Positions 1 to 64,000 of a DNA stretch of 64,000 nucleotides are shown here, piece after piece. A program made the position numbers and the translations under genes. Source of the DNA: a virus. The stretch's first letter is position 1, and each line of letters begins with the position of its first letter. The notes below the pieces were generated by a model. The model did no database searches, was not told the origin of the DNA, and worked only from the letters and a program-made list of their open reading frames with translations. The stretch lies in the IMG/VR virus record IMGVR_UViG_3300042321_002027, one strand, 5' to 3'.

Positions 1-584
1 TTATGCCAATGACCAAACACCCAAAGTTCCGGCTGATGCATTTCAAACATCGCCTGTAATGCTTCACCAGTGCGCGTGTAGATCTGTTTGTTATCACCAA
101 GACCTAATCCCTTGCTAAGAAATATTTCCCAAGCGACTGATGTGGGACAGTCGTGTGTGATCATAACACGAGGTTTCAGCTGTACATACTGTTCAATAAT
201 TTTTTCGAACCTCTGTGAACTTACCTCTTCTCCTGGCCACCAATCGACCATAGGTGTACGATGTGCAAAGTCGATTGACCAAGCACCACCAACATACATC
301 ACATCGCCTTCAACCGTACCATCCTCGATATATCCAGGCATGGTCTTACACAGTTCCGGATCATCGTGATTACCACGAATGAAACGATGCTGTGGGTGTT
401 CTTTCTGCCACTCGATTTCTTTCTCGTGCCAAAACGGACTAAAGAAACCGATACCGAAGTCACCCACCTGAATAGAACGTTCGGGCTGAACAATTTGTCT
501 ACCACGAACGCCTGTGACAAGCGCGTAACTTCGGTAATCGTAGATATTACCGTGGATGTCGCCAATGATGCGTGTTAGCGCCAT
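1..584 (-). CDS. Calcineurin-like metallophosphoesterase (3' end runs off the window)
   Basis: Hand translation from ATG 584 gives MALTRIIGDIHG...QVGDFG...FIRGNHD...ITHDCP...VFGHWH, all five metallophosphoesterase motifs. Not in the ORF track because the stop lies outside the window. Confidence 0.9.
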   Translation of the reverse strand, partial: MALTRIIGDIHGNIYDYRSYALVTGVRGRQIVQPERSIQVGDFGIGFFSPFWHEKEIEWQKEHPQHRFIRGNHDDPELCKTMPGYIEDGTVEGDVMYVGGAWSIDFAHRTPMVDWWPGEEVSSQRFEKIIEQYVQLKPRVMITHDCPTSVAWEIFLSKGLGLGDNKQIYTRTGEALQAMFEMHQPELWVFGHWH

Positions 585-587
585 AAT

Positions 588-734
588 TTAGATCCTCTCG
601 ATAATGGGCTTTCCGACAATCCCCGCCTTGACTTCGCGAATATAAGCGAATGCGTCCTGCATCAACTTAAACTTCTTGGTCTTATCAACCAAGAAACCGT
701 TCTTGTCCTTAACAGTGTAGATTACCTTGAACAT
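588..734 (-). CDS. Small hypothetical protein (48 aa, MFKVIYTVKDKNG...)
   Basis: AAGGAG SD, own promoter copy at 759-787, clean ORF. Confidence 0.65.
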   Translation of the reverse strand: MFKVIYTVKDKNGFLVDKTKKFKLMQDAFAYIREVKAGIVGKPIIERI

Positions 735-793
735 TTCGCTCTCCTTATCTTAGGATTAAGTATAACGCCATCTGAATTTAAAGGCAAGTCTAT

Positions 794-1135
794 TTATTTG
801 CTCCAGTCCATCGCTGCCCAGTTACGATCTTCAAGTAACTCGACCTGATCAGGATACTTTTCTAGCAATTGCTGCCAGACAGGTGCTGTTGCCATACGCA
901 ATCCATAAGTGTCAACATAACAATTATATACAGAACCGGATGACCCGTAAAATTGCCAGCGATCAGTCGTAACGTCATAGACGCACTTATCAATACCACT
1001 GTTAAGACGCCAACTATCGCCGTTAAGATATCCGCCAGACCAACCACCAAGCACCTTATAGAATACTTGGCCCTCGTTTGTTATACGAATAATTACCCAA
1101 CTGTCTGGTGCATATTCAGCCATTACCAACCTCAC
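794..1135 (-). CDS. Conserved hypothetical phage protein (YAPDSWV...GWSGGYLNGDSWRLNSGI)
   Basis: Motif typical of T4-like phage hypothetical proteins; operon context. Confidence 0.7.
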   Translation of the reverse strand: MRLVMAEYAPDSWVIIRITNEGQVFYKVLGGWSGGYLNGDSWRLNSGIDKCVYDVTTDRWQFYGSSGSVYNCYVDTYGLRMATAPVWQQLLEKYPDQVELLEDRNWAAMDWSK

Positions 1136-1278
1136 TGACCAACATATTCGAACACATAGGTATACTTACCATCCGCCCATTCCTTCACCTTGATTACCTT
1201 CCAACGTTCGGAACGGAATTCATGCGCATACTTACGCTTGAGGTAAGACAGAGAACCAGAAACAACCAACTTATCCAT
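1132..1278 (-). CDS. Small hypothetical protein (48 aa)
   Basis: Downstream of promoter 1309-1336, GAAGGA SD; its stop overlaps the next start (GTGA). Confidence 0.55.
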   Translation of the reverse strand: MDKLVVSGSLSYLKRKYAHEFRSERWKVIKVKEWADGKYTYVFEYVGQ

Positions 1279-1355
1279 TAGATCTAATCCTTCATTTGCC
1301 ACAGTGTGATTATACTAGGTTTGGTATTAAAAGCAACCAAAAAGTGTGACCAACT

Positions 1356-1658
1356 TTACTTACAATGTTTACGCAGGAACTCAACGTAAATAGACCACAT
1401 GCACGCATCCTCGATCTCTTCATCGGTCAACGTGATCGCATGAGCCTGTGTCTTCAGCTGCTTTGACGGATCGACCAACTTGCTTTTAAAATAATCGCTC
1501 CACAAATCGCGAGTGAGCTCAAGCTGACGTTCTGTCGCATCGTGTTCTGTGTCGTCGACGGGCGACTGCTCGCCGTGGTAATAAAGGTAACACGCCCAGA
1601 GATATCGCTTCTCCGCCCAACGAACAGATGATACTAGTGCGGGATTATCGTTTGCCAT
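1356..1658 (-). CDS. Stand-alone protein resembling domain Ia (NAD-binding) of NAD-dependent DNA ligase
   Basis: YLYYHGEQSPVDDTEHDA resembles the YY-x-D/E-x-P-x-x-D-x-E-Y-D motif of LigA domain Ia; AAGGAG SD. Confidence 0.5.
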   Translation of the reverse strand: MANDNPALVSSVRWAEKRYLWACYLYYHGEQSPVDDTEHDATERQLELTRDLWSDYFKSKLVDPSKQLKTQAHAITLTDEEIEDACMWSIYVEFLRKHCK

Positions 1659-1659
1659 A

Positions 1660-1789
1660 ACCAATCTCCTTTACCAACTTTTATTTTAAGTAATTAGTCC
1701 AACCAAAAAGAGCTTCCACAAAAAGGAAAAAGATCCCAATCAGCAACATTATTTCAGCAAATGACATGACCAATCTCCTTTACCAACTT
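1660..1789 (-). repeat. 21-bp exact direct repeat (AAGTTGGTAAAGGAGATTGGT on minus) containing the RBS
   Basis: Identical at 1660-1680 and 1769-1789; each copy lies just before an ATG. Confidence 0.9.
1681..1767 (-). CDS. 28-aa single-TM peptide MSFAEIMLLIGIFFLFVEALFGWTNYLK
   Basis: Lies exactly between the two RBS repeats; hydrophobic. Confidence 0.6.
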   Translation of the reverse strand: MSFAEIMLLIGIFFLFVEALFGWTNYLK

Positions 1790-1791
1790 GA

Positions 1792-2436
1792 TCAAGCAGC
1801 TTTGAGCTGCCTGACCTGCTTCATCATACGTGCGCCGTGGGCGGGATACGCGATCACAGCCACCGACTTGTCCCAGCAAGCACGGCAATCACCGCACTTA
1901 CCAGCACGAGTGTACGCTTCGCACACCGTAGCAAGAGTGAACGTATCGGCGTACGGAATGACCGTAGAGCCGTGCTCGGCGTCAAACTCACCAACCATCG
2001 AGTCAGACGAATAGCGCACCGAAACGTTCGGCAATGCTTTCATACGCTCAAGGATCGGGCGGATCTTAGCAATCTTGTAGGACTTCGTCGGGAGCCAATG
2101 CTTGACCCACGGAGTTTGCTCCATCACCAGATAGATCTTGAACGCGAGAGCCGGATGATACACATCGCCGGAATCAAACCAGCGGAAGTGCGTCTGCTTC
2201 TTGAGAGCAGCCACCATATCCGCAACCCACGTTCCGCGCTTCCAGTCCTCACGATTGAAATCGCGCAGTGCCTTGGCATCGGGCATATGGTAAAACCCGT
2301 CCTTGGCGTAGCAACCAGCGCACACAGGCACTGGCTTCTTGGTCGCGGGATCAATCGAACCGGGACACGTAGATCCCGCCTCAAGCGACCACGTTTTGCA
2401 GGGCATCTTGCTAGGCTTAGACAACTTCACAGTCAT
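1792..2436 (-). CDS. GP88-family Cys-rich (radical-SAM-like) phage protein
   Basis: TCPGS...CAGCYA...FRWFDSGD...HWLPTK...CGDCRACW...YPAHG; own promoter at 2462-2490. Confidence 0.75.
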   Translation of the reverse strand: MTVKLSKPSKMPCKTWSLEAGSTCPGSIDPATKKPVPVCAGCYAKDGFYHMPDAKALRDFNREDWKRGTWVADMVAALKKQTHFRWFDSGDVYHPALAFKIYLVMEQTPWVKHWLPTKSYKIAKIRPILERMKALPNVSVRYSSDSMVGEFDAEHGSTVIPYADTFTLATVCEAYTRAGKCGDCRACWDKSVAVIAYPAHGARMMKQVRQLKAA

Positions 2437-2556
2437 GCGTCACTCCATCAGTTATGATCCCAATATACGGCTGGTTTGAATTAAAAACAAGCACAAAATT
2501 TCGCTTGCTGGAAATTCGGTTTGGGAGTAGTATGTGTGTATGATGAGGGATAGGAA

Positions 2557-2664
2557 ATGCGTAATCATGTAGCGAAAGAGTTGTGGTCCGGGAAATTCCG
2601 CAAGCAGGTAGTCCGTGACCGTAAGAAGTACTCGCGGAAGGCGAAACACAAAAAGGGATACTGA
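2557..2664 (+). CDS. 35-aa basic peptide, ArfA-like
   Basis: MRNHVAKELWSGKFRKQVVRDRKKYSRKAKHKKGY; promoter 2505-2533 and SD. Resembles the ArfA pattern N-x-x-A-x-L...F-R-x-x-V...Y-x-R-K-x-K-H. Confidence 0.55.
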   Translation: MRNHVAKELWSGKFRKQVVRDRKKYSRKAKHKKGY

Positions 2665-2665
2665 T

Positions 2666-2869
2666 ATGGCGGTTCATTTTGTTGGTTTCCGCGACTCAAC
2701 TCAGTTTCAGAGAGCAGTCGCTGTGTTCGGTCAGCCCGATTTTATCCATCGGCGTTGGGACGTTCGGGCGAAGCAGGAGATCGTCGGTTCGGACATTGTC
2801 GTATTCGCAACTGGTTCGGTTACCGATCGCGCATCTCACCCAAGCTTTGATGATAGTACTTGCTTTTAA
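2666..2869 (+). CDS. Hypothetical protein (MAVHFVGFRD...FGQPDFIHRRWD)
   Basis: ORF with SD; stop lies inside the next promoter. Confidence 0.7.
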   Translation: MAVHFVGFRDSTQFQRAVAVFGQPDFIHRRWDVRAKQEIVGSDIVVFATGSVTDRASHPSFDDSTCF

Positions 2870-2918
2870 TTCAAGTTACAGGTAGAGTAAGAATATGGTT
2901 GATGAAAGGGAAACGGAT

Positions 2919-3083
2919 ATGTCCTACGAATGGGGTCGCTACACTCTTACTGTTACCGATCTTCGCACTCAGAAGGTGGTGTTTACGCAAGAGTACAAGG
3001 GAATGTCGGGCCATGCGATGATGGACGAGACGTTTTCGCTCCGCCTTCAATATCCCAGCAAGCACTATCGTATCGACTGGTAA
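2919..3083 (+). CDS. Hypothetical early protein
   Basis: Promoter 2860 + SD. Confidence 0.65.
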   Translation: MSYEWGRYTLTVTDLRTQKVVFTQEYKGMSGHAMMDETFSLRLQYPSKHYRIDW

Positions 3084-3150
3084 ATGAGTGCTTGATTTTA
3101 AAACGTCCTGAGCGTAAGATGTCTCTATGATGATGAAACGGAGAAATGAA

Positions 3151-3390
3151 ATGGCTCGTGCTTCTGTCTCAATCAAGGCTCTTCCCACTCTTATGTTTGC
3201 TCGTGACTATCACGAGTTTGTCGACCTCAACGAGCAGTTCCGCTGCATTGGACTCTCGCTCAAGACCGATGAACTCGGATTTTCTGACTGTGAGGGACAG
3301 TACGTGGGTATCGTCTACTCTGGTCGCTATCCTTCTAAGGCAAAGATCGATGCTCTCCTTAAGAAGTTCGGTGTGAAATTTATGGATTGA
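3151..3390 (+). CDS. Hypothetical early protein
   Basis: Promoter 3092 + GGAG SD. Confidence 0.7.
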   Translation: MARASVSIKALPTLMFARDYHEFVDLNEQFRCIGLSLKTDELGFSDCEGQYVGIVYSGRYPSKAKIDALLKKFGVKFMD

Positions 3391-3460
3391 TTTTAAAACG
3401 TCCTCACGGTAATATGTGTTTATTGATTGATTGAACTGAAACAAACAAAGGAAAAGACAT

Positions 3461-4321
3461 ATGCCCAAGGGTGTTCCCGCCGCTGGTTTCCGCGCTCCGC
3501 GCTCCGGCACTGCTGCTGCTGACCGTTTGTCCGCTGTTAAGGTTTCTTACGCTCCGGAAAAGCGTGAGTCCGACGATCAGATCGAAAAGCGCATTGCTGA
3601 CCGTTTCGAAATTCTTGACGTTCTGACCGAAGCTACGACCTGCGGCAATTCCCGCGCTCTGATCGTTTCCGGTCCGGCTGGCCTCGGTAAGTCGTTCACG
3701 GTCGAGCAGCACCTTGCTAAGTGGGACCCGAATGAACTGCAGCACACGATCGTCAAGGGATACGTTCGCGCCACTGGTCTGGTAAAGCTTCTTTATCAGT
3801 TCCGCCACCCCAACAACGTCATCGTGTTTGATGACGCTGACGCAATCTTCTTCGATGACGTTTCCCTCAACTTGCTCAAGGCGGTTTGTGACACCACTGA
3901 GCGTCGTCGCGTTTCTTGGTTGTCCGAGGGTAAGCTGGTCGACGATGATTCCGCTGAACTGATCCCGCGCTCGTTTGACTTTGAGGGTTCGATCGTGTTC
4001 ATCACGAACTATGACTTTGACGCGATGATTGATAAGGGTCACAAGCTTGCACCGCACCTTCAGGCGTTGGTTTCTCGTAGCCATTATGTGGATTTGGCTA
4101 TGAAGTCCCGCCGCGACTACCTGATCCGTATCCGTCAGGTTATTCGCGATGGTCTTCTGGCTGATCTTACTTTTGAGCAGCGCTCGGATGTGATCACGTT
4201 TATCGAACAGAACCACGAGAACCTTCGTGAACTCTCCCTCCGGATGGCGATCAAGTTGGGTCACCTTCGGAAGCAGTCTGAAGATTGGAAGCGGATTGCG
4301 CGAGTGACGTGTTGTAAGTAA
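3461..4321 (+). CDS. AAA-family ATPase
   Basis: Walker A SGPAGLGKS, Walker B VIVFDDAD, sensor FITN; own promoter 3387. Confidence 0.85.
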   Translation: MPKGVPAAGFRAPRSGTAAADRLSAVKVSYAPEKRESDDQIEKRIADRFEILDVLTEATTCGNSRALIVSGPAGLGKSFTVEQHLAKWDPNELQHTIVKGYVRATGLVKLLYQFRHPNNVIVFDDADAIFFDDVSLNLLKAVCDTTERRRVSWLSEGKLVDDDSAELIPRSFDFEGSIVFITNYDFDAMIDKGHKLAPHLQALVSRSHYVDLAMKSRRDYLIRIRQVIRDGLLADLTFEQRSDVITFIEQNHENLRELSLRMAIKLGHLRKQSEDWKRIARVTCCK

Positions 4322-4685
4322 ACACTTTACCGTCTATCGTCTTCTGTCTACCTTTAAGGTGATGCGATAAGTTTTGTCTGGACATGTTTGGATATTTTCT
4401 TATCGCATCACCACCGCTCGCGAATAGTTCGCCTGTGGTAATACAATAAAGAGGCTTTGATCTAGGATGCTGTGCGCCGATCATGGTTGAAGGTTTGCCC
4501 TTCTTGGCGCGAGATATCGCTTCGCAATGCTTTTTGGAGTAAGGACCGGACTTATACGTTTTTCCCTTGTTCCAAGGAATCGCATTCCAGTTAGTCGCAA
4601 TTTTTTGTAAAGGTAAGTTATATACTTCGCTTAATTCCATTGGCTCTAGGCCAAGAGCGATACCGATCGGATCATAAATATCCAT
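4251..4685 (-). CDS. Homing-endonuclease-type DNA-binding protein (NUMOD3 + NUMOD1-like) with no recognisable nuclease domain
   Basis: PWNKGK, HCEAISRAKKGK, HPRSKPLYCITTGELFAS...; M-x-I-Y start with GGAG SD; no HNH or GIY-YIG motif seen. Confidence 0.6.
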   Translation of the reverse strand: MDIYDPIGIALGLEPMELSEVYNLPLQKIATNWNAIPWNKGKTYKSGPYSKKHCEAISRAKKGKPSTMIGAQHPRSKPLYCITTGELFASGGDAIRKYPNMSRQNLSHHLKGRQKTIDGKVFTYNTSLAQSASNLQTASEGDPT

Positions 4686-4772
4686 GCTGTGTCTCCGCGT
4701 AAAAGTTTTTAGACATAGAGTCCATGGGTATTGGCGTACCGCGATGGACATCTTATTTAGTGTTGGGCAACT

Positions 4773-4799
4773 GGGCGGGAGTAATCCCGCCTCTTTTTT
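4773..4799 (+). terminator. Rho-independent terminator
   Basis: GGGCGGGA-GTAA-TCCCGCCT followed by a T-tract. Confidence 0.8.
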
Positions 4800-4858
4800 C
4801 TCTTGTTTTTAATTCGATCCAAACGTAATATTACTATATTGATGATGAGGAGATGACT

Positions 4859-5311
4859 ATGGGTCTTGATATGTACTTTACCGCTCGCCGTTCTTTTTGG
4901 GATTTCAAGGATGATGGCGTTGGTGCTCGCCAGGTTTTGGCTTTGTTTCCTGAGTTGCCGGAAGAGATGGAAACTTCTGGTACATCCGTTTCGGCGCAGT
5001 TTGGTTATTGGCGTAAGGCGAATGCCATTCATAACTGGTTCGTGAAAAACGTACAGGGAGGCGAGGACGAGTGTAGGGAGCATCCGGTTTATCCTGAAGA
5101 CATTCAGCGGCTGCTGGATACGGTAAACAAGGTTTTGGCGGACACGTCAATGGCTCCGGTGCTGTTGCCGACGGCTGAGGGTTTCTTCTTCGGTGGTCAG
5201 GAATACAACGAGTGGTATTGGCGCGATATTGAGTATACGAAGCGTTTGCTCGAGCGTGCTCTTGATCCTAAGATGAAGGACTGGGATTTCTATTATCAGT
5301 CAAGCTGGTAA
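4859..5311 (+). CDS. Conserved phage protein (MGLDMY...YWRKANAIHNWFV...GFFFG...YQSSW)
   Basis: Widespread phage hypothetical motif; promoter 4803, GAGGAG SD. Confidence 0.8.
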   Translation: MGLDMYFTARRSFWDFKDDGVGARQVLALFPELPEEMETSGTSVSAQFGYWRKANAIHNWFVKNVQGGEDECREHPVYPEDIQRLLDTVNKVLADTSMAPVLLPTAEGFFFGGQEYNEWYWRDIEYTKRLLERALDPKMKDWDFYYQSSW

Positions 5312-5379
5312 TAAAGTCAAGGCTTGTTTTTAATTCGTTCTCGGCGTATACTACTCTTATGATGATGAAAGGGAAGCAA

Positions 5380-5796
5380 ATGGATACGATGCCCGCTGGA
5401 CGCTATTACGTTGGTGATCTGTGTTATGTTATGCATGATGTGTGGGACGAGGTTTGTGATCTGATGTTCCCGCATGGTGGTCGTGGTGTATATGGTAAGT
5501 TCAAGCTGAACGATGGGCGTGAGTTCGCCGTTCATCCTACTGCCTACGGCGACGGCACCTATCGTGACGATATGGGTCGCGAATATTCGGTTGACGCCGG
5601 AGTGATCGGTTGTATACTTGAGAGCGATATCCGTGATCCGGAAGGGTTTACTCGCGGCGGACAAGTGCTTGACTTCATTGCTGAGTTCGATACGTGGGAA
5701 GATCGCGGCGTAATCCGTTTCGGTGTTATTGCTATTGACACTGCTGGTAATGATGACGAAGACGAAGATTATTTCGATCAAGAGGAGATTGATTGA
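5380..5796 (+). CDS. Conserved phage protein (PAGRYYVGDLCYV...TAYGDG...VDAGVIG)
   Basis: Recognisable phage hypothetical motifs; promoter 5324. Confidence 0.75.
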   Translation: MDTMPAGRYYVGDLCYVMHDVWDEVCDLMFPHGGRGVYGKFKLNDGREFAVHPTAYGDGTYRDDMGREYSVDAGVIGCILESDIRDPEGFTRGGQVLDFIAEFDTWEDRGVIRFGVIAIDTAGNDDEDEDYFDQEEID

Positions 5797-5984
5797 TGGC
5801 TCGCTTTATTCAGTGGTCGTCTTTTGTATTGGCTGTTGTAGGTTTCTTCTTTCTAATTACCAGTGCTGTTATTACAGACGGTAAGCGGATTGCCTTTGTT
5901 GAGGCGTGTGAGACAATGGGTGGCGTTGCCATTATTGGCCTTTACGATACACAGGCTTGCATTAAGTCAGAGGTATTGAAGTGA
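5796..5984 (+). CDS. Small membrane protein
   Basis: N-terminal TM segment; overlapping stop/start. Confidence 0.55.
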   Translation: MARFIQWSSFVLAVVGFFFLITSAVITDGKRIAFVEACETMGGVAIIGLYDTQACIKSEVLK

Positions 5985-6199
5985 TATTGACAGTGAGGTA
6001 TAGGAACTATCTTTATGCAATACGCGATAGGTATGCTAAGTATATGCACATCCCGGAGTACTTTGACTACACTGGCGTCGTGCTTCCTAATCCGAAGTGG
6101 GTTAAGGACGACAGCTTTTGCCTTTCGAGTGGTGACGGGAAACTTGATTTCAGAATTCTTTCAAAAGAAAACGTAATATGTGGTTGGAGACATAACTGA
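5981..6199 (+). CDS. Hypothetical protein
   Basis: Coupled stop/start overlaps. Confidence 0.55.
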   Translation: MILTVRYRNYLYAIRDRYAKYMHIPEYFDYTGVVLPNPKWVKDDSFCLSSGDGKLDFRILSKENVICGWRHN

Positions 6200-6375
6200 T
6201 GCCTGGAGTTTATGTTCCGTCAGGAAAACTGACATGGGAAGAGAAGTTGGAGATCCGCAAACATGCGCTAGAGTGTGCGTGTAGGACATATCAAAATAGC
6301 GGAACCATAGCTGAAAATGTAATCAGTCGCGCTCAGTTGTTTGAAGAATATTTGATAGGTAAGAAGCATGACTGA
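6199..6375 (+). CDS. Hypothetical protein (58 aa, MPGVYVPSGK...)
   Basis: TGATG overlap with the upstream gene, GGAG SD. Confidence 0.5.
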   Translation: MPGVYVPSGKLTWEEKLEIRKHALECACRTYQNSGTIAENVISRAQLFEEYLIGKKHD

Positions 6376-6559
6376 GAACGAGCAGGTAAACAAGCTTATC
6401 GCCGCCTCTAAGGAGATTATCGCAAACGGATGCGGATGCGATCGTTTTTGCGAGAGTGTTCCGGTCTCGATCTCGTGCGGTTGTCAAGACGACGCCGAGC
6501 GTATTGTTAAGCTTACTATAGAAACCCTTTGGAATGGCGGAGATTTGCCTAATGTCTAA
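6368..6559 (+). CDS. Small Cys-rich protein
   Basis: CGCDRFC...CGC. Confidence 0.5.
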   Translation: MTENEQVNKLIAASKEIIANGCGCDRFCESVPVSISCGCQDDAERIVKLTIETLWNGGDLPNV

Positions 6560-6770
6560 GACTGATGCTCTTATTAAGATAATTGCTCTACTTATCACAC
6601 TGATCCTGCTGTCGTTGCTGCTGTCGTATCCGGTGATGTTGCTCTGGAATAGCTGCCTTGTCCCTGCAATCCCCGCTCTCGCGCCAGTCTCGTGGTTGCA
6701 GATGTTCGGCATTCAGGCGCTGCTGTCTATTCTAATTCCTAGGGCATCCGTTGATAGGAGTTCAAAGTGA
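6552..6770 (+). CDS. Small membrane protein
   Basis: Two hydrophobic segments. Confidence 0.6.
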   Translation: MSKTDALIKIIALLITLILLSLLLSYPVMLLWNSCLVPAIPALAPVSWLQMFGIQALLSILIPRASVDRSSK

Positions 6771-6882
6771 AGCTACTCTTCCTTTCGTCACTTCTGGTAG
6801 TTTCTACGCCAGTGACGTTCGCTGCTTTCGTTTTCCTTTCCACCTTCCTATGTACCCACTCACTTCTTAAGGAACTGACCCA

Positions 6883-7056
6883 ATGAATATCTACACTCAA
6901 ATCGCAATCCTCAGTCTCGTCGCTGGCGTGATAGGCTGTGTAATTGCCTTCGTCATTCCGTTTCCCTATGGCATTATACCTTCTATGCTGATCGGTGCGG
7001 CTGTAGGGCATTTCGGATATAATTTCTTTAATAAAAGTCGTGACCAAAAGTCGTGA
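6883..7056 (+). CDS. Small two-TM membrane protein
   Basis: MNIYTQIAILSLVAGVIGCVIAFVIPFPYGIIPSMLIGAAVG...; AAGGA SD. Confidence 0.55.
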   Translation: MNIYTQIAILSLVAGVIGCVIAFVIPFPYGIIPSMLIGAAVGHFGYNFFNKSRDQKS

Positions 7057-7117
7057 CCAACATGCGTGACCTACACACATTACCAACACACATGACCAAC
7101 GCGCGAGACCAACATGC
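7040..7117 (+). repeat. Six tandem degenerate 13-bp repeats (RTGACCAACANRC)
   Basis: gtgaccaaaagtc/gtgaccaacatgc/gtgacctacacac/attaccaacacac/atgaccaacgcgc/gagaccaacatgc. Confidence 0.85.
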
Positions 7118-7329
7118 CTGCACGAGTAACAGCTACTTCTATCCTATCAGGTAAAACAAGAACAATGGAACTCAAACTGTATGAGCAGGATGAGTTTGAA
7201 CGGCTGATGATTGCATATAAGGAAGGGAAAATAGCATCACTAGAGGAAGCGTTTCCACTACTGTCACCTAAAGCAATTGATTTTATAAAACATGGAGTGA
7301 TGCCTGGAGAATGGGATGACAATATTTGA
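7114..7329 (+). CDS. Hypothetical protein (SILSGKTRTMEL...FPLLSPKAIDFIKHGVMPGEW)
   Basis: ORF resembling a common small phage family. Confidence 0.65.
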   Translation: MPARVTATSILSGKTRTMELKLYEQDEFERLMIAYKEGKIASLEEAFPLLSPKAIDFIKHGVMPGEWDDNI

Positions 7330-7504
7330 TATTATTGCTATAATTTGTTTTGTTTGTTTCGTCGTCGTGGTGGTGCTGGTCGCTGATTGGGCGTGGTGAG
7401 TGGGTTAAAAAGGGAGGGGATTTAAACCCTCTAAAAAGAATGTGGTGTGTGATGTGGTGCGATGCTTTTGCCGCTGCCCGACGATGTGTTGCCATCTGCT
7501 GCGG

Positions 7505-7569
7505 CGATGTAATCCCATCCAATCCCATCGATGTCCGCGATTGGATCCCATCGATGTAATCCCATCCAA
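7505..7569. repeat. Nested direct repeats (18-bp CGATGTAATCCCATCCAA x2; ATCCCATC x4)
   Basis: 7505-7522 is identical to 7552-7569; ATCCCATCGATGT at 7522 and 7545. Confidence 0.8.
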
Positions 7570-7883
7570 ATCTCAGTGGCCCATTGAGGCTGAACTTTAC
7601 ATGATAGCCCCAGACCGAATTAAAGGCAAATGATCTTTTCGCTTGCTCTTAATTCGGGTCTGTCGTAAGATTAAGGTAGCGACTTGATTTTTCAGTTATC
7701 GCAGCCCAGAGTTCACCAACACAAACATCTAGGCGCTTGGGGCATCCCCGACCGATTCATTATCTGTTTTACGGTAAGACCGAATTTAAAACAACAACAA
7801 AATTCGCCGGCATCGTTCTGTTTTTTCGCTTGCGTTTAATTCGGGTTTGTCGTAGATTGGGAATATTGATAGGGAGATAACTG

Positions 7884-8087
7884 ATGTTTCTGATTAAGGT
7901 TCAGTATACAGCCTATAAGAATCCGCGTTGGGTACTCGTACATTCGGATTGCCCCGAGTACGTTAAGGCGATTCAAAAGTCCCGTAAGACCGCAACCCAG
8001 TTTCACACAAAGGCAGACGCCGAGCGCGTTGCCAGCCGGATAACTCCCTGGCATTCGCGGAAAGTTGAAGTTGTCGCTTGCGTTTAA
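7884..8087 (+). CDS. Hypothetical early cassette protein
   Basis: Promoter 7830 + GGGAG SD. Confidence 0.7.
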   Translation: MFLIKVQYTAYKNPRWVLVHSDCPEYVKAIQKSRKTATQFHTKADAERVASRITPWHSRKVEVVACV

Positions 8088-8131
8088 TTCGCTCCTGTGG
8101 TAGTATGAGAATATTGATAAGGAGATAGCTG

Positions 8132-8407
8132 ATGCATCTGATTCCCGTTCTTCGCCTTTCCGCCGCTCGTATCCGCGAGGAACTTTTCACTGGCGGGTTT
8201 CGCCCGATGAAGGGTCATGACTTTGACGGGTTTGCTGACGCTGATCCCGGATCGCTGATTGCTGATCTTTCGGTCGGGCGTTTCCGTTACGTAGTGATTT
8301 TCTCCCCCGAAGCGGGAAACGTTCAGATTTTCGACAACGATATCGAAAACGCTGAGTTCAACGCCTGGGAAATGGATTTGCAAACCGGAGCATTCATTCA
8401 AATTTGA
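8132..8407 (+). CDS. Hypothetical early cassette protein
   Basis: Promoter 8078 + AAGGAG SD. Confidence 0.7.
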   Translation: MHLIPVLRLSAARIREELFTGGFRPMKGHDFDGFADADPGSLIADLSVGRFRYVVIFSPEAGNVQIFDNDIENAEFNAWEMDLQTGAFIQI

Positions 8408-8461
8408 GCTTGACGGAAATTCGGTCCTGCCGTAGTATGGGTTCATAACTGGAGGACGGAT

Positions 8462-8629
8462 ATGAACGTAGAGAAAGCGAACCGGATTTTTAACCGAAAG
8501 TTTAGCAAGCTCACCGAGGAGTATTTCGTTTATCAGACGATCACCGAGGACGAGTTCATTCAAAAATGGGATAAACTCAAGGCGAAACTCAACCGACAAA
8601 AGTACACGGCAGCGGGAATCAGGGTTTGA
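8462..8629 (+). CDS. Hypothetical early cassette protein (55 aa)
   Basis: Promoter 8410 + GGAGG SD; below the ORF-track cutoff. Confidence 0.65.
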   Translation: MNVEKANRIFNRKFSKLTEEYFVYQTITEDEFIQKWDKLKAKLNRQKYTAAGIRV

Positions 8630-8680
8630 CTTTAATTCAAACCCGAGGTAGAAACGAGTATTAACTGAAAAGGAAACGAA

Positions 8681-8884
8681 ATGAACGCCATTGAAGCTTT
8701 CGCTCTCGTCGCTCGCGCCCAGTTTGAACCTTTCACCGAAGCCGACTGGGAGGCGTTTTGTGGTTGCGTGACCGAAACGCCCCATATCGCCGAGGTTGAT
8801 GGGTTTACGCTTATTTTGGACGGCGACGTTTTGAGCGTAACCGAATCAGAATTCGGCGAGGAAAACGTTTTTCGCCTAAGATAA
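8681..8884 (+). CDS. Hypothetical early cassette protein
   Basis: Promoter 8626 + AAGGA SD. Confidence 0.7.
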   Translation: MNAIEAFALVARAQFEPFTEADWEAFCGCVTETPHIAEVDGFTLILDGDVLSVTESEFGEENVFRLR

Positions 8885-8942
8885 AACTTGAAATTAAATC
8901 GTTCCGCGAGTAAGATGTCTATATTGATTGAAAGGAAACGAA

Positions 8943-9215
8943 ATGAACTACGCTGAAGCTCTCGTCGTTGCTGATCTCGCTCTCGCCTGTGAACCCGTTG
9001 CTCCTACTGGGGCTGATCTTGAACTGGTGTTCCGGCTGAATCCTGGCCTTGATAAGACTGGGCTTGCTGAAAGCTTTGGCTCTGTCTATGTTGACGGTGA
9101 CGTTCGGGTGATCGTGAGTGATGACGGTCATGGCTACCTCGTTTATAATGATCGCGCTTACTTCATCCCGGCTGAATCCGAAGATGATCTTACTCTCTTG
9201 TCCGCTCCGCTCTGA
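8943..9215 (+). CDS. Hypothetical early cassette protein
   Basis: Promoter 8888 + AAGGA SD. Confidence 0.7.
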   Translation: MNYAEALVVADLALACEPVAPTGADLELVFRLNPGLDKTGLAESFGSVYVDGDVRVIVSDDGHGYLVYNDRAYFIPAESEDDLTLLSAPL

Positions 9216-9275
9216 GATAGTTGTTGAATTAAATTCGTTCCGCGAGTAAGATGTCCTCATAGATAGGAGATGAAT

Positions 9276-9449
9276 ATGCTTTCCACTTCCGAAATGGCTC
9301 ACCTTTACGCTTTCGTCAAGGACTACCTTGAAGGCTCTCAGCGCCCCGATATGTCAGACAGCGACTTCGCTCGTGGCTATAGGAAGGGTTTGGCTTCGCT
9401 CCAGAGCATCCTCGACAATCTGGAAAAGGCATACGAAAAGAAGGCTTGA
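9276..9449 (+). CDS. Hypothetical early cassette protein (57 aa)
   Basis: Promoter 9224 + AGGAG SD. Confidence 0.65.
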   Translation: MLSTSEMAHLYAFVKDYLEGSQRPDMSDSDFARGYRKGLASLQSILDNLEKAYEKKA

Positions 9450-9510
9450 CATTAATTCCCGGATCCCGTATACTCTCTCTGTAAGCTGAAATCACAAAGG
9501 AACTCTGAAT

Positions 9511-9981
9511 ATGGCAAAGGTAACTAAGACGTCTATCACTCTCTCGGTCATGAACGCCCACGGCGACAAGCCCATGGCAGCTGTCGTGGCTCTGATCGTC
9601 AAGGCTCAGCACAAGGCTGGTTTCCTCGACGTAACCGATAAGATCGCAGCTGGTGCGTATCGCTGGGCTGTGAACAAGGGCATGGCTCCTGGTGCTGCTC
9701 CGGTTCGTGGCGCAAAGCCCGAGAAGGCTTCCGCCAAGGAAAAGGCTGTGAAGCGCATGGCCAAGGAAACTGTCGCAAAGGTAGTGAAGCCCGAGGCTCC
9801 GACGAAGTCCGCCGAGGAGATTGATCGGATCAAGGCAGCGAATATGGCACGCATGAAGGCTGTGCTCGCCAAGACGAAGCAGACTGTGCGTAAAGATGAG
9901 GATGTTCCTGCGTTTGCTGAGACCGATGCCTTCGCTGCTCCGGCATTCCTGACGAAGGACGAGGTGACTGCACTGGTCTAA
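9511..9981 (+). CDS. Lys/Ala-rich, possibly DNA-binding early protein
   Basis: Near-consensus promoter 9446-9474; K/A-rich composition; terminator downstream. Confidence 0.7.
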   Translation: MAKVTKTSITLSVMNAHGDKPMAAVVALIVKAQHKAGFLDVTDKIAAGAYRWAVNKGMAPGAAPVRGAKPEKASAKEKAVKRMAKETVAKVVKPEAPTKSAEEIDRIKAANMARMKAVLAKTKQTVRKDEDVPAFAETDAFAAPAFLTKDEVTALV

Positions 9982-10036
9982 ATACGATCAGTGATTCTAT
10001 TTCAATCACGAATTAATTACAACATAAATTTTCAGC

Positions 10037-10065
10037 AGAGGACCGGGAAACTGGTCCTCTTTTTT
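10037..10065 (+). terminator. Rho-independent terminator
   Basis: AGAGGACCGG-GAAA-CTGGTCCTCT-TTTTT. Confidence 0.85.
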
Positions 10066-10122
10066 GTTGCGTTTAATTCGAACTGGTCGTATCCTGACAG
10101 TATTGAAACAAGGAGATAGCTG

Positions 10123-10338
10123 ATGGTTTACGTGTTGGTGTTGGATGTGCACTACGAAGGTCAGTCGTTGTTGGGTGTGTACTCGTCCCTGGAAGCGGCT
10201 CAGGAAGCTGGTCGTCTTTTCGCGGATGGTCATTCCCATTGGCGCGATGATGCGTGCGTGGCCGTGGAGGCTCGTGAGTTGGACGGTCGCGCTCGGGACG
10301 CCCATCTGTCCGAGTACGTGTGGGAATATCGTCCTTGA
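10123..10338 (+). CDS. Hypothetical early cassette protein (MVYVL...LLGVYSSLEAA)
   Basis: Promoter 10067 + SD; common small phage motif. Confidence 0.7.
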   Translation: MVYVLVLDVHYEGQSLLGVYSSLEAAQEAGRLFADGHSHWRDDACVAVEARELDGRARDAHLSEYVWEYRP

Positions 10339-10390
10339 TTTTAAAACGTCCTGAGCGTAAGATGTTTATATGGTTGATATGGAGATGACT

Positions 10391-10567
10391 ATGACGTTCG
10401 ATGAAGCTGTTGAGATCATTAAGGAATACACTGGCTGCGGTAACATGCTGCTGGATGGCCTTGAGCAGATCCAGGAAGAGATGCAGGAGGAAGATGACTT
10501 CCTGCCGCAGCGTGTTAAGGCTGCTTTCCGCTTCATCTGCGCTCAGATGCGTCCCCTGTTCGTCTAA
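10391..10567 (+). CDS. Hypothetical early cassette protein
   Basis: Promoter 10335 + GGAG SD. Confidence 0.65.
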   Translation: MTFDEAVEIIKEYTGCGNMLLDGLEQIQEEMQEEDDFLPQRVKAAFRFICAQMRPLFV

Positions 10568-10699
10568 TAAGGAGAAACAAATGTGCGGATGGCACATCGT
10601 CTGGTTCTACGCTAAACAATATGGCTATGGTTCGAAAGAACATAGGCTAGCACTCTCTAGATACAAGTAAGTGTTAACATAGACAACGGAGAAAGACCC

Positions 10700-10891
10700 A
10701 TGAAGACCTCTCAGCTGATCGCCCTCCTCCAGAAGTCCCTCAAGCAGGATGGTGATCTTCCTGTGTTCCTCAACACGGGCAACGACGATGACATGTGGAA
10801 GGTCATGGTCGCCGAGTACCACGAGACCGAGGATGGTGAGTTCCCCAAGTCCTGGAGGATGCCCGAGGCGTTCCTGAAACTTTGTGCTTGA
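10700..10891 (+). CDS. Hypothetical protein
   Basis: GGAG SD, high GC3. Confidence 0.7.
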   Translation: MKTSQLIALLQKSLKQDGDLPVFLNTGNDDDMWKVMVAEYHETEDGEFPKSWRMPEAFLKLCA

Positions 10892-10944
10892 TTTAAATTC
10901 AAGCCCATCGTATCCTCTAGTCATAACTGATGAAGGAAGCACTG

Positions 10945-11127
10945 ATGAACCTCTCTCTCGCTCTTGACTCCGTCCGTTCCAAGTCCGCCTCCGACCTCGC
11001 CCGTTACCGCAACCACATCGAGACTGCCGAACGTCTGTTCCGCATGGGCTTCAAGAACAAGGCTGTTCCTTACCTGACGATGGCCCAGCGTATGGTCGAC
11101 AGTCGTCTCGTCTACTTCGTCAAATAG
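10945..11127 (+). CDS. Hypothetical early cassette protein
   Basis: Promoter 10888 + SD. Confidence 0.65.
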   Translation: MNLSLALDSVRSKSASDLARYRNHIETAERLFRMGFKNKAVPYLTMAQRMVDSRLVYFVK

Positions 11128-11190
11128 TGCTTGATTTAAATTCAAGTCGACCGTAGTATGAGAACATAACTGATGGAAAGGAACTACTCT

Positions 11191-11433
11191 ATGGCTTCTC
11201 CCGCTCCCCGCACCCTCGTCGAACTCCAAAACGCCATCGCCCTCGCCCGCGAAGCCTACGTGATCCTGGACCAGGAGCTGGTTCGCACCCAGGACGAGGA
11301 CTTCGGTAAGCTTTCGGATCAGGCTTTCGACCTGCTCCAGGCTCTCCGTGCCAAGCTGGATGAGCGCGAGGTAGGCACTGGCTACGGCTGGGTCGTGCCC
11401 CAGACCATCAAGATCTCCAACGTGGAGGCTTGA
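11191..11433 (+). CDS. Hypothetical early cassette protein
   Basis: Promoter 11131 + SD. Confidence 0.7.
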   Translation: MASPAPRTLVELQNAIALAREAYVILDQELVRTQDEDFGKLSDQAFDLLQALRAKLDEREVGTGYGWVVPQTIKISNVEA

Positions 11434-11529
11434 TCCATGAACACCAACCACCTCATCCTCGCGGCTGCCATCTTCTTTACCATCATGGTGATCGCCCAAG
11501 CTGCTACCACTCTGCTCTAGGAGAGACCA

Positions 11530-11715
11530 ATGTTCAAGTCCTACCGTGATGACCCCGAACGTCGTATCGAACGCATCGTCGAGCTCGAGTATGACCAGCT
11601 GGACCGTCGCCTGACCAACCACGAGATCGACCAGGCTACGTACAACAAGGAAGCGAAGCTCATCGATGAGTGGGCTCGTGAGATGTATGATGAGATGTAC
11701 GATCGATATGAATGA
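11530..11715 (+). CDS. Hypothetical protein
   Basis: AGGAG SD. Confidence 0.65.
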   Translation: MFKSYRDDPERRIERIVELEYDQLDRRLTNHEIDQATYNKEAKLIDEWAREMYDEMYDRYE

Positions 11716-11927
11716 GGTGTATTCTAATGGCAACGCGATATTACGTCAATGGCGAGGATGAGCCCATCTGGTGCATCACTGCGATGACAAAGGGTGGAGC
11801 ATGGGTGCTCGCAAAGCAGTATGTGAAGATGGGCTCGAAGCTCGTCGAGGAGCCCATGGAGCGCGATGACTCCGTGTGGGTCGTCATGGTCACGAATCCG
11901 TTCCTGGATGCTGCATCTTCCTCCTGA
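11712..11927 (+). CDS. Hypothetical protein
   Basis: ORF with GAGGT SD (likely start 11727). Confidence 0.6.
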   Translation: MRCILMATRYYVNGEDEPIWCITAMTKGGAWVLAKQYVKMGSKLVEEPMERDDSVWVVMVTNPFLDAASSS

Positions 11928-12200
11928 CAATGTCGGGGAGGGGGGATGTTGTAGCATTCGGGACTCCTCAGTTCCTCCGGGACCTGAGTAAGGATCGTTC
12001 GACTTGTTTATTCCACACCAGCGACGAGCACCGACAAACACCAAAACTCCAGTAGCTTTTCATCAACTTTTTATAAAAAAAATCCGCGAAAAATTTTTCT
12101 GATTCTCTAACTTCAATGTATGAGTATTTTGAAGAAATACCTTGACAATAATTCGTAACATTGGTATAATCACTAGTGTACCCATGATGATAAGGATAGA

Positions 12201-12416
12201 TTGATGACTAATGAGTTTGATCATGTAGACTTGAACGAGTTTACTGTGAACGACTTTACTCATGAGTTTTACTTGGATCTACACAGTTTGGTAGGTGTTG
12301 ATGCAGTTACAGAGTTTGGATTACTCTTGAAGGAAAAGAAACCAAGCTTGTACTTTGAGTATCTGGTCAGGTTACAGGAATACTATTGGAGAGTGAGAGA
12401 TGAGACCACAGTATAA
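12201..12416 (+). CDS. Hypothetical protein
   Basis: First gene after the consensus promoter 12142. Confidence 0.6.
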   Translation: MMTNEFDHVDLNEFTVNDFTHEFYLDLHSLVGVDAVTEFGLLLKEKKPSLYFEYLVRLQEYYWRVRDETTV

Positions 12417-12597
12417 GATTGTTAAGAAGATGGGCGTGCATGTTATGCGATACTATGCATACAAGCGATGGTTGGGAGTGTTTTGGCGATCTCTTGGTTG
12501 GGAATTTGAGCTTGAAGGAGCAGAGAAGCTGATTCGTGAAGATCGCGATGAGGTAGCCAAGAGAAAGATCAAGCCTGAGATCGTAGGGTATTACTGA
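12400..12597 (+). CDS. Hypothetical protein
   Basis: Overlapping operon. Confidence 0.55.
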   Translation: MRPQYKIVKKMGVHVMRYYAYKRWLGVFWRSLGWEFELEGAEKLIREDRDEVAKRKIKPEIVGYY

Positions 12598-12881
12598 TGA
12601 CCGAGTATAAGAAGATACGTGAAGATATCTATGAAAAGCACAGTAAGTCATTTGAGAAGTTGCATATGAGTGAGATTAAAGAACAACTCTATAAAGATAC
12701 AGATGTAAGGGTTATTGATCAGCGTATTGGTGTGGGTATTGGTGGATTGAATACTGTTATTCGTTTGTATCATAAGCCCACTGGTATTCTTATTGAGATG
12801 CCAAGGGTAAATAGAAGTAAATATCATGATAAGGTATTGGCATTTGAGATGCTTGAATATGCACTGACAGGAGTGAAGTGA
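12597..12881 (+). CDS. Class-1 release factor (RF-1) domain-like protein with degenerate GGQ
   Basis: GVGIGGLNTVIRLYHKPTGILIE...RSKYHDKVLAFEML resembles the RF motif GPGGQ..N...AVR..HIPTGI.V...RSQ..NK..A...L. Confidence 0.5.
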   Translation: MTEYKKIREDIYEKHSKSFEKLHMSEIKEQLYKDTDVRVIDQRIGVGIGGLNTVIRLYHKPTGILIEMPRVNRSKYHDKVLAFEMLEYALTGVK

Positions 12882-13159
12882 TGAGTGATATTGTAGAACG
12901 ATTGAGGCAGTTAGAAGTTAATGAGCTTTCTACTCATCCTCTTGGGATGTTAGATGAAGCCGCTAATGAGATTGAGCAGAACCGTATCGATCTTGAGGAA
13001 TACAGGCTTGACGTTGAGCAGCTGCGGGCGGTAGTAGAAGCTGCTGATAAATTGCGAAACGGTATTCGTGCTGCGGGTGTGAAAAGAATGCCTGAACTTT
13101 ACTTGGTGGTTATGGCCTTTGATGCCGCCCGTGCTGCACTGTCAGGAGACAAGCAATGA
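12878..13159 (+). CDS. Hypothetical protein (MSDIVERLR...EAANEIE)
   Basis: Common phage coiled-coil motif. Confidence 0.65.
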   Translation: MMSDIVERLRQLEVNELSTHPLGMLDEAANEIEQNRIDLEEYRLDVEQLRAVVEAADKLRNGIRAAGVKRMPELYLVVMAFDAARAALSGDKQ

Positions 13160-13425
13160 GTGAGATTATCTATAAGTATGGACCGTTAAGCACGAATGGC
13201 GAAACTATAGAATTCAATGGCACTCCTGTCCATGTTGGTTATCAAGATCGCGGCTTTGCCCATGCTGATTATGCAGTTTTTATCTGGTGTAAGCTAGATA
13301 TGAATTATCCCATTCATACCAGGAAGTATGCTCGTATCGTACCGACCGGAGAGTCGTTTAACGGTAAGTATATCGGTACAGTCGTGATGCCTTCTGGTCT
13401 GGTTTGGCATGTGGTGGAGGTGTAA
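13156..13425 (+). CDS. Conserved small phage protein (IYKY...YIGTV...LVWHV)
   Basis: Recognisable motif, SD. Confidence 0.65.
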   Translation: MSEIIYKYGPLSTNGETIEFNGTPVHVGYQDRGFAHADYAVFIWCKLDMNYPIHTRKYARIVPTGESFNGKYIGTVVMPSGLVWHVVEV

Positions 13426-13620
13426 ATGTTAGTAGGTGAACCCTGTGTGGGGATAGTCTATAAGAAGAAAGATGGTAGTACGTTTACCGAGTGGTACCAC
13501 AATCTTCGTATCGGGTGGCATACTCCGCCCGAGATTTGGGTAGAGCGGGCATTGTATTTCTCTAAAGTTTCACCTATTAACATGTGGCCCAAGCCTATGG
13601 CTGTTGTGAGGAGTAAGTGA
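13426..13620 (+). CDS. Hypothetical protein
   Basis: GGAGG SD. Confidence 0.55.
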   Translation: MLVGEPCVGIVYKKKDGSTFTEWYHNLRIGWHTPPEIWVERALYFSKVSPINMWPKPMAVVRSK

Positions 13621-13811
13621 TGGAACCTCTGGCGTATAGACCATTGTATAATCAATATAGGACTATTGGTGCGATTATTGAACAAAACGATATCTATAAG
13701 ATGACAGAACAAGAGTGGCAAACTCGGTGTATGATCCATTCTAATGGTAACATGCATCCCATTCAGGCTTTGGATATTTTTCGACAGTTAAAGAGAGAGG
13801 CGGGACTATGA
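13617..13811 (+). CDS. Hypothetical protein
   Basis: GAGGAG SD, overlapping operon. Confidence 0.55.
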   Translation: MMEPLAYRPLYNQYRTIGAIIEQNDIYKMTEQEWQTRCMIHSNGNMHPIQALDIFRQLKREAGL

Positions 13812-14164
13812 GCGAAGAAGTTAAGAAGGCGTTTTGGGATCATCAGGAAGAGTTCATTCAGAAGATGCAAGAGATCTCCGAAAAGTACGAAGCCGACTGT
13901 AACGAGTATTGGGATAAGCTCTCTTACGAAGATAAGATGAAGGCATTCTACTCTGTCAGTAAGCGTATCTATCAGGCAGATGTAAAAGATCAAGGCTCTT
14001 ATCGTCATGCTCTCTATCAGGTGTTCGGTTTTGATGCAGATGCCTACGTAGTCGGTATGGAGTGTGGGTACATGGATATCCATAACTACATACAAGAAGG
14101 TATCGCATCACATAAAGAATACGTAGAAAGAACCAAGAATGAGCATATGTCAGAAGATCTGTAA
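13808..14164 (+). CDS. Hypothetical protein conserved in T4-like phages
   Basis: GSYRHALYQVFGF...GYMDIHN motif. Confidence 0.65.
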   Translation: MSEEVKKAFWDHQEEFIQKMQEISEKYEADCNEYWDKLSYEDKMKAFYSVSKRIYQADVKDQGSYRHALYQVFGFDADAYVVGMECGYMDIHNYIQEGIASHKEYVERTKNEHMSEDL

Positions 14165-14360
14165 GGTAGACGATAGTAACACCTTTTGTGTTGGGTGTGG
14201 TAGAACACTAATTGAAATAACAGAATGGTTTACAGCCGATAAAGAGCGGAAGATTGAAATCGCTGCTTTTGCTCGTAAGAGAACTAAGAAGCTAAAAGAA
14301 GATCCGTTCCCGACTGTTATGGAACTGGACTACCATTATAGAGATTATGACAATGATTGA
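14139..14360 (+). CDS. DUF1289-family Cys-rich protein
   Basis: SICQKICKVD...FCVGCGRTLIEITEW. Confidence 0.75.
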   Translation: MSICQKICKVDDSNTFCVGCGRTLIEITEWFTADKERKIEIAAFARKRTKKLKEDPFPTVMELDYHYRDYDND

Positions 14361-14730
14361 TTGTATTGCAATCGGTGATAGTATCGCAGTAGGAACTGGT
14401 AAGGCTCTCAGCTGTGAAGTTCGCGCCCATGTAGGCTGGCCGAGTGGTAAAATCATTAACCTTGCGAATGGAGCAAAAGCAGAACTTTGCATCATCTCTG
14501 CAGGATCTAATGACCCTAACAACCCCAAACTTCTTCTTAATCTTAAGACGATTCGTGGTAAGATTGACTGTGTTAAGGTTGTCTGGATCCTTCCTGTTAA
14601 TCCAAAAGCCTCTTCTGCTGTAAGAAAGGCTGCAGCAGGAGATAAGGTTGTTAGCTTTACTCCAGGAAAAGATAACGTGCATCCAAAAAATTATAACGTT
14701 CTTGCCAAAAAGTGCTTGTCTTTAAATTAA
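14347..14730 (+). CDS. SGNH/GDSL hydrolase-like protein
   Basis: IGDSI, SAGSND and DNVHP blocks. Confidence 0.7.
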   Translation: MTMIDCIAIGDSIAVGTGKALSCEVRAHVGWPSGKIINLANGAKAELCIISAGSNDPNNPKLLLNLKTIRGKIDCVKVVWILPVNPKASSAVRKAAAGDKVVSFTPGKDNVHPKNYNVLAKKCLSLN

Positions 14731-14787
14731 AACAAGAGTATTATTCTATCTGTAAGTTGAAACAAACCCTCTAGGAGAAAATAGATT

Positions 14788-15747
14788 ATGGCTCACGAAA
14801 TTGAAATGGTTGGCGATGTTGCTCAGATGGCTTATGCTGGCAGTGTCCCTTGGCACGGTCTGGGAACTCGCGTCCCGGCAGATCTTACTCCGGAACAGAT
14901 GCTCGAGGCTGCTGGTCTCGACTGGACCGTAGAAAAGGTTCCTGCATACTACACTCACAACGACGAACTCTATCAGATCGGTCAGTCGGCTCTCATCCGC
15001 TCGCGCGATGGTAAGATGCTGGATGCAGTTTCTGATGACTGGAATCCTGTTCAGAACCACACTGCCTTCGAATTCTTTGATGAATACGTTCGTCAGGGTG
15101 ACATGGAAATGCACACCGCTGGTTCGCTGAAGGGTGGACAGATCGTTTGGGGTCTTGCTAAGATCAAGCAGTCTTTCGAACTGTTCAAGGGCGATCAGAT
15201 CGACTCTTATTTGCTCTTCTCTAACTTCCACAAGTACGGTTTCTCTACCGACGTACGCTTCACTCCGATCCGTGTTGTTTGTAATAACACTTTGACTCTT
15301 TCTCTCTCGAGCAAGGTCGAACGTATGGTGAAGATCTCGCACCGCAAGCAGTTCAATCCTGGCAATGTCAAGGAAATGCTCGGTATCGCCACTGACAAGC
15401 TGACCAAGTACAAGGAAATGGCTTCTTTCCTCGGCTCCAAGATGGCCAAGGGCGAAGATATCGTCGAGTACTTCAAGCGTGTGTTCCCTGTGACTGGCTC
15501 TAACGAGAACAAGACCAAGGAAATCTCCAAGAATGCTCAGACTGCTCTTGACATTCTTCATACTCAGCCTGGAGCTCAGTACGCCGAAGGCACTTGGTGG
15601 CAGCCGTTCAACGCTGTGACCTACATGACCGATCACCTTGTAGGTCGTACGGCAGACACTCGCCTTACTTCTTCTTGGTACGGCTCTAACAAGAGCCTCA
15701 AGACTAAGGCTCTTGAACTGGCAGTTGAAATGGCGGAGGCTGCGTAA
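14788..15747 (+). CDS. DUF932 family phage/plasmid protein
   Basis: MAHEIE...PWHGLG...AGLDWTV...TAGSLKGG...TPIRVVCNNTL...GTWW. Confidence 0.85.
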   Translation: MAHEIEMVGDVAQMAYAGSVPWHGLGTRVPADLTPEQMLEAAGLDWTVEKVPAYYTHNDELYQIGQSALIRSRDGKMLDAVSDDWNPVQNHTAFEFFDEYVRQGDMEMHTAGSLKGGQIVWGLAKIKQSFELFKGDQIDSYLLFSNFHKYGFSTDVRFTPIRVVCNNTLTLSLSSKVERMVKISHRKQFNPGNVKEMLGIATDKLTKYKEMASFLGSKMAKGEDIVEYFKRVFPVTGSNENKTKEISKNAQTALDILHTQPGAQYAEGTWWQPFNAVTYMTDHLVGRTADTRLTSSWYGSNKSLKTKALELAVEMAEAA

Positions 15748-15791
15748 GCAGTCTCCTTCCCTTTCTTGGAGAAAGTTTCGAGGAAACAATT

Positions 15792-16229
15792 ATGGAACTT
15801 ATCGGCGTCGGCTATCAAGATTATCGCAAAAAGCACAGCGATATTAAAAATGAAAAGAAGGGAATGGAACGATACTTGATCTATTTTGGTAGAGCACATG
15901 TTATCGACCATGAAACGAATACTGCTGCACGTGGTCCGTTAAAAATTGGTAGGGGTAAGTGGGCTACTGCTCTAATGCGAGGTCGTAATCAACCCGGAAT
16001 AGATTTTCGTATTTACGCTGAAATTATTCTTGGCACTAATGAACAAACGTATTTGGCTGAAGAAATCGTAAAAGATGTTCTTGGTCATAAGAACATCCCT
16101 ATGTCACAAGGACAACAGGAACTTTATGATATTAAGGATTCGGAGTTGAAGAAAGTGGTCAATACTATTGTTGAAGTAATTAGGGCTGAAACTGAATTTG
16201 AACCACTTGAAATTAACTATTTCCTTTAA
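15792..16229 (+). CDS. Hypothetical protein, possibly GIY-YIG/T5orf172-like
   Basis: LIYFG...LKIG...R; E-x-Y near the C-terminus. Confidence 0.45.
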   Translation: MELIGVGYQDYRKKHSDIKNEKKGMERYLIYFGRAHVIDHETNTAARGPLKIGRGKWATALMRGRNQPGIDFRIYAEIILGTNEQTYLAEEIVKDVLGHKNIPMSQGQQELYDIKDSELKKVVNTIVEVIRAETEFEPLEINYFL

Positions 16230-16259
16230 TTAAAAAGTATAGTAATATTACTGTATAGT

Positions 16260-17402
16260 TTGAAAGGAACCACTATGGCTCGTCGTCCATCTCTCATTCC
16301 CAAGACTAAGAAGAAGGTTCGTTCCACCAAGACCGAATCTTATCTTGTCAATCAGAAGTATCTGGGCGACGAACCTATCTTTGCGAAAGGCAAGGACACA
16401 AGTATCTCTCGCGCATTTAATTGGTATAATGTGATGTGTGATGTGAACGATGCGCGAGAGTACACTGTAGAATATTTTAAGAACATCGGTAATACAGAAA
16501 TGGTTAAGGTCGCTAAGGCGATCCCTGACAAACTGTTCCCGATGACGAGCGCATGGGTGTTTCGCATGCTCGCGCGAGGGGCGCAGTTTGATGATGAATT
16601 TATTTCGCGTGCTGTTGATCGTTTGCGCGCTATCAAGTCTAACGGTGAAAACACTGTTGATGATATTGCTGAAAGCAAACCCTCCAATGTAATTAACATT
16701 CAAGATCGTATTCGCGACAAGGCTTCTGATCTTATTGGTGATGTTGAAGAACTGCTAGACAAGGGCGAAGAATTTTCTCTCTATGACTGGCTCAGGTCGA
16801 ATGAGATTCCTGCTACTTATGCACCTCGCATTGCTGCGTATTATGCGCCAGTGCTTGCCGAGCTCATTGAAGCTGCTGAAGGGAAAGATCCGCAGCTGAA
16901 AGAAGGCTACAAGCATTACACCAAGAAGCAGCTTGAAGCTCGCGTTCTGTTCTTCAACAACCTGATTGAAGATGCAGAACGTTACACTGATATAACCAAG
17001 AAAACTCGTAAGCCCCGTAAGCCTCGTACGATTTCGGTAGAAAAGAAGTTGAAGCATTTCAAGTATCAAAAGGAAGACAGCAACTATAAGATTGCTTCTG
17101 TAAACCCTGAAAAAATTATTGGATCTCAGGAGCTTTGGACCTTTAATACTAAGTACAAGACTCTTACGGTATTTCGTGCTATTGATCGTGGTGGTTTGCA
17201 AGTTAAAGGAACCAGCATTGTAAATTATGATGATAACAACTCTGTTACAAAGCGCACAGGCAGAAAGCCTGAGTACTATGTTGATCGAGTTTTGAATGGA
17301 GGTAAGGTGATTCTCAGGAAGTTGATGGACGAACTGAAGAATGATGCTCCTTTGTCTTACCGTATTAACGAAAACACTATTATCCTAAAGGTAGTATCAT
17401 GA
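16260..17402 (+). CDS. Conserved hypothetical protein of T4-like phages (likely start 16275)
   Basis: Long ORF, AAGGA SD, promoter-like element upstream. Confidence 0.75.
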   Translation: MKGTTMARRPSLIPKTKKKVRSTKTESYLVNQKYLGDEPIFAKGKDTSISRAFNWYNVMCDVNDAREYTVEYFKNIGNTEMVKVAKAIPDKLFPMTSAWVFRMLARGAQFDDEFISRAVDRLRAIKSNGENTVDDIAESKPSNVINIQDRIRDKASDLIGDVEELLDKGEEFSLYDWLRSNEIPATYAPRIAAYYAPVLAELIEAAEGKDPQLKEGYKHYTKKQLEARVLFFNNLIEDAERYTDITKKTRKPRKPRTISVEKKLKHFKYQKEDSNYKIASVNPEKIIGSQELWTFNTKYKTLTVFRAIDRGGLQVKGTSIVNYDDNNSVTKRTGRKPEYYVDRVLNGGKVILRKLMDELKNDAPLSYRINENTIILKVVS

Positions 17403-17692
17403 AGAAATTTTTAATCACTGCAGTTGCTCTTGCTACATTGGTAGTTTCCACCACACCCTCAATGGCAGACAACTCTGAAGAAGTAGCCATCGGCATTCTT
17501 GGTGGAGTTGTAGGCGGACTTATCCTTGGTGAGGTTTTAGAAAAACCTCGTCACTCTCACCCTGTTCGTGTATACGAATATGAAGAACCTTACATGGTTC
17601 GCGAGTGTGTAACTAAATATAGACGTTATTACGATTCAATGGGTAATCTTGTGCGACGTCCTGTGAAAAGATGTTATTGGGTTTATGAATAA
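17399..17692 (+). CDS. Secreted glycine-zipper protein
   Basis: Signal peptide (MKKFLITAVALA...SMA), GILGGVVGGLILG, C-terminal Cys pair. Confidence 0.65.
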   Translation: MKKFLITAVALATLVVSTTPSMADNSEEVAIGILGGVVGGLILGEVLEKPRHSHPVRVYEYEEPYMVRECVTKYRRYYDSMGNLVRRPVKRCYWVYE

Positions 17693-17710
17693 ATAAAAAA
17701 AGGATTAGTT

Positions 17711-18358
17711 ATGGACAGAGGTGTTTTTAGATCGATCGTTACTCCATATAGTATGACAACAGCGCCAAGAATTAATGCATTGTTCCAAAGTATGGAATAT
17801 ATCAGAAAAAATAATTTCAGCGGCGACTATGTTGAGTGTGGTGTGTGGCGAGGTGGTAATATATTGGGAATGATGAGGTATCTTGAATACCATAACAACA
17901 CTGAACCTAATATTTGGTTGTATGATACATTTTCCGGAATGACTCCTCCTGAAAGCGTTGACGTTGATTTTATGAATAACAAGGCTTCTGATATTCTAGA
18001 AAATGTTCTTTGTATGAATTCATTAGATGAAGTTAAACAGGCATTGACGAACAGCAATTATCCAACTGATAAGATTAAGTATGTCATTGGTGACATTTGC
18101 GAAACTCTCTTAGTTAAGGAGAACGTTCCTGAAAAGATCGCATTGCTGAGGTTAGATACAGATTGGTATAATTCTACAAAGGTTGAATTGGAAGTTTTGT
18201 GGGATAAACTTGAAGTTGGTGCACCTTGCATCATTGACGATTATGGACATTGGCAAGGTTGTAGAATGGCAGTTGATGAATTTTTCGCGAAGCTGCCACA
18301 GGCTCATGAATTTGAACAAATAGATTACACTTGTGTTAGAACACACAAGATTTGTTAA
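17711..18358 (+). CDS. TylF/MycF/NovP-family O-methyltransferase
   Basis: GDYVECGVWRGG, LYDTFSGM, LLRLDTDWYNST, IIDDYGHWQGC. Confidence 0.9.
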   Translation: MDRGVFRSIVTPYSMTTAPRINALFQSMEYIRKNNFSGDYVECGVWRGGNILGMMRYLEYHNNTEPNIWLYDTFSGMTPPESVDVDFMNNKASDILENVLCMNSLDEVKQALTNSNYPTDKIKYVIGDICETLLVKENVPEKIALLRLDTDWYNSTKVELEVLWDKLEVGAPCIIDDYGHWQGCRMAVDEFFAKLPQAHEFEQIDYTCVRTHKIC

Positions 18359-18361
18359 GGA

Positions 18362-18567
18362 ATTATCGTTGAAGGAAAACGAAAGACACTGAGGACGCCG
18401 AGCGTTACTAATGAAGTTGATCAAATTAGAAGAGTTTATTATAGCTGATACCGGAGTAAAGGTCACGATTCTTGTTGACATTGCTACAATGGGTAAAGCA
18501 TACGCTGAGGCTCATCTGAAATGGCCAAAGATATTATCGTTGAAGGAATACGAAAAACACTGAGGAC
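18362..18567 (+). repeat. 35-bp direct repeat (33/35 identical) flanking a 50-aa ORF (18411-18563)
   Basis: attatcgttgaaggaWacgaaaRacactgaggac-type unit at 18362-18396 and 18533-18567. Confidence 0.85.
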
Positions 18568-18835
18568 TGGGGGGCAGTACCCCACGCCTCCACCAAAGAC
18601 ACACTACCTAATAATAGCGGCGTACCCGTGGGGTTATTAGGAGTCTTGCAAGCTGGTGTGTCTTTGATGGGGGCGAACTAGGATCGACTGAGTGTAGAAT
18701 AGTTGACTGGAGATAATCGTAGGCGACTACGTACAAGCGCAAAACTCTAAATGCAAACGATAACTTTGCACCTCGTTTGGCACTAGCTGCCTAACATGAG
18801 TCCGGTGGGTACTTGGAAACAGAAACCCACCACCA
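18541..18835 (+). ncRNA. ssrA: Circularly permuted two-piece tmRNA (alphaproteobacterial type); outer ends approximate
   Basis: Acceptor piece with GGCAGTAC T-loop ends CGCCTCCACCA at 18595. The intervening stem is AAAGACACAC/GTGTGTCTTT. The coding piece starts GGGGGCGAA at 18669 (G3-U pair). Tag 18753-18794 = ANDNFAPRLALAA*. Confidence 0.93.
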
Positions 18836-18880
18836 ATTTCGCTTGACATTAAATCGGTGTCAGGGTACAATGAATAATAA

Positions 18881-18963
18881 GGCCACGTAACCGAGGACGG
18901 CTTCTACCCGTTTACACGTAACTGGAGTTGCAAATGGGGGTTCGAATCCCTCCGTGGTCGCCA
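18881..18963 (+). tRNA. Atypical tRNA-Arg(UCU)-like gene lacking a D-arm
   Basis: Acceptor GGCCACG/CGTGGTC-G-CCA; T-arm GGGGG-TTCGAAT-CCCTC; anticodon arm GACGG-CTTCTAC-CCGTT; promoter 18843 directly upstream. Confidence 0.7.
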
Positions 18964-18985
18964 TTTATAATGCAGGAGAAAAGTA

Positions 18986-19255
18986 GTGAGCGGAACTAAG
19001 ACTAAGACCAAGTACGTTTCTAAGGGCGAGCGTCGCTCTATTTCTAAGGACACATCCAAGGCAGTCAAACGCGATCGTACACCTGTTGAGCGTTGGACAA
19101 TCAAGCAGAAGGCTTGGTTGAAGGGATTGAATCCTTGGATCAGTGTTCCTAACGGTAATACCTCAGACACTCGTGCGCGCTTTGTGCGTGTGCGTGCAGA
19201 GACCGAATGGGGTGACCCGAACAAGGGATATATCGCTGGTCCTCAGAAGGACTAA
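18986..19255 (+). CDS. Basic hypothetical protein
   Basis: AGGAG SD, GTG start. Confidence 0.65.
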   Translation: MSGTKTKTKYVSKGERRSISKDTSKAVKRDRTPVERWTIKQKAWLKGLNPWISVPNGNTSDTRARFVRVRAETEWGDPNKGYIAGPQKD

Positions 19256-19257
19256 TC

Positions 19258-19551
19258 ATGGAATCGGTGGTTGATAACAAAGCTTTGTTCTATAAATTTT
19301 TAGATTCGTATTTTACATCCGAATATGGTTGTGAATATGGCACACTGATCTCTAAACTTGAAAAAGAAGGAAAGCTGGAATTAGTTCCTGGAGATATTCA
19401 ATTCAACGATAAAAATGAACATTGGTGTGGAACGCTTTATTTAAAGATTGATGAATCAAAGATGAAGCTAGAAAACGTCATTAATGAATTAATTCATTAT
19501 CCAAACGAAATGCATTATGAAAATGGTGTTCTTCGTCTTTGGTGGGATTAA
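19258..19551 (+). CDS. Hypothetical protein (ends LRLWWD)
   Basis: ORF with SD. Confidence 0.6.
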   Translation: MESVVDNKALFYKFLDSYFTSEYGCEYGTLISKLEKEGKLELVPGDIQFNDKNEHWCGTLYLKIDESKMKLENVINELIHYPNEMHYENGVLRLWWD

Positions 19552-19556
19552 AATAT

Positions 19557-19648
19557 GGGCGTGGGTGTTGGTACACAAGAGCGGCTTATACTCGCTTTAG
19601 CACTAGATCGGTGTTCTCGACAGGGTTCGAATCCTTGCACGCCTACCA
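19557..19648 (+). tRNA. Atypical tRNA with UAU anticodon (Ile by anticodon), long variable arm and D-tetraloop
   Basis: Acceptor GGGCGTG/CACGCCT-A-CCA; D-arm GTGT-TGGT-ACAC; anticodon arm GAGCGG-CTTATAC-TCGCTT; T-arm CAGGG-TTCGAAT-CCTTG. Confidence 0.75.
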
Positions 19649-19666
19649 CTTCTTTGAAAGAGTAAA

Positions 19667-19876
19667 ATGAAAACGAAACTCGTTAGGGATATTCCTATTG
19701 GCGTTCTTTTAATTGTTCTTTCTTTATGGTGTGTGGCAACAATCCAATATCTTTCTGGATGGCCAAATATCATTCCTTTGCTTGGAATATTATTTCTTGC
19801 GAATTTCGGTTATCGCCTTTTGTCCGTTGGCCTGGACGTAATAATAGGTGTACAAATTGCAGATAAAAATGATTAA
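19667..19876 (+). CDS. Small membrane protein
   Basis: Two hydrophobic segments. Confidence 0.55.
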   Translation: MKTKLVRDIPIGVLLIVLSLWCVATIQYLSGWPNIIPLLGILFLANFGYRLLSVGLDVIIGVQIADKND

Positions 19877-20084
19877 AAATAACTTCGTGGAAGAAATTGA
19901 TATTTTATGCCGCGAAAAAAATATCGAGTATATTGATGCAATTGTCATGTGGTGTGAGAAAAATAATCTAGAAGTAGAAACTGCTGCTTATTGGGTTAAG
20001 AAGGATCAATGCATGAAAATGAAGATTCAAGCTGAAGCAGAAAATCTAAATATCCTTAAGAAAGGTGCAAGATTACCGATCTAA
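19869..20084 (+). CDS. gp33: Late transcription coactivator gp33
   Basis: IEYIDAIVMWCEKNNLEVE...KIQAEAENLNILKK..RLPI; synteny with gp59 and gp32. Confidence 0.85.
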   Translation: MIKNNFVEEIDILCREKNIEYIDAIVMWCEKNNLEVETAAYWVKKDQCMKMKIQAEAENLNILKKGARLPI

Positions 20085-20106
20085 ATTTAATCATTGAGAG
20101 GCTCCC

Positions 20107-20547
20107 ATGCAAATACGTACAAAGGGAAAACCTGATAATGTGTCTAGATCGTTATGTAAAGAGTCTCTTCAGTTTTATGCGAATGAATTATTAGGTAAGA
20201 GACTTTCAAAAAATATCAGTTTACAATTGGTGTTTGAAAAATTACCAAGTCCTTATTTCGCAATTTGTGACTGGAATGACGATGGTCCAGTTCATCGAAA
20301 CTTCATTGTAATAATAAGCAAAACTCTAAAGAAAAGATCGATGTTGGTTACTCTCGCGCATGAGATGGTTCACATCAAGCAATATGCTAGAAAAGAGTTG
20401 CAAGACAATAAACATCGTGACAGTGTAAAGTGGCTTGGGAAAGTGTTTTGTTTAAACAAGACCAAGTACCACAAAAGACCTTGGGAAATAGAAGCTTATG
20501 CTAAAGATAAGCCATTATACGAAAAGTTCAAACAAAGAAATAAATGA
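20107..20547 (+). CDS. Zincin-type metallopeptidase-like protein
   Basis: TLAHEMVHIKQY...PWEIEAY (HExxH). Confidence 0.75.
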   Translation: MQIRTKGKPDNVSRSLCKESLQFYANELLGKRLSKNISLQLVFEKLPSPYFAICDWNDDGPVHRNFIVIISKTLKKRSMLVTLAHEMVHIKQYARKELQDNKHRDSVKWLGKVFCLNKTKYHKRPWEIEAYAKDKPLYEKFKQRNK

Positions 20548-21122
20548 TGTCAGCATTTGAATGTTACAAAGAGTATCTTGCGTTGAAAAATCATTTCTCG
20601 AAACAAGAATATGATTACTTCAAATATAACGGAAAGCTAAAGGTAAATCCTGATACTTTCAATTCTCGAAAAGATAAATTGTTTTTTCAAAAGCTTGCTA
20701 AACATCCGGATGTTCATAATTTTCTTGTAGCTAATCTTAGCAAAAACGAGAAAGCTTGGATTAAGGATTTGGCGTATAGCGAAGATGCTGAGAAAACATA
20801 CAAGGATTGGCTGAAGCGCAATCAGTCTTTAACATATGTGCTGAAAAACGAACTTCAGTATCTTGTCCCCGATTTTAATTTGAATTTTACGAGTCATGGT
20901 TCAGATCATCCTTGTCTTTTAAAATTATATTTGGGCGGATATGTAAGTTTAGAAACTCTTTGCATCCTTCTACACCTAACAAAGGCAAAGAAGCATTGGG
21001 ATTCTAAGATGGAGTATGATCTAGTCTATCAAGAAGTTAAGTTGAAGATTGAGAAATATACGCCATTTATTAAGTACGATAAAGAAAAAGTGAAAAATAT
21101 TGTCATTGACTTTTTTAGCTGA
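20544..21122 (+). CDS. gp59: Helicase loader gp59
   Basis: YLALKNHF...YDYFKYNGK...RKDKLFFQKLA...SLETL. Confidence 0.85.
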   Translation: MMSAFECYKEYLALKNHFSKQEYDYFKYNGKLKVNPDTFNSRKDKLFFQKLAKHPDVHNFLVANLSKNEKAWIKDLAYSEDAEKTYKDWLKRNQSLTYVLKNELQYLVPDFNLNFTSHGSDHPCLLKLYLGGYVSLETLCILLHLTKAKKHWDSKMEYDLVYQEVKLKIEKYTPFIKYDKEKVKNIVIDFFS

Positions 21123-21203
21123 TGGTAGTATACTAAATAATGTTGCGGCTGATAAAAGCCAATACGAAACATACATTGCAATACAAAACATACGGAGATA
21201 CAT

Positions 21204-22121
21204 ATGGTAGACTTTTCTAAGCTCAAGGCCAATTCTGGCAAGAAGTCCCTCGAAGACCTTAATAAGAAGCTGTCAAGCTTGGCTGGTAATGAGGGCAAGG
21301 GTGCTGACGATCGTTTCTGGTCAGCCACAGTAGACAAGGCTGGTAACGGCTATGCTGTCATCCGATTCCTCCCCGCTCCCCAAAACGAAGACGTTCCTTT
21401 CATTCGCATGTTCGACCATGGTTTCCAGGGTCCGGGCGGATGGTACATTGAAAACTCTTTGACAACTCTTGGTAAACCCGATCCTGTTTCGGAGTATAAT
21501 TCCAAGCTTTGGAATAGCGGCATTGAAGCCAACAAGGAAATCGCACGTAAGCAGAAGCGTCGCCTTCACTTCATTGCGAATATTTACATTGTCCAAGATT
21601 CGGGTAATCCCGACAATGAAGGTAAGGTTTTCCTCTTCAAGTTTGGCAAGAAGATTTTCGACAAGCTCAATGAAGCTATGAATCCTCAGTTTGCCGACGA
21701 GGAAGCTGTTAATCCTTTCGACCTTTGGGCTGGAGCTAACTTCAAGCTGAAGATTCGTAACGTCGAAGGTTATCGTAATTATGATAAGTCAGAGTTTGAC
21801 AAGGCTGGTCCTTTGAAGAATGATGACTCTGAGCTTGAAGCAATTTGGAAGAAGGAACATTCTCTACAAACTTTCCTTGATCCTAGCAACTTCAAGAGCT
21901 ATGATGAACTGAAGGCCAAGCTTATGAAGGCTCTGGCTGAAGATAACTCTCCCGCCTCTGCTCGCAAGAAGGCTGAAGATGAAGATCTTCCATGGGATGA
22001 AGATTCCGCACCTGCTCCTAAGCAGAAGGCAAAGGCTGCTCCTGAATTTAATAGTTCAGCAATTGAAGAAGATGATGACGAGTCATTGGAATTCTTTAAG
22101 AATTTAGCTAACAAGAAGTAA
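21204..22121 (+). CDS. gp32: Single-stranded DNA-binding protein gp32
   Basis: DDRFW...DKAGNGYAVIRFLP...GWYIENSLTTLG...FKFGKKIFDK...YRNYDKSEF; acidic tail. Confidence 0.97.
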   Translation: MVDFSKLKANSGKKSLEDLNKKLSSLAGNEGKGADDRFWSATVDKAGNGYAVIRFLPAPQNEDVPFIRMFDHGFQGPGGWYIENSLTTLGKPDPVSEYNSKLWNSGIEANKEIARKQKRRLHFIANIYIVQDSGNPDNEGKVFLFKFGKKIFDKLNEAMNPQFADEEAVNPFDLWAGANFKLKIRNVEGYRNYDKSEFDKAGPLKNDDSELEAIWKKEHSLQTFLDPSNFKSYDELKAKLMKALAEDNSPASARKKAEDEDLPWDEDSAPAPKQKAKAAPEFNSSAIEEDDDESLEFFKNLANKK

Positions 22122-22126
22122 AATAT

Positions 22127-22152
22127 AAAGGGAGCTTCGGCTCCCTTTTTTT
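22127..22152. terminator. Bidirectional terminator with UUCG tetraloop
   Basis: AAA-GGGAGC-TTCG-GCTCCC-TTTTTTT between convergent genes. Confidence 0.9.
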
Positions 22153-24202
22153 ATGCCAGTACGCCACCTTTTAGATGCATTGAAGAATCGTTGTGTATTC
22201 TTCCCGCAAGTTGCTGATACCAAGATGGCGAAGAAGAATAGCCAGACAATGATGGATAACCCTGTCTGTCAAAACTTCCAGAAACTGGATACTGATTAGA
22301 AGGTAACTGTGGCTGTGTACTAACAGATTGTTGCTTAGAAGAGTAATCAATAGATTCTCTCATCATAGCAACGTCTTGTAGCACTTGTGAAGCTGCTGAA
22401 GAATCTTTTGTTATTAATGTTGCATCATCGCCTTCTGGATGCTCTTCATTATCAAAACTGAAAAACTCTTCATCATTATCTCTTCTTTTATCGTCGGTGT
22501 TTGCACCATATGGTCCTTTTTCACCTCCTGTAAAATCCATAGCTCCTGGAGGTTGAAAAATATTTTCAAAGAGATTTGTTGTTCCTGTTTTAGTTATATT
22601 ATCAGCAAATGCTTGACCGTGTTTCGCGCCAGCGCCCATGGGACCTAGCGTGATTAAATCGCTCAAAAATGGAAATCCTCCACTCATCATACCCATTGCG
22701 CTTAATAATCCTGAACCTATTCCAGCAAAAGGGGTTCCCGCCAAGTATTCGTTAGCAGAACTAAGCATGCTATCAATGCCTGGAATGCCAGTTATACCAC
22801 CAGAAGATGTCGCTCCGTCAGTGTATCCGCCTTCAGAAGTTAAATCGCTGTTATTGTATACTCCAGATGCTGCTGCTTTGATCCAAGGCGCACCGCCCCA
22901 AACTGCTTGCTTACCAAATCCAACGTGAATTGTGTCAGGTCCCATATAATTGTGTCCTGCACCAACGCCAGTAGCACCAGCAGCGACAGCAGCCGATACG
23001 AATTTGGCCATAATTTCCCTGTCGCTAGGATTGGTGTCAACAAGCAATTTTCCATTTTTGTATAATTTTAAATCAGCTGCATTACCATTGTCGTGTCTAG
23101 TAGAACCTGTTCTAGGACCGCCTGACCCAATTGGTGCTTGACCGCCTGAATGAACAACAGCTTCTACACCAGCAGCTGCAGCAGCTTGATCTAAAACACC
23201 TCTAAGCTTTGAGCTAAGTGGGAGTTTTCTTATACCAGCTAGCGATTCTTGATTTTCATATACACCAGCTGCTTTGCTTTCGCCCATGACGTCACTTGTT
23301 GAATGGTATGTCCCTGATGGAGCAGAGGCATCATCTTTTTCTTGAACAGATTGCATTGCAGTTCCAAGAAATTGTTGGTATCTACCATCAGTGTACGCTC
23401 CCCAAGGCTTAAAACTTCCACCTGCTTCGTCGAAAATGTCTTTTGCTATTTGGATATTAATTTTAGGATCAAATAATTCTTCATTTGAAGATAATCCATA
23501 TTTTTCCCTTCTTTCTACACCAAGAGCACCCTTCATGTTAACTTGCCACAATCCGTAGGAATTATCTCTTCCTTTCGTATTGTGCGCAATTGGATTTCCG
23601 CTAGATTCAGCAGATCCAATTGCTCCCATAATTACTGCTTGTTCTTCTGTAAAACCAGCTTCTTTAGCCAATTGTACTAACTGAGCTGTTTTTATTTCTC
23701 CCGAAGCTTCTTGTGTTCCTGGTTTAGCTCCACCACCAAATAATCCAGAGAATGTACCGAAATTACTTTCTAATCCAGCGCCAGCTGCAACTAATCCAGC
23801 ACCTAAAGCTGTTTTACCGATAATACTCGCAAGACCGCCTCCTCCTCCCCCTACTCCGCTACCACTACCACCCTCTGCTACATCTAACAGTTTATTGATG
23901 CTTGAAGAAAGATTTTTCAATTCATTTAACATGTTAGTTTGAATTGAAATAGATTCTTGTAATATTACGTTTGTTTGATCTATTTTGCTAGAGGTAGAAG
24001 CTGCGCTTTGTTCTAAACTGTTTAACGAGCCACTTATGTCGCTTTGTTGTTTCGACTGAGAAGTAAACATCTTAGAAATATCTCTAATGAACTTAGAGAT
24101 ACTATTGTTTTGTTGTGAAGCAGCCTGTCTAAATTGACTGTTCTCTTGACCAATCTTAGATACGCTGGAAGTTAAGTTTTTGATAAAATCTAATGCTGCC
24201 AT
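22151..24202 (-). CDS. Tail lysin / tape-measure-like hub protein with SLT transglycosylase and M15-like peptidase domains
   Basis: N-terminal coiled coil; AESSGN...SYGLWQVN...WGAY (SLT); SGGQ...STRHDNGNAADL...IHVG (M15-like); lies downstream of gp26/gp51. Confidence 0.7.
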   Translation of the reverse strand: MAALDFIKNLTSSVSKIGQENSQFRQAASQQNNSISKFIRDISKMFTSQSKQQSDISGSLNSLEQSAASTSSKIDQTNVILQESISIQTNMLNELKNLSSSINKLLDVAEGGSGSGVGGGGGGLASIIGKTALGAGLVAAGAGLESNFGTFSGLFGGGAKPGTQEASGEIKTAQLVQLAKEAGFTEEQAVIMGAIGSAESSGNPIAHNTKGRDNSYGLWQVNMKGALGVERREKYGLSSNEELFDPKINIQIAKDIFDEAGGSFKPWGAYTDGRYQQFLGTAMQSVQEKDDASAPSGTYHSTSDVMGESKAAGVYENQESLAGIRKLPLSSKLRGVLDQAAAAAGVEAVVHSGGQAPIGSGGPRTGSTRHDNGNAADLKLYKNGKLLVDTNPSDREIMAKFVSAAVAAGATGVGAGHNYMGPDTIHVGFGKQAVWGGAPWIKAAASGVYNNSDLTSEGGYTDGATSSGGITGIPGIDSMLSSANEYLAGTPFAGIGSGLLSAMGMMSGGFPFLSDLITLGPMGAGAKHGQAFADNITKTGTTNLFENIFQPPGAMDFTGGEKGPYGANTDDKRRDNDEEFFSFDNEEHPEGDDATLITKDSSAASQVLQDVAMMRESIDYSSKQQSVSTQPQLPSNQYPVSGSFDRQGYPSLSGYSSSPSWYQQLAGRIHNDSSMHLKGGVLA

Positions 24203-24205
24203 TTT

Positions 24206-24385
24206 TTACGTTGCATTCTTCTTTTGTTTTTCTGCTTCTTCTAGATATTGCAATAACAAATTGACATAAACATCGCGCTCAAAGGGGATTAAATTTTCAA
24301 TTTCACTTATTGAATATTTATGGTGCTGAGCCAAAGAAAAAACCATCTTATAATAGCCTTTTAATGTGTTATGACTCAGCGCCAA
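24206..24385 (-). CDS. gp51: gp51-like baseplate hub assembly protein (no clear own start; possibly a frameshift product)
   Basis: LALSHNTLKGYYKMVFSLAQHHKYSISEIENLIPFERDVYVNLL, the cyanophage-type gp51 motif. Confidence 0.75.
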   Translation of the reverse strand: MALSHNTLKGYYKMVFSLAQHHKYSISEIENLIPFERDVYVNLLLQYLEEAEKQKKNAT

Positions 24386-25089
24386 GTAAAAAAATCGTTT
24401 AACGAATTCAATTCGATTTTTCTATCATTGCCTAATTTGTTCTTATAGTTTATGACGTAGTTAATTTTCGGTGTGCTCAACAAGAAATCATGAACTTTTT
24501 CGAAAACTTTGACGTTTAAGCTCTCAACAAACTCTGAAATATCTTTTTTTGAGAAATTTTTAGTCTCATAAACCTCATCACCATCGTAAATTTTGTCGAT
24601 ACATCTTAAAATCAACTCAAAAAGGTGATCTTTTTCTAATTTTAAAAATTCTTCATCAGAATATAGTGATGCAGGAGGGTATTTTAGGATTAAACCCGCT
24701 GTTTCGTTGATTTTGATGATATTTTCGGTTTTTTTAGGGAAAGTTACTTGAATTTCTTCTAAATTTACATCAAAATCATAAACATTTTTGTCTTCATTAT
24801 CTTTTAATGATATTTTGATGATGCTATCTACAGAAAACGACCTTAATTTCAAGAAAATATACTCTAAATCAAAAATCGCAATTGAGTCGACGTCAAATTT
24901 CTTGTCTAAACAACAATTTTGAACAATTTGTTTGATTACTACAAGAATATCAGAGTCGTTTTTGCTTTCTTTCGCCATAAAAAGAAGCTTTTCTTCTTTT
25001 ACAAGAAATGGCCTGAACATAAATTCCTTTTTTAAGGAAGGAACTTTGATATTAAGTATTGGATAATCTATTTTTGGCAAAGATGACAT
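24376..25089 (-). CDS. gp26: Baseplate hub subunit/assembly protein gp26
   Basis: LPKIDYP...FRPFLVKEEKLL...FDLEYIFLKLRSFSV...DFF. Confidence 0.85.
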   Translation of the reverse strand: MSSLPKIDYPILNIKVPSLKKEFMFRPFLVKEEKLLFMAKESKNDSDILVVIKQIVQNCCLDKKFDVDSIAIFDLEYIFLKLRSFSVDSIIKISLKDNEDKNVYDFDVNLEEIQVTFPKKTENIIKINETAGLILKYPPASLYSDEEFLKLEKDHLFELILRCIDKIYDGDEVYETKNFSKKDISEFVESLNVKVFEKVHDFLLSTPKINYVINYKNKLGNDRKIELNSLNDFFTWR

Positions 25090-25104
25090 TATTTACTCCA
25101 TATT

Positions 25105-25797
25105 TTAAGCTGTTATCACTCCAGTAGAAGTGGTGATCGAGACACGGTCAGTAGAAGGTGTTGTTGCGTTAGAATTTATGTTACTTCCTACGATTGAATA
25201 GCTAGAGTACGTTACAGTTATGGCTATACGCATAAGATTAACATTGTCGTTCCAAGCTAACTGAATTTCTCTCATAGAAGAAGGGTATGCTTCATAAAGA
25301 TTTATAGTTTTTACTGTTTCTCCAACATCATTATAAATCACTATCATCATATTTGTTGAATATTCGTCTTTATACTCAATGGTATAATTTGGTATTCTAC
25401 CACCGTTGAAAATATTATCTCCATTTGGTTCTTGGCCATTAAAATTGAAGATACCGTTTATCCAATTGTACCAAAAGTCCCAAAGATCAGTATTTCTGTC
25501 TAGTAGGATAGAAAATGTGGTGTCGAAATATTGAGCATTGTACGGCATCTTTTGTGTTGGGCCAATGCCGTATCTGTTAGTGTCGATTGATAACAAAGAT
25601 GCGCTAGGAGTGCGAACTTGGTCTATTCTGAACCTTAAAAGATTGTTTATATCTTTTATGCTCGTTTCTCTATCATTTATTTTCATGTATTTGTTTTGCA
25701 AAAATTTAGGCGCTTGAACGAACACTTCAAATTTGTTATTTTTGATGTATCCAAAGAAATCTAAATTTTGTTTGAAGCTATTTACGTTAAAAGGCAT
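25105..25797 (-). CDS. Tail-tube-like baseplate protein (gp54/gp19 fold)
   Basis: YGIGPTQKMPY...FWYNWIN...YKDEY...LYEAYP..M.EIQLAW. Confidence 0.65.
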   Translation of the reverse strand: MPFNVNSFKQNLDFFGYIKNNKFEVFVQAPKFLQNKYMKINDRETSIKDINNLLRFRIDQVRTPSASLLSIDTNRYGIGPTQKMPYNAQYFDTTFSILLDRNTDLWDFWYNWINGIFNFNGQEPNGDNIFNGGRIPNYTIEYKDEYSTNMMIVIYNDVGETVKTINLYEAYPSSMREIQLAWNDNVNLMRIAITVTYSSYSIVGSNINSNATTPSTDRVSITTSTGVITA

Positions 25798-25805
25798 TTC
25801 TTTTC

Positions 25806-26387
25806 CTAGTATGGAGGTTTTCTTGCGTATTTTCTGTTAGGATTGATTTGCCATCTTTGTAAAGGAAGCAAAACAGCTTTGTCCCAATCGTAAGGCGAAA
25901 CTTGATGAAAACTGCTTCTTACATGAGCAAACAAATATCTTTTTATGCAATTTTCGAACCCGTTAAACTGAATAGAGTGAGCTTTCAACACATTATATGA
26001 AATTGCCAATTTGGTAGAGTTATCATATTTATCATTGTTCGCTAGATCTTTTAAATTTGTTAAAAGTTTAGCTCTGGCTAATGGTGGAAGATAGTGTAAG
26101 TTGATACCCAAGAAACCGTCAGAATAGAACTCTATAGGGAAAACTAAAGGATATGCATCGTAATAAGGTAATATGTTTTTGTACTTTGGATCGTAAGCAA
26201 ACATGTACATTTGGCCGATTTCAGGAAATGCATCTTTAGTAAAAACATTATTTTGGTTTCTGGATAGTTTTTTAGATACATCCGAAGCTTTGTCTTTGAA
26301 CCAATCAATAGCGGTTTTCGCACTGCTGGCTAGCTCTTTTCCGGTGTTTTTTAGTAATTGGAAAAATTCATCGTCTTGACCAGCCAT
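25806..26387 (-). CDS. gp2: DNA end protector gp2
   Basis: GQMYMFAYDPKYK..LPYYDAYPLV...GFLGINLHYLPP...CIKRYL. Confidence 0.92.
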   Translation of the reverse strand: MAGQDDEFFQLLKNTGKELASSAKTAIDWFKDKASDVSKKLSRNQNNVFTKDAFPEIGQMYMFAYDPKYKNILPYYDAYPLVFPIEFYSDGFLGINLHYLPPLARAKLLTNLKDLANNDKYDNSTKLAISYNVLKAHSIQFNGFENCIKRYLFAHVRSSFHQVSPYDWDKAVLLPLQRWQINPNRKYARKPPY

Positions 26388-26827
26388 TATTTAATCCCTA
26401 ATTCTTTCTCTGTGAAAATATGGAAAGTCCAGCCTCTGTCTTTACAAAATTCATAGGCGGCTTTCCATTTAGCTTCATTCGTTCCCCAAGTTTTTACCTC
26501 GGTCAAAAACGTTTTTTGTTTTTTGCCTTTGGTGTTTTTTGGTGGAATAGTTTGTACATAAGGTTTTACTTCTATCAAAATAGTTTCTTTCTTACCATCA
26601 CTATTTATTTTTGTAACGATAAAGTCCGGAAAGTATCTGTGTATTTTTCCATCTATAGGAGATCTGTATGGTATTATTATTTCTTCAGATCCCCAACTCA
26701 AAATATCCTTTCTAGAATCTAAATAAAGCATGAGTTTGAGTTCCCAACCCGAACGATATACAATATTTGTTGGGTCGCCTTTGTATTTTTGTGGATTTTT
26801 AGGTTTAAAGAGTCCTTGTATCGGCAT
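26387..26827 (-). CDS. gp4: Head completion nuclease gp4
   Basis: FKPKNPQKYKGD...YRSGWE...WGSEE...HRYFPDF...IEVKP...NEAKWKAA. Confidence 0.93.
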   Translation of the reverse strand: MPIQGLFKPKNPQKYKGDPTNIVYRSGWELKLMLYLDSRKDILSWGSEEIIIPYRSPIDGKIHRYFPDFIVTKINSDGKKETILIEVKPYVQTIPPKNTKGKKQKTFLTEVKTWGTNEAKWKAAYEFCKDRGWTFHIFTEKELGIK

Positions 26828-26882
26828 AAAAAACGTAATAAATAATAACAACAAGTTATTTATGTAGCATAAGATAAAGAGA

Positions 26883-27614
26883 ATGCCATTTCCATCAACC
26901 ACTTCAAATATCCCAAATTTCCCTAAACCATTAGACAGAAATGAAAATTCTGGTCCTTTGGTTTTTCCAAACGATTTGACAAACAGCACTGGTAGAAATT
27001 TCTACACACAAATACAATTCGTTCAATATTCTATATTCCAACAAATAAATTTTATGGGTTCGTATGCATTGCCATCCGGCGGTATGAAGCTTCCTATACC
27101 TTCTAAAGTAAACGACAACTTAATTTTACATTGGAGCCCAGTTTCTTTAACCGAATCTGTGTTAGGTGCAGCGGGTTCTTTTGGTAAAGGCGCTGGTCTT
27201 GTAGCACAATTAGGCGGTGCTGCGGTTCCTGGAGGACTTGCACTTAATCCATTGATGTTTTTGCTTTTCCAAAGACCTGAATACAGACAATTTTCGCTAA
27301 GTTGGTTGTTAACTCCAAGAAACGAAAAAGAATCTAACACAATTAAGAACATAGTTACTAAGTGCAAGAGGGCTGCTTCTCCTGACAGATTTGGTCCGTT
27401 TCTTATGACATATCCACAAGTAGCTCTAATTAAGATGTATCCAAATGATATTTTCGGGCAAATGATATTTAAACCTTGTATTATAACATCTGTTCAAGTT
27501 AATTACACAAATGCTCCAACTCCAGCTTTCCATAAAAATGGAGCTCCTGCAGCAGTTGCATTAACATTGAATCTGATGGAAATGCAGTTCTGGTTCAGAA
27601 ACGAGATAACCTAA
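26883..27614 (+). CDS. gp48: Baseplate tail-tube cap gp48-like
   Basis: NPLMFLLFQRPEYRQFSLSWLLTPRNEKES...CIITSVQVNY...LTLNLME; synteny. Confidence 0.75.
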   Translation: MPFPSTTSNIPNFPKPLDRNENSGPLVFPNDLTNSTGRNFYTQIQFVQYSIFQQINFMGSYALPSGGMKLPIPSKVNDNLILHWSPVSLTESVLGAAGSFGKGAGLVAQLGGAAVPGGLALNPLMFLLFQRPEYRQFSLSWLLTPRNEKESNTIKNIVTKCKRAASPDRFGPFLMTYPQVALIKMYPNDIFGQMIFKPCIITSVQVNYTNAPTPAFHKNGAPAAVALTLNLMEMQFWFRNEIT

Positions 27615-28492
27615 TGACAGACAGATATTTCGATAAGTTTCCTTTAATAACTTACGCTAACAACACTATCGTAGATATTACCAGAAAAGTTACCCTTTTG
27701 GACAAAGTCTCTAGTAACCCATATGCATTTTACCCGTTTGAGATAACAAATTACGAAAGACCAGACCAGCTTTGTAATCGATACTACAACGATTCGTACA
27801 AAACTTGGTTGATATATTTGGCTAACAACATTAAAGATCCGTATTATGAATGGTATTTGTCAGAAGACGAGCTAAATGAGTTCGTAGAGTTAAAATACGG
27901 TTCTTTTTATAAAGCACAAACTAAGATAAAATTTTACAGGAATGATTGGGAAAATAAAGAACCGATATCAAAGAGCGAATACAACGCATTAACTCCTGGT
28001 CAGAAAAAATATTGGAATCCAAATTATGGTATGGGTTCTTCGGTAATTGACTATTCTAGAAAAGAAATAGACTGGTCATCAACAACCAACAAGATAATTT
28101 CTTATGCTGTAAGTAATACAAACTTTATTACAGACGAGTTATGTAACATTCGTTTACAAGGCGAGTATATTGGTAAAGGTCAAATAGTAGCTACTACCAA
28201 CACGAATATATATCTACAGCATGTGTACGGCTCTTTCTTTACCAGTGATGTAATAACTTTAAGCGGCAATAGCTATATCTTTGGAACAGAAAGCAATTGT
28301 AATGCAGTTGTAACTGCAGTTTCTTCATCGGCTAATAATATAGCAGAAGAAGAATTAGTTTATTGGAAACCAATCACTTACTATGACTATGAAGTAGAAA
28401 GAAACGAATACAACAAGTCAATAAGAGTTATTGACAGCAACCAAGCATCTGTAGCAGTAGATAATTTGAGAGTTCTTTTGGAGACTGAATAA
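27614..28492 (+). CDS. gp53: Baseplate wedge gp53
   Basis: YFDKFPLITY...ERPDQL..RYY....WLIYLANNI.DPYYEW...YDYE...NE.NKSI. Confidence 0.85.
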   Translation: MTDRYFDKFPLITYANNTIVDITRKVTLLDKVSSNPYAFYPFEITNYERPDQLCNRYYNDSYKTWLIYLANNIKDPYYEWYLSEDELNEFVELKYGSFYKAQTKIKFYRNDWENKEPISKSEYNALTPGQKKYWNPNYGMGSSVIDYSRKEIDWSSTTNKIISYAVSNTNFITDELCNIRLQGEYIGKGQIVATTNTNIYLQHVYGSFFTSDVITLSGNSYIFGTESNCNAVVTAVSSSANNIAEEELVYWKPITYYDYEVERNEYNKSIRVIDSNQASVAVDNLRVLLETE

Positions 28493-29736
28493 TGGCTATT
28501 GGAGATATTAAATTTTCTGAATTGAAAATTGGTGGTGTTGATTTAAATGATCCTAATCAAGCTTATCCAGACGAAATAAACATATATGAAGACATTTTAA
28601 ATTCTTATGGTCCAGCTATAGAAATAAGAGTTATTGATCCAACAGATGCCTTCGGTAAAAACAACATTAATGGATCTTACGATCAAGACATAATCATTTC
28701 ATTTTCTGATGATATGGGTAAAACTGTAAGGTTTAAATTCAAACAGCTTGAAAATTCAAATTTGACAGACGAAGCTCAATTTAAGCAAGGTTCTTTGCAT
28801 GCTAAAAGTTCCACTGTAAAAGGTGTAAGTCCAGAACTATTAAACGCTCAAGGACATTATGTACAAAAAAGCTGGGAAGATAAAACAACCAATATTGCTA
28901 GAGACATATTGAAAGACAATTATAAAACAGACAAGCAAATTGAAATTGATGACGATTCTAAAGAAAAAAGAAGATGGATTGCCTCTAACGAGCATCCACT
29001 AAAACAGTTACAAAAGTTAAACGAAGAACACGTGGCAACGCAAAGCCAATCTTCAACTTATGTTATATTTCCAAAACAAGAAAAAGGCAATTCAAAATAT
29101 AAAATAACTACTTACGAAAAGTTATTCCAACAAAGCCCAGTAGCAACGATAAAACAATCAACAGTTCTTGATACCTCTGCCTCTACTGAAGAAGATAAAA
29201 GAAATTCTATAATGTGGATGAACGTCGGCGAGTCTTTTTATAGTGGTTCTAGACATCTAACAAAATCTTCAGAACAAACTACAAATCTTTTTACACATAA
29301 GATCGTACAAACAGACTCTATACAAACTAAATTTGTTTTACCAGGTAAAGAAGTATATCAAGGGCAAACATCAAATCATAATGTTGTTCCGCAAAGAAAA
29401 ATATATAGTAAACTAAATGAACCAAAAGAACAAAGAATAACACCAGCTGACGCTAAAACAAAAAGGGCTGAATTTCTTTCTCATTTGGCACAAAATTCAG
29501 CTGAATTAGAAATACCAGGAAATCCAGATATAACTTTAGGTTCAATGATAACTTTGCAAATACCCAAAAAAGTAGATGCAGGATTAGGCGGTGGTAATGA
29601 AATGCAATTCAATGATAAAGTTTTAGTAGTAGGTGTTAGACACAGAATAAAACCAGCAGGTAAAACACCTAGATATACTCAAGTGTTAAAAGTTGTGAAA
29701 GCATCTTTTTCTCAAGGCGGTGGAGGCAGTGCTTAA
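28492..29736 (+). CDS. Baseplate hub protein (gp27-like)
   Basis: INIYEDI...; IPGNPDITLGSMI...LVVGVRHRI; lies between gp53 and gp5. Confidence 0.6.
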   Translation: MAIGDIKFSELKIGGVDLNDPNQAYPDEINIYEDILNSYGPAIEIRVIDPTDAFGKNNINGSYDQDIIISFSDDMGKTVRFKFKQLENSNLTDEAQFKQGSLHAKSSTVKGVSPELLNAQGHYVQKSWEDKTTNIARDILKDNYKTDKQIEIDDDSKEKRRWIASNEHPLKQLQKLNEEHVATQSQSSTYVIFPKQEKGNSKYKITTYEKLFQQSPVATIKQSTVLDTSASTEEDKRNSIMWMNVGESFYSGSRHLTKSSEQTTNLFTHKIVQTDSIQTKFVLPGKEVYQGQTSNHNVVPQRKIYSKLNEPKEQRITPADAKTKRAEFLSHLAQNSAELEIPGNPDITLGSMITLQIPKKVDAGLGGGNEMQFNDKVLVVGVRHRIKPAGKTPRYTQVLKVVKASFSQGGGGSA

Positions 29737-30125
29737 TGGCTAAGTTTTTAATTGCAGAAGTAAGACAAGGACCACATAAAGATCCTAGCAACTCAGGTCA
29801 TTGTCAAATACGTATCTACAATAGACAAAATGATGAACAAAATATTAAAGACGAACATTTGAAGTGGGCATGCCCACTTCACCCAATAACATCTGCTGCA
29901 ACTGCAGGAGTAGGTATTATACCTGCAGGTATGATTCCAGGTTCTAGAGTTTTGATAACTTATTTGGATGATGATGAAGGCGAACAATATCCAATAATTC
30001 TTGGTACTTTGGGAAGAGGCGAGTTGCCAGATGAAGATGGTATAGGAAAAAGATCAGATACACAAACGGCTGGTAAAATTGATAATTCTAAACCAAATGA
30101 TAATCCAGTCACAGTAAAGGTTTGA
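29736..30125 (+). CDS. gp5 N-terminal OB-fold module as a separate gene
   Basis: DPSNSGHCQIRI...LKWACP..P.TSA...G.G..P.G..PGSRV...D...QYPIILGTL. Confidence 0.75.
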   Translation: MAKFLIAEVRQGPHKDPSNSGHCQIRIYNRQNDEQNIKDEHLKWACPLHPITSAATAGVGIIPAGMIPGSRVLITYLDDDEGEQYPIILGTLGRGELPDEDGIGKRSDTQTAGKIDNSKPNDNPVTVKV

Positions 30126-30129
30126 AATA

Positions 30130-31440
30130 ATGGCTATTTACAATAATTTAACACAATTAGATGCTGGAAAATCATTTAATTTTTCTATAAATAAAAAAGT
30201 CAGAATTGAAGATTATCCTCCATATGCAACACCTCCTAAACCAAAGGAAGATGGCAAGCAAAATTATGAAGGTAATGCAGTTCCTAATGCACCAAACAGA
30301 GACAAGCCAACAACTGCGGACGCTAAAAAAGGATTAAAAGATTTACCAGCTGCTATGGCTGCAGTAGACCCTAAAGGTTTGTCATCTATAGCCCCGAAGA
30401 TGTATCAGATGTTAGGACAAATTGCTGCTGCCGCTGGTGGTGCATCTGAATCTACTCGAAAACAAACTGTCGAGGATGCTTTGTCTGGTGCGTTAGCTAT
30501 ATTGTCTAACAAGTATACATTTGAATATCTGACTCTAGTTTTCAACAATGCGCTGCAAAATGACGGTGTCAAGCTCATAGACAAAGGTTATCAATCTGTT
30601 GTTAAAAACGCATTGGCAAACCTCTACAAAAATTATTTGACCTATGGTGAGGGAAATATTCCAGAAACAACTTATGAGACAGTAACAACGATTGGAGATG
30701 CACCATCACCAATAGTAACTGATGTTCCAGATTTATACGTTCAGCAATATTATACAAAAGAAAACGATCCGTATCCTGGTTATACTGAATGGATTTCTCA
30801 AGATGGTTCTGATATTGTTTTTACAGAAAGAACAATAGGCGATCCATATTATACTTCTTCTAGCGAAGAGGTTTATTCTGATGCTGAAAAAAAGTTGGCC
30901 ATAGCTTTAGAGCCTTTTGTGATAGAAAATAATTTGACTGCTCCAGAATTAAATGATCTTTTGTTGAGTCAAGAATCCCAAATAGAAAATAATACTGCTG
31001 AAAAAACAGGTGGCAAAAACTCTTCAAAGCAATTAATGAGCGTATTGATGCAATTAGCAGGATATGCTGGAAAAATAGCTAACTTGCAACAATCTCTTCA
31101 ATTGCCTATTTCTGTGTTAAACCAAGGTGGTATTAAAAAATCTCATGAATCTTTCATGAAAAACATTGGTCAATTAAGACAAGCAAAAGATAAGGCAAGA
31201 GAAGCAGCAAAACCTTTATCTGCTGCAGCAGGTTTACTTTCTTCCGTAGGAGCTTTATCAGGGGCGGTTGGTGCTGTTTCTGGAGCTGTTGGTGCAGTAT
31301 CAGGTGCAGTAGGGGCTGTTTCCGGAGCTGTTGGTGCTGTAAGCTCTATTTCTTCTGTCTCTAGTGCAGTTTCCGCTGCACAAACTGTTGTAAAATCAAC
31401 AGAACACGTGAAATCTTTATATAACACTATTACGAGTTAA
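30130..31440 (+). CDS. Uncharacterised virion protein between the gp5 halves
   Basis: 436-aa ORF; C-terminal (GAVGAVS)x4 repeat at 31261-31344. Confidence 0.7.
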   Translation: MAIYNNLTQLDAGKSFNFSINKKVRIEDYPPYATPPKPKEDGKQNYEGNAVPNAPNRDKPTTADAKKGLKDLPAAMAAVDPKGLSSIAPKMYQMLGQIAAAAGGASESTRKQTVEDALSGALAILSNKYTFEYLTLVFNNALQNDGVKLIDKGYQSVVKNALANLYKNYLTYGEGNIPETTYETVTTIGDAPSPIVTDVPDLYVQQYYTKENDPYPGYTEWISQDGSDIVFTERTIGDPYYTSSSEEVYSDAEKKLAIALEPFVIENNLTAPELNDLLLSQESQIENNTAEKTGGKNSSKQLMSVLMQLAGYAGKIANLQQSLQLPISVLNQGGIKKSHESFMKNIGQLRQAKDKAREAAKPLSAAAGLLSSVGALSGAVGAVSGAVGAVSGAVGAVSGAVGAVSSISSVSSAVSAAQTVVKSTEHVKSLYNTITS

Positions 31441-31443
31441 AAT

Positions 31444-32247
31444 ATGGTAGATACTAACAAAAAATTACCTAAGCACGGTTGGGATGATGAAATTGTTCCA
31501 GAACAAGGTTGGGTTACTGGCGAACAAGACATCCTCGGCAGCAAAAACTTCAAATATGCTAATCCTGACAAACCAGAGGATTTTAGCACACAGAAGGTTT
31601 CTGCTACAGGCTCTTATGGAACTACGCAATACGATAAAAACAAAAAAGAAATCGTAACAAACTTATGCGTTGGAGAAATTCGAGGATATACAGCAGGTGG
31701 TTGTTCTTCACAAACAGATGGCCATAAAGACACTAGTGTAGATTCTACTTATCGTGAAAATTGTACAGGAGACAAAGGTGTTTCGAGCAAATCAAGCTTT
31801 GAAGCCGCTACAAACAGTAAATATTCTTCAATATCAGGTTCTTATTATACATTTACAGTCGGACCAAGATCAGAGTCTAAAACGTTTAATGGTACAGACG
31901 GAGACGTTGCAGAAGAATTTTCCGGACATCGCCATTCTGCATACGAAAAAGATAAGGTAGAAGCAGTCAAAGGTAACAAAGTTACCATGATTGAGGAAGG
32001 CGATTACGCCATTCATACTAGTAAAGGTAATTTTGACTTACAAGTAAGTGAAGGCAAGCTTCACTTAATGACTTCTGCTGACGACTTAATCGCTAATAGT
32101 AATGTTAAAGTTTTATTGCAGGTTGGAAATCAGTCAAAAGTTACAGTTGAACCTTCTAAAGTTAGACTAGAAGTTGGTGGTGGTTCTTATATTGAAATTA
32201 CTTCCGGAAGTATAAAAATGGTTTCTCCTCGTATTGACTTAAATTGA
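31444..32247 (+). CDS. gp5 C-terminal beta-helix spike module
   Basis: Beta-strand repeats; ends IKMVSPRIDLN as in gp5/VgrG-type spikes; upstream of PAAR. Confidence 0.65.
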   Translation: MVDTNKKLPKHGWDDEIVPEQGWVTGEQDILGSKNFKYANPDKPEDFSTQKVSATGSYGTTQYDKNKKEIVTNLCVGEIRGYTAGGCSSQTDGHKDTSVDSTYRENCTGDKGVSSKSSFEAATNSKYSSISGSYYTFTVGPRSESKTFNGTDGDVAEEFSGHRHSAYEKDKVEAVKGNKVTMIEEGDYAIHTSKGNFDLQVSEGKLHLMTSADDLIANSNVKVLLQVGNQSKVTVEPSKVRLEVGGGSYIEITSGSIKMVSPRIDLN

Positions 32248-32257
32248 TGGAGGATAT

Positions 32258-32461
32258 ATGGCTCATCAATTTGTTATTTTAAAAAATGGAACTTTAGAAA
32301 CTTACGATAAATATGAAGATATACCTGAAGAATTTGATAACCTTATTAAATTTTTACCCGACATACCTGATGGTCCGCACACACACGAACAACATGAAGA
32401 AATTGATAGTTGGAATGAAAAACTAAAAGAATTGTTAAAGAAAGAAAAAAATTGCCAATAA
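32258..32461 (+). CDS. Small conserved protein (YEDIPEEFDNLIKFLPDIPDGPHTHEQH)
   Basis: Motif typical of the gene next to PAAR in cyanophage-like T4 relatives. Confidence 0.7.
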   Translation: MAHQFVILKNGTLETYDKYEDIPEEFDNLIKFLPDIPDGPHTHEQHEEIDSWNEKLKELLKKEKNCQ

Positions 32462-32904
32462 TAGCTTCTCCAGCTTCTGTACTGACTAGCGTTGAAAGAT
32501 ATCAAACATTTACCGAGACTATTACTTTTTCTGCTGATGCTGGCGAAGTAATATCCAGTGCTAATTGCGTAAAGGGGTTTGTAGATAGCGAGGTTTTAGT
32601 TACTAACGGAGTTTCTACTGTTGTAATAAGCGGCAAGCACACAACAGCGTTTGGGCAAGATGAAGTAAAATATGTAGAAAAAGGAAGTAGCGACAAACTA
32701 CAGACTCCTAGCGTGGTTTACAAGTTTTCTGACGTTCCAGCAAACAAAGATTTATTCGAGGTCAATCAAGACCCTTCTGAAGGTATAACAAGAACTTACA
32801 CAGTAAATGTCACTCATAGTGCAGGATCAAACACTTTCGTTTTTTCTCAATTTGTAGATAATGATGTATCAGCAGGATATAACTTTTTACAGGATTACTA
32901 TTAA
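32452..32904 (+). CDS. Hypothetical beta-rich virion protein
   Basis: ORF in the baseplate operon. Confidence 0.6.
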   Translation: MPIIASPASVLTSVERYQTFTETITFSADAGEVISSANCVKGFVDSEVLVTNGVSTVVISGKHTTAFGQDEVKYVEKGSSDKLQTPSVVYKFSDVPANKDLFEVNQDPSEGITRTYTVNVTHSAGSNTFVFSQFVDNDVSAGYNFLQDYY

Positions 32905-33194
32905 TGCCAGCAGCAACTAGAATAGGTGATGCAGATGTTTCGCATTGCTCAGGTATGGTAAGAGCGCAAGGCTCCCCTAATGTTTTTGTTAATGGTAGAG
33001 CTTGGTCTAGACAAGGGGACAATAATACAGTTCATTTGCTCCCTGGAGATCCTTGTAGACCTCACGCAGCTCCGATAGCTGTTGGTTCTTCGAAAGTATT
33101 TGTTAACGGTAAAGGCGCTGGTAGAATTGGTGATGCAATTGCCGGCTGTACTTCTGTGGCGGCTGGTTCATCTAACGTATTTGCAGGTGGATAA
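32904..33194 (+). CDS. gp5.4: PAAR spike tip protein gp5.4
   Basis: MPAATRIGD...GSPNVFVNG...GSSKVFVNGKGAGRIGD...GSSNVFAG. Confidence 0.93.
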   Translation: MPAATRIGDADVSHCSGMVRAQGSPNVFVNGRAWSRQGDNNTVHLLPGDPCRPHAAPIAVGSSKVFVNGKGAGRIGDAIAGCTSVAAGSSNVFAGG

Positions 33195-33625
33195 TGACTA
33201 GACTTTCTAGAGCAGAAACCTTAATTGGTGGTAACAATAGAAAAATAGAGTATTACTCTGATTTCACCACAAGTTTTACAAAAACTCCTGTTGGCGATCA
33301 GTTAGCTCGAGTAATTAATGAAAAGTCGATAAATCAGTCTTTGAAAAATTTAATTCTCACGAATTTGGGTGAAAGATTATTTCAACCGTATATTGGTTCT
33401 AATGTTCTTGCGACTTTATTTGAACTCAACAATGGTGAAAATTTAAATGACGTAGAATTTTACATTGAAAACACAATTAAAAACAACGAAAGAAGAGTAA
33501 ATTTGCTCGGCGTTGATGTTTCTTTGGGCGATAACGAAAATGAAGTGAAAATATCGATTGTGTACAATACAATAAATAGTCCAGAACAAATAACATTTGA
33601 GTACATTTTAAGAAGAGTTCGATAA
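33194..33625 (+). CDS. gp25: Baseplate wedge gp25
   Basis: SINQSLKNLILTNLGERLFQPYIGS...IKNNERRV. Confidence 0.92.
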   Translation: MTRLSRAETLIGGNNRKIEYYSDFTTSFTKTPVGDQLARVINEKSINQSLKNLILTNLGERLFQPYIGSNVLATLFELNNGENLNDVEFYIENTIKNNERRVNLLGVDVSLGDNENEVKISIVYNTINSPEQITFEYILRRVR

Positions 33626-35482
33626 ATGGCCACAAACAGCCCACTAACACTAAGTTCTATTGATTTTGATACATTAAAAGAAAATTTTAAAGAATTTTTA
33701 AAAACGCAATCAGTATTTAAAGATTACGATTTTGATGGTTCAAACATCAATGTTCTTCTTGATGTTATGTCTTATAATTCTTTTCTTAATGCATTTTACC
33801 TTAATATGGTTGCATCAGAAATGTTTCTTGATTCAGCTCAAAAGTACGATTCCGTAATTTCTCACGCAAAAGAGTTAAACTATCTTCCAAGAAGTGCAAA
33901 ATCTTCTATAGCAGAGATTAATCTTTCATTACAAACCACAATAAACAGTGGTAAATTGAATATCCCAAAAGGCACCAGATTTTCTGGGTTTAACGCTAAT
34001 GGTTCCTTTACTTTCACTACAGACCAATCAAAAGTTCTTTCTTCAGGATCAAACACATTCACTACAGCTAATCTTTTGATTTACGAAGGCGATTATTACA
34101 AAGATTCTTTTGTAGTCGATTATAGCATCGAAAATCAGCAGTTTATTTTAACTAACAAAAACATAGACGTTAATAGCCTTACTTTAAATGTTGTAGAAAA
34201 CAACGGTTCTTCTAATACAGAGTTTAAAAGAGTAGAAACTTTGTTCGGATTAAATGGTCAATCTAATGTTTACTTTTTGCAAGGTGCGCAAAGCGATAGT
34301 TATGAAATTGTATTTGGAGACAGCTTGTTTGGTAGAAAACCTCAAGACGGAGCAGTTTTAAATGCAAATTATAGAGTTTCTTCTGGTATAGATGCTGATG
34401 GTATAACTGTATTCAGTTTACAAGACGATTTTGGACCAATTAATAGCGGTCAAATTACTTCATCGACAATAACTCTTGTTTCTTCGTCTTCTGGTGGTTC
34501 CGAAAAAGAAAATATGGATTCAGTGAGATTTTCAGCGCCAAGATATTTTGCGACTCAACAGAGAGCTATTTCTTCGGACGATTACAAGAGTTTGGTTCTT
34601 GTTAACTTTGGTGGTGAAATATCAGACGTTACTGTCTATGGTGGTCAAGAAATAGAGCCTAAGTTATATGGCAGAGTAATTGTAGCTGTAAAGCCAACAA
34701 CAGGAACAATTGCTCCAAATTATATTAAAAATAAAATTTATAATTATTTACAAGATTATATTGCTCTTCCAAATAGAATTGTAATAACCGATCCCGAATA
34801 CACATATTGTGATATATTTACTGAAGTTCAATATGACCCTAAAAGCACAACAAAAACACCATCTGAAATTCAAACTGCAGTTTTAAGCTCAATTTTAAAT
34901 TACAGTTCAAATAACTTAGAAAAGTTTGCTAATGATTTAAGATATAGCAGATTGACAGCTTCTATAGATTCGGCTGACTCAAGTATTACAAGTAATGACA
35001 CAGAACTTAGAATAATTAAGAGAATTGTTCCTAATTTCAATCAAGATACTACGTACAACATTTCAGTAGGAAACGTTTTGTACTATGACGCAAGTATTTT
35101 TTCTGATAATGCTCAACACAAACAACTCCATGACTCTGAAATAGATGCAAGATATGCTCACGCTACTTTAATATCTTCTAATTTTACATATAATGCTAAT
35201 GATGGAAAAGTTTATGAACTTGCGTTTTTCGAAGATGACGCTAAAGGTAATATTTTGTTATATGCTCCTATAGGAACTACGCTTTTACCTATAGAAACTG
35301 TCGGCACTATAGATTATGCGACAGGAAATATAAATTTAAATGAGATTAATGTGGCAAGTTATTCAAACTATATCTCATTGTACATCAGATCTAGATTTAA
35401 AGACATATACGCTGCACAAAATAAAATTATATCAATCGATCCTAATGATGTAACTATCTCTGTAATAGAAACGCAAAGATAA
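33626..35482 (+). CDS. gp6: Baseplate wedge gp6
   Basis: DFDTLKENF..FL....FKDYDFDGS...EMFLDSAQ...AKELNYLPRS...QQRAISSDDY. Confidence 0.93.
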   Translation: MATNSPLTLSSIDFDTLKENFKEFLKTQSVFKDYDFDGSNINVLLDVMSYNSFLNAFYLNMVASEMFLDSAQKYDSVISHAKELNYLPRSAKSSIAEINLSLQTTINSGKLNIPKGTRFSGFNANGSFTFTTDQSKVLSSGSNTFTTANLLIYEGDYYKDSFVVDYSIENQQFILTNKNIDVNSLTLNVVENNGSSNTEFKRVETLFGLNGQSNVYFLQGAQSDSYEIVFGDSLFGRKPQDGAVLNANYRVSSGIDADGITVFSLQDDFGPINSGQITSSTITLVSSSSGGSEKENMDSVRFSAPRYFATQQRAISSDDYKSLVLVNFGGEISDVTVYGGQEIEPKLYGRVIVAVKPTTGTIAPNYIKNKIYNYLQDYIALPNRIVITDPEYTYCDIFTEVQYDPKSTTKTPSEIQTAVLSSILNYSSNNLEKFANDLRYSRLTASIDSADSSITSNDTELRIIKRIVPNFNQDTTYNISVGNVLYYDASIFSDNAQHKQLHDSEIDARYAHATLISSNFTYNANDGKVYELAFFEDDAKGNILLYAPIGTTLLPIETVGTIDYATGNINLNEINVASYSNYISLYIRSRFKDIYAAQNKIISIDPNDVTISVIETQR

Positions 35483-37890
35483 TGAAGTTTCAAGAAGAAA
35501 AATTTATCTCTAATTTCATCAAGAATCAGTTCCCTGCTTTTTACCAAGAAGAGGGTCCAGACTTTGTATTGTTTTTAAAAGCATATTATGAGTGGATGGA
35601 ATCTTCTGAACAGCCAATTTATCAAGCAAGAAGGTTGTTTGATTACAGAGATATTGATAATACTTTAGAAAGCTTTTTAGAGTATTTCCAAAAGAAATAT
35701 TTGTACGGCATTCCTTTCAATGTTATTGCTAATAAAAGATTTCTATTGAAACACATTTTGGACGTTTACCGTTCAAAAGGAACTATACAGTGTTATAGAT
35801 TACTTTTTAAACTGCTGTATAATGAAGATATTGAAGTTTATCTTCCCGGTAAAGACGTTCTCAGGGTTTCCGACGGCACTTGGGTTGAGCCAAAGTACCT
35901 AGAAGTAACAGACAATGAAAATTTATCGAATTATGTCGGCAAAACTATTATCGGCGCGACTTCTAAAGTAACAGCCACAGTTGAAAACTTTGTTAGAGAA
36001 AACTACAACAACGACATAATCAACATTTTATACATTTCGAATATTTTGCCAAGAAAAAAAGAATTCGAAATTAATGAAAAGATAGTTTTGCTTGATGATG
36101 AAGAAAACACAGAGGCCATCAACCTAGCACCAACTTTGTTGGGCTCTTTAAATAGAATATCAATTGTTAGTGGTGGTCAAGATTATAATATCGGAGATGT
36201 TATTAAAATTGTTCATAGAGATTTAACTAATAACGATGTGATCTCTTATGGTGTTGATGGTATATTAACAGTAACCAAGTTATTCACAGGATTTGGTTCT
36301 TTAAGATATGATCTTGTTGATGGCGGATTTGGTTATACTGCAAACTCGCTAGTGTTCCTTTACAAAACAAGTGCTGCTGGTCGTGGCGCTTCGTTGTCTA
36401 TTGATTCGTTAACGTCACAGCAACTCGTAGAATATAACACAGATATTTTATATGATTATTTGACTCTTCCGCTAAATGCGCCCAATTATGGGTTCCCATT
36501 AAATCCTTCAGCAAATATAGAAAATACTTTAACAACAACTTTAAGTTATAACACAGAACTTTTTGGTAGTATTTTAGGATTTGGTAACGTTTCTATCGGC
36601 AATTCTTATGAAACTGCCGTAAATGTATTCGTAAGATCGGTGATAACTTCGAATCCGTTGCCTGGAACATTAACTTACAACACAACGTCAAATACTGTTT
36701 CTGGAGTTGGTACATCATTTGACCTCTATCAAAATAATGACGTTATTGCTTTGCAAGCAAATTCTTCAAATGCTTCAACTATGGAATATGCTGTAATTAG
36801 AACTGCAGTTTCTTCTTCAGAGTTGACTTTATATGGACCACCAACTATAAATTCAACTGCTTCTGCTCAGTATAGACTTGCTCCTACAATTTTACCTTCT
36901 GGGTTTGCAAGATATGAAGACATTATGTATACCAATGATGGTTCATTGGTTGGTGAAAACGAACTTATTCTGGCTTATCCGAACACTGGTAATAACATCG
37001 TATTAGAAGCCGAAGCTATCAATTCTGGTAAAGGCTATGTACAAAGCGAACAAGTAAGAGCATATATACACTCTAGTGTTTCCAATGTAGTAACTATATC
37101 TAGCACAGGTTCCGGATATGCAGAAAACGAACAGCTACTGTTCGTTGGCGGTGATCCCTCATTCATAGCCAATGGTTACGTTTCATCAGTTGATGGAAAT
37201 GGCGCTATATCAGATGTAACAATAACATATGGCGGTTCCGGTTATAAAGAAATACCAGAAATAAGAGTTTCTACAGCAAATGGTTCAGGTGCACGTTTAG
37301 AATCTTCTTTGGTAGAATTTGACACCGTAGGTGACGTATCAGAAAAAATTATTAGAGCAAGAGTAATTAAAGGACCAATTGGTAGAGGCACAGGTTATTA
37401 CTCTACTACTAGAGGATTTTTAGACTCTGATAAATATATACAAGATAGCTACTATTATCAAGATTATTCTTATGAGATAAGAGTCGCACAAACATTAAAT
37501 AAATACAAAGATATAATATACGATACATTCCACAGTTCTGGTTCGGAGTTATTTGGTAAGTATTTAAAATTCTTATATGGTACATCGACAGCCAATTTAG
37601 TTTTTGATTCTGTTACCATTTTTCCTAGCCCATGGTCGACAGATTCAGGTAATAGTATACCGGCGCTGGTTAATACTACTGATAAAACTGCTGATATCAC
37701 TGTTTTTGGTGTTTATTTTGCCAATTCAGTAAAATCAGATGCAACCATATTAAATTATTCTAGTTTTTTAAGCGCGGACAGAACAACTGTAACAGCGGAT
37801 GATCGTAGAGTTATTTCTTACCTCTTAGCTTCTGAGACAAAATACAGAGCAGATGAGGGTAGAATCATAGTTAATAGATATTACGTTTAA
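35482..37890 (+). CDS. gp7: Baseplate wedge protein gp7-like
   Basis: QFPAFY...FLKAYYEWME...YRSKGT..CYRLLFKLLY...IQDSYYYQDYSYEI. Confidence 0.75.
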   Translation: MKFQEEKFISNFIKNQFPAFYQEEGPDFVLFLKAYYEWMESSEQPIYQARRLFDYRDIDNTLESFLEYFQKKYLYGIPFNVIANKRFLLKHILDVYRSKGTIQCYRLLFKLLYNEDIEVYLPGKDVLRVSDGTWVEPKYLEVTDNENLSNYVGKTIIGATSKVTATVENFVRENYNNDIINILYISNILPRKKEFEINEKIVLLDDEENTEAINLAPTLLGSLNRISIVSGGQDYNIGDVIKIVHRDLTNNDVISYGVDGILTVTKLFTGFGSLRYDLVDGGFGYTANSLVFLYKTSAAGRGASLSIDSLTSQQLVEYNTDILYDYLTLPLNAPNYGFPLNPSANIENTLTTTLSYNTELFGSILGFGNVSIGNSYETAVNVFVRSVITSNPLPGTLTYNTTSNTVSGVGTSFDLYQNNDVIALQANSSNASTMEYAVIRTAVSSSELTLYGPPTINSTASAQYRLAPTILPSGFARYEDIMYTNDGSLVGENELILAYPNTGNNIVLEAEAINSGKGYVQSEQVRAYIHSSVSNVVTISSTGSGYAENEQLLFVGGDPSFIANGYVSSVDGNGAISDVTITYGGSGYKEIPEIRVSTANGSGARLESSLVEFDTVGDVSEKIIRARVIKGPIGRGTGYYSTTRGFLDSDKYIQDSYYYQDYSYEIRVAQTLNKYKDIIYDTFHSSGSELFGKYLKFLYGTSTANLVFDSVTIFPSPWSTDSGNSIPALVNTTDKTADITVFGVYFANSVKSDATILNYSSFLSADRTTVTADDRRVISYLLASETKYRADEGRIIVNRYYV

Positions 37891-37902
37891 AGGAGAAAAA
37901 CT

Positions 37903-38724
37903 TTGGCAAAGCAAACAGTCTTTATTGGTGGATCACCAAATGATGGTACAGGCGATCCAATTCGAGATGCATTTAATAAAGTAAACCAAAATTTTGACGA
38001 AGTTTATTCTTCGTATACAGCTACTGGGGCAATTAGTATAGGTAACTCTTCAGTTAACTCTGTTGTTTCCAACACAGGTGGTTTTGTAACTTCGACTAAC
38101 ACCACTGTCAATACAAGTACAGTAGCTAATACCACAGTTATTCGTATAGGAAATACTGCAGCTAATGCAACAGTAAACTCTACGCAAATTTCTATTTTTG
38201 GTAATAGTTCTTTAGGTAATGCTACTATTAACACAATTTCTATAAACTTAGGTAACTCCTCTGTAAACTCCTCTCTAACACAAAACACGTTAAGCATTAA
38301 CGCTTCTGCAACAGTCGGTGGTGTTCTTGCAAACAGCACAACAGTTTATCTTGGCAATGCAACTGTTAATTGGACAGCAAACTCTTCAAGAATTTCAATT
38401 AGAGAAGCAAACGTAACTACAAACACTTTCAGTTTAGGTTCTTCTAGCGTAGGCTCTTCAAACTTTGCTAATGGTTATACTGTATTACCAAACGGTTTAT
38501 TGTATCAGTATGGCTTTATCGCAGCTGTTAACTCTACAGCTAACGTCACAACTTTCTCTGCAGTTGGTGGTGTAGCATTCACAAACTTATTTTCTGCATC
38601 AGTTTCTTCAAATACTGTTAATACTTACGTTGCTATTGTTGGCGCTAATTCAACTGCGATTATTTTACAAGGAAACAACGGCACTATATCAACTGGTGTG
38701 TATTGGACCGCAATAGGAAAGTAA
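37903..38724 (+). CDS. gp9/gp10-type baseplate-fibre connector with a short fibre domain
   Basis: MAKQTVFIGGSPNDGTGDPIRDAFNKVNQNF N-terminal motif; C-terminal GY..LPNGL..Q.G...YWTAIG domain. Confidence 0.75.
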   Translation: MAKQTVFIGGSPNDGTGDPIRDAFNKVNQNFDEVYSSYTATGAISIGNSSVNSVVSNTGGFVTSTNTTVNTSTVANTTVIRIGNTAANATVNSTQISIFGNSSLGNATINTISINLGNSSVNSSLTQNTLSINASATVGGVLANSTTVYLGNATVNWTANSSRISIREANVTTNTFSLGSSSVGSSNFANGYTVLPNGLLYQYGFIAAVNSTANVTTFSAVGGVAFTNLFSASVSSNTVNTYVAIVGANSTAIILQGNNGTISTGVYWTAIGK

Positions 38725-38728
38725 TTTA

Positions 38729-40297
38729 ATGGGTAAAATCCTTCCTTCCTACAAGAAAGCAGTAATTGATGAAATAGTGGACAATGTGTTCTCGAACACA
38801 TCACATTATTACGCTTTTGCTGCTAATCCTGTAGCATATCCGGGTTCCGTTCCGGAAATATCGAACGAAGATTATTCGATTAATTTCATAAACGATTGGC
38901 TGATGTTATTTGGTAAAAAGATAACATCTTCTGAGATCGTTCCAGTCATATCTAAAAAAACTTGGGCTTCTGGTCAATTTTACGATCGTTATGACAACAC
39001 ATCAAATACAGTGTTGGCTAATAATAATTTTTATGTTATTTCTACACCATCAGTTATTGGCGGTAATTATAACATCTATAAGTGTATCGATAATGCTAAT
39101 GGTTCAGTTTCTACTATTGATCCAGGCACAATAGGATCTCCTTCGCAACCTTCGACTTTCCAAACAAGCGATGGATATAAGTGGAGATATATGTATTCTA
39201 TTACGGAATATAACAACGACAGATTTTCTTCAGAAAATTTTGTCCCTGTATACGTCAGTGCAATAGTTTCTTCAACTGCTGCATCTTATAGCGGCGTAGA
39301 AGTTGTTATGATAACAAATTCTGGTAGTGGCTACACTGCTTATACAAATGGCATCATTAGATCTGTACAGAATTCTACAATTGTACAGATAGAAAACTAT
39401 GCTTCTTCTTCTGATAATTTTTACGTAAATAACTCAATATACATCTACAACACTGTAGAAGCAACATCACAAATCAGAACAATTACAGATTATGTTGCGA
39501 ACTCTAGCGGTAAGTTTGTGTTTGTTGCCAACACCAAGCCGTTTGAAATTACTAAAATAACAAGTGGTATAACTCAATACTTGATTAGTCCCGCTGTCGT
39601 TTTCGAAACTGACGGAGATTCCGATCCTAAAGCATATTCTATAGTTAATACATCAAACTACTCTATCTCTAACGTTGTGATGCTAGATATCGGAACTAAT
39701 ATTTCTTGGGCTAATGTAAAAATTCAAAGTAGCTATGGTGACGGGGCAAATGTTTATGCTATCGTTCCTCCTCCTGGAGGCCATGCATACGATCCTATTA
39801 CTGAATTGAACGCTAAAGGATTAGCAATCGCGTTTAATTTTTCTAATACAGAAGGCACTTCGATACCAACCGCAAACATTTTATACAATAAAATTGGTAT
39901 TATCAGAAATCCTTATTCTTTGACATCTAACCTTACTACTGGAACAATTAGTAAAGGAGATCAGTATACTACAAATACATTTAATCAAATTTTAAAAGCT
40001 TCGGTTTCTCCTTCTACTACTTTTACTCCAGGAGATTTTGTTCTTGGCGTTAATAGCGGTGCTAGAGGAATTGTTGTGTTTTCTAATACAACACAAGTTC
40101 ATATCTCTGGTGATAAGTATTTCATTAATAATGAGGGATTAGCCAATGCTTCAGGTTCTTACGTTTGTAACATTGCTATATCTCATGTTGGTGATGTATA
40201 CACCAAAGATTTAAAACCAATTTACATTGACAACATAAATAATGTCAATCGCGCAAATACGCAAACAGAAGTCTTCAAATTGACAATAGAAATTTAA
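38729..40297 (+). CDS. gp8: Baseplate wedge gp8
   Basis: W..G..YD.YD...FYV...YNIYKCIDN...TSDGYKWRYMY...PPGGH...IYIDN...R...QTE.FK. Confidence 0.85.
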   Translation: MGKILPSYKKAVIDEIVDNVFSNTSHYYAFAANPVAYPGSVPEISNEDYSINFINDWLMLFGKKITSSEIVPVISKKTWASGQFYDRYDNTSNTVLANNNFYVISTPSVIGGNYNIYKCIDNANGSVSTIDPGTIGSPSQPSTFQTSDGYKWRYMYSITEYNNDRFSSENFVPVYVSAIVSSTAASYSGVEVVMITNSGSGYTAYTNGIIRSVQNSTIVQIENYASSSDNFYVNNSIYIYNTVEATSQIRTITDYVANSSGKFVFVANTKPFEITKITSGITQYLISPAVVFETDGDSDPKAYSIVNTSNYSISNVVMLDIGTNISWANVKIQSSYGDGANVYAIVPPPGGHAYDPITELNAKGLAIAFNFSNTEGTSIPTANILYNKIGIIRNPYSLTSNLTTGTISKGDQYTTNTFNQILKASVSPSTTFTPGDFVLGVNSGARGIVVFSNTTQVHISGDKYFINNEGLANASGSYVCNIAISHVGDVYTKDLKPIYIDNINNVNRANTQTEVFKLTIEI

Positions 40298-40309
40298 TAG
40301 GTAGTAAGT

Positions 40310-43300
40310 ATGGCAAATTTTAACGTTCCTCCGTATTATGATGATTACGATCAGGATAAACAATATTATAAAATCCTATTTCGTCCATCTGTTGCGATAC
40401 AAGCTCGTGAACTTAATCAGATGCAAACTATGTTACAGAAACAAATTGAAAGATTTGGTTCTCATATTTTTAGAGAAGGTTCTATAGTATTAGGAGGAGC
40501 TTTTGACCTAGAGCTTGACGTTTCTTACATCAAGGCTTTATCTATTCAACCTTTAGCCAGTAGTTTGTCCAGTCTTGTTGGTAAAACAGTGGTCGGTGCT
40601 ACTACAGGTATCACCGCTGTTGTTAGAGCTGCAGTGTATGATGAAATTAATAACGTTTATGCTATCCTATTAAGATATACATCTTCTTCTGTAACATCAA
40701 GTGTGTTTTTAAACGACGAAGCTGTAACAGTTTCTGATGATGCTTCTTTAGGGTTTACTGTTGTTCCTTCAACTTATGAAAATTACACTGGAACAGGTTC
40801 TATTTTCTCAGTAAGTCAGGGTGTTGTTTTCAGTAAGGGATATTTCCTTGCTTTCCCAGCACAAACTACAGTAATAGAAAAGTACAGCGCAGACCCAACC
40901 AAATCAGTTGGTTTGCAGCTAACTGAGAGTTTTGTTACAGATCTATCAGATCCTAGTTTAGCAGATAATGCTTTAGGATCTCTTAATGAAAATGCTCCAG
41001 GTGCACATAGATATAAAATTGAATGCCTTCTAACATCAATCGATTATAAAACAGGTTATGATAACGAAAACTTCATAACCTTTATGGACATTCAAAATGG
41101 AGTTATTCAAGCTTCAAATGAACGTTCTCAATATGCAAGAATTTATGACGAATTAGCAAAAAGAACTTTTGATGAATCTGGAGATTATTACGTTAAAGGT
41201 CTCGAAGTAAGAACTAGAGAACACTTAGACACTGGTAGCAATGAAGGATTGTACACACTAAGCGAAGGCGGAGACGCAACAAAGCTTTCTGTTGATGTAG
41301 GACCAGGAGTTGCATATGTTAAGGGTTATGAAGTAAGTAAAATAACCACACAACATGTCGTAATAGACAAAGGTACAGATTACAACGATGTTAATAACCA
41401 GCTAGTAAATGCTAGAACTGGTGGTTATTTCTTCATTAATGAAATAACAGGTTCTGTTGACCATGATGAAGCTTTTGTAGTAAATCTTTACTTGAATGCA
41501 GAAACTAGATTAACTTCAGAAGTTACAAATCTAGAAAATTCTCCTGCTACACAAAAGATAATTGGTACTGCCAGAATGAAGGCTATGATTTACGAATCAG
41601 GAGTTATGGGAACTCCTACAGCCGTAATGAGAGCGTATCTTTACGATTATACTATGAATTCTGGTTACATTTTAACAGATACTAAGGCTATCGGCAGCAC
41701 AACTGCATCAAATAGGTTTTTTGCTGACGTAGTTTTAGCTAGTGGAAAATCAATTTTTTACGAAAGCAATCAAAACGTTTTAATTTTCTCAACAGGTGCG
41801 TCTAACATCAGATCAATCAGAACTAGCTCTGGTACTGTTGATACTTCGTTCCAATTTATACGTTCAGAAGATAAAACTGCTAACGTAGCAAATACTTCTT
41901 CATTGACTACAACAGTAACGACATCTCTAGAAGCATTATCTTATAGCACAGGTACTCTTTCTTCTGCGGAAAAAAGAGAAATTATAGTTTCGTTAAATGC
42001 AAACTCTTTAATTCAAGTTCCTGGTACAGTTTCTGGTGGTGGTTCTCCAGGATCATTTATACTCACAGGTGTTTCAACAGAGTTCGATAAACTTTCTGTT
42101 GGCAATCGTATCAAAGTAAACGGAAATTCGTATTTTATCAATTCTATTACTAATTCTACTTCGTTGACTGTTACTTCTAACGTCAGCCCATCTGCATCGG
42201 CAAATCTTGTCTTCAAAGATTTAAGAGCTGGCGACATTATTGATCTTACTGCAAATGGTAGTACCGGACAAACAAGAACTGCGACAGTTGCAAGTGGCAT
42301 TTTAACTTTAGATTTTAAAGAAGTAGCAACTAACGTTGTTCCAACTGCAGTTTCTGCTAAGATTAGTTATAGAGTTGATAGAACCACAGCTGCTGAAGTT
42401 AAAAAAATATTAAATCCTAATAGATATGTTAAACTCAATACTAATATTTCTAATAGTTCTGGACCATACAATTTAGGTTTGTCTGATGTTTATAAGATCC
42501 GTTCAATCAGAATGGATAATACTGCATTTACAACTGCAAACGGTACAGCAAATAGTACTAATGTTACTTCATATTTCGTATTAGACAATGGTCAAAGAGA
42601 TAACCTTTATGACCATGGTCGTTTGTTGTTCAATGGTGGTATTTCTTTAGCTAATATGCACATGTTAGTCGAATTAGATCATTTTACTCCAGACTATTCT
42701 GCTGGATTTGGTTATTTTTCTGTAGACTCTTATCCTATCGATGATGTAAATACATCAAATAGCACAATATTTACATATGAAATACCAAAGTATATATCAG
42801 CTGCTGGTACAGAATATTCTTTGAGAGATGCGTTAGACTTTAGACCTGTTAAGCAAATTACAGCCACTAGTGCCACAACAGTGGCAGCTGCAACAACTAA
42901 CCCAGCAACTACAACTTCGGTTATAGTTGATACTGATGGATTAAGATTACCCGCGCCAGACAGTGATATGTCTATAGATTATTCTTTCTATTTACCTAGA
43001 AAAGATGTTGTTACTCTTGATAAAAACGGATTATTCAATGTAATTAAGGGCGAATCAGGAATTACTCCGATATCACCAAACGTTCCGGAAAACGTGATGG
43101 GTGTTGCTAGCGTTTATATTCCTCCTTATCCTTCTTTATCTGAAACTTTTGCTAGAATCATAAACACTCCAAAAATTGCTTGTATTAGTAAAAAAATTGC
43201 TAATATACGTTACACAATGAGAGAAATTGGAGTTCTTAAGAATAGAATTGAAAATTTAGAGTACTATAATCTACTTACTTTACTTGAAAAGAAAGCAATA

Positions 43301-46300
43301 GACCTTACTGTTTTGAACGACCAAGGTCTTGATAGATTTAAAAACGGTTATTTTGTAGATGGATTTGTCGATCACTCTTTGGGCGACACAGCTAATCCAG
43401 ATTATAAAATTGCTGTCGATAAAGTTGAACAAATAATTAGACCTTTCTTCAAGCTAGATTCATTCCAATACAGAATTGAATCAAGCGGTTCTACAAATTA
43501 TCAGCAATCTGGCAATCTTATTACTTTACCTTATACCCAAGTTACTTTACTAGAAAATAGAAATGTAACTACAACAAGAAATATTGAGCAGAGCGTCTTC
43601 AGATATATTGGTGCTATGGAACTTTCTCCAGAAGGAGATACATGGTGTGATACCACTACTGTTGATAAAGTAATACAGTATGGCAATGAAATTCCTATTG
43701 AAGAAACTATGACGACAGAGTGGGGTTCGTGGGAAAATTATGCGGTTGGTTATAACGTATATGATCGTAATTTTGGCGATCGTAGTGGAAACCCGGATCC
43801 GTCTAAGTTTCAAGGATCATACAGCAGTTATGCAGCTGCACTGTCCGCTGGAAAAAAAGATAAAGACGGAAGATACTTGATTGAAACTCTTGAATCATCA
43901 GAGAGAACTGGTATTGTAACGACTGTAACCTCGCAAACAAACACACAAGAACTTGGTAATTTCGTTACTGATGTTAGCGTTCAACCTTATATAAGACCAC
44001 AAGTTATTAGGGTTTATGTAAAGGGTCTAAAAGCAAATACTAGATATTATTGCTTTTTCGATGGCGAAAACATGTCTTCGTATGTTGTCCCAGGAACAAT
44101 ACCTGCGAATGGTAATATAACACAAGTAGTTTCTTTTGGCGCAGAAGGTTCTGAGTGGAGAGCAAATGGATTTGGGGAGCTTCTAGGATACCTTAGACTT
44201 CCTGCTACTGGAAAAAGATTCCGCACAGGAACAAAAGAAATCATTGTTACAGATAATCCAACTAACTCTATAGACGCTACTTCTTATGCTAAAAAATATT
44301 GGTCTGCCATGGGCATCAGTGTCCAAAAGCAAAACACAATTATTTCAACACAAGTGGCAATAATTCAGCAAGAAGAAATTACCGAACAAAGACAGCTACA
44401 AAAAGTTGAAGTTATGGGTCCATCTTGTATGGCATATAGCTTCAAGGTTGATGTTCCTAGAGGTGAAGAAGGTATCTTCTTAACTTCTGTTGATGTTTGG
44501 GTTAGCGCAAAACACGCAAATCTTGGCGTTTGGTTTGAAATTCGAGAAATGAATTCAGGCGGTAGTATTACTAGAACACAAGTTCCGTATTCAGAAGTTT
44601 GGTTGAAAAATTCTGATGTTACTTTGTGGGACGGCACATCTGGAACTGAAGAAACAGGCAAGACTAGAGTAACTTTCCCTTGTCCTGTTTTCTTAATGAA
44701 TAACACTCAGTATGCATTTGTTATTCACACTGAAGGGTTGAACCCAGATTATTATTTCTGGATTTCTAGACTTGGTGAGACTGATGTTCTTACTAAAAAA
44801 CCAGTAACATCACGTCAGCTAACAGGTACAGTATTTACCACAAACAATAACTTGAACTATGATATGGTTCCTGATATTGACTTAAAGGTCAGATTTAACA
44901 GAGCACAGTTCACAGTTGGCGCTGCTACCTTGATAATGGGTAACAGAGCTACAGAATTTATTAATCTTTCTACAGCTTCTGGTGATTTTAGCCGCAAAGG
45001 TGAACCTGTAATATCTTCTGAGTTTATGAATTTTAGTTCAACAACAAGTGGTGCTAATTCTATTGCTTTGACTGATATAATCAGAGGTGTAACTTCTGGT
45101 ACGTCTGCTAATGTTATAGGAATAACTGGAATCAACTATTATGTTGATTACTATGGCTTTACAGCTAATGAAACATTTAACGTCTTTAATTCTGCCAATA
45201 CAAGCAAATCAATTTCTGGAAGAATATTGTCAATTGACAAAGGTTCTGGTACATTAAGATCATATGATAGTGTCAGTAACTTTATGATTATTGATGATAG
45301 TAATGGTAAGTTCTACAGCAATGCCGCGATTTTCGGAGCAAATTCAGGTCATACTGGTAGAATCTCTAGTTTTGACCAATTTAAATATTCGACCACTACA
45401 TTGAAGCCTTATTATCTTGTGTTTAACAACACAACTTTGACTTTTGAAAAAGCTGGTTGGTTGTCAAATTCATCGCTGAACGATTTTGATTCTTATATTG
45501 GCACATCGATGTGGTATCCTGGAACATCTGACTCTTACTCAAGTTTCAATAACGAAGTTACTGTTTTGTCTAGAGTAAATGAACTGGCTGCTTTTGGCTC
45601 TTCTAGCCCAAATAGCTCTGCTCGCGTTAGAAGCAGACTAACAACAGTAAGTGAATATGTTTCTCCAGTTATCGATATTTCTAAGTCTCAGTCAATATAT
45701 GTGCACAATATCATAAACAATGATGATACTGGTGAAGCAAATTCAAGCGGTGGAAATTTATTGAACAAATATATTTCTAAACCAGTTACATTAGCAGATG
45801 GTCAAGAGGCTGAAGATTTATTAATTAAGCTTACTGCATACAAACCACCAGGAAGCGACGTTAAAGTTTGGATGAAGCTTCGCCACGATGATGATTCTGC
45901 TATTTTCAAAGAAAATAAGTGGATTGAAATGGACTATGCTAATAACCTTTTCTCTTCTGAAGCAAACAAGAACAACTTCATAGAGCTCGATTATACTATA
46001 CCTGCTTCTTATAAGAATGAAAATGGTGTGGTCCAATACATAAAAAGAGCAACAAACATTTATGCAAATAACTTGTGGTCTAATGCTTCTGGATCTTATG
46101 GAATAAATGCAGCTGCTAATTCAATATTAATTCCTTCGGCTGATAGTATATTTGCTGCTAATGATGAGGTGTATTATTCTGTTCCTCCTGGAGGAGTTGT
46201 AATCTCTGGCACTTACACAAATTCTTCGGGCGGTACTTCATATGTTGAAGCAAATACTTATTTGTATATTAATAGCGTTAACACAACAGCTATAACGCTT

Positions 46301-46513
46301 AAAGCTGCCAATGGCGCAACGACTTTGACAAGCAATTTCTCAAACGTTGACATTATTGACTTTAGAACTGATGCAACAGCGGAAGTTCATACTATTGGTG
46401 GTGATGTATTCGTTGGAATAAAACAGTTTGGTGTTAAAGTTGGATTGAAGGGTACAAACTCTGCTAAACCAGCCAGAGTAGGCGATCTAAGAGTCATCGC
46501 ACTGCAGTTGTGA
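40310..46513 (+). CDS. Large virion structural protein, VrlC/DUF4815-like
   Basis: FNVPPYYDDYD..K.YYKILFRP..A.QARELNQMQT...APGAHRYKI...RYTMREIG.L..RIENLEYY...DRFKNG.FVD.F. Confidence 0.85.
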   Translation: MANFNVPPYYDDYDQDKQYYKILFRPSVAIQARELNQMQTMLQKQIERFGSHIFREGSIVLGGAFDLELDVSYIKALSIQPLASSLSSLVGKTVVGATTGITAVVRAAVYDEINNVYAILLRYTSSSVTSSVFLNDEAVTVSDDASLGFTVVPSTYENYTGTGSIFSVSQGVVFSKGYFLAFPAQTTVIEKYSADPTKSVGLQLTESFVTDLSDPSLADNALGSLNENAPGAHRYKIECLLTSIDYKTGYDNENFITFMDIQNGVIQASNERSQYARIYDELAKRTFDESGDYYVKGLEVRTREHLDTGSNEGLYTLSEGGDATKLSVDVGPGVAYVKGYEVSKITTQHVVIDKGTDYNDVNNQLVNARTGGYFFINEITGSVDHDEAFVVNLYLNAETRLTSEVTNLENSPATQKIIGTARMKAMIYESGVMGTPTAVMRAYLYDYTMNSGYILTDTKAIGSTTASNRFFADVVLASGKSIFYESNQNVLIFSTGASNIRSIRTSSGTVDTSFQFIRSEDKTANVANTSSLTTTVTTSLEALSYSTGTLSSAEKREIIVSLNANSLIQVPGTVSGGGSPGSFILTGVSTEFDKLSVGNRIKVNGNSYFINSITNSTSLTVTSNVSPSASANLVFKDLRAGDIIDLTANGSTGQTRTATVASGILTLDFKEVATNVVPTAVSAKISYRVDRTTAAEVKKILNPNRYVKLNTNISNSSGPYNLGLSDVYKIRSIRMDNTAFTTANGTANSTNVTSYFVLDNGQRDNLYDHGRLLFNGGISLANMHMLVELDHFTPDYSAGFGYFSVDSYPIDDVNTSNSTIFTYEIPKYISAAGTEYSLRDALDFRPVKQITATSATTVAAATTNPATTTSVIVDTDGLRLPAPDSDMSIDYSFYLPRKDVVTLDKNGLFNVIKGESGITPISPNVPENVMGVASVYIPPYPSLSETFARIINTPKIACISKKIANIRYTMREIGVLKNRIENLEYYNLLTLLEKKAIDLTVLNDQGLDRFKNGYFVDGFVDHSLGDTANPDYKIAVDKVEQIIRPFFKLDSFQYRIESSGSTNYQQSGNLITLPYTQVTLLENRNVTTTRNIEQSVFRYIGAMELSPEGDTWCDTTTVDKVIQYGNEIPIEETMTTEWGSWENYAVGYNVYDRNFGDRSGNPDPSKFQGSYSSYAAALSAGKKDKDGRYLIETLESSERTGIVTTVTSQTNTQELGNFVTDVSVQPYIRPQVIRVYVKGLKANTRYYCFFDGENMSSYVVPGTIPANGNITQVVSFGAEGSEWRANGFGELLGYLRLPATGKRFRTGTKEIIVTDNPTNSIDATSYAKKYWSAMGISVQKQNTIISTQVAIIQQEEITEQRQLQKVEVMGPSCMAYSFKVDVPRGEEGIFLTSVDVWVSAKHANLGVWFEIREMNSGGSITRTQVPYSEVWLKNSDVTLWDGTSGTEETGKTRVTFPCPVFLMNNTQYAFVIHTEGLNPDYYFWISRLGETDVLTKKPVTSRQLTGTVFTTNNNLNYDMVPDIDLKVRFNRAQFTVGAATLIMGNRATEFINLSTASGDFSRKGEPVISSEFMNFSSTTSGANSIALTDIIRGVTSGTSANVIGITGINYYVDYYGFTANETFNVFNSANTSKSISGRILSIDKGSGTLRSYDSVSNFMIIDDSNGKFYSNAAIFGANSGHTGRISSFDQFKYSTTTLKPYYLVFNNTTLTFEKAGWLSNSSLNDFDSYIGTSMWYPGTSDSYSSFNNEVTVLSRVNELAAFGSSSPNSSARVRSRLTTVSEYVSPVIDISKSQSIYVHNIINNDDTGEANSSGGNLLNKYISKPVTLADGQEAEDLLIKLTAYKPPGSDVKVWMKLRHDDDSAIFKENKWIEMDYANNLFSSEANKNNFIELDYTIPASYKNENGVVQYIKRATNIYANNLWSNASGSYGINAAANSILIPSADSIFAANDEVYYSVPPGGVVISGTYTNSSGGTSYVEANTYLYINSVNTTAITLKAANGATTLTSNFSNVDIIDFRTDATAEVHTIGGDVFVGIKQFGVKVGLKGTNSAKPARVGDLRVIALQL

Positions 46514-46521
46514 GGTAAATT

Positions 46522-46734
46522 ATGGGTTATATTAAGACTGAAATAGAGGGAATTATTCGAGATACAAAAAATCAAGCGTTGTTAAATACAGATAACAATA
46601 GCCTTGATGCGTATAAGAAAATTAGAAAGAAAAGTTTGGAAATGGAAGAAGTTAAAAATAAAGTAAATTCTCTCGATAAAGAAGTGAATGTAATCAAATC
46701 AATGCTAAAACAAATTTTAGAGAAACTGTCATGA
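46522..46734 (+). CDS. Small coiled-coil protein
   Basis: Typical gene after VrlC (RD....A.LNTD...Y). Confidence 0.7.
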   Translation: MGYIKTEIEGIIRDTKNQALLNTDNNSLDAYKKIRKKSLEMEEVKNKVNSLDKEVNVIKSMLKQILEKLS

Positions 46735-47330
46735 CTATAGAAGTAGCAAATACCGCTAGTATTAATACGTTCCAATTTTTGGTTAACAGAGTTAATGAAC
46801 TTGCATATGCAATGTCAGCTAATGCAGTTACAACCGACTCAAATACTGCTTTAGGAAACGCTGCTATAACAGGCGCATTTACAGCAAACGTACTAATTGC
46901 TAATACTGTGAGAGTTTCTAACAGCACATCAAACGTTGTAATTGTTGTTCCAAATACAACCATGGTTTCTAATGGCAACTATTATTTGAATGCTAATGGA
47001 AACTGGACCTTACTTAAACCAATCGTTACTTCTGTATCGATAAACACTGCTAGCTTTGTTCCGCAAGAAATAGACAATTATAGAATGACAGAAAACGGCG
47101 GTGCTGAGTATTTTATTCGCGTAAAAGATAATAACGCTAATGGATATCAAGCTTCGAAAGTATTAACATTTCATAATTTGGTTAACGCTTTTTCAACTGA
47201 ATATGGTTCTATGGTTTCCAATGCTAGTTTGGGAGCTTTTTACGTTACCACAAATACTTCTCACGTTGTTTTGTGGATGGTACCTACTTCATCAAACACA
47301 GCAGTAAATATGTCTAGAGTAAACTTCTAA
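46731..47330 (+). CDS. Virion/fibre protein
   Basis: NTF......N.L N-terminal motif; C-terminal beta domain. Confidence 0.65.
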   Translation: MTIEVANTASINTFQFLVNRVNELAYAMSANAVTTDSNTALGNAAITGAFTANVLIANTVRVSNSTSNVVIVVPNTTMVSNGNYYLNANGNWTLLKPIVTSVSINTASFVPQEIDNYRMTENGGAEYFIRVKDNNANGYQASKVLTFHNLVNAFSTEYGSMVSNASLGAFYVTTNTSHVVLWMVPTSSNTAVNMSRVNF

Positions 47331-47659
47331 TGGCAACAAAAGCTAATTTAGTAATAGATCAAGGTTCTACTTTTTCAACTGATCTTTCTTTAACAGATGA
47401 GAACGGCGATGCTTTAGATTTACAAAATTTTACTGCAAATTCGCAGGTAAGAAAATGGTATTCTTCTTCTAATGCAGCTGCTACGTTTTCTACTGCAATA
47501 AACGTTTCTTCTGGGGCGATAACTTTAAGTTTAACAGCAAATCAAACTTCTAATTTAATTGCAGGTAGATACGTATATGATGTTGAAATAACTTCTGGTT
47601 CAGAGGTTTCTCGAATAGTAGAAGGGATAGTTACCGTAACACCTCAAGTTACTAGGTAA
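47330..47659 (+). CDS. Beta-sandwich fibre/adaptor protein (BppU-N-like)
   Basis: NLVIDQGSTF...DL..FTANSQVRK...GRYVYDVEI...RIVEG.VTVTP. Confidence 0.75.
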   Translation: MATKANLVIDQGSTFSTDLSLTDENGDALDLQNFTANSQVRKWYSSSNAAATFSTAINVSSGAITLSLTANQTSNLIAGRYVYDVEITSGSEVSRIVEGIVTVTPQVTR

Positions 47660-47662
47660 AAA

Positions 47663-47935
47663 ATGGTTAATGTAGTAGTAAGCAGAAAAAGAACAGTACA
47701 AATATCAGCTAATGCAACGGCAGGTATTATCGATACTACTACACCTGTTGTTTTAAAAAACAATCCAGTTGTGGTGACTGGAGGAGTGACGAGATTAGAT
47801 AAATTGACAGATGTTTCAGCTAATAACGAGATCAACGGCGCTACATTAGTCTATAATGCAGAGAATGATACGTACGTGGTTCAAAAACTTGATCTTTCTA
47901 ATGTTACTGGCGATTTAGATGGTGGGACCTTTTAA
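47663..47935 (+). CDS. Small virion protein ending LDGGTF
   Basis: LDKLTDV...NGATLVYN...LDGGTF. Confidence 0.7.
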   Translation: MVNVVVSRKRTVQISANATAGIIDTTTPVVLKNNPVVVTGGVTRLDKLTDVSANNEINGATLVYNAENDTYVVQKLDLSNVTGDLDGGTF

Positions 47936-47937
47936 AT

Positions 47938-47945
47938 TATAAATA
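47938..47945 (+). promoter_or_regulatory. T4-type late promoter TATAAATA
   Basis: Exact T4 late consensus 30 bp upstream of a fibre gene; gp33 is present. Confidence 0.7.
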
Positions 47946-47974
47946 TAAAGAAAAAGTAAAGAGGTTTATCCTAG

Positions 47975-50236
47975 ATGGCAAACAATAAAATTCAAATCAA
48001 GCGTTCTACGTCTAACTCAAACGTAACAGGTTTGAGTAATGGTGAATTAGCTTTTACACAAGCTGGTAATACATTACACATAGGTTTGCCAGACGGTTCT
48101 GGAGTGCTTCGCATCGGCGGAGCTATGGTTCCAGGCGTTCTTACCAATAATCATGCTCTTGTTGCTAATACAACTGGTGGTATTGACAAAGTTATAACAG
48201 CAAATCTTACATTGGGCGGTGCCTCTGTTACTGCTATCAATGCCGTAGCAAACCTTACTACTTTAGGTACACCTTCTAACACAGAATTAACTACAACTTG
48301 GGCTATTAAAACCTTTGTTGATGCTAAGATCGCACAGGCTTCTAACCCACAAGGCACTAACGGTCAGTTCCAGTATAATGATTCAGGAGTTCTTGCTGGC
48401 ACCAATAACATGGTGTTCGATAACACCACTGGCCAAATTACAATCGGTAACTCTTCTGTTAACGTACAGATTGGTTATACTGGTTCTATTAATGCTCTAG
48501 CTCACTTCCATGGTCAACAGAACGGTTACGTTCAAGTTGTTATGCAAAACTCAAATGGTGGTAACAGAGCCTCTTCTGACTTTGTTCTTGAAAATGATTT
48601 AGGCACCGAAACAGTAAACTTCCTTGATCTTGGCATCAACAGCTCTACTTACGATGATCCTTCGTTCAGCGCCATGGGTGCTGGTGATTCTTACTTGTAC
48701 GCTTCCAATAACAATTTAGTTATCGGTACAGCTTCTGCTGCTGATATTAAGTTCATTACAGGTGGTACTACCGCATCAGAAATTCGCGTTGAAATTGATG
48801 CTGGTGGTAACGTTGGTATCGGTAATACAGCACCAAATGCTAGATTACAAGTTACTGGTACAGCCAATATCTCTGGTTTGGTTACGCTAGGCGCTAACTT
48901 AGTATTAACTGCTCCATTAATTGCTAATGGAACTAGCGGAAGTTCTGGTCAGCTACTTACTTCAAACGGAACTACTGGAGCTCCATATTGGGCGGCTGCT
49001 CCTACAACAGTTGCTGGTTCAACTACACAAGTACAATATAATGATGGTGGATCTCTTGCTGGTGCAGCTGGTCTTACTTTCACAAAGGGTACTAATAACG
49101 TAACTATTGCAAATGCCTTGCTTATAGGCACTTCTGCTAACGCTGCTTCGTTTACTGTCGGTTCTGTTTTTATAGCTAACACTACAACACTAAACACTAA
49201 CGGCGCTGTAGTAAACTCTACTGGCGGATTCTTTACTGGTTATGTTAATGCTTCTGGATTCAGCACAACTGGCTCAGCAAACGCTGGTTCGTTCAGAGTT
49301 AGTACTAACTTCATTGCTAACTCGACTCAGCTTACGCTTTCTGGTATACCTTTATCTGCTAATGGCGGTGTGGGATCACAGGCTCAGGTTCTTGCATCTA
49401 ACGGTGCTACTGGTTCTCCATACTGGACTACTGCTGCTGTTGGTACAATCACAGGTGTAACAGCTGGTGCTGGTCTAACGGGCGGTGGTTCTTCTGGTTC
49501 TGTAACTCTTGATGCTGGCGCAGGTAACGGTATTTCTGTTTCTGCTGATGCCATCGCTGTATTGGCTAACGGTTCTTCTGCGGTTGTATCTAATACTACT
49601 GGCGTTCACATTAAGATCGGTGCTGGACTTGTATTCGACGGCTCTGGTAACGTAGCAGTTAACAGCAACGCTCTGACAAACTTCCAAGACCTAACAGTTT
49701 CCGGAAACTTGACAGTCCTTGGTGATCTTGTTTCTCTTAACGTTGCTACACTAACTGTTGAAGACTCTATGATCACTTTGGCAAAAGATCAAAGTTCTAC
49801 CAGCACTTTTACTGATGCTGTCGACATCGGCTTCTTCGGTACTTACGGTAATACCGCGAATGCATTTGTTTCTGGTTTATTCAGAGACCAGTCTGACTCT
49901 GGCATTTGGAAACTGTTTACTTCGAACGGTACTTACACAAATGCTATTATTAACACTACTAACACGGTTGCATTTACTCTAGCAACGTTGCAATCTTATC
50001 TCACCTCCGGTGGTTTAATATCTAATGCTGGTTCTGTTGCTATCACAGCAAACGCTACTGTAAACGTAAACATTTCGGCGAACATTCTGTCTCTATCAGG
50101 TAGATCAAATAATGATCTATTGTTTACAAACGCCACTGGTGGTGTAACTGCAAGAGCTCTTGGAACTTCTGGTTATGTCGTGCAGTCTAACGGTACTGCT
50201 ATCGTTTATGATACTCTAGACGGTGGTACGTTCTAA
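47975..50236 (+). CDS. Tail fibre / virion fibre protein
   Basis: N-terminal IQIKRS...L..GELA anchor motif; G/T/N/S-rich beta repeats; ends LDGGTF. Confidence 0.8.
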   Translation: MANNKIQIKRSTSNSNVTGLSNGELAFTQAGNTLHIGLPDGSGVLRIGGAMVPGVLTNNHALVANTTGGIDKVITANLTLGGASVTAINAVANLTTLGTPSNTELTTTWAIKTFVDAKIAQASNPQGTNGQFQYNDSGVLAGTNNMVFDNTTGQITIGNSSVNVQIGYTGSINALAHFHGQQNGYVQVVMQNSNGGNRASSDFVLENDLGTETVNFLDLGINSSTYDDPSFSAMGAGDSYLYASNNNLVIGTASAADIKFITGGTTASEIRVEIDAGGNVGIGNTAPNARLQVTGTANISGLVTLGANLVLTAPLIANGTSGSSGQLLTSNGTTGAPYWAAAPTTVAGSTTQVQYNDGGSLAGAAGLTFTKGTNNVTIANALLIGTSANAASFTVGSVFIANTTTLNTNGAVVNSTGGFFTGYVNASGFSTTGSANAGSFRVSTNFIANSTQLTLSGIPLSANGGVGSQAQVLASNGATGSPYWTTAAVGTITGVTAGAGLTGGGSSGSVTLDAGAGNGISVSADAIAVLANGSSAVVSNTTGVHIKIGAGLVFDGSGNVAVNSNALTNFQDLTVSGNLTVLGDLVSLNVATLTVEDSMITLAKDQSSTSTFTDAVDIGFFGTYGNTANAFVSGLFRDQSDSGIWKLFTSNGTYTNAIINTTNTVAFTLATLQSYLTSGGLISNAGSVAITANATVNVNISANILSLSGRSNNDLLFTNATGGVTARALGTSGYVVQSNGTAIVYDTLDGGTF

Positions 50237-50290
50237 TATTTCATCAGAACATTACTGATTATACTATAATTTGAATAAAGGTCAAGTGAA

Positions 50291-50500
50291 ATGAATCCTG
50301 AATTGATAAATTTATATATCGAACAATTGTTAATAGAAATCGGGGAGAATGCGAAATCACGCATTCTCCTCCAAACACAATTGAGGTATACAGAACGAGT
50401 TAATGCACAACTTCAAACAAAAATAAATGAATTAGAGTCCCAAGTTGAGAAACTAAATAAAAAGAAAATAAAAGAAGTAAATACTTCTGATCAATTTTAA
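50291..50500 (+). CDS. Small coiled-coil protein (possible fibre chaperone)
   Basis: Heptad pattern; lies between fibre genes. Confidence 0.6.
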   Translation: MNPELINLYIEQLLIEIGENAKSRILLQTQLRYTERVNAQLQTKINELESQVEKLNKKKIKEVNTSDQF

Positions 50501-50538
50501 CCTCGCTTATATAAGCGATTGATTGAGGAGAGCCAATA

Positions 50539-52995
50539 TTGGCTAATAACGTCTTTCAAGTAAAGCGCACCAGCACATCTGGACGCACCCCGAATACAAC
50601 GGGGTCATACGCCACAAATTCCCAATACATCGCTGCAGGTGAGTTCGCCTTAAATATGGTGGATGGTGTTCTCTATACATCCAATGGTTCTGCTGTAATT
50701 ACTGTTGGTGCTAATCTTGTTAATCAAAGAATAACAAATTCAGTTAGTATTGATAATAATAAAAATATAAGGTTCCAAACTGTCAACACGGCTGCTTATG
50801 TCGGTATGAGACAGCAGAATGATGACAACTTCGTCTTTTATTCAACAAATACCGCATATGGTGAAAGAGCAATTTGGTCAGTTTTTGCTAATAGTATTAC
50901 AAGTGCTTTTAGTCTTTCTGTTCCGACCACCTTTAATGGTAACATTACTCTTGGTGGTGTTGCAGTAAGCGCAAACGGAAGCACAGGATCTGCAGGTCAA
51001 GTTTTAACAACTAATGGTTCATCTACATACTGGTCAACTGTAAGTGGTGGTGGCGGTAGTGTTAACGTAAATGCACAATATGCTTGGACAAATATCCACA
51101 CATTCTCCGCAAACGTATCATTTACCGGAAATGGTATTGGTATTACTACAAATACTGGCGCGATTTATCTTGGTGGTCTTGCTGACAACAATTGGAAAAT
51201 AGGTCGTAATACTGGATCTACCACAAAGTGGAGATACACCAATAATAGTATTGACATAATTACTGCCAATTCAAATCTTGAAGGTATGACCATTGGTCTC
51301 ATTAATGGTAATAGCTATTTTGAAACTGGATATCTTGGTACATTTATTGCTAGTAATGTAACAATCGGTAATGCAACAGTAAACGTTACAATTAACTCTA
51401 CATCATTTACAGGAACAGCAAGTAATGCTTCGTTACTGAATAATAAGACCGAAGGCAACCTAAACGTTAATAACGCAACAACAGCGTATAGTAAAACTGA
51501 AGGCAATCTCAACGTTAATAACGCAACAACAGCTTACAGTAAAGCTGAATCTGCGTTAAATGTCAATAGTGCATTGACTGCAAACAATTCTACTAATTTA
51601 GGTGGTCAAGCAGCTGCTTATTACACTAACGCTACTAACATAACAACTGGCACTCTTCCATATGCTCAAATACCTGCTAACGTAATCAATACAACAGCAG
51701 CATTTACGCGCACTGGCATTACTACTTTTTCTGCTAACGTTGTTTTAGGAAGTTCGGGACTATCAGCAAACGGAGGGTTTGGTACGGCTGGTCAAGTACT
51801 ACACTCAAATGGCACAGCAACTTACTGGGCTGCTGACGATAATGCCGGAGGAACTGTAACATCTGTAGCATCAGGTAATGGTATAACAGGTGGCACAATT
51901 ACAACCACAGGCACATTAACTGCTGTTGCAGGTGCGGGTGTTGTTGTTAATACGTCTGGTATTAATGTTCTCGCTAATAATGGTATCACGGCAAACTCAA
52001 CTGGCACATTTGTTAACGCCCAAACTCCATTAGTTGCTAATGCTACTGGTTTACACATCGCCACAAGTGCAGGTAATGGCACGTTCAGTTCGGGTATTTC
52101 AGCGATTACAGTCGACTCTGTTGGTCGCGTCACTTCTGTTACAGGTTCGGCAGGTTATGTAACTTCTTCTGGTGTTACTTCTGTTGCTACTGGCAACGGT
52201 ATGACAGGTGGTACAATTACCACTACTGGTACTGTTTCTATCTTAGCAAATACGGGTATAGTCGCTAACTCTACAGGCGCTTTTGTTAATGCTACTTACA
52301 TAGCAACAATCGCTGCAAATAGCGCCACAGGATCGTTAACAAACACCTTTACTGTTGGTACAGCATCTTATTTTGTTGCGAATGGTAACTTGGGTATCGG
52401 CAACACAGCACCAGCATTTAAGCTTAGAGTTGAGGGTACAACTTCTTTAGCTGGTGCAGTTTCTGGTATTACTACTTTAGCAGCTGGTAATACTACAATC
52501 ACTGGATTTGCTAACGTTACATCTACAATCCAAGGTGGATCTAGTTTAACAATTGCGGGAGCTCTATCAGGCGTTACTACAGCTGCGATGGGCAACACAA
52601 CTATCACTGGATTTGCCAATGTAACTACCAGTGTTAACTCCGCATTGCTTACGGTTGGTTCAACATTTATCGCTAACACATCTCAACTAACAACAACTGT
52701 TCCATTTTCTGCTAATGGTGCCACAGGCACAGCTGGACATGTTCTAACTTCAAATGGTGCTACTGGATCTCCTTATTGGGCAGCAGCCGCTGGCGGCGGA
52801 TATTACAAAGGCGGAACATCAGCAGTCGGTTCTCTTGCAGTTGGTGGTCAAAACTTATTCCGTGTAAATGCAAACACGTTAAATACAAGTACCACATTTG
52901 TAGCAGGTGAAAATGGTTCAGCAACAGGTCCGATCACAATTGCTTCCGGTATAACTTTAACAATTCAAACAGGCGCTAGGGTGAGTATAGTATAA
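50539..52995 (+). CDS. Tail fibre protein
   Basis: FQVKRTS...GEFALN anchor; repeats (GTVTSVA.GNG.TGGTITT; KTEGNLNVNNATTAYS x2-3). Confidence 0.8.
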   Translation: MANNVFQVKRTSTSGRTPNTTGSYATNSQYIAAGEFALNMVDGVLYTSNGSAVITVGANLVNQRITNSVSIDNNKNIRFQTVNTAAYVGMRQQNDDNFVFYSTNTAYGERAIWSVFANSITSAFSLSVPTTFNGNITLGGVAVSANGSTGSAGQVLTTNGSSTYWSTVSGGGGSVNVNAQYAWTNIHTFSANVSFTGNGIGITTNTGAIYLGGLADNNWKIGRNTGSTTKWRYTNNSIDIITANSNLEGMTIGLINGNSYFETGYLGTFIASNVTIGNATVNVTINSTSFTGTASNASLLNNKTEGNLNVNNATTAYSKTEGNLNVNNATTAYSKAESALNVNSALTANNSTNLGGQAAAYYTNATNITTGTLPYAQIPANVINTTAAFTRTGITTFSANVVLGSSGLSANGGFGTAGQVLHSNGTATYWAADDNAGGTVTSVASGNGITGGTITTTGTLTAVAGAGVVVNTSGINVLANNGITANSTGTFVNAQTPLVANATGLHIATSAGNGTFSSGISAITVDSVGRVTSVTGSAGYVTSSGVTSVATGNGMTGGTITTTGTVSILANTGIVANSTGAFVNATYIATIAANSATGSLTNTFTVGTASYFVANGNLGIGNTAPAFKLRVEGTTSLAGAVSGITTLAAGNTTITGFANVTSTIQGGSSLTIAGALSGVTTAAMGNTTITGFANVTTSVNSALLTVGSTFIANTSQLTTTVPFSANGATGTAGHVLTSNGATGSPYWAAAAGGGYYKGGTSAVGSLAVGGQNLFRVNANTLNTSTTFVAGENGSATGPITIASGITLTIQTGARVSIV

Positions 52996-53888
52996 TGTCA
53001 ACATTAGCAGTAGCAACCGTAACAACAGGTTCTGGGACCACTGATTTAATTTTATCAACTGCAAATGCAAGTGCTGGCGACATAGTAGTTTTGTCTGGTG
53101 GTGGTTTAGTTTTAGCTCCTAATGCATCAATCAATTCTATTATCGTTTCTGCCGGATCTCCTGCAAACGTTATGGTAACCAATTCAACAGGAATATATCT
53201 ATCGTCAAACATAGCAAGCAATTTGGTGTTGTCAAGTAATTTAACAATTACTGGTCTTGCAAATGTCGCTAATATGAACGTTTCGGCCAACGTTGTTGTT
53301 ACTGATAGAATTACGGCGAATGTCTTTGTTGGTTCAGTATCAAGCCCTTTTAATCCACAAATAACAGTTGGTGTTGTTGCTGGCGCAAAAGCTATTGCTC
53401 CATCAATATCAACAGCTGCAGCTGGTACTTTAGCATTAACTGCAAATAGACAATACTTTGTGCCAATGTACATTCCTAATATTATTACAACTGCAACAAT
53501 GGCTTGCGAAGTAACTACACTAGGTACATCTTCTTCAATACGCATGAACATTTATGCAGCTAATGCTTCTACAGGAGCTCCTACTGGCTCACCATTGGCT
53601 TCAGATGTGTTAGTTTCTTCAGCGACAATTGGGGTAAAAACAGGAGCATATGTTGTGACATTAAAACCAGGACTTTATTGGGCTTCCATGGTTTGCAACG
53701 CCACTGCGCCAACAATAAGAACTATGACTGCTCCACCAACAATTGGCGTGTCGACTTTGGGAGCTACGCCAATGTATTCATACATATTTGGCACGTTTAC
53801 TTTCGCTGCAATGGGCGTTTATTCTGGTGTTACTTCTATAACCGGAGCCGCAGCTGCTACTCAAACACCGCTAATAGCTATTTACTGA
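52995..53888 (+). CDS. Fibre distal subunit / receptor-binding protein
   Basis: MSTLAV start coupled to the upstream stop; C-terminal globular beta domain. Confidence 0.65.
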   Translation: MSTLAVATVTTGSGTTDLILSTANASAGDIVVLSGGGLVLAPNASINSIIVSAGSPANVMVTNSTGIYLSSNIASNLVLSSNLTITGLANVANMNVSANVVVTDRITANVFVGSVSSPFNPQITVGVVAGAKAIAPSISTAAAGTLALTANRQYFVPMYIPNIITTATMACEVTTLGTSSSIRMNIYAANASTGAPTGSPLASDVLVSSATIGVKTGAYVVTLKPGLYWASMVCNATAPTIRTMTAPPTIGVSTLGATPMYSYIFGTFTFAAMGVYSGVTSITGAAAATQTPLIAIY

Positions 53889-53895
53889 GGATAAA

Positions 53896-54207
53896 ATGCA
53901 AAAGATTGATTCATACGATTCTGAAGGTAATTTAATATCTTCTGTTGATACAAGAACTCTAGAGTTTACTAAAGAGCAAAGAGTTTTATACATTAAGCAG
54001 CAGTGCACGACGTATATTTTAGAAAACTATCCGGATTACAAGCAAAGAAATGCAGGTATGGGAATTTACGCGCCGGAAGAAAATTTAAGAATAATTAATG
54101 GCGTGAAAGATTGTATAAATAAATGTGACACATTAGAATCTATGATAGCCGCATGTATTAGTAATGACGAAGTTGATTTGATAGATTGGAACATGGAAAT
54201 ACAATAG
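53896..54207 (+). CDS. Tail fibre assembly chaperone-like protein
   Basis: I...YPDYKQRN...I.AC....EV..IDW pattern following a fibre gene. Confidence 0.55.
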   Translation: MQKIDSYDSEGNLISSVDTRTLEFTKEQRVLYIKQQCTTYILENYPDYKQRNAGMGIYAPEENLRIINGVKDCINKCDTLESMIAACISNDEVDLIDWNMEIQ

Positions 54208-54240
54208 TCTAGATAATCTAGCCATAAGGGAAAGGGAACG

Positions 54241-57200
54241 ATGGCAGAAAAAGATTTCGTCGTAAAAAACGGCTTAATAGTAAACACCAGCTTGATTTTC
54301 GCTAACGGCGATATAGCTCGTGTAGGTATTAACAACACATCACCAGATGCATCATTAACAGTTACAGGAACAGCCAATGTTTCTGGCAACGTTATTTTGG
54401 GTGCAAACTTAACTGTTGTCAACACAGTTATTCCCTCTAATATTTTACTGGGCAACGCCTCAGTAAATGCCACACAAAACAGTTCCCTATTACAAATAGC
54501 AAACTCTACAGCAACAGCTAATTTAACTGCAGCTGACTTGAAAATCGGCACAACAACAGTTAACACAACTGCAGTTTCTGTCGGCGTTTCTCAGTTATCT
54601 AGCGTTAGAATATCAGTTGGTAATTCTACTGCCAATGCGTTTATGGGAAATAATGGCGTTAATACGGTATTACTAACTGTCGCCAATTCAACAATCGAAG
54701 TTGACATTACACCCGCTAGTATTACCATTGGTAATTCAGTTGCCAATTCAACTGTAAATTCTACTGCTTTTAATGGTACATCGAATAATTCAACTAATTT
54801 TGCCGGAGAGCCAGCCTCTTATTACGCGAATGCAGAAAACTTAACAAGCGGCACATTACTCAATGCTCGTTTGTCTGCTCAAGTCGTAAACACTTCTGGA
54901 TCATTCACACTTTCTGGTAATACTACTCTTGCTGGCACAAATACAACTATTTCTAGTAACGTTAATATTACTGGGTCTTTCTTAAACGTAGCTTCAGCTT
55001 TTGTTACAAATTCTACTGGCGCTTACCATACAGGAACTATAAACGCTGCTTCACACACTGTTGGGGCAAACATTGTAGCTAATAGTACAGGTATTACATT
55101 TGTTGGAAACACTACAAAACCAACCATTGCGATTTCTAATAGTGGTTCTATTGCTATTGGTAACAGCACTACAAATACCACAGCAATTTCTATATTATTA
55201 GCCAACGATTCTACAAGCGCAAGCATATCACCTGCTGGGTTTACTGGTAATGGATTTAACTTAACTGTAGCTGCCGCTAATATTACCAGCGGAACAATTG
55301 CCTCAGCTAGAATTTCGGGCGCATACACTGGTATAACTTCTGTTGGAACATTATCTACTCTAACATCAGGTAATGTCTCTTTAGGTTCTTCTTTACTACA
55401 AGTAAATTCTTCTGCTGGTAACATTAATACCGTTTCTATCGGAACTGCTAATGTCAACGTTGATTCCGGTGTTCTGTTTGTAGATAGTATTAATAACAGA
55501 GTTGGTATCAATAATACTGGACCAGATGCTGCGTTAACAGTAACAGGATCTGCTAACGTCTCTGGTGACTTGAGAGTTCAAGGTAACTTCTTTATCACAG
55601 GTACAACTACACAAACTGGTACAACAGAATATACTGGTTCTTTAACTCCTACTGCAAATGATATAAATCTTGGTAATGCGTCACAACTTTGGATCTTGTA
55701 CGCCAACACTGGTTATTTTAACAGTAACGTTAATTTTGGGGCTAATCTATTAATTAATTCTGCTGCAGTAGTATGGACTGGCAACTCAACTACTTCGCCA
55801 ACAATAACAATCGCAAATAGCGGTAATGTTACCATTGGTAGCAGTACAACAACTCAAACTCTTGCCCGTTTGAATATCAGTAATACAGCTGGTAGTGTTA
55901 ATATTACTACTGTTAACGTTTCTGTATCTAATTCTACCACAAGTGCAAATATCACAGCTGCTGGTTTTTTCGGAAATGGCTCTGCTTTAACTTCACTGAA
56001 TGCTGATAACTTGACAACAGGAACTCTCGCATACGCTAGAATTCCTGCTAATATTGTCAATACAACTGGCAGCTTTACATTATCAGGAAACACTATTCTT
56101 GGTGGTACAGGAACTGCACTGTCAAGTAACATAATTCTTGGCGGTGCTTCTGTACTCATATCTTCAGAAGCTTCAAATATTAATGTTGTTGCAAACACAA
56201 CAGGTTTCAATAGTACTACTAATACTATATCTGTTTCTAACGCAAATATTAGAATGCAATTGAATGATAGAGTTTATTACGCGGTGCCTTCTGGTAATAC
56301 GCCTATTGCTCCATTATCAGGCAACACTTATTACTTCGTTTCGTTTGTTAACAGCTCTGCAGTTGCGTTTTCTACGACAGCTGGCGGCGCTAACATTGAT
56401 ATATCCGATTCACGTACTACAAATCCTGGCGAATCGCATAATATAAAGTTTGATACTTCTGTTGTTTATAATTCAGCATCAACAACCTCTGTATTCTCAG
56501 TAAATGCTAGCACTCTAAGTCATTCAGGAAGAATAAACGCTGCTTCACACACCGTTGGCGCTAATATTGTTGCTAACAGCACAGGCATTGTTTTTGTAGG
56601 CAATTCAACTACTTCACCAACAATAACTCTAGCTAACACTGGCTCGTTTACTATCGGTAGTGGTACCACTACACAAACCACTGCGTTGATTTCTCTAGCA
56701 AACTCTGTCGGTAGTGCAAATATCACAGCTGCTGGTTTCTTCGGTAATGGTGCTTCTCTTACATCGTTAAACGCTGATAATATTACTAGCGGAACATTGG
56801 CATACGCTAGAATTCCTGCTAACATCGTAAACACTAGTAGCAGCTTCACGTTATCTAGTGCTACATTAGGTGGTGCGAATACAACTGTTTCCAGCAATCT
56901 TAACGTTACTGGAACATTCCTAAACGTTGCTTCTGCTTTTGTAGTTAACTCTATTGGTGCATACCATACTGGTTTAATTAATGCCGCTTCACACAATTCT
57001 GGCGCAATAGGTACTGGTACTGGTGGAACAGTACAAAACACTACTACTATGTTCCTTGGTAACAATACGATAAACACAGTAATTACTTCTGCGGGTTTAA
57101 ATGTTAATGCTGTTACAGTAGCAAATAGCTCTGGTGTGTATACAACAACTGTTAATGCCGCAAGTCATACTGTTGGAGCAAACATTGTTGCCAACAGCAC

Positions 57201-58344
57201 AGGTATTACATTTGTTGGAAATACTACAAAACCAACTATTGCGATTTCTAATAGTGGTTCCATAACTATCGGCAGTGGTAGTACTAATACTACAGCAATT
57301 TCTATATCATTAGCTAACGATTCTACAAGCGCAAGTATAACACCTGCAGGATTTACTGGTAATGGTGCAAGCTTAACTTCACTAAATGCTACAAATATTA
57401 CTAGCGGAACTTTAGATTATGCTAGAATTCCTGCTAATATCGTAAACACCACAGCGGCGTTTACAAGAACTGGTATAACTACTTTCTCTGCTAATATCGT
57501 TCTTGGATCATCGGGCGTTTCTGCTAATGGCGGATTTGGTACAGCTGGACAAGTACTACACTCAAATGGCACTGCAACATACTGGGCAGCAGATGATAAC
57601 TCAGGCGGTACAGTAACTTCTGTTGCTTCCGGAAATGGTATTACGGGTGGTACTATCACATCTTCGGGTACGCTTTTTGTAGTTCAAGGAACAGGTATTG
57701 TTGTAAACGCCACAGGCGTACACGTTAACTCTACGTATATCGGAACGTTAACAGCAAACAATTCTAACAATTTGAATGGCCAAGCCGCCTCGTTTTACGC
57801 TAATGCTGAAAACTTAACTACTGGCGTGTTGCCAACAGCTAGATTGTCCGGAGCATATACAGGCATAAATCAAGTTGGCACTCTTTCGTTCTTTAGTGCT
57901 ACAGGAAATGCTAACTTTGATTCTGGTGCATTGTTTGTAGACGGACTAAACAACAGAGTAGGAATTAATAATACTTCTCCTTCTGTTTCGTTGCAAATAA
58001 CAGCAACAGATGCTATTTTTGTACCAATTGGTACTACTGCGCAAAGACCTAGTGGCGCAAACGGTATGTTGCGTTTCAATACAGACAGTAGTACTTTCGA
58101 AGGGTTCTCTAACAGTGCTTGGGGTAACATTGTAAGCACTAGCTCCGGTGGTTATTACAAGGGCAATAACGGCGCAATTGGTGCAACCGATAGCAGAAAT
58201 AATTTATATAGAATAAATTCTAATACACAAAGTAATAATATAACAATTATTGCAGGTGAAAATGCACTTACAGTAGGTCCAATGACCATTGCAGATGGAT
58301 TTAACTTAACAATTGATACAGGTGGAAGGGCAGTGATAGTCTAA
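54241..58344 (+). CDS. Long tail fibre protein (1367 aa) with internal repeats
   Basis: DFVVKNGL start; repeated NAASHTVGANIVANSTGI and SLNADN.T.GTL.YARIPAN; GTTAQRP..GM.RFN motif. Confidence 0.8.
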   Translation: MAEKDFVVKNGLIVNTSLIFANGDIARVGINNTSPDASLTVTGTANVSGNVILGANLTVVNTVIPSNILLGNASVNATQNSSLLQIANSTATANLTAADLKIGTTTVNTTAVSVGVSQLSSVRISVGNSTANAFMGNNGVNTVLLTVANSTIEVDITPASITIGNSVANSTVNSTAFNGTSNNSTNFAGEPASYYANAENLTSGTLLNARLSAQVVNTSGSFTLSGNTTLAGTNTTISSNVNITGSFLNVASAFVTNSTGAYHTGTINAASHTVGANIVANSTGITFVGNTTKPTIAISNSGSIAIGNSTTNTTAISILLANDSTSASISPAGFTGNGFNLTVAAANITSGTIASARISGAYTGITSVGTLSTLTSGNVSLGSSLLQVNSSAGNINTVSIGTANVNVDSGVLFVDSINNRVGINNTGPDAALTVTGSANVSGDLRVQGNFFITGTTTQTGTTEYTGSLTPTANDINLGNASQLWILYANTGYFNSNVNFGANLLINSAAVVWTGNSTTSPTITIANSGNVTIGSSTTTQTLARLNISNTAGSVNITTVNVSVSNSTTSANITAAGFFGNGSALTSLNADNLTTGTLAYARIPANIVNTTGSFTLSGNTILGGTGTALSSNIILGGASVLISSEASNINVVANTTGFNSTTNTISVSNANIRMQLNDRVYYAVPSGNTPIAPLSGNTYYFVSFVNSSAVAFSTTAGGANIDISDSRTTNPGESHNIKFDTSVVYNSASTTSVFSVNASTLSHSGRINAASHTVGANIVANSTGIVFVGNSTTSPTITLANTGSFTIGSGTTTQTTALISLANSVGSANITAAGFFGNGASLTSLNADNITSGTLAYARIPANIVNTSSSFTLSSATLGGANTTVSSNLNVTGTFLNVASAFVVNSIGAYHTGLINAASHNSGAIGTGTGGTVQNTTTMFLGNNTINTVITSAGLNVNAVTVANSSGVYTTTVNAASHTVGANIVANSTGITFVGNTTKPTIAISNSGSITIGSGSTNTTAISISLANDSTSASITPAGFTGNGASLTSLNATNITSGTLDYARIPANIVNTTAAFTRTGITTFSANIVLGSSGVSANGGFGTAGQVLHSNGTATYWAADDNSGGTVTSVASGNGITGGTITSSGTLFVVQGTGIVVNATGVHVNSTYIGTLTANNSNNLNGQAASFYANAENLTTGVLPTARLSGAYTGINQVGTLSFFSATGNANFDSGALFVDGLNNRVGINNTSPSVSLQITATDAIFVPIGTTAQRPSGANGMLRFNTDSSTFEGFSNSAWGNIVSTSSGGYYKGNNGAIGATDSRNNLYRINSNTQSNNITIIAGENALTVGPMTIADGFNLTIDTGGRAVIV

Positions 58345-58841
58345 TGTCAAGCTTAACAACAACTACAGTAAACACCAAAGATGGTGTAACAAATTTAACT
58401 ATGCAAACAGGCAATTCTGCAGCTGCTAGAATTGTTTTAGGATCTGCTGGTGGCATAACTCTAGGCGCAAATTCTTCAGCAAATGTTATAGTTGCCAACT
58501 CTACCCTGATTAACGTTTCAGCAAATGCCAATATGCTTACTGTTAATGCTTCGGCTTTAAACTTATCAGGCGCGAGTATCACTACTAGTGGATATAGCAG
58601 ACTACCAAATGGATTACTTTTACAGTGGGGATCAGTTGTAGCAAACTCTACTTCAGGAACAATAACATTCCCAATTACATTTGCTGCTACGCCATATTCA
58701 GTGCAAATCACACCGCAATCGACTGGTGGCACTAACACTGCAGTAGGTCATGCGGTAACTGCAACAACAACCACTACTGCAACGGTCAGAACCACTAATG
58801 CAGTATCATTCACATATTATTATATGGCTCTAGGAGTTTAA
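58344..58841 (+). CDS. Fibre distal subunit
   Basis: GYSRLPNGLLLQWG...TITFPITF...YYMALG domain. Confidence 0.7.
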   Translation: MSSLTTTTVNTKDGVTNLTMQTGNSAAARIVLGSAGGITLGANSSANVIVANSTLINVSANANMLTVNASALNLSGASITTSGYSRLPNGLLLQWGSVVANSTSGTITFPITFAATPYSVQITPQSTGGTNTAVGHAVTATTTTTATVRTTNAVSFTYYYMALGV

Positions 58842-58844
58842 TTA

Positions 58845-59393
58845 ATGTCAACATTACAGGTCGCAAACATACATCTTGAGTCTACAGCCAATAACAGAAT
58901 ACAGCATATGGGCTCAAACACTATTACTCTATTTACTGGAGGTTTAGCCGCCTTTACTGCTAATGACACTACCACATTGGTAAGATTAGGTGGAGCAAAT
59001 GCTTACATTACTAACTCAACTGGTAATTTTTTCGGAAGTAACACTCTCATTGGTCCAGGATCTGTAAGCACTGGTTATAGATTGTATGTTAATGGAACTA
59101 TCTACGCAACAGGCGATATTACCGCTCTTTCGGATATTTCTGTTAAGGACAATATCATGACAATAACAAACGCTCTTGATACTGTAGGTAATCTAAGAGG
59201 TGTTTCTTATACAGTTAAGGAAACTGGCGAAGGAAAAATAGGTCTTATTGCTCAGGAAGTTAAGAAAGTGTTGCCTGAAGTTGTTGTAGAAAACTCAGAC
59301 AATATTGGTATTGCTTATCAAAACATAGTAGCTGTTCTGATCGAAGCTGTAAAAGAGTTGAAAAAGAAAGTTGAAAATTTGGAGTCTAAGTAA
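58845..59393 (+). CDS. Fibre tip subunit with peptidase S74 intramolecular chaperone
   Basis: GDITALSD...KDNI..I.NAL..V..L.GV...GLIAQEV..VLPEVV...LIEAVKEL. Confidence 0.85.
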   Translation: MSTLQVANIHLESTANNRIQHMGSNTITLFTGGLAAFTANDTTTLVRLGGANAYITNSTGNFFGSNTLIGPGSVSTGYRLYVNGTIYATGDITALSDISVKDNIMTITNALDTVGNLRGVSYTVKETGEGKIGLIAQEVKKVLPEVVVENSDNIGIAYQNIVAVLIEAVKELKKKVENLESK

Positions 59394-59396
59394 ATT

Positions 59397-60581
59397 ATGG
59401 TAGCGACAACTAATGTTTCTTTTGCTGCTATTTCTTTGGAGTTAGATGGAACTCCAGGAACAGCATTTAGTATGAGTAATGCTTTTATGAGGTCTACTCT
59501 TAGCACTGGACCTTCGACTCCAGGTACAGCCATTAGCATAACTGATGTTGCTGGTGCATTTTATAAAACGTTTACCATTAGCACAAACACAGCCAATTAT
59601 AACATATATGACGCAATTGCTGCAGCTGGATGGACTGGTATTAAAAGAGCAACAGCAAACGTAACTCTTGTTTCTCCTTCACCAACTACTGCTGTCCAAA
59701 CTGTGTTATATTCAACATCAACTGCTAACGCTGCTTTAGAATCTGGATCGTTTCCTGGTTCCGCGCCTGCAAATGTCAGAATAGTTACTGGTGTAAACAC
59801 ATTTATTGTAGGAATGGGTGGTGCAGGTGGTGCAGGTGGGACTGCTTCTGCTCCTACTCCACCATCAGGAACAAATTACGCTACTGATCCTGGTGATCCT
59901 GGATCGCCCGGAGGCCATGCAATACGACTAACTTCTGCAGCAACATATACTATCGTAAACTCCGGTACTATTGGCGGTGGTGGTGGTGGTGGAGGTGGAG
60001 GTGGAGATTGGGATTCTTCGTCAGCACTACCGGACCCTTCTCCTTGTTTAGCTGCTGATAGCCAAATATTAATGTATGATGGCACCACAAAAAATATTTG
60101 TGATATAGTTTCTGGAGATAAATTAAAAACGCTTACAGGCGAAATAGGTACTGTGCTTTATTTAAATCCAACTACGTTAAAACGACACAGAAAAATTGTT
60201 CGTTTAAAAATTAATGAAAATGCAAAACCATTAAGAATTACTGACGATCATGAGTTGTGGATTAAAGACGAAACAGGCGAACGTTTTGGTGTTTACAATT
60301 ATAATAGCTGGTTACAAGACGAAATTACTACACCATCGTATAAATCTGGCGACCCGATATACGATATGAAAATTTTATCTCCTTTAGGTGTTCATAATTT
60401 TGCTACTGTAGATGGATGGTCAGAAACTAGCTGCGAATGGGAAATAAACTCTGATCCAGAAGAACCTGTTTATTGCATTATGTTAGACAAAGGAGTAGGT
60501 TTTATAGCGGATGGGTTTGTTGTCGCTAATGATGACTGGTATGATGAAGAATTGATCGGAGTTTCTTGGAAAGGCGTATGA
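59397..60581 (+). CDS. gp38-type glycine-rich adhesin, N-terminal part, fused to a C-terminal Hint domain
   Basis: IVGMGGAGGAGG...GGHAI...IVNSGTIGGGGGGGGGGG, then a Hint domain: CLAADSQILMYDG..KNI.DI..GD, ITDDH, PVY.I...FIADGFVVAN. Confidence 0.75.
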   Translation: MVATTNVSFAAISLELDGTPGTAFSMSNAFMRSTLSTGPSTPGTAISITDVAGAFYKTFTISTNTANYNIYDAIAAAGWTGIKRATANVTLVSPSPTTAVQTVLYSTSTANAALESGSFPGSAPANVRIVTGVNTFIVGMGGAGGAGGTASAPTPPSGTNYATDPGDPGSPGGHAIRLTSAATYTIVNSGTIGGGGGGGGGGGDWDSSSALPDPSPCLAADSQILMYDGTTKNICDIVSGDKLKTLTGEIGTVLYLNPTTLKRHRKIVRLKINENAKPLRITDDHELWIKDETGERFGVYNYNSWLQDEITTPSYKSGDPIYDMKILSPLGVHNFATVDGWSETSCEWEINSDPEEPVYCIMLDKGVGFIADGFVVANDDWYDEELIGVSWKGV

Positions 60582-61228
60582 ATTGTATTTTCGCTATGGG
60601 GTTGTACAGATCGGGAACTAATTTTTTACAACAGCTTCTTGACAAAAACTTTAAGTATAACTCTACAGTAATTGAAAAATATACTATAGAAGGTAAATTA
60701 TACAAGCATTGTTTACACGATAGTTGGTATAACAAGATGCCAAACGATGTTGTTCCGGTAATCATATATAAAGATCCATTTAAATGGATTGATAGTTTAT
60801 ACCGAAAGTCTTATGATTTAGAATTGTTTTATGACGTACATTATGAAACAGGGCATACAGAGATATATTTACCGTTTGAAGACCCTGATAATGAAGGGTA
60901 TGTTGCAGAAGTTCGTTGCAGCGTAGAAAAACTTTGTAGACTGTACAATAGGTATTTTACATATTGGTCGAATAAAAATGTTGAAATGATTTCACATAAA
61001 AAAATAATTTGTGAAACTGAAAATTGTTTATCTTATTTTCAAAATAAATATTCCTTACAAAGGATAAATGAAAATTTTACCATGTTGAAAGTTGATGAAG
61101 TAGATGGATCAAGACCTTTTACTCAACAGGTAAAATTGTACTATGATACTAATGAAATTGAAAATTTAAACGATGTTCAAATTAAAACAATAAAATCAAC
61201 TATTGATGTAATATTAAAGGAGTTTTAA
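60578..61228 (+). CDS. Sulfotransferase-like P-loop protein
   Basis: MGLYRSGTNFLQQLL (PSB-loop-like) and IYKDPFKWIDS; ATGA overlap with the upstream gene. Confidence 0.6.
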   Translation: MNCIFAMGLYRSGTNFLQQLLDKNFKYNSTVIEKYTIEGKLYKHCLHDSWYNKMPNDVVPVIIYKDPFKWIDSLYRKSYDLELFYDVHYETGHTEIYLPFEDPDNEGYVAEVRCSVEKLCRLYNRYFTYWSNKNVEMISHKKIICETENCLSYFQNKYSLQRINENFTMLKVDEVDGSRPFTQQVKLYYDTNEIENLNDVQIKTIKSTIDVILKEF

Positions 61229-61229
61229 A

Positions 61230-61544
61230 ATGGCCGGAGGAGGCGGAGGTGGAGGCAGAGGAGGATTAACCAATTCTGCAGGAGGACCTGGGGCGTCTCC
61301 AGCAGCAGGTGCTGGAACATTTGCAGGCGCTGGCACTGGATCACCGCAGCCTGGAGTTCCAGGTAATGGTGGAAATGGAGGAAATTGGGGTGCAAATGGA
61401 AGCAGCGGAACCGCAACCAGTCCTCCAGGACCAGCACCAGCTGCTACAGGTCCTGGAGGATCTGGTGGAACTTCTGGTAATGCAATTTCAAATTCCGCAG
61501 GTATAACTTTTACATATTCTGGGGCAGGTAGTAGGTTCGCATAA
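61230..61544 (+). CDS. gp38-type glycine-rich adhesin, C-terminal part
   Basis: MAGGGGGGGRGG...GNGGNGGNWGANG...GGSGGTSGNAI...TF...G.RF; AAGGAG SD. Confidence 0.7.
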   Translation: MAGGGGGGGRGGLTNSAGGPGASPAAGAGTFAGAGTGSPQPGVPGNGGNGGNWGANGSSGTATSPPGPAPAATGPGGSGGTSGNAISNSAGITFTYSGAGSRFA

Positions 61545-62549
61545 ATGTTTGACAGAGAATGGGCGTTTAAAAATGGTGATGATATTTCACCAAGAAAGTT
61601 ACCATATTTTTATACAGATCCTGTAACTAATACAGTTATAGAAATGACAAATTGTAACTATGATACTAAAAAAAACCTTGGTTGGTATCAAATTGAATTT
61701 AAAAATAATTACGAAAATAGACCTAACACTCATTGGGAAAGCGTTGGAACATTATACTATAACAAATTAAATGACTCTGTAGAATGCCATTCTTTTGTCT
61801 TGAAAGATGGTTGGAGAAATATATTATATCAAGAAATTGAAACATTAATACTAAGTTATCTAGGCGAGCCAACAGAAAAAATTACGAATTTACTATCAAA
61901 AATAAATTTGTATTTTATGAATGAGAAATATGACAATTACCAGCTAGTAGAATATTATAAGATATTTAAAAATTCTGCTTATGACATAGCCATATTCGTT
62001 GATAATGTTAACGAATATGAAATAGATGGTATTACTGCTTTTGAATTATTGTTTTATGCAGAACCTAATTTTAGACAACAACCTATATTGATGAATTACA
62101 TTAAGCAAAATTTAAACGATTTTGCTGGTAAAAACATAATTTCTTTAGGTTTAACTTCTAGTTTAACAGCTGCATATTTTAATAAAAATAATTTTAGTAG
62201 TAAAGCTCTAGATAACATTTTCTACCATTCAACGAAATTTAAAAAGTTTCATGTCAATTTAAATTGCGTTTTAACAGCAATAAACAACGATTTGTATTTT
62301 GATGTGCTAACAAAGGATAATTTTGACGATATTGACGGGGATGTTTTCATATTCGCTAATCCATTTTACGATACAGAATCTGCAGCCATCAATTTACAGT
62401 ACATGCAAACATTAAAACAAAAAGGCAAAAGAACTATTATTCTTTCGCCTTCATTGTGGAACGGAAATAATGAATTTATTACGTTTCCTAAAGAAAATTT
62501 ACAAGAGCTTTATACAGAAAATGGAATTACTTTATTTACTCTCAAGTAA
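61545..62549 (+). CDS. Hypothetical protein with a possible C-terminal SAM-methyltransferase-like fold
   Basis: FAGKNIISLG...DVFIFANPFYD weakly resembles class I MTase motifs. Confidence 0.45.
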   Translation: MFDREWAFKNGDDISPRKLPYFYTDPVTNTVIEMTNCNYDTKKNLGWYQIEFKNNYENRPNTHWESVGTLYYNKLNDSVECHSFVLKDGWRNILYQEIETLILSYLGEPTEKITNLLSKINLYFMNEKYDNYQLVEYYKIFKNSAYDIAIFVDNVNEYEIDGITAFELLFYAEPNFRQQPILMNYIKQNLNDFAGKNIISLGLTSSLTAAYFNKNNFSSKALDNIFYHSTKFKKFHVNLNCVLTAINNDLYFDVLTKDNFDDIDGDVFIFANPFYDTESAAINLQYMQTLKQKGKRTIILSPSLWNGNNEFITFPKENLQELYTENGITLFTLK

Positions 62550-63747
62550 AATGTGGTCCGTGAATCCAACCAACTAAAGATTTTCTGACACCTTTTGTAA
62601 CAGGGGTTACTTCGTGTTCTGTATAGGCGGGAAAAAACGCAATTAATCCTTTTTTCTTAGGCATGGCTTCTGCACCTCTACTAGACCAAATTAATAGATC
62701 TCCGCCTTCATATTCGCTAGGATCAGAGAGAAGCAAGCTGAAAGAAAGCTTTCTTGTTTTGTGTATCACTCCGTCCGTATGTTTGGTGTATTTGCCAGGA
62801 GTTTTATCATCAGCATGATATTCAATATATGTCAAGTGTTCTATTTTATCTAAATTAAATTTGTAGTTTTCTAAATTTTGTTTTGCGACTTCTTTTTCAA
62901 TTAACTTATATAACCATTCGAAATTTTTAGGATCGATACCAGCAACATATGCGTTTCTTATGTCTTTGTTTATTGATTCCCCTTTGCCGCCGTAACCTAT
63001 GGTAGCTTGTTCTAGTTCATTTTTACCACCTTCGACAATTAAATCAATTAAACCGCTAGACAAAAATTTTTCTTCGTAAACCCAAAGATGTTTTTCTTCT
63101 TGTTTATTACCAAAATACCAAAATCTATCGTCATATTCTTTTCTTGGTTTTTGAGCTTGTAAAATTGGTTCTTGTTTTGTTGTTTTTAAAGATTTTCTTC
63201 CATCATACTCTAAATCTTTATACTTACCATTAGCATCAACATAATGTAAGAAAACCTGGCACTGCCAATTTCCTTCCTTGTATGGTTGTCTCCAATGATT
63301 GATTTCCATACCTCTATAGATAAGAGCATCACCCAATTCGACTCTATATTCTCTAGGATTATCCTTTGAATCAGTAGATTCTGACAGCCATATTGGCCAT
63401 AAGTTACCATCGAATCCTAGCGTAATCGTTGCGCTAATTTCGCATTCTCTTCTGTCGGTGTGAGGTTTTAATTTTTCTCCAGGCTTATAAAAACGAGCGT
63501 AAGAGTAAGTAGGATTTAACTTCAACCCTGTTGATTCTTCCATTGCTGGCTTTAAATCTTCTAACAAAGTGTCAAACACCGAATCCCCATAAATAGAGGG
63601 CGATAAAGGACACTGATGGTCTCCTTCTTTTAAATCTTTTGATATTTTGATAAGATGTTCAGATAACATTGAACAAGTTTTATCATCAAGAATTTTGGTG
63701 ATATGGACATACTTGTTGTTTTTGAAGTATTCTTGTGGCGTGCTCAT
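62542..63747 (-). CDS. Tandem two-domain 2OG-Fe(II) oxygenase
   Basis: Domain 1: PTYSYAR.Y...LKPHTDR...H.R...QVFLHY. Domain 2: KHTD...RKLSFS..L....YEGG...FP...HEVTPVTKG.RKSLVGW. Confidence 0.88.
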   Translation of the reverse strand: MSTPQEYFKNNKYVHITKILDDKTCSMLSEHLIKISKDLKEGDHQCPLSPSIYGDSVFDTLLEDLKPAMEESTGLKLNPTYSYARFYKPGEKLKPHTDRRECEISATITLGFDGNLWPIWLSESTDSKDNPREYRVELGDALIYRGMEINHWRQPYKEGNWQCQVFLHYVDANGKYKDLEYDGRKSLKTTKQEPILQAQKPRKEYDDRFWYFGNKQEEKHLWVYEEKFLSSGLIDLIVEGGKNELEQATIGYGGKGESINKDIRNAYVAGIDPKNFEWLYKLIEKEVAKQNLENYKFNLDKIEHLTYIEYHADDKTPGKYTKHTDGVIHKTRKLSFSLLLSDPSEYEGGDLLIWSSRGAEAMPKKKGLIAFFPAYTEHEVTPVTKGVRKSLVGWIHGPHFT

Positions 63748-63764
63748 CTCGCTCTCCTATGATA

Positions 63765-63772
63765 TATAAATA
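63765..63772 (+). promoter_or_regulatory. T4-type late promoter TATAAATA
   Basis: Exact consensus upstream of the ORF at 63807. Confidence 0.65.
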
Positions 63773-63806
63773 TTAAAAACTAATTTGAGTTTCCGAAAGG
63801 TGTTTT

Positions 63807-64000
63807 ATGTCAGAACTACGAGTTTCAACTTTGAATGTTACAGGTAATTTATCTGCTAACACTATTTATGATCCTGATTATGCAAAGAGCATAAACTCTA
63901 CTAGCGTAGGTATAGATCCTGGTTCTTATATTGGGTTTACTAGTAACGTTGCTTCTATTAAGTCTGGTTCGATTACTTTAAAAACACCAGTTGCATTTTC
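63807..64000 (+). CDS. Fibre-subunit-like protein (partial; MSELRVSTLNVT...)
   Basis: AAAGG SD; MS-x-L-x-V N-terminus shared with other fibre subunits; open to the window end. Confidence 0.6.
   Translation, partial: MSELRVSTLNVTGNLSANTIYDPDYAKSINSTSVGIDPGSYIGFTSNVASIKSGSITLKTPVAF

Follow-up and report, generated by a model that had tools for sequence, protein, structure and literature searches.

A gp38-like phage adhesin encoded in two halves around a Hint domain and a sulfotransferase-like gene

Adhesins of the gp38 type, folded as a polyglycine-II sandwich, are the classic example of a T-even host-range determinant made as one chain, and a favoured scaffold for phage retargeting. In these proteins conserved Gly-rich motifs alternate with variable loops, and the motifs have been described as recombination hotspots (PMC12032242). 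Genes broken in two are also known, mainly from phages: in the fractured genes with split inteins described in 2009, the break coincides with a Hint-family element and the two halves are separated by an additional gene (PMC2677866). These examples carry intein pieces on both half-genes, the insert is a homing endonuclease and the targets belong to DNA metabolism. The Hint fold is also found in BIL domains, which occur in variable, non-essential proteins, have no nucleophile in the C-flank and are expected to carry out cleavage or transfer rather than splicing (PMC7765530; PMC8616854). One of these, the BIL2 domain of the Tetrahymena BUBL proteins, has been reported to couple its N-flank to amines on other proteins in a reaction that needs no ATP (PMC8616854).

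The adhesin described here is encoded by an uncultured T4-like phage and is split between two open reading frames (ORF1 and ORF3) of a window of 64,000 nucleotides, which is the whole stretch of DNA that was analysed (Table 1). ORF1 was annotated at first pass as lying directly 3' of a fibre-tip gene with an S74 domain, and this holds, with a gap of 3 nt between the two genes. Intact homologues show the same order, an S74 fibre gene followed by a gp38-like gene. The arrangement resembles that of T2/S16-type gp38 (PF05268) in that a small protein rich in Gly tracts is encoded right after a distal fibre gene and scores above the Pfam threshold. It differs in that the preceding fibre has an S74 domain at its end, and in that the known gp38 proteins are single chains whereas here there are two reading frames, one of the loops being the site of a Hint domain and an enzyme gene. 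The S74 chaperone domains of phage fibres, like the Hint domain of ORF1, are C-terminal fibre domains expected to remove themselves once their job is done; however, the folds are unrelated, the S74 domain being a serine–lysine protease and the Hint a thioester-forming domain, and the S74 domain here belongs to the neighbouring gene. Several further fibre genes are present within the window, and the G+C content of the Hint–enzyme cassette is lower than that of its Gly-rich flanks.

Table 1. Features of the split-adhesin locus, with positions numbered from the first nucleotide of the window.
Feature	Position	Strand	Evidence and remarks
S74 fibre-tip gene	58845..59393	+	PF13884 E 1e-14; intramolecular-chaperone domain; upstream partner of the adhesin gene
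ORF1 (N-half and Hint)	59397-60581	+	394 aa
N-half of gp38-like adhesin, ORF1 residues 1-216	59397..60044	+	Pfam GP38, hhalign, dN/dS
Hint core, Cys217 to Asn378	60045..60530	+	Profile matches, AF2, Foldseek
Hint 16-aa tail DDWYDEELIGVSWKGV and stop codon	60531..60581	+	Conserved Trp, confident model
Sulfotransferase-fold gene, 216 aa	60578..61228	+	AF2 and structure comparison; ATG overlaps the TGA of ORF1 (ATGA)
Shine-Dalgarno AAGGAG of the C-half gene	61217..61222	+	7 nt 5' of the ATG; sequence reading
ORF3 (C-half of adhesin), 104 aa	61230..61544	+	hhalign; remaining Gly-rich motifs and conserved C-terminus
334-aa gene of the same cassette, context outside the split itself	61545..62549	+	Possibly a class I SAM methyltransferase
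Two-domain 2OG-Fe(II) oxygenase gene	62542..63747	-	PF13640 E 1e-15

Residues 100–204 of ORF1 match the Pfam GP38 family (PF05268) with 31.5 bits against a gathering score of 25, and the precomputed annotation places this family on all 49 homologues. The T2/S16 gp38 pattern initially read into ORF1 is thus upheld as membership of the Pfam family and not as closeness to the T2 and S16 proteins: the relationship is distant and confined to the level of the family, and S16 gp38 was not found when a profile of intact gp38-like proteins was run against PDB sequences, a search that returned only Gly-linker artefacts and so places the similarity below its detection. The N-half ends with the tract IVNSGTIG(G)11, followed by a Ser/Pro-rich linker, DWDSSSALPDPSP. 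ORF3 starts with MAGGGGGGGRGG and has its own Shine–Dalgarno sequence, as the first reading had it. When aligned with hhalign to a profile of 18 intact gp38-like proteins, which are 300–320 aa long, the N-half occupies columns 4–181 (probability 99.7%, E 1e-26) and the C-half columns 194–303 (96.9%, E 2e-10), the latter aligning over its full length with the C-terminal parts of the intact proteins. The sole part of the profile covered by neither is a variable loop. By profile alignment ORF1 and ORF3 are therefore shown to tile one intact adhesin, parted at the variable loop that separates two Gly tracts, both points having been anticipated in the first-pass annotation. The Gly-rich motifs, which in gp38 lie on a single chain, are here divided between two frames: the first closes with a stop codon, and a 216-aa gene intervenes before the start of the second. 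A word-based homologue search with the C-half gave P0213 as its one match, owing to the low complexity of the sequence.

The two halves were also modelled together, as had been proposed at the outset. The complex of N-half and C-half scores 0.79 (0.80, 0.79 and 0.77 in the separate runs) against 0.34 for the best control, on a scale where 58 of 80 solved complexes reach the mark set for a complex, as do 2 of 110 mismatched pairs. At least 98% of the contacts are common to the runs and the partner pLDDT is at least 82, with the halves predicted to pack through their Gly tracts. The model supports the halves packing together, the outcome expected for two halves of one fold. The score may simply reflect likeness to solved single-chain gp38 folds, and it is no proof that the halves stay non-covalent.

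The Hint domain begins at Cys217 (codon 60045–60047) and contains a block B motif, TDDH, at residues 282–285, so that both the N-terminal Cys and the TxxH motif of inteins (T282 and H285) are present. The C-terminal end is different. A canonical intein ends in His-Asn followed by Cys, Ser or Thr at +1 and an in-frame C-extein, whereas here the sequence reads Ala-Asn, then Asp, a 16-aa tail and a stop. All the marks first read in ORF1 (the Cys, ITDDH, the VVAN-D ending, the tail and the stop) are present in the sequence. Across the family Cys1 is found in 43 of 43 members, the (S/T)xxH motif in 47–48 of 49 and its His in 48 of 49, and the residues that would form an N-terminal thioester are thus conserved, as had been supposed. 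In every case the Hint domain forms the very C-terminal end of its protein, and the Trp of the tail is kept in 45 of 46 members. Judged by these residues, the domain is shown to keep what is used for the N–S acyl shift and to lack everything for canonical splicing.

The model of the Hint domain is confident (AF2 pLDDT 94.8; 93–96 for the blocks of the tail). With Foldseek the closest solved fold is the BIL2 domain 6y75 (E 9e-9), followed by the DnaB mini-intein (1e-6), the BIL domain 2lwy (2e-5) and hedgehog 1at0 (3e-4). A profile of the family matches inteins, hedgehog and a BIL domain among PDB sequences; its top matches, to 'Tako8', were discarded as a repeat artefact. The window Hint itself lies below the Pfam cut-offs for Vint, Hom_end_hint and Hint (14–17 bits against 27–32), and among 17 family members 14 match Hom_end_hint with E no higher than 0.1, the best at E 1.5e-9. 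On sequence grounds this is a predicted BIL/hedgehog-type autoprocessing domain and not an intein. The domain shares the Hint fold, Cys1 and block B His with BIL domains, along with the setting in variable, non-essential proteins and the absence of a C-flank nucleophile, and is likewise expected to cleave or transfer and not to splice; it differs from them in its low identity (14–15%), its invariable place at the extreme C-terminus, its Trp-containing tail and its sulfotransferase-fold partner gene. In common with the Hog-Hint of hedgehog it is C-terminal, would form a thioester at the C-terminus of its cargo, has an extra segment after the core and would release the cargo with or without an adduct; however, the match is much weaker (Foldseek E 2e-4 to 3e-4; profile E 1e-3), the context is a phage, and the segment is a tail of 16 aa with no sterol-recognition region.

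The idea of a degenerate intein specific to gp38 does not stand, as the domain belongs instead to a family of C-terminal Hints in which the Asn of 'VVAN', the intein C-terminal position, is present in 4 of 49 members and the tail is conserved and confidently folded. A canonical intein is excluded by the ending, and a split intein by the presence of the whole Hint, including its last strands, in ORF1, ORF3 starting directly with adhesin sequence. In this the locus departs from the fractured genes, to which it is otherwise alike in having a broken gene, a Hint-family element at the break and an extra gene between the halves: the whole Hint is on the N-half, no intein piece is found on the C-half, the insert encodes a sulfotransferase fold and the gene affected is that of a receptor-binding protein. 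The Asn is found in the gp38 clade alone, which also has a Pro before Cys1, unlike the rest of the family, and this clade may use its Hint differently.

The gene between the two halves encodes a protein modelled with a pLDDT of 89.9. Its assignment as sulfotransferase-like, made from the sequence, is borne out by comparison of the fold: with VIA-align it superimposes on SULT1C3 with a Z of 11.7 (174 aa aligned, r.m.s.d. 3.2) and on TPST2 with a Z of 11.4, and the top 50 structure matches are all sulfotransferases. Foldseek matches are weak, 3e-3 at best. Pfam Sulfotransfer_3 gives 17.2 bits against a cut-off of 27, over the N-terminal 25 residues only, which cover the phosphosulfate-binding loop. 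Here the motif G-L-Y-R-S-G-T, aligned with the beginning of Sulfotransfer_3, varies little or not at all (G-L-x-R-S-G is invariant). Residues K65, P67, W70 and S73 are also invariant, and their assignment to the 3'-phosphate site is our own reading rather than the product of a structural superposition. The ATGA overlap between the stop of ORF1 and the start of the enzyme gene suggests translational coupling. Sulfation of the Tyr in the acidic DDWYDEE tail was considered and rejected, since this Tyr is replaced by Phe in relatives.

The split is not confined to the window. The architecture is common to 12 protein clusters with 53–94% identity, and the search of related genomes suggested in the first-pass annotation recovered the same order of split, Hint and enzyme with reading frames intact. 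The order S74 gene, N-half–Hint, sulfotransferase-like gene, C-half, 334-aa gene and 2OG oxygenase recurs in three loci from Logan and IMG/VR assemblies (L005, L019 and L001); L018 has it from the N-half–Hint gene onward and L008, a shorter ENA contig, up to the C-half. P0064, with 48% identity in the Hint, also retains the split. GGAG or GAGG stands at the Shine–Dalgarno position of the C-half in L001, L005, L018 and L019. The dN/dS is 0.07–0.19 for the N-half, Hint and sulfotransferase-like gene (0.09–0.17 for the N-half alone) and 0.22–0.47, below 1, for the C-half. By this comparison the split arrangement is shown to be old, with every part under purifying selection. Since independent assemblies show it at identities as low as 53% and it is under such selection, it is neither a pseudogene nor a misassembly; the latter is excluded by the same order in independent IMG/VR, ENA and Logan data. 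A group I intron or untranslated insert is likewise excluded, the Hint and enzyme being conserved as proteins at the dN/dS given above.

The Hint family and the enzyme are also found behind at least 5 other cargo types, in loci without a C-half gene. Enzyme homologues directly follow Hint-ended genes of 226–234, 629 and 789 aa, are found one gene further on after a Hint-ended gene of 335 aa, and in the 654-aa lineage are separated from the Hint-ended gene by about 2.5 kb and lie on the other strand. A metagenome scan placed an enzyme homologue in 13 of 18 loci, and two of the other five contigs are too short to tell. From this synteny the Hint and the sulfotransferase-like gene are shown to be a conserved pair that also stands behind unrelated fibre-like proteins, which agrees with the earlier suggestion that the intervening gene is functionally linked and not there by accident. 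The only feature common to all cargos is a Ser/Thr/Pro-rich linker just before Cys1. A distant enzyme homologue in L023 adjoins a sugar epimerase gene, with no Hint.

Of the two genes beyond the C-half, the 334-aa gene has a product with no Pfam match; Atlas features match methyltransferase clusters at 0.85, a lead only. It has a homologue in L013 (E 2.6e-6), and its position is conserved in L001, L005 and L017–L019. All the Hint/sulfotransferase loci with an examined gene table (L005, L010, L011, L013 and L017–L019) have a relative of the 2OG oxygenase nearby, with 2OG-FeII_Oxy_3, with or without DUF6065, in L005, L010, L011, L013, L017 and L019.

Scans of IMG/VR gave few such loci. Among GenBank phages, megablast with the 4.3-kb region and tblastn with the sulfotransferase-like protein found no match, and tblastn with ORF1 found only a 26% match to the Hint in Providencia phage PSTNGR1. 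The Hint–sulfotransferase module is so far known from metagenomes only. The literature on Hint domains together with fibres, sulfotransferases or cyanophages holds no description of such an arrangement; in the phiCbK and CBB papers Hint comes up solely in connection with terminase inteins, which has no bearing here.

A host-range protein thus appears to be assembled or modified post-translationally, in a way not described before. We give roughly even chances to a scheme in which the adhesin is made as two separately translated pieces around a two-gene Hint–enzyme module that occupies the variable loop separating two of the Gly tracts. The Hint would convert the Pro216–Cys217 bond into a thioester and remove itself from the N-half, and the C-half, made from its own ribosome-binding site, would pack on the Gly tracts of the N-half to complete a single glycine-rich sandwich at the S74 fibre tip. 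Most likely the thioester would be resolved by water, giving an adhesin of two chains. The Ser/Thr/Pro-rich linker before Cys1 may be a target of the sulfotransferase-like enzyme, and perhaps of its methyltransferase-like and 2OG-oxygenase neighbours as well, and synteny prompts the speculation that the Hint serves as a removable handle for modification of the linker.

Instead of water, the α-amine of the docked C-half could attack the thioester, giving a single-chain adhesin with a loop of 9–14 residues. Both chain ends lie in the same loop, so that docking would bring them close; the rebuilt loops are comparable with the approximately 10–25 aa of intact homologues, and the C-half of the window has no Lys, its α-amine being the only amine. 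The presence of the Asn in the gp38 clade alone also favours such a ligation, as does the activity reported for Tetrahymena BIL2, the closest solved fold (PMC8616854). However, the residues between Met and the Gly tract of the C-half vary (A, PAN, PNN or TVE), two lineages would offer the secondary amine of Pro, and the Hint–enzyme pair is kept in at least 5 other cargo lineages that have no such acceptor gene. Aminolysis of a thioester by an N-terminus other than Cys is slow if uncatalysed. Because the N-terminus of the C-half is unconserved and the module works elsewhere without a C-half, ligation in trans is somewhat weakened, though BIL2 offers a precedent; we regard it as unlikely, and the sortase-like oligo-Gly acceptor initially envisaged loses ground to the same variation.

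If the acceptor is sought outside the adhesin, a small-molecule nucleophile or a Lys of a virion protein could resolve the thioester in the manner of hedgehog or BUBL proteins, leaving an adduct or cross-link, with the enzyme making, modifying or presenting the acceptor. The cargo-independent pairing of Hint and sulfotransferase with overlapping gene starts, the constant C-terminal place of the Hint with its conserved extra tail, as in hedgehog-type proteins, the conjugation precedent of BIL2 and the other modifying enzymes clustered nearby are all consistent with this. It is nevertheless quite improbable in our estimate: no acceptor is identifiable, the tail of 16 aa is far below the length of a sterol-recognition region, no sulfotransferase is known to supply the nucleophile for a thioester, and modification of the linker followed by plain hydrolysis fits the synteny equally well. 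A broader version, which we also hold to be doubtful, is a portable post-translational system in which the Hint thioester couples a fibre cargo to a defined acceptor, namely the N-terminus of the C-half in the gp38 clade and a virion protein or small molecule in other clades, with the sulfotransferase modifying linker or acceptor. Finally, the cassette might be a selfish or decaying insertion that disrupted the adhesin, leaving the C-half or the whole adhesin non-functional and recognition of the host to another fibre protein. The lower G+C of the cassette, the recombination hotspots described in gp38 (PMC12032242) and the other fibre genes in the window point this way, but the split is kept down to the identities given above with frames intact and with ribosome-binding sites for the C-halves, the dN/dS of the C-half is below 1 and the halves are predicted to fit together, making such an insertion very improbable.

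A natural two-chain gp38 with a thioester-forming domain at the break, as in the favoured scheme, would show that the glycine sandwich tolerates a split in a loop, and that phages apply Hint chemistry to receptor-binding proteins. If ligation in trans does occur in the gp38 clade, a host-range determinant would be stitched together after translation. Ligation or tagging would add a natural, ATP-independent protein conjugation to those of inteins, hedgehog and BUBL proteins, and coupling to an acceptor would be the first case in nature of protein ligation or lipid-like tagging directed at a viral receptor-binding protein. The pairing of Hint and sulfotransferase fold is a new, testable gene module independent of gp38. 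In aquatic phage metagenomes it follows many fibre-like proteins, beside methyltransferase-like and 2OG-oxygenase genes, and may help to explain the clustering of such enzymes among phage tail-fibre genes.

The split adhesin locus lies among the fibre genes of a T4-like myovirus that is only distantly related to known ones; the gp6-like baseplate protein of this phage shares just 35% identity with those of Caulobacter phage Cr30 and Sinorhizobium phage phiM12. Four genes are tightly packed on the plus strand, encoding an S74 fibre tip, ORF1 (the N-terminal half of a gp38-like adhesin, or N-half, joined to a Hint domain), the sulfotransferase-like middle gene product and ORF3 (the C-terminal half, or C-half). 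ORF1 passes from IVNSGTIG(G)11 through a Ser/Pro linker to Cys217 and the Hint domain, which contains TDDH at residues 282–285 and ends in GFVVAN, followed by a 16-residue tail and the stop codon. The sequence statements of the first-pass annotation all proved correct on re-reading the window. A Pfam search with the 334-aa product encoded 3′ of the C-half gave no match; in the atlas it falls beside class I SAM methyltransferases, at a score of 0.85 that counts as no more than a lead. Near the window's end a further plus-strand gene (63807–64000, running past the end) is fibre-like and packed with GGGG tracts. Together with its 622-aa counterpart in contig L001 (10406–12274) it may represent a second glycine-sandwich receptor-binding protein.

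Features of the split adhesin locus
Feature	Coordinates	Strand	Remarks
Fibre-tip gene, 182 aa, S74 chaperone domain	58845–59393	+	PF13884, E 1e-14
ORF1, 394 aa, N-half and Hint domain	59397–60581	+	3 nt after fibre-tip gene
ORF1 residues 100–204			Pfam GP38 match, 31.5 bits (gathering score 25)
Cys217 codon	60045–60047	+	
Middle gene	60578–61228	+	ATG overlaps TGA of ORF1 (ATGA)
ORF3, 104 aa	61230–61544	+	N-terminus MAGGGGGGGRGG; AAGGAG 7 nt ahead of start
334-aa gene 3′ of C-half	61545–62549	+	NPFY-like motif, G-rich loop
2OG-Fe(II) oxygenase, two-domain	62542–63747	-	prolyl-hydroxylase-type family PF13640

The database contains about 37 intact PF05268 proteins of 245–326 aa (mostly ~300 aa), in which NNGTIGGGGGGGGGG is followed by a variable loop of ~10–25 residues and then GGGGGGGR, and which end in GNSNITWxATGTRLG. 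When aligned by hhalign to a profile of 18 intact proteins, the N-half (residues 1–216) covers columns 4–181 (probability 99.7%, E 1e-26) and the C-halves cover columns 194–303 (96.9%, E 2e-10). The break point therefore falls exactly in the variable loop between the two Gly tracts, and this tiling agrees with the split that the first-pass annotation had placed there. The kinship with T2/S16 gp38 that it had also proposed holds at the level of the Pfam GP38 family, but is distant: searching PDB sequences with a profile recovered no gp38, so that the connection with the solved S16 protein depends on the Pfam family. Enterobacterial gp38 is a polyglycine-II sandwich whose core is built from the Gly-rich motifs and whose intervening loops bind the receptor; these motifs are also considered hotspots of recombination (PMC12032242).

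Modelled as a complex, as had been suggested, the two halves (alignments of 25 rows for the N-half and 23 for the C-half) score 0.79 (runs 0.80, 0.79 and 0.77), against 0.34 for the best of three controls; the mark applied lets through 58 of 80 solved complexes and 2 of 110 mismatched pairs. The runs have at least 98% of their contacts in common, with a partner pLDDT of at least 82, and the ~369 modelled contacts bring nearly the whole C-half onto N-half residues 138–207. The model is support for binding of the halves to each other, not proof of it. A single-chain gp38 structure has already been solved and the halves are parts of one fold; resemblance to that solved structure may account for the pass.

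The split is conserved. Twelve protein clusters (380–400 aa, 53–94% identity) cover ORF1 end to end, and the order S74, N-half-Hint, 216-aa gene, C-half, ~334-aa gene and 2OG oxygenase (opposite strand) is found in L001 from IMG/VR and in the Logan contigs L005 and L019. L018 keeps this order starting with the N-half-Hint gene, the shorter ENA contig L008 keeps it up to the C-half, and the JGI/ENA contig of P0010 agrees in its order of gene sizes; the more distant P0064, whose Hint is 48% identical, is broken at the identical point. The search of relatives that the first-pass annotation had proposed thus recovers the split/Hint/enzyme order in independent assemblies, and the intact homologues, which also directly follow S74 fibre genes, lack both Hint and enzyme gene. 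Between the window, L001 and L019, dN/dS is 0.09–0.17 for the N-half, 0.07–0.19 for the Hint, 0.14–0.19 for the middle gene and 0.22–0.47 for the C-half, the last being higher, as expected of a receptor-binding part, yet below 1. GGAG or GAGG precedes the ATG of each C-half. The Ser/Pro linker before Cys1 (60006–60044 in the window, compared with L001 6001–7191) carries indels between 93%-identical relatives (DWDSSSALPDPSP versus DWDSATAPSPSPPSPP), and the Hint ending varies among VVAN, VVGN and VVSN.

A HMMER search with ORF1 residues 212–394 returned 157 proteins. In the best of these the Hint and its tail form the very C-terminus, preceded by widely differing N-terminal parts (cargos), which include fibre-like proteins of 629–646 aa and one 335-aa protein; 226-aa members hold little beyond the Hint itself, a short leading peptide and a run of prolines. 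In an alignment of 49 members (A7), each of the 43 that extend to the position has Cys1, block B has Ser/Thr in 47 and His in 48, and the tail Trp is retained in 45 of 46. The Asn position of 'VVAN' is mostly Ser, Ala or Gly, Asn occurring in just 4 of 49, all of the gp38 clade. Ser, Thr or Cys precedes Cys1 in 34 of 43, Pro solely in the gp38 clade, and many members carry Cys-rich CxxC-like motifs immediately upstream of Cys1. The AF2 model of the Hint (pLDDT 94.8; tail blocks 93–96) has as its best solved neighbour BIL2 of Tetrahymena BUBL1 (Foldseek E 9e-9, TM 0.64/0.77), followed by mini-inteins (E 1e-6), a Clostridium bacterial intein-like (BIL) domain (E 2e-5) and hedgehog (E 2e-4 to 3e-4). 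Matches to the curated Hint models of Pfam all fall below threshold. From its C-terminal placement, residue pattern and fold neighbours, the domain is thus a new family of the Hint superfamily, of the C-terminal autoprocessing kind. The nearest functional class is that of the BIL domains, Hint domains of variable proteins that cleave rather than splice (PMC7765530).

The residues present point to machinery for an N-S acyl shift and none for canonical splicing. The latter is rejected, as the first-pass annotation had anticipated: the +1 residue is Asp, and there is neither an in-frame C-extein nor a penultimate His. A split intein is likewise rejected, the entire Hint lying within ORF1 and ORF3 opening directly with adhesin sequence.

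The AF2 model of the middle gene product (pLDDT 89.9) aligns with SULT1C3 (Z 11.7; 174 residues, rmsd 3.2), tyrosylprotein sulfotransferase 2 (Z 11.4) and the CurM sulfotransferase domain (Z 10.7), and all of its top 50 structural matches are sulfotransferases. Foldseek E-values are weak (best 3e-3), and Pfam Sulfotransfer_3 matches below threshold, in the N-terminal loop only. In 13 homologues, down to 25% identity, the loop G-L-Y-R-S-G-T, K65/P67/W70/S73, Y42-K43-H44 and S178-R179 are invariant or nearly so. The enzyme is a partner of the Hint rather than a passenger, because its homologues adjoin Hint-ended genes with other cargos: they lie directly 3′ of 629-aa, 226-aa and 789-aa Hint genes, one gene further on from the 335-aa gene, and, in the 654-aa lineage, 2.5 kb off on the opposite strand. 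When metagenomes were scanned with the Hint alone as seed, 18 loci emerged; the sulfotransferase-like gene overlaps the end of the Hint gene in 12 and is nearby in one more, two loci lie on contigs too short for a decision, and the gene is absent from three. The C-half gene is confined to the gp38 clade among the Hint loci compared. A 2OG-Fe(II) oxygenase, often with DUF6065, is near the pair in every locus with a gene table examined, and methyltransferase-like genes are frequent there too. The sulfotransferase-like family also occurs outside Hint loci: in L023 (4944–5570) a distant homologue (25% identity) neighbours a gene resembling NAD-dependent sugar epimerases, and no Hint lies close by.

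The genetic anatomy, its conservation, the catalytic-residue pattern and the module are established; the course of events may be as follows. ORF1 would be made with its Hint attached, and Cys217, aided by Thr282 and His285, would turn the Pro216–Cys217 bond into a thioester, after which the Hint would depart. The C-half, translated from its own start, would then complete the Gly-rich sandwich on the N-half at the S74 fibre tip. The single most likely resolution of the thioester is plain hydrolysis, giving a two-chain adhesin; the same Hint-enzyme pair operates where no second half exists.

Alternatively the Hint could drive ligation in trans, joining the N-half thioester to the C-half and rebuilding a single chain. 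The two chain ends come from a single loop, ligation would restore loops of a normal length (9–14 residues), the C-half of the window lacks lysine, the Asn at the Hint end is unique to the gp38 clade, and BIL2, the nearest solved fold, reportedly couples its N-flank to amines on other proteins in an ATP-independent manner (PMC8616854). However, the (A)GGGG acceptor envisaged in the first-pass annotation is not constant: the C-half begins with A, PAN, PNN or TVE across lineages, two of which would present proline, and elsewhere the module needs no such acceptor. Such ligation is considered unlikely, and transfer of the thioester to another nucleophile slightly more so. Recurrence in independent assemblies, dN/dS below 1 and a Shine–Dalgarno sequence for each C-half rule out a one-off, a pseudogene or a misassembly, and a non-functional split adhesin is highly improbable.

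The sole feature common to all cargos is a Ser/Thr/Pro-rich stretch immediately before Cys1. Many have a polyproline run there, the gp38 clade SSSALPDPSP or APSPSPPSPP. This shared stretch suggests that the linker may be the target of the clustered enzymes. Speculatively, the sulfotransferase-like enzyme and the products of the neighbouring oxygenase and methyltransferase-like genes would modify the linker, the Hint serving as a removable handle. The presence of a gene related to the PF13640 oxygenase near all examined pairs, together with the proline-rich linkers, suggests that the linker may be hydroxylated. A beta-hydroxy residue at the thioester, beside a sulfotransferase, would recall the sulfation-then-elimination logic of the CurM sulfotransferase-thioesterase pair, which is pure speculation.

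Phage metagenomes offer the closest genomic parallel, the 'fractured gene' arrangement (PMC2677866); it affects DNA enzymes, the intein is itself divided, and a homing endonuclease gene forms the insert. A literature search found no description of a Hint on a phage receptor-binding protein, of a Hint-sulfotransferase pair or of a split gp38, and GenBank phage genomes hold no close match to ORF1 or the sulfotransferase-like gene. The finding combines known kinds, namely Hint autoprocessing, gene fracture and gp38 adhesins; its chemistry stands a real chance of being new.

A short Hint protein of 226–234 aa is abundant in aquatic metagenomes (L026–L037, e.g. L030 4881–5582; L013 5001–5681), consisting of a short hydrophobic peptide (MPDIILVGGLLT or similar), 25–28 prolines and the Hint. 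The start of its gene overlaps the stop of a 415–505-aa fibre-like gene, and a sulfotransferase-like gene then follows; the protein is either separate or joined to the upstream gene by frameshift. The L013 cassette also holds a homologue of the 334-aa gene (E 2.6e-6). In L013 and L014, positions 3–2690 encode the end of a 2182-aa protein, upstream of the polyPro-Hint gene; inside it lie two Hint-like segments (E ~1e-14), possibly true inteins or further BIL domains.
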